Virus genome (UHGV): UHGV-0097030
Source of the DNA: a virus
Direction: 5' to 3' (one strand)
Length of the DNA stretch: 15,489 nt
Both the position numbers and the translations under genes were made by a program. The notes beneath the pieces are model-generated. The model ran no database searches. It was not told the origin of the DNA and saw only the letters and a program-made list of their open reading frames with translations. This document shows positions 1 to 15,489 of this stretch, in pieces; position 1 is the stretch's first letter; the number at the start of each line of letters is the position of its first letter.

Positions 1-7355: not shown

Positions 7356-7384
7356 TTGCATTCTAAAAGTACATATCGTATTAT
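7356..7384 (+). promoter_or_regulatory. PR promoter with overlapping OR operator
   Basis: -35 TTGCAT (7356-7361), 17-nt spacer, -10 TATTAT (7379-7384), upstream of cro. Operator-like AGTACATATCGTATT (7368-7382) overlaps the -10 and resembles the OL palindrome. Confidence 0.6.
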
Positions 7385-7410
7385 TGTTTCATGGTTACTA
7401 TGGAGGGCAT

Positions 7411-7626
7411 ATGAGCAACCTACGAAAATATCGAGAGTCACTGAATATCTCTCAAACAACACTTGCTAAGGCAGTTGGATGCACACAGGGAGCTATCGGA
7501 CATTGGGAATCTGGTCGTCGCTTCCCAGACCTTAAAACATGCCGTGCTCTTGTTGAGTGCCTAAACAAGTTAGGCGCAAAAGTCAGTCTTGATGACGTGT
7601 TCCCGCCGGAACACAAAGCCGCTTAA
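7411..7626 (+). CDS. cro: Cro-like HTH repressor
   Basis: 71 aa. ATG at 7411 with GGAGGG upstream. HTH TTLAKAVGCTQGAIGHWESGRR closely resembles the cI HTH. First gene of the rightward operon, diverging from cI. Confidence 0.8.
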   Translation: MSNLRKYRESLNISQTTLAKAVGCTQGAIGHWESGRRFPDLKTCRALVECLNKLGAKVSLDDVFPPEHKAA

Positions 7627-7634
7627 GACATTCC

Positions 7635-7666
7635 CGCTCTTACACATCCCAGCCCTGAAAAAGGGC
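7635..7666 (+). promoter_or_regulatory. nutR site (boxA CGCTCTTAC and boxB GCCCTGAAAAAGGGC)
   Basis: boxA at 7635-7643 and boxB hairpin at 7652-7666 match lambda nutR as recalled. Located between cro and cII. Confidence 0.85.
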
Positions 7667-7742
7667 ATTACCAGAAACAAATCTCTATGGTTTTGCGTTT
7701 CTTTGCGAAGCCAACTCTATCTAATCATTAAGGAAATTATCT

Positions 7743-8024
7743 ATGGTTACTATTGCAACTAAAAGCAAGAAAGCGGCTCGCATCGAGTCAGCCTTGCTGA
7801 ACAAACTGGCACTGATGGGGCAGAAGACATTCGCTCGAGCGATGGGGGTTCCTGAATATCAGGTAAGCCGATGGAAGAATGGTTTCTTCTCGCAGGTAAG
7901 CATGATGCTGGCTGTTCTGGAATACGGAATCGAAGACGATGAAATGGCTGAGCTGACTAAGCGGCTTGCCAATTATCTGACAAAAGAAAAAGCCCAGAAG
8001 AACGGCGAATTCTTCGAGGCCTAA
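7743..8024 (+). CDS. cII: CII transcriptional activator
   Basis: 93 aa. ARIESALLNKLALMG...QVSRWK...SMMLAVLEYGIEDDEMA aligns with lambda CII (LRIESALLNKIAMLG...QISRWK...SMLLAVLEWGVVDDDMA). Confidence 0.85.
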   Translation: MVTIATKSKKAARIESALLNKLALMGQKTFARAMGVPEYQVSRWKNGFFSQVSMMLAVLEYGIEDDEMAELTKRLANYLTKEKAQKNGEFFEA

Positions 8025-8058
8025 TGTAGAAAGACTGGATCAATCCACAGGAGTAATT

Positions 8059-8703
8059 ATGACATACGAAAATGACAAATTCCAGGTTCTGAAGAGCATG
8101 AAGGTGCCAGATGATTTTAAATCAAATGGCTTTGTTTATGTGCTTTCTAATGAGTGCATGCCAGGAATTTATAAGATTGGGATGACTAAGCATTCACCAG
8201 AAGTTAGGGCTAAAGAAATTTCAGCCTCTACTGGCGTTCCTAAGCCATTTAAGGTGATAGCAGCCTTTCATTCAAATAATCCCGCATCAGATGAAAAACT
8301 CATTCATAAAGCCTTTGCAAAAGAGAGGCTTAGTGATAATCGAGAGTTTTTCAAGCTTGAAGATAATGATCTTTCTGAATCTCTAAATGAAATAAGGGCG
8401 CTGGTTGGCCCTGAAAGAAATGGCGAGACGGCAGAATACGCAATTTACGACTCATTCATTTCTTTTCGCCATGAAAATGAGCTTGATCTTAATGAGGAGC
8501 TTATAGAGCAAGGTCTGGGTAGTGTAGTTGGTCATCTTCCTGCGGTGAAAAATTTCCTTATTCGCGCCGGAATTGATTACGCGAAGCAACTGATAAGCAA
8601 ATATAACTCATCGATAGTTATTAATACAGATGGCAGTGTGGTGATGGTTAAGTCTCTTGAAGCCCAATGCTTTGATGCGGAGGTTGGAAATGAGCCTTGC
8701 TGA
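8059..8703 (+). CDS. T5orf172-domain (GIY-YIG-like) protein with uncharacterised C-terminal domain
   Basis: 214 aa. ATG with AGGAG 5 nt upstream. N-terminal half carries the T5orf172/MUG113 pattern (GFVYVLSN...GIYKIGMTKHSPEVRAKEI...PFKV...EKLIHKAFAKERL...REFFKL). AT-rich relative to the flanks. 3' end overlaps the O-like gene start. Confidence 0.7.
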   Translation: MTYENDKFQVLKSMKVPDDFKSNGFVYVLSNECMPGIYKIGMTKHSPEVRAKEISASTGVPKPFKVIAAFHSNNPASDEKLIHKAFAKERLSDNREFFKLEDNDLSESLNEIRALVGPERNGETAEYAIYDSFISFRHENELDLNEELIEQGLGSVVGHLPAVKNFLIRAGIDYAKQLISKYNSSIVINTDGSVVMVKSLEAQCFDAEVGNEPC

Positions 8704-9532
8704 AGTATTTTACCTGCCGAAGAGTGAACCTGTTGAACAGGAGCGAAGAGTGGCTGATATCGATGATGGTTACACCAGATTCGCTAACGAGCTGCTGGAA
8801 GCTATCGCAAGTGCCGATTTAACCGCTCGCCAGTTGAAAGTTATGCTGGCCTACGTCCGGAAAACATATGGATTCAATAAGAAAACAGATCGAATAGCCG
8901 ATGAGCAAATTGCTCAGTTAACAGGACTGTCAAGGCAGAATGTTAACAAGGCTAAAAAAGAACTGATTTCAATGAATTGCCTGTTTATGGATGGAAATCA
9001 AATCGGTGTAAACAGTGAGGTATCTGCGTGGCAATTCAGCAAGTGTCTCCAAGTTAGCAACTTTGTCTCGAAGTTAGAGACAAAAAATGTCTCCAAATTA
9101 GAGACACTCAATGTCTCGAAGTTAGAGACACACAAAAGACATTCTTTAAAGACAAAAGAAAATATTAATAAACCCCCTATATCCCCCAAAAAAGTTTCTC
9201 AGAAGTTCGACCCGCTAGAAACAGAGTTGCCTGATTGGTTATCAGCAGAAACATGGTTGTCGTGGGTTACCTATCGCAAGGAGATAGGTAAGTCGATCAA
9301 GTCTAGGCAAAGTGTCACTCAGGCTATCAACGTTCTAAGCAGAAGTCTGGAGAAGGGATATACACCTGAAGAAATTATAAACCAGAGCATCGCCAGTAGT
9401 TGGCAGGGGATTTTTGAACCCAAGACTCCAAAGGGGAAATCTCAACCGAGGCCGCAGCAGCGAGCTATGCAGGAAAACTTTGCCGCCAAAGATTACGGGC
9501 AAACTGAAATGCCTTCATGGGCGCAGGAGTGA
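8690..9532 (+). CDS. Replication initiator / replisome organiser (O-like) containing ori iterons
   Basis: Track ORF 8657..9532; ATG at 8690 (MSLAEVFYLP...) preferred. N-terminal winged-helix replisome-organiser-like region (DGYTRFANELLEA...LTARQLKVMLAYVRKTYGFNK). Iterons inside the coding sequence encode the repeated peptide SKLETxNVSKLET. Confidence 0.8.
   Translation: MSLAEVFYLPKSEPVEQERRVADIDDGYTRFANELLEAIASADLTARQLKVMLAYVRKTYGFNKKTDRIADEQIAQLTGLSRQNVNKAKKELISMNCLFMDGNQIGVNSEVSAWQFSKCLQVSNFVSKLETKNVSKLETLNVSKLETHKRHSLKTKENINKPPISPKKVSQKFDPLETELPDWLSAETWLSWVTYRKEIGKSIKSRQSVTQAINVLSRSLEKGYTPEEIINQSIASSWQGIFEPKTPKGKSQPRPQQRAMQENFAAKDYGQTEMPSWAQE
9044..9130. repeat. Origin iterons (four 19-bp palindromic repeats) followed by an AT-rich stretch
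   Basis: Four copies of TGTCTC-n-AAnTTAGAGACA at 9044, 9064, 9088 and 9112 (the first degenerate). AT-rich segment at 9131-9200. Arrangement resembles lambda ori within O. Confidence 0.8.
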
Positions 9533-9534
9533 AC

Positions 9535-10380
9535 ATGACGCTGGATGAAAAGATCTCCCAACTGGAGAAAAAACTTGCAGAATTGAGTTCTCCGCCAATT
9601 GCTATCGAGCATACATCTGTAGAAATTGGCACTGGCATCTGTGAAAAACATGGTGAGTTTGAGCAGCGTAACCGTTACTCGACTGGGCCAATTAAGTTTG
9701 CCTCAAGACCTAGCGAATGCCCGGAATGCATGAGAGATGAGCTTATTCGGCTACAGGAAGAGAAGATTAAAATCGACGAGGAATCACGTAAGCGCAATGT
9801 CGAGTTTATGTTGAATAATCTTGATATTCCTGAACGATTCAAGGGTTGCACACTACAGAACTACGAGCCAGTCAACGACGATGCAAAGAGAGTGCTCAGG
9901 GTGTGTCAGGCATACGCCAGCAAATGGCCTGAGAGGTTACAGAAAGGCGGTGGGCTGGTTATGTGTGGAAAGCCTGGTACTGGAAAGAATCATCTTGCAC
10001 TGGCTATCGCCCGGCACGCAATTACGGAACATCAAAGCTCAGCTATTTTCACAACGGCGCTGAAAATTGCCAGAGAATATAAATCAACATGGTCGAAAAA
10101 CTCCACCCGCACAGAGGATGAAGTGATCCGACAGTTCACTAAACCTGACCTGCTAATTATCGATGAGGTTGGTGTGCAGTTTGGAAGCGAGGCGGAAAAG
10201 ATGATCATGTTCGAAATCATCAACACCCGCTACGAGCGCATGAAGCCAACAATCCTGATTAGCAACCAGAGCAAAGATGAACTGTCTGCATTCATTGGTG
10301 AGCGTGTTATTGACAGGATGAATGATGGCGGCGGGTGCACTCTTGCGTTTACATGGGATAGTTACAGGAGCAGATCGTGA
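9535..10380 (+). CDS. DnaC-type helicase loader (AAA+ ATPase, IstB-like)
   Basis: Track ORF 9517..10380; ATG 9535 has AGGAG upstream. Walker A GKPGTGKNHLALAI and Walker B LLIIDEVG. N-terminal Cys/His cluster. Occupies the lambda P position. Confidence 0.85.
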   Translation: MTLDEKISQLEKKLAELSSPPIAIEHTSVEIGTGICEKHGEFEQRNRYSTGPIKFASRPSECPECMRDELIRLQEEKIKIDEESRKRNVEFMLNNLDIPERFKGCTLQNYEPVNDDAKRVLRVCQAYASKWPERLQKGGGLVMCGKPGTGKNHLALAIARHAITEHQSSAIFTTALKIAREYKSTWSKNSTRTEDEVIRQFTKPDLLIIDEVGVQFGSEAEKMIMFEIINTRYERMKPTILISNQSKDELSAFIGERVIDRMNDGGGCTLAFTWDSYRSRS

Positions 10381-10667
10381 CTGGAAAAGAAATCATCCTG
10401 GAATATCTGAAAACTCATGAACAATTCTCCCCACATGAATTAGCACTGATCACCGGAATACCAAATAACAGAATCGCTCAAGCAGCAAGGCATATGGTGA
10501 AACAAGGACATTTGAGTGTTGTTGAGCGTAAGTGGAAGACGGTTATTTATGCAAAACGCAAAGTGAAGAAGGAGCCAATTAAAAGAAATCCAGATGGTAC
10601 GGGGTGGGGATGTGCAAATCCAATGACGGCGTTTATTAATAGGGCGCTTATGGAGGTAAGGCAATGA
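10377..10667 (+). CDS. Hypothetical protein with HTH-like segment
   Basis: 96 aa. GTG start overlaps the upstream stop (GTGA) with AGGAG upstream. HELALITGIPNNRIAQAARHMVKQGHL looks like an HTH. Followed by an intrinsic terminator. Confidence 0.5.
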   Translation: MTGKEIILEYLKTHEQFSPHELALITGIPNNRIAQAARHMVKQGHLSVVERKWKTVIYAKRKVKKEPIKRNPDGTGWGCANPMTAFINRALMEVRQ

Positions 10668-10693
10668 CCATCTACATCACTGAGCTAATAACA

Positions 10694-10724
10694 GGGGCTA
10701 TTTACACAGTAGCCCTTTTTTATT
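10694..10724 (+). terminator. Intrinsic terminator
   Basis: Hairpin GGGCTA-tttacaca-GTAGCCC followed by TTTTTTATT. Confidence 0.6.
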
Positions 10725-10748
10725 GGATTAAGAACGAGGGGTGAGAGA

Positions 10749-10916
10749 GTGAGTGAACCATCTAAACACGCACAGTATTGCCCATTCTGTCAGCGACACA
10801 TTGAGCCTGAGAGAGATGAGTTAGGTGATATCTACACAACAGACAGCGGCGGCATGTTCTACGTCCATGACGAAGTAATTCACGATGAAGATTACACGTT
10901 TACGCCACTTAACTAA
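10749..10916 (+). CDS. Possible small zinc-ribbon protein (55 aa), not in ORF track
   Basis: GTG at 10749 with GAGGGG upstream. Hand translation VSEPSKHAQYCPFCQRHIEPERDELGDIYTTDSGGMFYVHDEVIHDEDYTFTPLN. Sits just after the terminator. Confidence 0.3.
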   Translation: MSEPSKHAQYCPFCQRHIEPERDELGDIYTTDSGGMFYVHDEVIHDEDYTFTPLN

Positions 10917-10941
10917 CACCCCAGCACACTAATGGAGAGAA

Positions 10942-11142
10942 ATGATGACAACGATTGGTGTTCTTTACGACGGGTGGACAAAAGAACGATTAAGACGTCA
11001 TTACAAGATGGCAAAAGTTATCCGCAACAAGCCCTATCGCAATGACTATCGAAAGGTGATGGCAAATAACATGCAGAAGAATATCGACAGGATATTCCCG
11101 CGCGGAAAGGCTGTGTGGCGCTTACTTAAAAATGAGTGGTGA
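10942..11142 (+). CDS. Hypothetical basic protein
   Basis: 66-aa ORF with GGAGA upstream of the ATG pair at 10942/10945. Confidence 0.45.
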   Translation: MMTTIGVLYDGWTKERLRRHYKMAKVIRNKPYRNDYRKVMANNMQKNIDRIFPRGKAVWRLLKNEW

Positions 11143-11474
11143 TGGAGAGGAATATGGACGAATCAAGAAAGCAGTTTGAAGAAAGTTGGTTGCGACGTGG
11201 AGGCGAATCCTCAGACCTTATCCGTTACCCTGAAAATCACCATGAAATTGGCAGCGGTAATATTGGTGGTCAATACGTGATGGACGATGTTCAAGGCCAC
11301 TGGCAAACGTGGCAGGCATCGCGATCAGCTATTGAAATAACCGCGCCAAAGTTTATCGACAGCAGAGAAGCATTAGCCAAAGGGTTTACTGTTGATTATT
11401 CCAATGGCTTCGGTGATGCAATGGATGCTTATGAGGAAAATATCCGCGCTGCTGGAATCAAAGTGAAGGAGTGA
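11142..11474 (+). CDS. Hypothetical protein
   Basis: Track ORF 11136..11474 begins with GTG. ATG at 11142 overlaps the upstream stop (TGATG). An alternative ATG at 11154 has GGAGAGG upstream. Confidence 0.5.
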   Translation: MERNMDESRKQFEESWLRRGGESSDLIRYPENHHEIGSGNIGGQYVMDDVQGHWQTWQASRSAIEITAPKFIDSREALAKGFTVDYSNGFGDAMDAYEENIRAAGIKVKE

Positions 11475-11478
11475 GTAT

Positions 11479-11733
11479 ATGCCATTTATAAAATTAACCA
11501 TGCAATGCAGCATCTATCAGCCACCAAGCACAGGCGTGATAGAAAGCACCAGAAGTGCATATGAGCCCTTGTACGTTAACTCTGACAACATCGAAACCCT
11601 ATTTGAGGCCGGGATTACGATTGTAAGAATGGCAAGTGGTGAGCGGTTCGATGTTATTGAGAAACCAGAAGCTATTTTGGCGTTAATTAATCCATGTGTG
11701 CAGAAGGTGAGCAATGAGGAAACTAACGTTTGA
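11479..11733 (+). CDS. Hypothetical protein
   Basis: 84-aa ORF with AAGGAG 7 nt upstream of the ATG. Confidence 0.5.
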   Translation: MPFIKLTMQCSIYQPPSTGVIESTRSAYEPLYVNSDNIETLFEAGITIVRMASGERFDVIEKPEAILALINPCVQKVSNEETNV

Positions 11734-12130
11734 ACTAAGAAGCCCCATCCATCAGCAGAACGCCATTCAAGCCATCCAGCAAATCCTTCCAGACCCAACC
11801 AAACCAATCGTAGTAACCATTCAGGAACGCAACCGCAGCATTCGGCAAAATGCACGCCTTCACGCGATGCTATCTGAAATAAGTAAGAAGGCTACATATC
11901 ATGGAAAAGCAAGAAATATTGAGTTTTGGAAGGGGTTATTCGTTTCTGGTTGGCAGATTGCAACCAACCAGCACCCTGAGATTATATCAGGGTTAGAAGG
12001 TGAGCTAATAAACATCAGAGAGAGTACGGCGACTCTATCTGTAAAAAAAATATCCGAAATAATGGACTACATAGAAGCATATTGTGCCATGAACTCAATT
12101 CATCTTAGCGAATGGAGGAATTATGATTGA
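11714..12130 (+). CDS. ninB: NinB (Orf-family recombination mediator), mosaic
   Basis: 138 aa. The first 42 residues (MRKLTFELRSPIHQQNAIQAIQQILPDPTKPIVVTIQERNRS) are near-identical to lambda NinB as recalled. The remainder is divergent but alignable (QNxxL...HG...WK) and AT-rich. Confidence 0.75.
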   Translation: MRKLTFELRSPIHQQNAIQAIQQILPDPTKPIVVTIQERNRSIRQNARLHAMLSEISKKATYHGKARNIEFWKGLFVSGWQIATNQHPEIISGLEGELINIRESTATLSVKKISEIMDYIEAYCAMNSIHLSEWRNYD

Positions 12131-12725
12131 GGTTTGGGTAGATATCGAAGGAATTCCATTTTATCAGGTTAGCAATAAAGGAAATTTCAGGTCTATTACG
12201 AGGGAAATTACAGTAACATCAACCAGACAGAGGCCATATAAGAAAATAATTAATGGCACTAGCGTAAAACCATTCAAGTGCAAGTCGACAGGATATCTTC
12301 AAATAAAGGTATACGGTAAGAAATACAGCGCCCACAGGATAGTTGCGAAAGCATTCTGTACAGGGTTCTGTGATGGCTTGGTAGTTAATCACAAAAATGG
12401 GCAAAGAGATGACAATAGGGCTGAAAACCTTGAATGGGTATCACATTCTGAAAACTCAAAGCACGGATATAAACAAAATGGAAGAATACCTATATCGCTA
12501 GGTAAATTTAGTGGTGATCATCCTGCCAGTAAAGCTGTTATTTCTACTGACATGAAAACTGGGGAGGAGGTTTATTATGAAGCAGCTATGGATGCTGTCA
12601 GAGAAGGATTTGATAGTTCGTCAATTAGTCGTTGCTGTAATGGCGAAAGCTCATATCACAAAGGAAGATTCTGGCGATTTGCAAATGAAACAATGAAAGC
12701 GCGATGGGGAGACAGGGCGGCATGA
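12123..12725 (+). CDS. HNH homing-type endonuclease
   Basis: 200 aa. ATG with GGAGG upstream. N-terminal NUMOD4-like [20 protein letters not shown] motif [30 protein letters not shown]-rich. The last residues KARWGDRAA match the lambda NinB C-terminus. Confidence 0.8.
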
Positions 12726-12904
12726 GACGACAGCGACGAAGTATCACCGACATCATCTGCGAAAACTGCAAATACCTTCCAACGAAACGCTCCAGAAATA
12801 AACGCAAGCCAATCCCAAAAGAATCTGACGTAAAAACCTTCAACTACACGGCTCACCTGTGGGATATCCGGTGGCTTAGAGAACGTGCGAGGAAAACAAG
12901 GTGA
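12722..12904 (+). CDS. ninE: NinE
   Basis: Track ORF 12704..12904. ATG 12722 overlaps the HNH stop (ATGA). [23 protein letters not shown]...[21 protein letters not shown] matches lambda NinE as recalled. Confidence 0.8.
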
Positions 12905-13071
12905 TTGACCAAAATCGAAGTTACGAACAAGAAAGCGTCGAGCGAGCTTTAACGTGTGCTAACTGCGGTCAGAAGCTGCATGTGCTGGAAGTTCACGTGT
13001 GTGAGCACTGTTGCGCAGAACTGATGAGCGATCCGAATAGTTCAATGTACGAGGAAGAAGACGATGAGTGA
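12901..13071 (+). CDS. ninF: NinF (small Cys-rich protein), not in ORF track
   Basis: GTG at 12901 overlaps the ninE stop. Hand translation [56 protein letters not shown], lambda NinF-like. Confidence 0.65.
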
Positions 13072-13282
13072 TTCGTTTAGTAGCTCTGATTATTTGTATT
13101 TGGTTTTAGTACCTGTGGCAGAAGTATTCCGCTCTCGATTTCCTGAAGGCTCAGCACCATTTAATGCCATTAGCACTTACTCAAAATGCAGAGTGAAATT
13201 TACAGGTAAGCGGCTGGAAAGAGAGTGGCAGCAATTCTGCAAAAAACATGACCTAAAAAATGACCCTGAACTGGAGTATTAA
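13064..13282 (+). CDS. Hypothetical protein
   Basis: 72-aa ORF. ATG overlaps the ninF 3' end; GAGGAAG upstream. Confidence 0.45.
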   Translation: MSDSFSSSDYLYLVLVPVAEVFRSRFPEGSAPFNAISTYSKCRVKFTGKRLEREWQQFCKKHDLKNDPELEY

Positions 13283-13573
13283 ATGGCTAATCTACGCAAA
13301 GAAGCGCGCGGCAGAGAATGCCAGGTACGTATTTACGGCATATGCAATGGCAATCCTGAAACTACAGTTCTGGCACATTACCGGATGGCTGGAATTTGCG
13401 GAACGGGAATGAAGCCTGACGACCTGATCGGCGCATGGGCTTGTAGCGCGTGTCACGATGAAATCGACCGACGCACCCATAATCTCGACAACAAAGACGC
13501 CAGACTTTACCACCTCGAAGGCGTGATCAGGACGCAGGTGATATTGCTGAAGGAGGGGAAGATTAAGCCATGA
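13283..13573 (+). CDS. ybcO: DUF1364 family protein (YbcO-like, Cys-rich putative nuclease)
   Basis: 96 aa. MANLRKEARGRECQVRIYGICNGNPETTVLAH...CSACHDEIDRRTH closely resembles E. coli DLP12 YbcO as recalled. Confidence 0.7.
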   Translation: MANLRKEARGRECQVRIYGICNGNPETTVLAHYRMAGICGTGMKPDDLIGAWACSACHDEIDRRTHNLDNKDARLYHLEGVIRTQVILLKEGKIKP

Positions 13574-13932
13574 ACGAATATCAGTTTGTGCTTCCATACC
13601 CGCCGTCGGTGAATACCTACTGGCGAAGACGGGGAAGCCAATATTACATAAGCGATAAAGGCCAGAAATACCGAAAAGACGTTCAGCAAATCATCCGCCA
13701 ACTCAAGTTAGACATTTTCACCAAATCACGACTCCGCATCAAAGTCATCGCAGACGTTCCAGACTCCCGCCGCCGCGACCTCGATAACATCCTGAAGGGC
13801 TTACTCGACTCCCTTATCCACGCCGGGTTTGCGGAAGATGACGAGCAATTCGATGACATTCGCGTAATTCGTGGCGTGAAAGTACCAGGCGGAAGGCTTG
13901 GAATAAAAATCACCGAACTGGAGAACGCATGA
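13570..13932 (+). CDS. rusA: RusA Holliday-junction resolvase
   Basis: 120 aa. LPYPPSVNTYWRRRG...RRRDLDNILKGLLDSLIHAGFAEDDEQ...GGRLGIKITELE aligns with E. coli RusA (LPWPPSNNRYYR...RRRDLDNLQKAAFDAL...GGRLELTITEM). ATGA overlap with ybcO. Confidence 0.85.
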   Translation: MNEYQFVLPYPPSVNTYWRRRGSQYYISDKGQKYRKDVQQIIRQLKLDIFTKSRLRIKVIADVPDSRRRDLDNILKGLLDSLIHAGFAEDDEQFDDIRVIRGVKVPGGRLGIKITELENA

Positions 13933-14117
13933 ACGCCACAATTCAAACGATACCAGAGCTTCTTATCCAGACACGAGGCAATCAGACCGAAGTGGCGAGG
14001 ATGCTTTCCTGCGCAAGAGGAACAGTGCTCAAGTACAACCGAGACAGCAAAGGCGAGCGTCACGTAATAGTTAACGGCGTCCTGATGGTCAAACAGGGCA
14101 AGAGGGGTAGACCATGA
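13929..14117 (+). CDS. ninH: NinH
   Basis: 62 aa. GNQTEVARMLSCARGTVLKY...VIVNGVLMV matches lambda NinH (GNQTEVARRLKCSRGTVRKY...AIVNDVLMV). Confidence 0.75.
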   Translation: MNATIQTIPELLIQTRGNQTEVARMLSCARGTVLKYNRDSKGERHVIVNGVLMVKQGKRGRP

Positions 14118-14737
14118 GACTCGAAAGTGTAGCTAAATTTCATTCGCCAAAAAGCCCGATGATGAGCGACTCACCACGGGCCACGGCTTCTGACTCTCTT
14201 TCCGGTACTGATGTGATGGCTGCTATGGGGATGGCGCAATCACAAGCCGGATTCGGAATGGCTGCATTCTGTGGTAAGCACGAACTCAGCCAGAACGACA
14301 AACAAAAGGCTATCAACTATCTGATGCAATTTGCACACAAGGTATCGGGGAAATACCGTGGTGTGGCAAAGCTCGAAGGAAATACTAAGGCAAAGGTACT
14401 GCAAGTGCTCGCAACATTCGCTTATGCGGATTATTGCCGTAGTGCCGCGACGCCGGGCGCAAGATGCAGAGATTGCCACGGTACAGGCCGTGCGGTTGAT
14501 ATTGCCAAAACAGAGTTGTGGGGGAGAGTTGTTGAGAAAGAATGCGGAAGATGCAAAGGTGTCGGCTATTCAAGAATGCCAGCAAGCGCCGCATATCGCG
14601 CTGTAACGATGCTAATCCCAAACCTTACTCAACCCACCTGGTCACGCACTGTTAAGCCGCTGTATGACGCTCTGGTGGTGCAATGCCACAAGGAAGAGTC
14701 AATCGCAGACAATATCTTGAATGCGGTCACACGTTAG
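14114..14737 (+). CDS. Q: Late antiterminator Q (lambda-type)
   Basis: 207 aa beginning MRLESVAKFHSPKSPMMSDSPRATASDS..., matching lambda Q as recalled. Zinc-binding CRDCHGTG...CGRCKG. Immediately upstream of a PR'-like promoter. Confidence 0.9.
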   Translation: MRLESVAKFHSPKSPMMSDSPRATASDSLSGTDVMAAMGMAQSQAGFGMAAFCGKHELSQNDKQKAINYLMQFAHKVSGKYRGVAKLEGNTKAKVLQVLATFAYADYCRSAATPGARCRDCHGTGRAVDIAKTELWGRVVEKECGRCKGVGYSRMPASAAYRAVTMLIPNLTQPTWSRTVKPLYDALVVQCHKEESIADNILNAVTR

Positions 14738-14779
14738 CAGCATGATTGCCACGGATGGCAACATATTAACGGCATAATA

Positions 14780-14808
14780 TTGACTTTTTGAATAAAGTTG
14801 GGTAAATT
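14780..14808 (+). promoter_or_regulatory. PR' late promoter (with qut region)
   Basis: -35 TTGACT (14780-14785), 17-nt spacer, -10 TAAATT (14803-14808). Near-identical to the lambda PR' context TTGACTTATTGAATAAAATTGGGTAAATTTGACTCAACGATGG as recalled. Confidence 0.8.
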
Positions 14809-14844
14809 TGACTCAACGATGGATAAATGCACTCGTTAAATAAA

Positions 14845-14873
14845 GCCCTGAGTTAATAGCTCGGGGCTTTTTG
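14845..14873 (+). terminator. Intrinsic terminator close to PR' (tR'-equivalent)
   Basis: Hairpin GCCCTGAG-ttaatag-CTCGGGGC followed by TTTTTG, about 35-60 nt downstream of the predicted PR' start. Confidence 0.65.
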
Positions 14874-15172
14874 CGTTTTAAGCACGACCTTTCTGAAAGC
14901 GCATCAAACCAAATACCAGACAGACCAAAATAATCACCTTATCCGCTGTGGCTACGGTGCGGTGTGCTTTGCATAAAAGAAAACCAGCGCAATGGCTGGC
15001 TTCGTGAAAGCGGGTGGCAAGAGGTTGCACTAACAACCTCATGCCGTTTTGCCCGTGCATATCGGTCACGAACAAATCTGATTACTAAACACAGTAGCCT
15101 GGATTTGTTCTATCAGTAATCGACCTTATTCCTAATTAAATAGAGCAAATCCCCTCAATGAAGGGGTAGAGC

Positions 15173-15376
15173 ATGTACCGTATGGACAAAATCAGAGAAT
15201 GGTTCAGTTACAGCTTCGGAGGACTGACTGCGATGGGTGGCATTCTCTCCCTGAATGACTGGGCTGTCATCATTGGTATTCTTTGTACTGTCGGCACATT
15301 TGGCATCAACTGGTACTACAAGCGCAAAGAGCGCGAGGACAGATTGAATGGCAATGTCACCGGCACTACGAAATAG
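15173..15376 (+). CDS. Holin (pinholin-like, two TM segments, dual-start motif)
   Basis: 67 aa. Preceded by a lambda-like late leader and SD AAGGGG. Begins MYRM (Met1 and Met4). TM1 is Gly/Ala/Ser-rich ([17 protein letters not shown]); TM2 is hydrophobic; charged C-terminus KRKEREDR. Confidence 0.65.
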
Positions 15377-15489
15377 CGTAATAGCGGCGATAAGTGGCGG
15401 GGCTATTGCTATAGCATCTGTGTTAATCACTGGGCCAAGTGGTAACGATGGTCTGGAAGGTGTCAGCTACATACCATACAAAGATATTG
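15348..15489 (+). CDS. SAR endolysin (phage 21 R-like), 5' partial, runs off window end
   Basis: Hand translation from ATG 15348 (or 15354): [47 protein letters not shown]. Matches the phage 21 R21 N-terminus ([45 protein letters not shown]...) as recalled. Overlaps the holin 3' end. Confidence 0.7.

Follow-up and report, generated by a model that had tools for sequence, protein, structure and literature searches.

What is a predicted nuclease gene doing between the cII-like activator gene and the replication initiator gene of a lambdoid prophage? The gene (8059-8703, plus strand) encodes 214 amino acids and lies in a stretch of 15,489 nucleotides of the virus genome UHGV-0097030, called the window below. 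The host element is a lambdoid (P22-like/lambda-like) prophage. A sequence-only reading had described the gene as an AT-rich, horizontally acquired moron carrying a T5orf172 domain, and had suggested three roles for it: exclusion of competing phages, anti-defence, or a selfish homing-like element.

Gene Context and Expression

The neighbouring genes are those first described: a cI-like S24 repressor (6640-7341, minus strand); a cro-like HTH protein upstream of the nuclease gene; a cII-like activator as the left neighbour (7743..8024, plus strand; PF05269, E=6.7e-30); an O-like replication initiator (8690..9532, plus strand; PF04492, E=3.7e-36; phrog_678); and a DnaC-like helicase loader (9517..10380, plus strand; IstB_IS21, 1.8e-18; phrog_50, 1.4e-86). 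The phage also encodes Erf, NinB, and RusA, and the same prophage has a second, canonical HNH/NUMOD4 endonuclease gene. A repeat search (families D1 and D2) identified four iteron-like repeats of the form TGTCTC[C/G]AA[G/A]TTAGAGACA, spaced 20-24 bp apart (9041..9135, no strand assigned). They presumably mark an origin inside O, about 340 bp 3′ of the nuclease gene, which we take by analogy to correspond to lambda ori.

The nuclease gene begins with an ATG at 8059, and the Shine-Dalgarno (SD) sequence claimed for it is present: AGGAG at 8049-8053, spaced 5 nt from the start codon (segment 8049..8061, plus strand). This is the only signal in the 34-bp gap that follows cII; a plus-strand scan for promoters and terminators between cII, the nuclease gene, and O gave nothing beyond shuffle expectation. 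O has an SD of its own, GGAGG at 8679-8683, before an ATG at 8690 (segment 8679..8692, plus strand), both within the 3′-terminal part of the nuclease gene. In the phage Bas106 and in RefSeq prophages, O is annotated as starting at the position equivalent to this ATG, so the two reading frames overlap by 14 nt, in agreement with the overlap first reported. With no intervening signal, the region is consistent with co-transcription from pR, and the operon layout indicates that the nuclease is most probably made early from the pR transcript; the layout thus accords with the early co-expression proposed by the sequence-only reading, although it is not proof of it. Translation of the nuclease and of O is probably coupled.

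On the minus strand, an oop-like antisense RNA with a terminator and an extended −10 is predicted at 7972..8061; the extended −10 is TGTCATAAT, the reverse complement of 8056-8064. We assume its function by analogy with lambda oop. In the window this RNA folds as a pair of hairpins with a U-run after them (z = −2.56); in N7, a relative in which the nuclease gene is missing, a TG-extended promoter (TTGAGT-17-CATAAT) lies over the ATG of O and a terminator with a 14-bp stem lies in the 3′ end of cII. The linker ACTGGATCAAT(C/T)CACAGGAGTAATTATG is kept at E. coli, Klebsiella, Pantoea, and Enterobacter loci, and the RNA, terminator, and −10 are together predicted to constitute this conserved linker and the left recombination joint. 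A further minus-strand pair, a promoter-like site (8736..8707) and a terminator-like site (8412..8395), could give an antisense RNA over the 3′ half of the nuclease gene; the counts of such sites are within the shuffle range. An Rfam search of the whole window gave no match.

Base composition bears out the earlier description in part. Total GC of the nuclease gene differs only modestly from that of the window (0.402 against 0.445), which places it at the 9th percentile of same-size windows and makes it no outlier; third codon positions are clearly lower, with a GC3 of 0.349 compared with 0.46-0.56 for cII, O, and DnaC. Apart from these positions, the AT-richness is marginal.

A T5orf172 Nuclease Domain and an Orphan C-Terminal Domain

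The N-terminal domain (aa 24-112; 8128..8394, plus strand) is of the T5orf172/MUG113 (GIY-YIG-like) nuclease class. The profile search for which the sequence-only reading had called gives support from Pfam for both families, each above its gathering cut-off: MUG113 (PF13455) on aa 38-111 (E=4.3e-16; 59.7 bits, cut-off 22.3 bits) and T5orf172 (PF10544) on aa 24-112 (E=2.3e-15; 57.4 bits, cut-off 20 bits). A search of NCBIfam gave no meaningful match. Residues G24, Y27, Y38, K39, G41, T43, R50, E53, E79, H83, R95, E96, F97, and F98 are invariant in 38 homologues; they include the two motif tyrosines (Y27 and Y38), the conserved arginine (R50), and the His/Glu residues of the metal site (E79, H83, and E96), and they conform to the GIY...YIG/Arg/His/Glu pattern of the superfamily, with putative catalytic roles assigned by motif position. 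The structure prediction that had also been proposed yields a confident AF2 model with the GIY-YIG alpha/beta fold, and its nearest folds are the GIY-YIG nucleases SLX1 (the best match) and I-TevI. Profiles, motif residues, and fold all agree with the class that the earlier reading had assigned, and the protein is a predicted nuclease. The domain class is already known, and the gene carries a generic RefSeq annotation ("GIY-YIG nuclease family protein").

PADLOC relates the same domain to two defence-associated profiles, PDC-S57 (E = 6.4e-29) and PD-Lambda-1 (E = 8.5e-12; aa 23-112 against profile positions 355-449 of 496). Full-length membership was rejected for both: the best PDC-S57 profile is covered at positions 3-93 of 212 only, and Pfam finds no DUF4041, the nuclease domain being all that is shared with SNIPE/PD-lambda-1.

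The C-terminal half (aa 113-214; 8395..8700, plus strand) is an acidic orphan domain with a predicted secondary structure of a-b-a-a-b-b-a. As first reported, it resists assignment: no Pfam family was found even at E<=1, and neither a PDB sequence search nor a BFVD viral-structure search with this half gave a match. A profile search with the domain against 1.84 billion representatives returned 14 proteins, all of the same two-domain architecture or fragments of it. Its acidity is family-wide (pI 4.1-5.0, net charge −5 to −11). No DNA-binding module is recognisable in the nuclease protein, and an hhalign comparison indicates that the C-terminal domain is unrelated to the winged-helix N-terminal domain of O (probability 0.04).

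Prophages of Escherichia, Klebsiella, Pectobacterium, Pantoea, and Cronobacter encode homologues equal in length to this protein (55-83% identity), and a second clade comprises proteins of ~230 aa with about 35% identity. In a one-genome-per-species collection, full-length relatives are confined to Enterobacterales. The BASEL phage Bas106 has a copy with 99.5% amino acid identity, also between cII and O, that is annotated as hypothetical. Proteins of sister clades have an SSB-tail-like C-terminus (...DDSDIPF, ...GIYGPxxPxEF). An apparent natural fusion of the nuclease to O (P0032) was rejected because scattered 1-2-nt indels, most of them in homopolymer runs, separate its contig from the window, a pattern typical of assembly errors.

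Cassette Boundaries and Start-Codon Capture

When the window is aligned with Bas106, N7, and Sf101, the sequences are identical through ATGACA (ACTGGATCAATCCACAGGAGTAATTATGACA) and divergent beyond it; identity with cassette-free relatives returns at GAACAGGAGC inside O. The segment between these points is a cassette of 670 bp (8065..8734, plus strand), where cassette-free relatives have 42 bp encoding codons 3-16 of a lambda-type O. Over 8735-10695, N7 and the window share 99.0% identity, and N7 is missing 8065-8734; its cII is joined directly to O, O starts exactly at the position of the nuclease ATG, and the 42-bp counterpart of the cassette is MTNTAKILNFGRGNF. Phage mEpX1 and three E. coli prophages (L101-L103) likewise are without the segment and match the window at 99% to its right, and Sf101 has a 48-aa open reading frame in the cII-O slot.

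The cassette is larger than the nuclease reading frame. It consists of that frame minus the first two codons, together with a new SD, a new ATG, and 15 codons of O, so that the first ~15 codons of O (8690-8734) are included. These codons (MSLAEVFYLPKSEPV) are cassette-derived here; the N-terminus in N7 and mEpX1 is MTNTAKILNFGRGNFA. The nuclease takes over the ribosome-binding site, the ATG, and the ACA codon that serve O in empty genomes, its SD and ATG being those that start O in cassette-free phages. In a Klebsiella relative and in IMG/VR relatives, the nuclease stop codon overlaps the ATG of a lambda-like O N-terminus (MNTAEILNF), and because of this overlap the original event looks like a clean insertion just behind the initiator start. 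This tidy start-codon-capture design is, with the orphan C-terminal domain, the notable feature of the locus.

A moron, by the definition of Hendrix, is an extra gene with its own promoter and terminator that is expressed from the prophage. That label does not hold for the nuclease gene, which has neither signal and borrows the ribosome-binding site, ATG, and second codon of O. We therefore rejected both a classical moron and a lysogen-expressed defence gene: the gene lies within the pR operon, and the PADLOC matches are to its nuclease domain only.

Distribution in E. coli

Among 5426 complete E. coli genomes, the nuclease gene is present in 19, in every case with at least 99% identity. The O allele to the right of the cassette occurs in 46 genomes, of which 19 (41%) have the cassette and 27 lack it; three of the cassette-free examples (L101-L103) were inspected. 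The variable presence that the sequence-only reading had wished to see surveyed is thus found, and an insertion polymorphism exists at the cII-O junction, with N7, mEpX1, and the 27 of 46 E. coli genomes representing the empty form. A core replication gene was rejected on the same evidence: empty alleles exist, and since cassette-free genomes share the O allele, the nuclease gene is accessory.

The cII allele of the window is found in 527 genomes, in which the slot holds DUF2740, other small open reading frames, or nothing. Through the ~21-bp conserved linker, the cassette is joined to no fewer than 3-4 distinct types of cII allele, and the empty form is also joined to several; with several cII alleles for each form, the nuclease gene therefore sits exactly on the boundary between the immunity and replication mosaic segments. 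A linked SNP at 8055 is A in 18/18 cassette-bearing loci and C in 5/5 empty loci.

Conservation of the lambda-type O 5′ end displaced by the cassette is extreme: a 58-nt probe has 1801 matches of ≥95% identity, spread over 1345 of the 5426 E. coli genomes, with up to four such ends per genome. The cassette has not spread over these many available sites.

Conserved Position before Replication Initiators

The family shows a linkage to initiators that goes beyond what the sequence-only reading had described. In five of five genome contexts (the window and four others), the nuclease gene is directly upstream of an initiator gene; across these contexts, the gene upstream of it is cII or YdaT and the loader is lambda-P-like or DnaC-like. 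More distant T5orf172 genes precede an HTH_36/DnaD-like initiator in Salmonella phage S107, an O-like protein in Burkholderia phage KL4, and an HTH_36 protein in Stenotrophomonas phage CUB19. Nearly all of 80 IMG/VR loci have a 240-340-aa open reading frame that starts 0, −1, or −4 nt from the nuclease stop. The downstream proteins of these loci include 65 unique ones, of which 54 match phrog_5810 ("replication initiation protein") and the rest are mostly O-like or DnaD-like; by Pfam, the same 65 include 19 Phage_rep_O, 5 HTH_36, and 1 DUF1376.

The family almost always adjoins the 5′ end of an initiator gene, and three or more initiator families are involved. This constant position may reflect functional coupling; it may also reflect nothing but the rigid lambdoid gene order, in which any occupant of the slot precedes the initiator. 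Aromatic-ended tails are found in 35 of 41 relatives before NIKPGFF-/HTH_36-type initiators, compared with none of 14 before O-like initiators.

Possible Roles of the Nuclease

Among the three roles first suggested, the selfish, homing-like one fits best, and the cassette probably cuts DNA to a selfish or competitive end. We tentatively propose that the protein acts like a homing endonuclease, as a free-standing nuclease made early from pR, a reading that is plausible rather than probable. When the phage grows lytically in a cell where a related phage or prophage with a cassette-free lambda-type O 5′ end is also present, the nuclease would cut the rival's cassette-free junction, at or near it. 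Recombinational repair from the cassette-bearing genome, involving Erf, NinB, and RusA, would then copy the cassette; in an equivalent outcome, the cut would exclude the rival's immunity/replication junction. The C-terminal domain would provide target recognition, either directly on DNA or via a protein partner, and the carrier genome would be immune because the insertion replaces the 42-bp site. The sequence data show the family of the protein, its intact motif residues, the edges of the cassette, its variable presence, and its constant position; we infer the nuclease activity, the cleavage target, and the gene conversion.

Several properties of the locus would suit such an element. The identity of the domain by Pfam, motif, and model, the precedent of T5orf172 genes in other phages, the optional nature of the cassette, and the abundance of lambda-type sites all appear to favour homing, and the lack of a promoter or terminator, the clean insertion behind the initiator start, and the presence of the second HNH/NUMOD4 gene also count for it. 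Two features expected of a free-standing homing endonuclease gene are found here: presence/absence polymorphism at one site (N7, mEpX1, and L101-L103) and an adjacent conserved essential gene, the cassette lying behind the start codon of the initiator O. Against homing stand the acidic C-terminal domain, with no recognisable DNA-binding module, and the population data. In E. coli the cassette is always found with one O allele, and in 19 genomes despite about 1800 sites; with a single O allele and so low an occupancy, it does not behave as an efficient invader would. The nuclease and the neighbouring initiator have diverged roughly in parallel, and long residence would account for this no less well than repeated homing. 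The family also keeps the same position before unrelated initiator families, which would not be predicted for a sequence-specific target internal to O.

That position bears on a second explanation, which is possible but the less likely of the two: a replication-linked accessory nuclease, brought by the C-terminal domain to the initiator, the replisome, or stalled forks, would act on intermediates of replication or recombination to the benefit of the phage itself, with the SSB-tail-like C-terminus serving for recruitment in the sister clades. It might supply recombination-dependent or rolling-circle replication with the nick or break it needs, or resolve branched DNA in the manner of SLX1, a structure-specific nuclease and the best fold match. 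The place of the gene directly before the initiator, in the five contexts, the three distant phages, and nearly all IMG/VR loci, argues for such a role, as do the phrog_5810 assignment of 54 of the 65 unique IMG/VR downstream proteins and the gaps of 0, −1, or −4 nt, which suggest translational coupling; yet the position may just mirror the rigid lambdoid order, since DUF2740/orf48 also precedes the initiator. The acidic C-terminal domain resembles a protein-binding module more than a DNA reader. Tail type co-varies with initiator type (35/41 against 0/14), a correlation that is confounded by shared ancestry. The gene is nevertheless dispensable, being absent beside 99%-identical O-DnaC modules, and lambda itself has no such gene.

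Rather unlikely, in our estimate, is an inter-element weapon, in which an early nuclease would destroy the DNA of the host or of a rival (another lambdoid prophage, a satellite, or a plasmid), whether co-resident or superinfecting. Its specificity would derive, as that of SNIPE does, from localisation or a protein partner, or else, as that of Odn does, from a DNA-binding domain. Effectors of the T5orf172 class are indeed found in SNIPE/PD-lambda-1 (PMC13190303), in the PADLOC candidate PDC-S57, and in the anti-satellite nuclease Odn (PMC10448857). Early expression would suit induction, when several prophages compete, and a single E. coli genome can hold up to four lambda-type O 5′ ends. However, the PDC-S57 and PD-Lambda-1 matches involve the nuclease domain only, and the protein has no transmembrane (TM) segment or DUF4041. 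Its C-terminal domain, unrelated to the winged helix of O, is not found outside the family, and nothing points to a DNA-binding domain taken from an initiator in the manner of Odn. Protection of the lysogen is excluded, because a gene within the repressed pR operon cannot provide it.

Elements of the last two explanations are combined in one that we consider more doubtful than either. The protein would be a dedicated partner of the replication module and no homing enzyme. Its C-terminal domain, or in sister clades an SSB-mimic tail (...DDSDIPF, ...GIYGPxxPxEF), would bring the nuclease to forks or to the complex at the origin, where it would either sabotage co-induced rival lambdoid phages or satellites or make the break by which the phage leaves theta replication for the rolling-circle or recombination-dependent mode. 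A protein without catalytic activity that binds DNA or regulates, modulating for example pR, oop, or ori-region transcription, is very improbable: the gene does displace the −35 region of the oop-like promoter, between cII and ori, and T5orf172 was reportedly first read by Iyer, Koonin, and Aravind as a DNA-binding module, but the full GIY-YIG constellation is invariant in 38 sequences, which regulation alone would not need, and the protein as a whole is acidic.

If the homing-like reading proves correct, a temperate lambdoid phage provides a simple and testable example of a T5orf172 cassette, and a nuclease placed on the classic immunity/replication mosaic joint could help to explain why this joint recombines so frequently. 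If instead the linkage to initiators is functional, the orphan C-terminal domain and the SSB-tail-like ends of the sister clades may represent a new way of directing a nuclease to the replication machinery. Bas106, as carrier, and N7, as its natural empty-site partner, make a tractable experimental pair.

Comparison with Known Systems

T5orf172 is the established nuclease domain of many phage homing-endonuclease genes (HEGs), which cluster beside essential genes, replication genes included, and at boundaries of genetic exchange, and which usually also encode Zn-finger or RepA_N DNA-binding domains (Barth, Dunham & Seed 2023, PMC10448857). Like the ICP1-type HEGs of that study (PMC10448857), the gene described here is small and free-standing and has the same Pfam domain with intact motif residues; like T5orf172 HEGs in general, it adjoins an essential gene at an exchange boundary and is present or absent between near-identical genomes. 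Unlike them, it has no CapR, DUF723, DUF4397 Zn-finger, or RepA_N domain, and an acidic orphan domain stands in their place. The carrier also differs from that of the ICP1-type genes, being a temperate lambdoid phage, and its homing-like role is a proposed one.

I-TevI and the Seg proteins of T4 are basic proteins in which the parts that bind DNA (HTH, Zn-finger, or NUMOD) are well defined. The protein of the window, in contrast, is acidic and shows no such module, and its sequence likeness to them is confined to the motif residues. ICP1 Odn has an active T5orf172 domain and cuts the origin of a satellite (PMC10448857). Both systems tie a T5orf172 nuclease to replication-origin biology, but the specificity domain of Odn is a copy of the RepA_N initiator domain of its target, whereas no initiator contains the C-terminal domain described here. 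Borrowing of an initiator domain for DNA binding, after the Odn model, was accordingly rejected, on the hhalign probability of 0.04 and the restriction of the domain to its own family among the 1.84 billion representatives.

The nuclease domain of SNIPE/PD-lambda-1 is an active DNase, its activity is abolished by E414A, and its targeting comes from localisation and protein contacts (PMC13190303). The nuclease domain here is homologous to it and to that of PDC-S57, for which a literature search found nothing. SNIPE is a host defence protein with a TM segment and DUF4041; the gene in the window, unlike it, belongs to a phage early operon that is repressed in the lysogen.

Within lambdoid phages, the closest parallel in position is the P22 orf48/DUF2740 family, which occupies the same slot between cII and the initiator and shares the linker and the ATGACA start; its members differ in being ~48 aa long and in having no nuclease domain. 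The protein described here is a further predicted free-standing phage T5orf172/GIY-YIG nuclease, carried on a kind of cassette that is already known in phages.

Regulatory Elements at the Insertion Site

The window appears to retain an oop-like antisense RNA unit at the 3′ end of cII (7972-8064, minus strand), predicted from two hairpins with a U-run (z = -2.56); its extended -10 element, TGTCATAAT, overlaps the ATGACA start. The -35 matching this -10 in the cassette-free phage N7 is TTGAGT, within codons 6-8 of O; in the window it is displaced by the nuclease gene. With the nuclease gene in its place, insertion of the cassette may lower expression of oop and thereby change the control of cII.

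A promoter-like site in the first codons of O (TCAACA-18-TAAAAT; 8707-8736, minus strand) and a terminator-like hairpin within the nuclease gene (8395-8412, minus strand), both from a sequence scan, could delimit a putative antisense RNA of about 300 nt across the 3′ half of the nuclease gene; the counts of promoter- and terminator-like sites in the window scan, this pair included, were not above those of shuffled controls.

Replication Genes and a Second Nuclease

Four iteron-like repeats, TGTCTC[C/G]AA[G/A]TTAGAGACA, each internally palindromic and spaced at 20-24 bp, lie within the O gene (9041-9135) and form the presumed replication origin. Three IMG/VR relatives (L022, L028, and L030) have O-like open reading frames (ORFs) that differ in length, and in ungapped comparison they part from the window sequence from about the iterons onward, which together suggests indels in or near the iteron region. 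Farther 3′, just beyond O, the cassette-bearing prophages of Escherichia coli TST3 (L018) and B1_2 (L019) have DnaC-like loader genes interrupted by insertion sequences (ISKpn26 and an IS3-family element); both prophages are probably replication-defective.

The prophage of the window holds a second nuclease cassette at 12123-12725 (plus strand). Its 200-aa ORF resembles canonical HNH homing endonucleases, on the basis of matches to NUMOD4 (1.5e-13), HNH_3 (8.2e-12), and an I-HmuI-like NUMOD domain. The ORF overlaps the end of NinB and falls within a stretch of low GC content (0.36-0.39), and an HNH endonuclease is likewise placed after NinB in a related prophage (L020).

Fusions and Related Architectures

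Among PHROG profiles, phrog_8130 (434 positions) has a match from the nuclease domain and also from 36 of the 65 downstream initiator proteins, and the nuclease match to phrog_8430 (439 positions) is confined to profile positions 275-439; these patterns indicate that some phage records may contain fused or mis-called nuclease-initiator ORFs. In one protein, P0032 (L104; ENA ERZ1714338 contig_1816), the nuclease C-terminus appears to be joined in frame to O. Relative to the window, this contig has scattered indels of 1-2 nt, mostly in homopolymer runs, so the fusion was rejected as a natural protein and is most likely an assembly artefact.

Vibrio phage K303 (L007) encodes a 319-aa protein (2995-3954) in which the T5orf172 domain is N-terminal and precedes a weak match to a ParA/MinD-like P-loop (CbiA, 0.0021), and about 70 similar records carry a like protein. 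It has the T5orf172 domain in common with the window nuclease but differs in architecture.

The 214-aa window nuclease is without the C-terminal tail of its sister clade (relatives of about 230 aa). Sister-clade tails, taken from IMG/VR loci L038-L094 and proteins P0029-P0040 and P0055-P0063, include GIYGPEQPVEF, ...QSDDSDIPF, ...IPDFDDAPF, and ...EEPIPF. Of the 41 proteins located before initiators of the NIKPGFF or HTH_36 type, 35 have aromatic-ended tails, as against none of the 14 located before O-like initiators. The sister-clade tails resemble the C-terminus of E. coli SSB, which is acidic and Phe-terminated.

Follow-up and report, generated by a model that had tools for sequence, protein, structure and literature searches.

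The window analysed here, a 15,489-nt stretch of the virus genome UHGV-0097030, comes from a lambdoid (pro)phage and carries a mosaic ninB (orf) gene. Its lambda-type 5' end is joined to an 855-nt cassette made up of the 3' part of a foreign ninB and nearly all of a gene for an HNH endonuclease, and the last codons of the endonuclease ORF are the remnant of a lambda-type ninB 3' end. The cassette is probably a free-standing homing endonuclease gene that has spread by gene conversion together with the linked ninB segment. ninB is one of the textbook recombination genes of lambda, and its surroundings, the nin region, are a classic example of phage mosaicism.

All features of the locus lie on the + strand. 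The mosaic ninB (11714–12130) encodes a 138-residue member of the recombination mediator family, as judged by its assignment to Pfam NinB and PHROG 72. Codons 1–42 (11714–11839), which end with the conserved motif ...QERNRS, form a lambda-type left homology arm. The replacement cassette (11840–12694) consists of foreign ninB codons 43–138, with a run of eight A (12043–12050), and the HNH gene minus its last ten codons. The HNH ORF (200 residues, 12123–12725) comprises a NUMOD4 domain (residues 3–63), an HNH_3 domain (residues 69–112; the codon for catalytic His90 is at 12390–12392) and a helix-turn-helix (HTH)-like NUMOD region (residues 145–181). It is terminated by the right homology arm, or scar (12695–12725), which corresponds to the final 31 nt of a lambda-type ninB and, translated in frame, gives the protein its C-terminal tail KARWGDRAA, followed by the stop codon. 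The right neighbour is ninE (12722–12904; Pfam NinE 4.5e-43), the ATG of which (12722) overlaps the TGA of the HNH gene as ATGA.

The translational coupling of the HNH gene to ninB, claimed in the original prediction, can be read directly in the sequence. A GGAGG ribosome-binding site (12114–12118) lies inside the last ninB codons (EWRNYD), 4 nt upstream of the HNH ATG (12123), and the ninB stop codon (12128–12130) overlaps HNH codons 2–3, giving an overlap of 8 nt (ATGATTGA) between the two genes. The HNH ORF is free-standing, with its own start codon and ribosome-binding site. An intron-encoded endonuclease was ruled out by an Rfam scan of positions 11000–13500 with E values up to 1, in which neither a group I intron nor any other family matched. 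A promoter or terminator belonging to the cassette was also considered and rejected, as consensus matches were no commoner than in shuffled sequence.

Alignment with lambda (blastn) places the breakpoints at 11839 and 12695. Positions 11714–11839 of the window correspond to lambda 40644–40769 (86.6% identity), positions 12695–12725 to the last 31 nt of lambda ninB (41054–41084; 29 of 31 nt identical, pairwise E 1e-8) and positions 12729–13066 to lambda ninE–ninF (96%), while the intervening 11840–12694 has no blastn match in lambda. The N-terminus of NinB had been called near-identical to lambda over about 42 residues; it is indeed lambda-type up to codon 42, but with 37 of 42 residues identical the wording was slightly generous. 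Beyond it the gene is divergent and AT-rich, as noticed earlier: residues 43–138 are 25% identical to lambda, and the GC content of 11840–12694 is 0.388, compared with 0.48 in the flanks and 0.51–0.52 in the lambda segment that was replaced. The break is sharp, follows CGCAACCGCAGC and is common to all cassette copies. At the other end, the last nine ninB codons (KARWGDRAA) are fused to the endonuclease ORF, exactly as had been proposed. The further claim that both this tail and the ATGA junction with ninE are those of lambda stands for the tail only. In lambda, the gene after ninB is ninC instead of ninE, and the ninB–ATGA–ninE junction is the arrangement of other common lambdoid phages.

Alleles that lack the HNH gene display the same arms in an uninterrupted gene. 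The viral contig L203 encodes an identical 42-residue NinB N-terminus followed by a lambda-type middle part with no HNH gene, and its ninB-tail/ninE junction is 98% identical to that of the window. In three other HNH-less alleles (L213, L258 and L267) the left arm is 97.6–98.4% identical. Relative to all four, the homology of the window ends at 11839 and resumes at 12695, and the cassette (11840–12694) has no homology to them. With both arms shared by the empty alleles and the cassette foreign, the proposal that a divergent ninB 3' part and an HNH gene recombined into a lambda-like ninB is upheld. An exact 36-mer from the left arm is present in 73 IMG/VR contigs, of which 53 go on into lambda-type ninB and 13 into the cassette. 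The exact 36-mer that spans the tail and the start of ninE is present in 79 IMG/VR contigs, 74 of which have it at the end of a full lambda-type ninB, so the tail match is not due to chance.

The tail could instead be taken for a chance resemblance or for an intrinsic part of the HNH family, since many distant HNH homologues also end in ...AA and some of their tails contain Trp. This reading is barely credible and is effectively refuted by the nucleotide identity to lambda ninB and by the empty-site alleles. Furthermore, the tail is missing from copies of the type found in Salmonella phage SEN22, which ends ...RFADERMAA and lacks KARWGDR, and it lies beyond the end of the homology to I-HmuI, which stops near HNH residue 186. 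For these two reasons the tail is considered dispensable for the nuclease. In the AF2 model of the protein these nine residues form a low-confidence helix (pLDDT 54). A distant homologue, P0014, ends ...SDASRLEIEWATRWGKS, which resembles a lambda sequence of 19 residues; such tails are suggestive of repeated read-out into ninB 3' ends.

The product of the mosaic ninB is a chimeric but complete NinB. It matches the Pfam NinB profile (PF05772) over positions 2–129 of 131 with 137.8 bits (2.5e-40), above the gathering score, matches lambda Orf (1PC6) in phmmer (1.4e-31) and keeps the R-S-x-x-Q-N motif. The position of lambda W50 is occupied by His, as in most of the NinB family members sampled. 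A special His-at-W50 subtype linked to the HNH gene was rejected, as most HNH-less NinB proteins sampled also read QNARLHAML. Truncation of the foreign NinB by insertion of the HNH gene was likewise rejected. Two HNH-less relatives (L182 and L183, NinB 70% identical) end at the same position as the NinB of the window, so the foreign NinB is natively short and untruncated, and the C-terminal tails of NinB proteins are 6–23 residues long with or without an HNH gene. In some copies (L092 and L097) the frame is lost at the A8 run, and the NinB ORF ends ...SVKKYPK directly past it.

The downstream protein is an HNH endonuclease with NUMOD4-like and HNH motifs, as first described; both Pfam domains score above their gathering cut-offs (NUMOD4, 51.2 bits against 23.4; HNH_3, 45.0 bits against 24.8), and the I-HmuI NUMOD-like C-terminal domain scores below its own (19.3 bits, cut-off 27). 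In phmmer, residues 55–186 match I-HmuI (1U3E) with an E value of 4.7e-14. The AF2 model has a pLDDT of 87, and I-HmuI is its top and only significant Foldseek match (E 2.8e-12, probability 1.0, 29% identity). His90, Asn98, Asn102 and Asn111 are invariant in 25 homologues, and His90 and Asn111 correspond to the catalytic H75 and N96 of I-HmuI. The position of the I-HmuI metal ligand D74 is taken by Asn (N89) in most of the clade and by Asp in a few members. This set of residues of the beta-beta-alpha-metal motif appears compatible with nuclease activity. Across HNH lineages, pN is 0.13–0.25 against a saturated pS of 0.74–0.97, a pattern indicative of purifying selection on the protein. With its I-HmuI homology and fold, its invariant His and Asn residues and this selection, the enzyme looks intact. 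No CxxC/CxxH zinc-finger match was found in it, and it is of the I-HmuI type. A known anti-phage defence system was rejected because PADLOC yields only the generic model 'homing endonuclease', its best, and a weak match to the ZorE HNH; a terminase-associated HNH protein was ruled out by the position in the early nin operon and by the architecture. The N-terminal third of the HNH protein covaries with the upstream gene, which could be explained by target specificity or by mere linkage.

The full-length cassette is found at 98.8% identity or more in 77 of 5426 complete E. coli genomes, and also in 63 phage records. The lambda-type segment is found in 1307 of the same E. coli genomes with 90–100% identity. 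About 5% of the E. coli places with lambda-type ninB flanks, many Shiga-toxin prophages included, carry the cassette, and about 95% have no HNH gene. Copies that are 98–100% identical stand behind at least four different 5' arms: lambda-identical, that of the window, a chimeric one (L181) and an unrelated N-terminus (L077). To their right lies ninE, dam, ninC or ninD, and they differ in the tail. Deposited copies (97–100% identical) include ORF138/ORF200 of Lahn2 and those in Stx2-converting phage 86, vB_EcoS_P27, TL-2011a and APC_JM3.2; these records contain the same cassette, but with dam or ninC 3' of the HNH gene and in other 5' contexts. RefSeq names the two products 'recombination protein NinB' and 'NUMOD4 domain-containing protein', and phage records name them 'NinB' and 'HNH endonuclease'. 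IS elements or frameshifts have disrupted some prophage copies (L098, L010 and proteins P0004 and P0006). In the literature on cassette-bearing phages we found no account of the breakpoints or of the ninB-derived tail.

The association of the HNH gene with ninB extends to its whole clade, defined here as homologues at least 40% identical to the HNH protein of the window. Its neighbourhoods were sampled in 19 lineages, with HNH lineages scoring at least 137 bits against the window protein. Viral-contig scans were more useful for finding relatives than a genome-contig scan, which gave at least four close relatives among the matches listed. In every sampled lineage, the HNH gene lies directly 3' of a NinB gene or, in three lineages, of DUF1367; more distant HNH genes are not located directly after NinB. 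The clade extends across Enterobacteria, Pseudomonas, Aeromonas and an alphaproteobacterium. While HNH identity is 40–65%, that of the partner NinB falls to 17–39%, and a comparison of their divergence, in which NinB identity saturates, gives a Spearman coefficient of 0.17 and a Pearson coefficient of 0.49. Within the NinB clade of the window, some members have no HNH gene (L182 and L183), and others have different HNH_3 endonucleases in the same spot (L178 and L184). HNH genes of at least three types are concentrated at ninB. A literature search found no description of this clade-wide HNH–NinB link.

These observations suggest the following scenario. The cassette, an I-HmuI-like HNH gene with the 3' two-thirds of a foreign, AT-richer ninB, would have entered a common lambda-type ninB–ninE backbone by homologous recombination, with the left crossover in the conserved first 126 nt of ninB and the right one in, or at the edge of, its last 31 nt. 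The HNH ORF would thereby have gained the nine remaining NinB codons as its 3' end, which runs into the ATGA where ninE begins. When both allele types meet in one cell, in a mixed infection or when a phage infects a cell with a resident prophage, the nuclease would be produced through its translational coupling to ninB within the nin operon and would nick or cut the lambda-type ninB allele. Repair off the cassette allele would then copy both the nuclease gene and the divergent, presumably cleavage-resistant ninB segment. The sequences themselves show the anatomy of the locus, its breakpoints, the empty alleles, the occurrence in different backbones, the link of the HNH clade to ninB and the conservation of the protein. 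Activity of the enzyme, a target within lambda-type ninB and a spread driven by cleavage instead of ordinary recombination are inferred. The nuclease may be active and selfish or, as the original prediction allowed, domesticated. The identical cassette in different backbones and the chimeric 5' arm of L181 are indirect evidence for super-Mendelian inheritance with co-conversion of flanking markers.

Homing is preferred because the empty alleles share both arms, with homology stopping and restarting precisely at the cassette ends, because one near-identical cassette sits in many backbones, and because its distribution is sporadic and its diversity low relative to the lambda-type segment. It is also preferred because the HNH clade is site-specific, because HNH and NinB differ in rates or histories, and because the HNH gene is present or absent within a single NinB clade. 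Finally, the enzyme looks intact and free-standing, 'homing endonuclease' is its best PADLOC model, and the presence of nuclease genes at boundaries of phage genetic exchange is a published concept (PMC10448857). Several points speak against homing. N89 replaces the D74 ligand of I-HmuI in most of the clade, a right arm of 31 nt is short for RecA-type repair, and some prophage copies are broken.

Lambdoid phages also swap modules at such joints without nucleases, and the sharp left boundary can be explained as the end of ninB-type homology with no cut needed. The cassette may be a product of ordinary lambdoid mosaicism. One more nin module would have been exchanged, through general or Red recombination, between short stretches of conserved sequence at the 5' end of ninB and at its 3' end with the ATGA linker. 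The HNH gene would have been carried along passively, being inactive or of no importance to the exchange. Both boundaries are indeed ends of homology between two ninB types, HNH-less lambda-type ninB has equally varied right neighbours (ninC in lambda, NinE or Dam in H116 and H132), the Pseudomonas NinB of L054 is mosaic without any HNH gene, and the broken copies fit a passenger. This explanation is nevertheless unlikely, as the HNH protein is under purifying selection across lineages with saturated synonymous sites, one genomic site is kept from Enterobacteria to Pseudomonas, Aeromonas and an alphaproteobacterium, several HNH types cluster there, and the cassette is less diverse than the allele it replaces.

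The coupled, clade-wide adjacency to a highly divergent NinB also fits a conserved two-gene unit, and a split NinB-plus-nickase module is the main non-selfish rival. The nickase might cooperate with NinB/Orf, be it by opening the DNA at a nick or gap where Orf loads RecA or Red-beta, or by attacking host or competitor DNA, and the pair would be the split counterpart of the NinB-like–HNH fusions of Gram-positive phages. Adjacency with overlapping start and stop codons persists in at least 16 NinB lineages, even where NinB identity is as low as 17%. Fusions of Orf-like domains to HNH (DUF968) have been described (PMC4118853), and Gp16 of PhiNM1, a NinB-like–HNH protein, has been reported as a RecA-dependent nickase that promotes propagation of the phage (PMC12817073). 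A functional module is rather improbable, however, given that the NinB clade of the window has members with no HNH gene or with unrelated HNH types, that the same HNH clade is also found 3' of DUF1367, and that some 95% of the E. coli sites do without an HNH gene. In addition, the fusion proteins use a zinc-finger IscB-like HNH rather than the I-HmuI architecture (PMC12817073), and the NinB-derived tail is not conserved. It is similarly doubtful that an I-HmuI-like nickase and NinB/Orf (or DUF1367) constitute a conserved, coupled recombination-initiation module across proteobacterial temperate phages, a split analogue of staphylococcal Gp16 in which the nickase would provide the nick or gap for Orf to load RecA or Red-beta, with the homing pattern being secondary.

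Many Shiga-toxin phages already have these genes annotated, and the locus represents a clear, fairly ordinary example of what is probably a selfish nuclease at a phage mosaic joint. According to the abstract of PMC10448857, most experimental work on whether homing endonucleases actively create mosaic joints concerns T4 and ICP1. The locus described here offers breakpoints resolved to the base pair, natural alleles with an empty site and one cassette in several independent backbones, and is thus a convenient natural system for asking this question of temperate phages in tractable lambdoid phages. The cassette may also bias recombination between co-resident lambdoid prophages.

Among known systems, the closest in structure is I-HmuI of Bacillus phage SPO1, a nickase encoded inside a group I intron of the DNA polymerase gene. 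I-HmuI (1U3E) and the HNH protein of the window have the same order of parts, an N-terminal beta DNA-binding part, the HNH motif and a C-terminal HTH-like part, and they share the catalytic His and the Asn metal ligand. Unlike I-HmuI, the HNH gene of the window is free-standing between ninB and ninE, and its product has Asn in place of D74 and ends in nine residues that stem from ninB, the gene in which it sits. In its genetics the locus resembles intronless homing or marker exclusion in T4. The free-standing enzymes responsible there, SegF, SegG and the Mob family, belong to the GIY-YIG type or to other HNH types, and their cut sites have been mapped experimentally. As in T4, the nuclease is encoded next to or inside a conserved gene of DNA metabolism, divergent neighbouring sequence travels with its gene, and the gene is present or absent in otherwise similar genomes. 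Unlike the T4 enzymes, the nuclease of the window is a predicted one, and what travels with its gene is some two-thirds of an allele that is heterologous throughout, instead of a few polymorphisms. Its position at a mosaic boundary resembles that of the nuclease genes at boundaries of genetic exchange treated by Barth et al. 2023 (PMC10448857). The DUF968/Gp16 proteins (PhiNM1), encoded in the early region of the phage, likewise bring together a NinB/Orf fold and an HNH nuclease (PMC4118853, PMC12817073). They are, however, single polypeptides with a zinc-finger IscB-like HNH, whereas the window contains two ORFs with separate starts and stops and an HNH of the I-HmuI type, which, in contrast to DUF968/Gp16, comes and goes independently of NinB.

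The window is early-region DNA of a lambdoid (pro)phage, and its best matches are mosaic (Escherichia phages mEp043, N7, HK542 etc.). Three plus-strand genes abut at the site: ninB (11714–12130), encoding a 138-residue protein (NinB138; Pfam NinB, 137.8 bits; phmmer match to lambda Orf, 1PC6, 1.4e-31), a gene for a 200-residue endonuclease (HNH200; 12123–12725; Pfam NUMOD4, 51.2 bits, and HNH_3, 45.0 bits, with a sub-threshold I-HmuI NUMOD-like match), and ninE. The HNH start overlaps the ninB stop (ATGATTGA) and follows a plus-strand GGAGG (12114–12118) at a distance of 4 nt, while the ninE ATG (12722) overlaps the HNH stop (ATGA), in agreement with the original prediction of a translationally coupled NUMOD4–HNH reading frame. 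Neither an excess of promoters or terminators nor any Rfam family, group I introns included, was found in 11000–13500, so the nuclease gene stands free and is expressed as a member of the nin operon.

The start of ninB is overlapped by 20 nt by an 84-residue ORF (11479–11733, plus strand), an odd gene for the nin region, which matches Pfam FlbD, a flagellar/swarming protein, barely over the cut-off (25.5 bits) and PHROG 8458, a ‘flagellar protein’ of the moron category (5e-40). Downstream on the same strand, a putative YbcO nuclease gene (13283–13573; Pfam, 3.8e-44), whose homologues are named DUF1364 in RefSeq and ‘HNH endonuclease’ in the SEN22 annotation, directly precedes and overlaps a RusA-like resolvase gene (13570–13932); it is the second small nuclease-like gene of the operon. 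Within ninB, a run of eight A (12043–12050) is possibly slippage-prone. In two viral contigs (L092 and L097), the NinB frame stops right after this run (...SVKKYPK-stop) and the HNH gene is uncoupled, lying 60 nt downstream of the shortened frame.

By blastn, homology to lambda breaks off at 11839 and picks up again at 12695. The left arm (11714–11839) matches ninB codons 1–42 at 86.6% nucleotide identity (37/42 residues), the right arm (12695–12725) matches the last 31 nt of ninB (29/31), and 12729–13066 matches ninE–ninF at 96%; no nucleotide similarity to lambda was found between 11840 and 12694. Residues 43–138 of NinB are 25% identical to lambda Orf, and the GC content drops from 0.48 in the two arms to 0.388 in this block, against 0.51–0.52 for the replaced lambda-type segment. 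A lambda-like N-terminus of about 42 residues is thus followed by a divergent, AT-rich part, as had been described. The further claim that the terminal KARWGDRAA and the ATGA junction into ninE are both those of lambda stands for the tail and needs correcting for the junction: in lambda itself ninC follows ninB, and the ninB–ATGA–ninE junction is that of other common lambdoid phages. Everything else in the original description holds.

The exact 36-mer that bridges the tail and the start of ninE is shared by 79 IMG/VR contigs; it closes a full-length lambda-type ninB in 74 and the HNH ORF in one. The corresponding 36-mer of the 5′ arm occurs in 73 contigs and continues into lambda-type ninB in 53 and into the cassette in 13. 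Four contigs (L203, L213, L258 and L267) contain both, spaced by 395 nt vs 964 nt in the window, and carry no HNH gene. Homology of the window to all four stops at 11839 and restarts at 12695, and they are unoccupied forms of its own allele. L203 also matches the upstream genes (11154–11839, 89%) and the downstream region (12695–13071 at 98%; 13282–15168 at 96%), and its NinB has a 42-residue N-terminus identical to that of the window and is lambda-type thereafter. A foreign 855-nt block (11840–12694) has thus displaced 284 nt of lambda-type ninB. The anatomy (replacement cassette, chimeric ninB, tail derived from ninB) is essentially certain and bears out the proposal that the divergent ninB part and the HNH gene recombined into a lambda-like ninB, leaving its 3′ end fused to the endonuclease. 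At two loci on the reverse strand (L229 and L254), IS3-family transposase genes lie upstream of the tail/ninE junction and an unrelated ORF ends at it, probably a rearranged or deleted cassette.

In the diverged copy of Salmonella phage SEN22 (NinB 86%, HNH 78% identical), the HNH protein ends in ...RFADERMAA, without KARWGDR. Homology of HNH200 to I-HmuI stops near residue 186, and the structure model shows the tail as a helix of low confidence. We conclude that the tail is a remnant rather than a piece of the enzyme; a chance resemblance to the lambda NinB end is excluded. Truncation of the foreign NinB was also considered and rejected, as HNH-less relatives with ninG next (L182 and L183; 70% identical to the C-terminal part of NinB138) end at the equivalent position. 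The length of the NinB C-terminal tail varies widely, with or without an HNH gene behind it.

The NinB138–HNH200 pair is present in 63 phage records (e.g. Lahn2, as ORF138/ORF200, Stx2-converting phage 86, vB_EcoS_P27, TL-2011a and APC_JM3.2), already annotated as NinB and HNH endonuclease. Among 5426 complete E. coli genomes, 77 carry the cassette, in full length and with at least 98.8% identity in every case, and 1307 carry the replaced lambda-type segment (1491 places, 90–100% identity). In the 5′ junction alignment, the sequence from codon 43 on is common to all copies, with a sharp break after CGCAACCGCAGC (RNRS motif). At least four different arms lie to its left: lambda-identical (APC_JM3.2, L073, L074, L087, SEN22), the window/phage 86 type, a chimera of these two (L181) and an unrelated NinB N-terminus (L077). 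The right neighbour is ninE, dam, ninC or ninD, and polymorphisms of the 31-nt tail differ among these contexts.

HNH200 matches I-HmuI (1U3E) in phmmer (4.7e-14), and 1U3E is the sole significant Foldseek match (E 2.8e-12) of its AlphaFold2 model (pLDDT 87). When the two are aligned, H90 and N111 take the places of H75 and N96 of I-HmuI and are invariant in 25 homologues, most of which have Asn at the position of I-HmuI D74. In comparisons of lineages, synonymous divergence is saturated (pS 0.74–0.97) and pN is 0.13–0.25; the protein has thus long been maintained in a functional state. Damaged prophage copies are interrupted by an insertion sequence with a 326-residue transposase ORF (L098, 1663–3465) or by an IS1-like insertion (L010, Mixta, 3001–4395), both showing decay of the nuclease gene, or are frameshifted (P0004 and P0006).

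Homologues with 40% identity or more, drawn from contigs of viral, genomic and metagenomic origin, represent Enterobacteria, Serratia, Pseudomonas, the alphaproteobacterium Camelimonas and, judging by a protein name, Aeromonas. Each of the 19 distinct lineages examined has its HNH start a few bases at most from a NinB-family stop (a DUF1367 stop in three); HNH genes below ~38% identity do not adjoin NinB. Identity to the window nuclease is 40–65% while that of the partner NinB falls to 17–39%. At L099, L101 and L102 (~2544–3585), a nuclease of this clade (63–68% identical) occupies the same nin slot behind DUF1367, not NinB, and is itself mosaic (N-terminal third 44–56%, C-terminal third 84% identical to the window protein).

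Members of the NinB138 clade are followed by this HNH gene, by none or, in two cases (L178, 2369–3329, and L184, 2369–3239; NinB 77% and 64% identical), by different HNH_3 endonucleases without NUMOD4 at the same place; the L178 ORF has a weak AP2 match and an end (AKNQAIEWASRFGDKQRAAA) resembling the lambda NinB C-terminus. At L077 (1934–3603; contig shared with L284), ninB holds two nuclease genes: an HNH_3–AP2 endonuclease ORF that continues the frame of lambda-type ninB codons 1–32, to which it is fused, and, behind a NinB138-type gene whose N-terminus differs (MKCVKYHLTNESIRYNAIQYL...), a NUMOD4–HNH gene with a KARWGDRVA tail that leads into ninE. In E. coli ETEC1720 (L343, 1715–2326; NZ_CP122859.1), whose cassette is 100% identical to that of the window, an extra gene for a 203-residue ‘HNH endonuclease’ lies immediately upstream, so that ninB is bracketed by nuclease genes. 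Thus, genes for HNH endonucleases have a hot spot at ninB. In Pseudomonas, an HNH-less NinB (L054, 5533–5931) shares both ends with HNH-linked NinB (L125 and L119) and differs in its lambda-like middle, the same arm–middle–arm mosaic in another host group.

Intronless homing is the likeliest mechanism. On this model, the nuclease, produced together with NinB from the nin operon, would introduce a nick or cut into the lambda-type ninB of a phage or prophage in the same cell. Repair templated by the cassette allele would copy the nuclease gene along with the divergent ninB segment, which would represent the form of the target that resists cleavage. That the enzyme cleaves, where it does so and that the spread depends on it are what we infer from genomic patterns, and the sharp left boundary may merely be the end of homology. 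Intronless homing agrees with the empty sites, with one near-identical cassette being spread over different backbones and being rare and low in diversity, with the HNH clade's site specificity and with the way different HNH genes gather at ninB. Purifying selection and site specificity are hard to square with ordinary mosaic recombination carrying a passive nuclease gene, which is an unlikely account. Their conserved coupling, together with NinB-like–HNH fusion nucleases of Gram-positive phages (PMC4118853; Gp16 of PhiNM1, PMC12817073), hints that NinB and a nickase form a functional pair, but those fusions carry a different HNH type, close NinB relatives lack HNH and the same clade occurs behind DUF1367, all of which weakens this quite improbable reading.

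Our literature search found no paper on the breakpoints, on the origin of the tail in ninB or on the link of the whole clade to NinB, and the locus offers a clean natural test case with an uncharacterised HNH endonuclease. Both genes already bear annotations in many records, and free-standing HNH homing endonucleases are a known kind of element at mosaic joints. In a published account (PMC10448857), nuclease genes lie at boundaries of genetic exchange, in agreement with intronless homing.

What the first reader, a model, noticed from the sequence alone, without database searches (positions are those of the whole stretch)
14780..14880. PR' transcript appears to terminate much closer to the promoter than lambda's 194-nt 6S RNA
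The PR' -35/-10 and downstream qut-like sequence are nearly identical to lambda, but an intrinsic terminator hairpin with a U-tract lies only about 35-60 nt downstream of the predicted start. The lambda-like late leader resumes near 15000. The segment in between appears to have been replaced. Q-dependent read-through would therefore act on a very short nascent RNA, which may change late-gene timing.
Basis: partly seen in the sequence, partly recalled or inferred. Interest (0 to 1): 0.4.

Follow-up and report, generated by a model that had tools for sequence, protein, structure and literature searches.

The report
Ordinary P22-type late terminator tR'
The hairpin terminator about 30-60 bases after the late promoter is real, but it is the standard late-promoter/terminator cassette already annotated in phage P22 and shared by HK022, HK97 and hundreds of E. 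coli prophages, so it is ordinary.

Summary
The window encodes a Q protein 100% identical to lambda Q (14114-14737), followed by PR' (14780-14808), a lambda-identical sigma-dependent pause element (AACGAT, 14815-20), and a strong intrinsic terminator (stem 14842-14870, then UUUUUGCGUUUU). That places the stem at +28 to +56 from the inferred start at 14815. Without Q the RNA should be about 60 nt, against lambda's 194-nt 6S RNA. Homology to lambda breaks at +24 and resumes at 15000.

It is not new. The same cassette is annotated in P22 as "t late or t R'; antiterminated by gene 23 protein", and as a terminator in phage Emek. The sequence also occurs in HK022, HK97, HK140 and epsilon34. In IMG/VR loci carrying this PR', 63 have the short form and 55 the lambda form. 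The short leader is in 321 of 5,426 complete E. coli genomes and the lambda 6S body in 416. The window's +1..+68 sequence is the commonest variant.

The idea that the short leader changes late-gene timing has no support. Q loads at the +16/+17 pause and its nozzle is threaded by 15-16 nt of RNA, before the hairpin is made. The leader is only about 240 nt shorter, which is seconds of transcription. Verdict: already known, low interest.

The parts
14114..14737 (+). Q antiterminator gene (207 aa)
   Evidence: 100% amino-acid identity to lambda Q. Pfam PF03589 Antiterm, E = 6e-58.
14780..14808 (+). Late promoter PR' (-35 TTGACT, 17-bp spacer, -10 TAAATT). The spacer carries the Q-binding element.
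   Evidence: Promoter scan. Aligns with lambda PR', with 2 spacer substitutions that P22 and Emek share. The homologous features are annotated as PR'/P late and qut in P22, HK140 and epsilon34.
14815..14831 (+). Inferred transcription start (A14815), sigma-dependent pause element AACGAT (+1..+6), and expected +16/+17 pause position
   Evidence: Positional homology to the annotated P22 5' nt and to lambda +1 = 44587. AACGAT is identical to lambda. The pause itself is inferred, not shown. Base +17 is A here and G in lambda.
14842..14879 (+). Intrinsic terminator tR' (t late): stem 14842-14870 with G-C core 14845-14867, then U-rich tail UUUUUGCGUUUU
   Evidence: Terminator scan. Fold -23.3 kcal/mol, z = -4.58. 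Hairpin energy -18.6 kcal/mol against -23.5 for lambda tR'. The homologous hairpin is annotated as tR' in P22 and as a terminator in Emek. Stem is 98% paired across 20 distinct sequences.
14815..14876 (+). Predicted Q-independent short PR' RNA, about 58-62 nt (counterpart of lambda 6S RNA)
   Evidence: Inferred from the start and the terminator geometry. Short antitermination-regulated RNAs from the late promoters of 21, phi80, 82 and P22 are cited in PMC7547250. The 3' end was not mapped here.
14880..14999 (+). Variable post-terminator spacer, unrelated to lambda and about 71% identical to P22
   Evidence: Alignments. At least five different continuations start right after the U tract in other loci.
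15000..15172 (+). Conserved pre-lysis leader shared with lambda, including hairpin 15016-15045 and the hairpin just upstream of the holin start (15151-15166)
   Evidence: About 4 mismatches to lambda over 15000-15156. Hairpin energies. Scan hit at 15166-15151.
15173..15376 (+). Holin, first late gene (67 aa)
   Evidence: PHROG 20 holin, E = 3.5e-25. Pfam Phage_holin_2_3, E = 4.4e-21.

Best explanation
This is the standard P22/HK022/HK97-type late regulatory cassette of a lambdoid phage: Q gene, PR' with Q-binding element, sigma-dependent pause element, and intrinsic terminator tR' (t late). PR' is expected to fire constitutively. Without Q, RNA polymerase pauses at about +16/+17 and then terminates at the hairpin and U tract at +28..+58, releasing an RNA of about 60 nt. 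This RNA is the short counterpart of lambda's 194-nt 6S RNA. When Q accumulates it binds the element in the promoter spacer and loads onto the paused polymerase. Together with NusA it forms a nozzle on the RNA exit channel, so the tR' hairpin cannot form. Transcription then continues through the 358-nt leader into the holin and the other late genes. Shown here: the sequence elements, their geometry, the stability of the hairpin, its conservation, and its identity with the annotated P22 element. Inferred: the start site, the pause, termination and Q-dependent read-through. These rest on 100% Q identity, near-identity of qut, and published work on lambda and P22.
For: Q is 100% identical to lambda Q. 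PR', the spacer and AACGAT align with lambda. The hairpin plus U tract is found by the scan and folds at z = -4.58. The stretch from the Q stop to +66 is 95.8% identical to P22, against about 70% for the following spacer. The P22 curated record annotates the homologous hairpin as 't late or t R'; antiterminated by gene 23 protein action' and marks the late RNA 5' nt. X78401 and Emek annotate it as a terminator. The cassette is nearly invariant in 69 loci, and the window's +1..+68 is the modal variant (27 of 69). Among IMG/VR loci with this PR', 63 carry the short form and 55 the lambda form. The short leader is in 321 of 5,426 complete E. coli genomes. PMC7547250 states that short antitermination-regulated RNAs are made from the late promoters of 21, phi80, 82 and P22. 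PMC9388147 gives the Q-lambda mechanism and the threading of RNA at 15-16 nt.
Against: No experiment on this exact sequence was available. There are no compensatory changes in the tR' stem (0 pairs changed on both sides), so comparative data show conservation only, not covariation. Bases +9, +11, +15 and +17 differ from lambda, so the pause position and strength could differ. The primary papers sizing the P22 short RNA could not be read.
Confidence: 0.9

Rival explanations
1. Besides being a by-product of antitermination control, the roughly 60-nt PR' RNA is a trans-acting regulatory small RNA in lysogens. It would be analogous to StxS of Shiga-toxin phages, which is also the PR'-tR' transcript. 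This reading is compatible with the best explanation.
For: PR'-tR' transcripts can be functional: StxS binds Hfq and activates RpoS, and its authors propose antiterminated phage promoters as a source of sRNAs (PMC7547250). The predicted RNA has a 5' stem, an A/U-rich single-stranded linker (AAAUAAA) and a terminator hairpin with a U tail. This layout is typical of Hfq-dependent sRNAs (my own knowledge). The whole +1..+66 is more conserved than the flanking spacer.
Against: Conservation of +1..+27 is already explained by qut function, and that of +28..+66 by termination. No Rfam family reaches its threshold (best 21.4 bits against a gathering score of 55). Complementarity to the rest of the window is at chance level (10-mers at most). 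No paper containing the sequence was found. The free linker is very short and of low complexity.
Confidence: 0.1
2. The hairpin is a bidirectional terminator that also stops leftward transcription coming from the late leader or lysis region. It would protect Q and the early region from antisense read-in. This reading is compatible with the best explanation.
For: On the minus strand the G-C core (GCCCCGAG...CTCAGGGC) is followed by TTTATTTA, which is 6 T in 8 (read). A second leftward terminator-like hairpin lies at 15003-14980 and is conserved in P22, which suggests leftward transcription occurs there.
Against: The scan did not call the hairpin on the minus strand. Only one weak leftward promoter-like site was found (15270-15242, 9 of 12 matches), and promoter-like sites occur at the rate seen in shuffles. 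No leftward gene is evident: the 19-codon minus-strand ORF 14937-14878 is broken by a stop in P22.
Confidence: 0.15
3. One reading: the short leader is an unusual replacement that changes how or when Q-dependent read-through turns on late genes, relative to lambda.
For: The leader is 241 nt shorter than lambda's (358 against 599 nt). Four bases in the initially transcribed region differ from lambda.
Against: The arrangement is the common one, not an oddity. Q loads before the hairpin is transcribed. Lambda Q and P22 gp23 are reported to be interchangeable. By my estimate 241 nt is only seconds of transcription. Late timing is set mainly by Q accumulation and holin triggering (established lambda biology, my own knowledge).
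Confidence: 0.05
4. The hairpin is a chance structure and does not terminate. The real Q-controlled terminator lies further downstream, for example the hairpin 15016-15045 followed by GUUUUGCC.
For: The number of terminator-like hits in the region is not above chance (4 against 2.2 +/- 1.4). A second hairpin with a short U run exists downstream.
Against: The fold z-score is -4.58. The stem is nearly invariant in 69 loci while the loop varies. Mosaic junctions fall immediately after the U tract, so the hairpin travels with PR'/qut as one unit. It is annotated as tR' in P22. The downstream hairpin has an A-A mismatch in the window and has no U tract in P22.
Confidence: 0.03

Closest known systems
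Phage P22 late control region: P late (PR'), qut, and t late (tR'), antiterminated by gene 23 protein (GenBank BK000583, X78401)
   Same: The layout is the same: a Q-type gene, PR' hexamers, qut, start 7 nt after the -10, and a hairpin at +28..+57 followed by UUUUUGCGUUUU. The stretch from the Q stop to +66 is 95.8% identical, and the 11-bp stem is identical.
   Different: The loop is TTAATAG here and TTTAACCG in P22. The spacer after the terminator is only about 71% identical. The holin is of a different type here (HP1/P21-like, 67 aa), whereas P22 gene 13 is lambda-S-like.
Coliphages HK022, HK97, HK140, HK544, mEp234, mEp043 and Salmonella phage Emek: late leaders
   Same: 94-98% DNA identity over 14700-15175, including PR', tR', the spacer and the conserved pre-holin leader. 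Emek annotates the same hairpin as a rho-independent terminator.
   Different: Only point differences. For example, HK022 has a U-U at the wobble pair of the stem, and Emek has a C-to-G change at +20.
Lambda PR'-tR' and the 194-nt 6S RNA
   Same: Identical Q protein, the same PR', Q-binding element and pause element, the same logic of a constitutive promoter followed by a Q-suppressed intrinsic terminator, and the same final 170 nt of leader before the lysis genes.
   Different: In lambda the terminator hairpin plus U run spans +138..+193. Here the stem and first U run span +28..+58. The 6S body (+24 to about +190) and lambda's post-tR' spacer are absent.
StxS, the sRNA made from the PR'-tR' transcript of Stx phages (PMC7547250)
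   Same: It is also the short RNA released at tR' from a constitutive, Q-antiterminated late promoter in lysogens.
   Different: StxS goes with the unrelated 144-aa Q type. It is processed by RNase E from a longer precursor to 74 nt, and it has demonstrated Hfq binding and targets. Nothing of that kind is shown for this RNA, and no RNA family matched.

Membership tests
Lambdoid Q-dependent late regulatory cassette (lambda-type Q) | A Q antiterminator gene of the lambda family immediately upstream of the late promoter | tested here: met
   The 207-aa product is 100% identical to lambda Q. Pfam Antiterm, E = 6e-58. The stop codon lies 42 bp before the -35.
Lambdoid Q-dependent late regulatory cassette (lambda-type Q) | A sigma-70 promoter PR' with the Q-binding element in its spacer | tested here: met
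   TTGACT, 17 bp, TAAATT. The spacer differs from lambda at 2 positions, and P22 and Emek share both differences. Actual Q binding could not be tested.
Lambdoid Q-dependent late regulatory cassette (lambda-type Q) | [quoted passage not shown] | tested here: met
   The sequence is identical to lambda at 14815-14820. The pause itself cannot be tested with these tools.
Lambdoid Q-dependent late regulatory cassette (lambda-type Q) | An intrinsic terminator between the pause site and the first late gene | tested here: met
   Hairpin 14842-14870 plus U tract. The holin gene starts at 15173.
Lambdoid Q-dependent late regulatory cassette (lambda-type Q) | Q-dependent read-through of that terminator | not testable with these tools
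   Needs in vitro transcription or reporter assays. Inferred from Q identity and the reported interchangeability of lambda Q and P22 gp23.
P22-type t late / tR' module | Sequence homology of the +1..+66 segment, with the hairpin stem and U tract at the same distance from the start | tested here: met
   95.8% identity from the Q stop to +66. The stem is identical and the loop differs. The feature is annotated in BK000583 and X78401.
Lambda 6S RNA (194 nt) | Presence of the 6S body (+24 to about +190) ending at lambda tR' | tested here: not met
   The alignment shows the 6S body is absent. It is a counterpart by position and origin, not a homologue beyond +23.
StxS-like Hfq-dependent sRNA from PR'-tR' | Hfq binding and trans targets | not testable with these tools
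   No experimental data. No Rfam family reached its threshold. No above-chance complementarity within the window.

The most novel reading that the evidence does not exclude
The roughly 60-nt RNA that PR' releases at tR' in every lysogen of this very common prophage class (5-6% of complete E. coli genomes, and P22-like Salmonella phages) is not just a by-product. It would be an Hfq-associated trans-acting sRNA that modulates host or competing-phage genes, as StxS does for Stx phages. The neighbouring conserved leftward terminator at 15003-14980 could mark a second, unannotated small transcript in the late leader.
Probability: 0.1. Interest if true: 0.5.

Novelty: already known. Interest (0 to 1): 0.08.

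Why it matters
It matters little as a discovery. It is a correct description of a cassette that has been curated in the P22 genome record and that many sequenced lambdoid phages share. Its use is as annotation. The window can be labelled with PR', qut, tR' and the late leader with confidence. The survey also shows that lambda's long 6S RNA is only one of two about equally common versions of the Q-lambda late leader. The one open biological question is whether the abundant short PR' RNA of lysogens has a function of its own. That question is old and applies equally to lambda 6S RNA.

Tried and rejected
- **Rfam scan.** I scanned 14600-15300 at permissive E-values. Only sub-threshold chance hits appeared (SpF01, NsiR1 and leader families that match generic terminator hairpins).
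- **Genome-contig scan.** The PR'/pause-element pattern returned almost only lambda-type hits in non-host taxa (22 of 23), so it was useless for a survey. I used IMG/VR and the E. coli collection instead.
- **Covariation in the tR' stem**. No compensatory changes were found. The stem is simply conserved, so the test is uninformative.
- **Targets of the short RNA within the window**. Only 9-10-mers at chance frequency.
- **Coding potential in and after the short RNA.**
  - The epsilon34 'gp63' and HK140 'gp64' style ORFs are annotated inconsistently between records.
  - By my reading, the frame homologous to gp63 stops after 9 codons in the window.
  - The minus-strand 19-codon ORF 14937-14878 has a stop in P22 and a frame change in HK022.
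  - I rejected all of these as genes.
- **Leftward promoter.** I looked for one feeding the minus-strand terminator at 15003-14980. I found only a 9-of-12 match inside the holin gene, at background frequency.
- **Literature.**
  - A search by exact sequence found nothing.
  - The P22 genome papers and the phage 21 late-region paper are not held.
  - A search for lambda's tandem late terminators found nothing. My recollection of Luk and Szybalski 1983 stays unverified.

Full report
**What is in the sequence**

The window is the early-left, immunity, replication, nin, Q and lysis-start part of a mosaic lambdoid phage or prophage.
- PHROG matches include Erf, Abc2, SSB, a cI-type repressor, cII, O-like and DnaC-like replication proteins, NinB, an HNH endonuclease, RusA and a holin.
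- No phage record covers more than 41% of the window in one place.
- The ORF at 14114-14737 encodes a protein 100% identical to lambda Q.

Downstream of Q the late control elements follow in order.
- Forty-two bases after the Q stop lies TTGACT, 17 bp, TAAATT (14780-14808). It aligns base-for-base with lambda PR' apart from two spacer substitutions.
- The curated P22 record places the late RNA 5' end 7 nt after the -10. In lambda the same position computes to 44587, and the tR' hairpin plus U run ends at +193, which fits the 194-nt 6S RNA. I therefore take A14815 as +1.
- AACGAT at +1..+6, the -10-like sigma-dependent pause element, is identical to lambda.
- Bases +9, +11, +15 and +17 differ from lambda, and CTCGTT (+18..+23) is shared. 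Similarity ends at +24.

**The terminator**

- The scan finds a 13-pair stem with a 3-nt loop at 14842-14870, followed by TTGCGTTTTA.
- Relative to +1, the stem is +28..+56, the G-C core is +31..+53, and the U runs are +54..+58 and +62..+65.
- The 66-nt RNA folds at -23.3 kcal/mol with z = -4.58, and none of 200 shuffles folds as well.
- The hairpin alone is -18.6 kcal/mol, against -23.5 for lambda tR'.
- An RNA released 7-9 nt after the G-C core would be about 58-62 nt long.

The lambda-like leader does resume at 15000 and runs to about 15156 with about four mismatches.

**What it is**

The same 500 bp is 94-98% identical in Emek, HK544, HK140, HK106, mEp234, HK022 and HK97, and about 89% identical to two Salmonella phages and PS34. 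P22 itself matches the 14810-15000 segment at about 80%.
- The curated P22 record (BK000583) annotates P late/PR', the qut site and the late RNA 5' nucleotide. It annotates the homologous hairpin as 't late or t R'; antiterminated by gene 23 protein action to allow full late transcription'.
- X78401 calls the hairpin 'terminator tR'; terminator tQ'.
- Emek annotates it as a rho-independent terminator.
- From the Q stop to +66 the window is 95.8% identical to P22, and the next 120 nt are only about 71% identical.
- Sy et al. (PMC7547250) state that antitermination-regulated short RNAs are made from the late promoters of phages 21, phi80, 82 and P22, citing Roberts et al. 1976 for P22.

The feature is therefore the known P22-type tR'.

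**How common it is**

Of the 118 usable loci, 63 carry the short leader and 55 the lambda 6S leader.
- Among 5,426 complete E. coli genomes, the short leader (14838-14960) is in 321 and the lambda 6S body in 416. Some of the latter are laboratory lysogens.
- The window's +1..+68 is the single most frequent variant, at 27 of 69 loci.

**Comparative evidence for the hairpin**

I compared 20 distinct +1..+68 sequences.
- The stem is 98% paired.
- The loop is the most variable part (TTAATAG, TTAATAT, TTTAACCG, TTTAACAG).
- There is one wobble-to-Watson-Crick change (U-G to U-A), and a few singleton sequences carry a mismatch or a 1-nt deletion.
- No pair changes on both sides, so there is no covariation evidence either way.

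More telling is where the mosaic junctions fall. At least five unrelated continuations begin directly after the U tract. One of them is lambda's own post-tR' sequence (GCACAACAGGTAAGAGC). PR', qut and tR' therefore travel as one module, and the 6S body and the post-terminator spacer are separate exchangeable segments.

**Mechanism and the timing idea**

The mechanism is inferred from identity of the parts and from published work.
- PR' is expected to fire constitutively.
- Without Q, polymerase pauses at about +16/+17 and then terminates at tR'.
- With Q and NusA, the Q nozzle on the RNA exit channel prevents hairpin formation (PMC9388147).

That paper expects the RNA 5' end to be through the Q torus at 15-16 nt. 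The first hairpin base here is +28, and termination needs polymerase at about +60. Loading is therefore complete well before the terminator matters.

Lambda Q and P22 gp23 are reported to substitute for each other. The leader to the first late gene is 358 nt, against 599 nt in lambda, which is a few seconds of elongation by my estimate. I find no support for an effect on late-gene timing.

**Other readings considered**

- *A StxS-like trans-acting sRNA.* This cannot be excluded, because the RNA has a 5' stem, an A/U linker and a terminator with a U tail. Nothing supports it, however: no Rfam family matches, complementarity within the window is at chance level, and no literature hit was found. 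Qut and terminator function already explain the conservation.
- *A bidirectional terminator.* The minus-strand tail after the G-C core is TTTATTTA. No leftward transcription unit is evident.
- *Small ORFs in the region.* These are not conserved.

**Verdict**

The feature is already known and of low interest.

Noticed in passing
window 14980-15003 (minus strand); P22 locus L003 772-797: There is a leftward terminator-like hairpin (GAAGCCAGC CATTGC GCTGGTTTT, then CTTTTATGCA). It is conserved in P22, although the surrounding spacer is only about 71% identical. The stem is kept through a matched one-base insertion on each arm (CCAGC/GCTGG here, CCCAG/CTGGG in P22). Lambda lacks it. No convincing leftward promoter or gene upstream of it was found.
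   Followed up: partly
window 15016-15045, tail to 15053; lambda 45031-45060: A plus-strand hairpin (GGCAAGAGGTT...AACCTCATGCC) followed by GTTTTGCC lies in the conserved pre-lysis leader. It is a perfect 10-bp stem in lambda. P22 keeps it with an A-T pair in place of G-C at stem position 5, but has no U run. The window has an A-A mismatch at that position. It may be one of lambda's secondary late-leader terminators. That is my recollection only, and the literature search found nothing.
   Followed up: partly
IMG/VR loci L036, L121, L134, L129, L048, L080, L039, L070, L098, L114 (just after the tR' U tract): Recombination junctions sit immediately after the short tR'. At least five unrelated continuations occur there. 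Some join the short tR' to lambda's post-tR' sequence, so the late leader is built from at least three exchangeable modules.
   Followed up: partly
L058 8808-9329 (minus strand of the locus); also L136: In some relatives a 173-aa NUMOD4/HNH_3 homing-endonuclease-like ORF is inserted into the late leader, breaking into the hairpin at the position of window 15016-15045. This places a free-standing HNH gene between tR' and the lysis genes.
   Followed up: partly
window 12123-12725 (+): A 200-aa NUMOD4/HNH_3 endonuclease ORF sits inside the nin region between NinB and the downstream nin genes. It is likely a mobile homing-endonuclease insertion.
   Followed up: no
window 14878-14937 (minus strand): A 19-codon hydrophobic ORF (VIILVCLVFGLMRFQKGRA) has a stop codon that overlaps the second U run of tR'. 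The C-terminal FQKGRA/FQKCRA is conserved. However, P22 has an in-frame stop, HK022 has a frame change, and there is no good start or Shine-Dalgarno sequence. It is probably not a gene.
   Followed up: yes
window 14889-14899: An 11-bp palindrome CTTTCTGAAAG lies 10 bp after the terminator. It is nearly intact in P22 (ATTTCTGAAAG, one substitution) although the spacer is otherwise divergent. It could be a protein-binding site or simply a conserved patch. It was not tested.
   Followed up: no
Genome-contig loci L007-L029: The PR' pattern hit assemblies of unrelated organisms (Pseudoxanthomonas, Oceanobacillus, Neobacillus, Shewanella, Bradyrhizobium, Kitasatospora and several MAGs). Most are low-coverage contigs, some of them about 48.4-48.5 kb. 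Of the 23 hits, 22 carry the lambda-type leader. This looks like lambda DNA contamination of those assemblies.
   Followed up: partly
window 14159-14177 (minus strand), inside the 5' end of Q: A minus-strand terminator-like hairpin (GTGGTGAGTCGCTCATCAT, then CGGGCTTTTT) lies within the Q coding region. It may be the end of the antisense paQ/a23-type RNA that is annotated in P22. It was not examined.
   Followed up: no

Follow-up and report, generated by a model that had tools for sequence, protein, structure and literature searches.

A lambda-type late leader, an HP1-family holin gene and an R21-type SAR endolysin gene at the end of a lambdoid phage sequence

Layout of the late region and its leader

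The window, by which the whole stretch of analysed DNA is meant (15,489 nucleotides of the virus genome UHGV-0097030), ends inside a lysis cassette of lambdoid type, its last ~340 bases comprising a leader hairpin, a holin gene and the start of a gene for a SAR endolysin. The late-gene features described here lie on the plus strand. A late-gene antiterminator of the lambda Q type is encoded at 14114..14737 (207 aa; Pfam PF03589 Antiterm, E 6e-58) and is annotated as Q in Salmonella phage Emek and in an E. coli prophage. The late promoter pR' (TTGACT-17-TAAATT, 14780-14808) was located by a promoter scan, has the lambda hexamers and is near-identical to lambda pR'; together with an overlapping qut site it occupies 14780..14828, the qut annotation of Emek (36731-36760) corresponding to 14799-14828 of the window. 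A tR'-type intrinsic terminator, which is also annotated as a terminator in Emek, is found at 14842..14880, where a 13-bp stem (14842-14870) is followed by a run of T. A conserved leader block of the lambda type (15000..15155) then ends at the 5' arm of a hairpin with the arms CCCCT and AGGGG and the loop caatga (15151..15166), whose 3' arm (15162..15166) is Shine-Dalgarno-like and lies 6 nt before the first ATG of the holin gene (15173..15376). The translated 5' end of the SAR endolysin gene (15348..15489) comprises 47 codons and is cut by the end of the window, and the start of this ORF at 15348 overlaps the end of the holin ORF by 29 nt.

Over positions 14738-15489, the window is 98.4% identical to Emek, in which the qut site, the terminator, the holin, the lysin and Rz are annotated. 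For 15100-15489, an E. coli prophage is the best match, at 100% identity, and the whole arrangement was found in 82 of 5426 complete E. coli genomes. The P22-like Salmonella phages PS119, PS34, ST104, SE1, SPN9CC, BTP1 and vB_SemP_Emek carry the same leader, 29-nt overlap and SAR lysozyme in their gp13/gp19 region at 92-98% DNA identity, and the holin is 100% identical to gp13 of PS119, ST104, SE1, SPN9CC, BTP1 and Emek. There is essentially no difference in the lysis region from these phages, in whose records the two genes are called 'class II holin' and lysozyme, whereas the early part of the window stands nearer to the lambdoid phages of E. coli. The window is a typical lambdoid mosaic, probably from an E. 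coli prophage. The region is likely to be the promoter-proximal end of a late operon, belonging to a lambdoid prophage of P22-like or lambda-like type, a likelihood that applies jointly to this reading and to the overall interpretation given below. The cassette is ordinary and already known: the term 'class II holin' is used for this holin family both in the P22-like records and in the annotation of phiE125, and the CPT annotation of the pair in Klebsiella phage Mulock gives 'holin' and 'SAR endolysin'. With regard to the remainder of the sequence, the early and nin regions (window 1-15175) match the E. coli lambdoid phages vB_EcoP-720R6, N7 and mEp043 piecewise at 96-97% identity, unlike the lysis genes, which match Salmonella P22-like phages.

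The leader extends for ~300 nt after pR' and tR', and its last 156 nt are those of lambda. The resemblance to lambda is confined to two blocks, one at 14738-14838 (pR'/qut), which is near-identical, and one at 15000-15155, which is 97.4% identical, while the segment between them (14838-14999, the 6S-RNA region of lambda) is shortened and divergent. Before the terminator, the pR'-proximal transcript is without ~135 nt that are present in the lambda 6S RNA. A short pR'-proximal transcript and a divergent post-terminator segment are also features in which the leader resembles the P22/Emek arrangement. The block at 15000-15155 recurs with 96-99% identity in more than 120 phage records, among them lambda, HK022, HK97 and the mEp phages, which have lambda-S-type holins, and Salmonella P22-like phages, which have the present holin. 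In phages with lambda-S-type holins, every match to the block breaks off at 15155, where the 5' arm of the hairpin has its last base. Past this joint, lambda continues with TATTGGGGGTAAGACATG and the window with CAATGAAGGGGTAGAGCATG, and in both a G-run is complementary to the common CCCC. A first-pass annotation of the window had described the late leader as lambda-like up to the holin, and the identity of the block that ends at 15155 bears this out.

Several further elements were noticed in the leader. The block at 15000-15155 is untranslated, and the genes that flank it differ among E. coli and Salmonella lambdoid phages despite its 96-99% identity. It contains a 7-bp hairpin, GAGGTTG/CAACCTC (15021-15040), with the counterpart GGAGGT/ACCTCC in lambda, and a terminator-like hairpin is found on the minus strand at 15003-14980. 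An Rfam scan of 14600-15489 returned chance-level matches only. A small hydrophobic protein encoded on the minus strand (14878-15075) was considered and rejected, with no Pfam or PHROG family and a frame that is broken or changed in VSe13. This minus-strand ORF ends in the hydrophobic tail …DKVIILVCLVFGLMRFQKGRA, its frame is kept in HK140 and not in VSe13 or lambda, and a 'TVATA' match to lambda had resembled synonymous conservation. On the plus strand, a 51-aa ORF with a GTG start (14964-15119) matches phrog_22751 (E 7e-42), a family of unknown function, and carries the annotation 'hypothetical' in HK140. No Pfam family matches it, its composition is not protein-like and its sequence is too conserved for a coding test; the conserved leader may have given rise to it as an annotation artefact.

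The holin and the SAR endolysin

The holin gene encodes a protein of 67 aa when read from ATG1 (15173) or 64 aa when read from ATG4 (15182). Residues 5-53 match PF16080 (Phage_holin_2_3, the HP1 family) with 75.1 bits against a cutoff of 28.8 (E 4.4e-21), the PHROGs match is phrog_20 (holin), and all 45 database homologues of the protein carry PF16080. The score against PF04971 (Phage_holin_2_1, the family of phage 21 S) was 19.5 bits, below the cutoff of 26, and BLASTP against S21 from the phage 21 genome found no clear pairwise similarity (E = 0.27). Yet when a 14-member family profile was compared with S21 by hhalign, the two aligned with 92.8% probability (E 3.9e-7, 33% identity), over a span that begins at the dual start, covers both helices and reaches the charged tail. 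Because the PF04971 score stays below its cutoff and BLASTP finds no clear similarity, while the family profile does align, the holin is, as far as its sequence tells, an HP1-family protein that is only distantly homologous to S21 and lies outside the S21 family. With regard to lambda S, the holin has no Pfam match to the lambda S family and no alignment past the start codon. Lambda S is a class I holin of ~105 aa (105/107 aa) with three transmembrane domains (TMDs), compared with 67 aa and two helices here, and the lambda endolysin R also differs, being a cytoplasmic transglycosylase without a SAR domain.

A class II topology is predicted for the holin, with two transmembrane helices and a charged C-terminal tail. 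The first predicted segment, TMD1 (W10-L27, 15200..15253), was placed by hydropathy and composition and the second, TMD2 (W30-Y48, 15260..15316), by hydropathy, and an AlphaFold2 model from a 19-sequence alignment has helices at residues 3-27 and 29-58, with modest confidence (pLDDT 65.5). TMD1 is weakly hydrophobic, with 50% Gly/Ala/Ser/Thr as against 55% in TMD1 of S21 and a mean Kyte-Doolittle (KD) value of 1.02 as against 0.52. TMD2 is more hydrophobic (Wimley-White octanol dG -8.0 for residues 30-48) and is followed by the charged tail KRKEREDR. The turn between the helices has only two residues, N28-D29, in contrast to a loop of ~7 residues in S21, and four charged residues (D5, K6, R8 and E9) precede TMD1; because of these charges and the short turn, an exit of TMD1 in the manner of S21 would be harder. 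The earlier description of the gene product as a 67-aa holin other than lambda S, with two transmembrane segments and a first helix rich in Gly/Ala/Ser, agrees with these predictions.

The endolysin ORF has 167 aa in full, both in Emek and in the E. coli prophage that shares 100% identity with window 15100-15489. The full-length protein, taken from records with 98-100% identity to the window, is 93-94% identical to R21, and the Emek orthologue matches PF00959 (T4-lysozyme-like, E 8.8e-46). Of the catalytic triad E-x8-D-x5-T, Glu (15456-15458) and Asp (15483-15485) lie in the window, and Thr, beyond its end, is seen in the E. coli prophage and in Emek. The SAR domain (~15378-15428), preceded by R8, is a 17-residue segment with 53% G/A/S/T, a KD value of 2.43 and a Wimley-White dG of ~-1. 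The 93-94% identity to R21 suggests that the enzyme would be exported in a Sec-dependent manner, tethered in the membrane and released on depolarisation. According to a review, the SPN9CC endolysin requires its N-terminal region for activity. The ORF opens with two close in-frame ATGs, M-A-M-S-P (15348-15356), of which RefSeq uses the second (the Met3 form). Both 'MAMSP' and the 29-nt overlap with the holin are retained even by cassettes whose endolysin body belongs to another type (e.g. ...VSGKTGLEGREH).

The partnership recurs among relatives. In 80 IMG/VR loci encoding members of the holin family, 69 distinct holin/endolysin pairs were found, and all 69 include a lysozyme with a Gly/Ala-rich N-terminal hydrophobic segment and none a cytoplasmic endolysin. 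The E-x8-D-x5-T triad is present in all but one of the full-length partner lysozymes, and in these 69 relatives the holin gene lies upstream of the endolysin gene and adjoins it, in the same or a similar layout.

Within the window, the endolysin is identical to R21 from ~residue 16 onward. In a four-way alignment with phage 21, lambda and Emek, the stretch 15394..15489 is nearly identical in DNA to phage 21 R, this identity beginning at ~15394, whereas the holin overlap and the first ~15 endolysin codons are specific to the present cassette. Phage 21 further resembles the window in having a two-TMD class II holin (pinholin S21-68 and antiholin S21-71) with a Gly/Ala/Ser/Thr-rich TMD1, a start of the form M-x-x-M with a basic residue followed by MDKI, and a hairpin over the Shine-Dalgarno sequence; it differs in its own Q, pR' and leader and in the presence of tRNA genes. 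The first-pass annotation had seen a phage 21 R-like SAR domain at the start of the second gene, as is confirmed by the identity to R21 over the full length, and had described the locus as lambda regulatory DNA combined with a phage 21-type lysis module. That description stands with regard to function and to the descent of the endolysin body, and has to be given up with regard to the descent of the holin. As only the endolysin body is phage 21 DNA and the holin is of the HP1 family, the mosaic is, judging from the alignments, composed of three blocks: the lambda-type leader up to 15155, the HP1-family holin with the first ~15 endolysin codons, and the R21-type endolysin body from ~15394. This three-part structure and the family of the holin are all that is refined over the earlier account.

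Start codons and the hairpin over the Shine-Dalgarno sequence

The holin ORF (15173-15376) begins MYRMDKI, with ATG1 and ATG4 in frame. The spacing of 6 nt between AGGGG and ATG1 is good for a Shine-Dalgarno (SD) sequence, and ATG4 is preceded by a weak GAG 10 nt upstream. Down to ~50% identity, relatives conserve the pattern M-x-[R/K]-M or M-[R/K]-M, which is also found in nearly all of the 80 IMG/VR loci; both Met codons and the basic residue are kept, and residue 2 is free (Y/Q/H/T/N/K/A). The Met1/Met4 pair in MYRM, which had been pointed out earlier as a possible source of antiholin and holin forms, is thus conserved together with Arg3. Lambda S has a comparable dual start with a basic residue, MKM in place of MYRM. 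The longer 67-aa form carries one more N-terminal positive charge, Arg3. What sets the antiholins S107 and S21-71 apart from the active holins is an additional positive charge at the N-terminus, and the same dual-start architecture has been established experimentally as dual-start in lambda S and S21 (PMC9636201). By analogy, the two predicted products of the present gene may have holin and antiholin roles. RefSeq annotates only the 64-aa Met4 form, which several database entries give as well.

The hairpin has a 5-bp stem, formed by CCCCT (15151-15155) and AGGGG (15162-15166), and the loop CAATGA (15156-15161). When 15140-15190 was folded with RNAfold, the hairpin appeared in both the minimum free energy (MFE) and the centroid structures, the local fold z-score being only -1.75, and the mean pairing probability of the SD motif was 0.73. 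Hairpins with stems of at least 5 bp occur at 8.8 per kb in the window, and the hairpin by itself is therefore not beyond chance; ~5% of shuffles of the upstream arm region form an equally good hairpin at the SD, and the shuffle tests of individual sequences are weak one by one (p 0.01-0.45). What gives the hairpin significance is that it covers the SD, is homologous in sequence to that of lambda and recurs in relatives. It aligns arm for arm with the hairpin 5' of lambda S (CCCCTTATTGGGGG) and is its homologue in both position and sequence, with an identical 5' arm and GGGG(G)TA in common in the 3' arm. As in an sdi-type structure, the stem-loop lies directly 5' of a dual-start holin gene and its 3' arm includes the SD for the first start. 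The likeness to the sdi structure of lambda suggested by the first-pass annotation is upheld by the sequence, the MFE and centroid folds and the alignment to lambda, and the hairpin may exert a control of the sdi type. The lambda hairpin is reportedly the genetically defined sdi element, and the stability of the stem is said to alter the ratio of initiation at the two starts in lambda and, as has also been reported, in S21. A regulatory role of the present hairpin would follow from its homology to lambda sdi together with the precedent of S21, and the comparison of relatives lends it mixed support.

In close relatives, the hairpin keeps its CCCC/GGGG core, with variation in the loop and in the closing pair (T-A or A-T). 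Unrelated leaders again place the SD under a stem (TCCGA/TCGGA, TCCGT/ACGGA or CCTCC/GGGGG), and phage 21 has a TCCG/CGGA hairpin over its SD. Predicted SD pairing averaged 0.78 over 39 distinct holin starts, compared with 0.46 over 170 other gene starts of these loci; the p-value of this comparison is inflated by the relatedness of the holin sequences. Start and SD structure were also read in ten phage relatives that are more distant. The IMG/VR set (L071) had suggested a rule by which dual-start genes have the hairpin and single-start genes are without it, and this rule failed with the more distant relatives. Several of these are single-start without an SD hairpin (APSE-7, Mannheimia), but SD pairing is predicted as well for mEp515 and phiE125, which are single-start, so that the evidence falls short of tying the hairpin specifically to a dual start.

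Proposed lysis pathway and alternative readings

The overall interpretation, which is considered likely, is that of a Q-driven lambda-type leader followed by an HP1-family, dual-start class II holin of pinholin-like character and an R21-type SAR lysozyme. Judging from the sequence, Q-modified polymerase reads through tR' and produces a long leader transcript. On the model of S21/R21, HP1 Hol/Lys and lambda S, the endolysin would be exported by Sec and remain tethered in the inner membrane in an inactive state, while the holin would build up harmlessly until it triggers and depolarises the membrane via small holes; this depolarisation would in turn free and activate the endolysin. Translation from ATG1 and ATG4 would yield a 67-aa weak inhibitor, the putative antiholin with Arg3, and a 64-aa effector. 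With its 3' arm serving as the SD for ATG1, the hairpin may limit initiation at that codon and thereby help to set the holin:antiholin ratio and the time of lysis.

The presumed small size of the holes is suggested by analogy. Small holes (~2 nm) and depolarisation without the release of cytoplasmic proteins have been described for S21 and HP1 Hol only (PMC9636201, PMC7312051). HP1 Hol, of a Haemophilus phage, is the prototype of PF16080 and is lethal to E. coli without lysis and without the release of beta-galactosidase (PMC7312051). It is required for timely lysis with the SAR endolysin, and the authors concluded that it is a pinholin, for which they reported a different activated topology and no dual start (PMC7312051). 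This topology, like the four charges ahead of TMD1 and the two-residue turn, speaks against a strictly S21-like mechanism in the present holin. The HP1 hol gene resembles the present one in its family and in its overlap with the gene of a SAR lysozyme, Lys. It differs in that its product has 78 aa and a single start, and in that it lies in a P2-like myovirus late operon and not behind a lambda Q/pR' leader.

Large-hole holins can also serve SAR endolysins, and the pairing with a SAR endolysin hence does not prove pinhole size. The holin could instead be a canonical large-hole class II holin, which would permeabilise the membrane non-specifically, the SAR endolysin being freed by the resulting depolarisation. 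SAR endolysins need nothing more than a depolarisation, which any holin can provide, as with Lyz and LydA of P1, and in the same direction point the Pfam membership in the HP1 family instead of that of S21, the somewhat greater hydrophobicity of TMD1 (KD mean 1.02, against 0.52 in S21) and the four N-terminal charges and two-residue turn, which argue against externalisation of TMD1. A large-hole holin is nevertheless thought unlikely, in view of the HP1 prototype, which killed without lysis and without beta-galactosidase release, of the remote homology to S21 across both TMDs, and of the family members examined, all of which are paired with SAR lysozymes and never with a cytoplasmic endolysin. 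It also appears improbable that a single start is in use, either Met4, as in RefSeq, or Met1, with no antiholin being made and with the hairpin merely tuning total holin translation or stabilising the long leader RNA. PGAP and a number of database entries call the 64-aa form, HP1 Hol is single-start like several other family members, an SD-occluding structure is predicted in single-start relatives too, and ATG4 has only the weak GAG before it. Against this, both ATGs and the basic residue are conserved to ~50% identity while residue 2 varies, AGGGG is well spaced from ATG1, and lambda S and S21, which have the same architecture, are experimentally dual-start.

A hairpin without a function of its own is judged very unlikely, although an equal one arises in 5% of the shuffles and such hairpins are as frequent as 8.8 per kb. 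It would then be a chance complement of a G-rich SD and a C-run in the leader, a recombination scar or hot spot, for which the mosaic joint exactly at the end of the 5' arm could speak, or a minus-strand terminator, for which a terminator scan indeed gives a weak terminator-like site. The T tail of that site is poor (ATTTGCTCTA), however, and the CCCC of the 5' arm is kept in relatives with differing loops and closing pairs, while other leaders and phage 21 again have an equivalent hairpin, of unrelated sequence. The lambda hairpin, to which the present one is homologous, is moreover the reported sdi element.

A wider reading may tentatively be proposed, which is possible but rather doubtful. 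The SD-occluding hairpin would be a selected, portable junction, and, in contrast to HP1 itself, the enterobacterial branch of its family would produce an antiholin bearing Arg3 or Lys and so constitute a second, independent class II dual-start system beside S21. The joint lies between the arms of the hairpin, yet each cassette, whether class I of the lambda S type or class II of the HP1 type, supplies a complementary 3' arm, and the swapping of holins would therefore preserve dual-start translational control.

The cassette is of little importance beyond its correct annotation. It illustrates how lambdoid lysis genes are exchanged at sharp joints while a presumably regulatory RNA hairpin and a dual-start motif are kept, and it indicates that the cassettes of P22-like phages described by 'class II holin plus SAR endolysin' have a holin of the HP1 family and not S21. 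For the annotation of such loci, it should be borne in mind that RefSeq starts the holin only at Met4 and the endolysin only at Met3. Proof of a functional dual start in this family would widen the holin/antiholin paradigm from lambda S and S21 to the HP1 family.

Some of the relatives depart from the common layout. An 89-aa holin variant (loci L065, L068 and L070-L083; holin at ~1363-1632) starts with M-T-[K/R]-M-S-T, has an insertion of ~22 residues between the helices and is preceded by a phage 21-like TCCG/CGGA hairpin over its SD. PF16080 and PF04971 occur together in one database member, which bridges the HP1 and S21 families. In IMG/VR locus L037 (1435-1695), a replaced leader precedes a holin ORF with an upstream extension (MLSPSQ…LTCAMDKI…), in which Met1-Arg3 is lost and the rest of the protein kept; this locus may be a rearranged or decayed prophage. 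In APSE-7 (locus L088, 410-890), a single-start class II holin of the HP1 family is directly followed by a lambda-like class I holin and then by the lysozyme, which places two holin classes in tandem.
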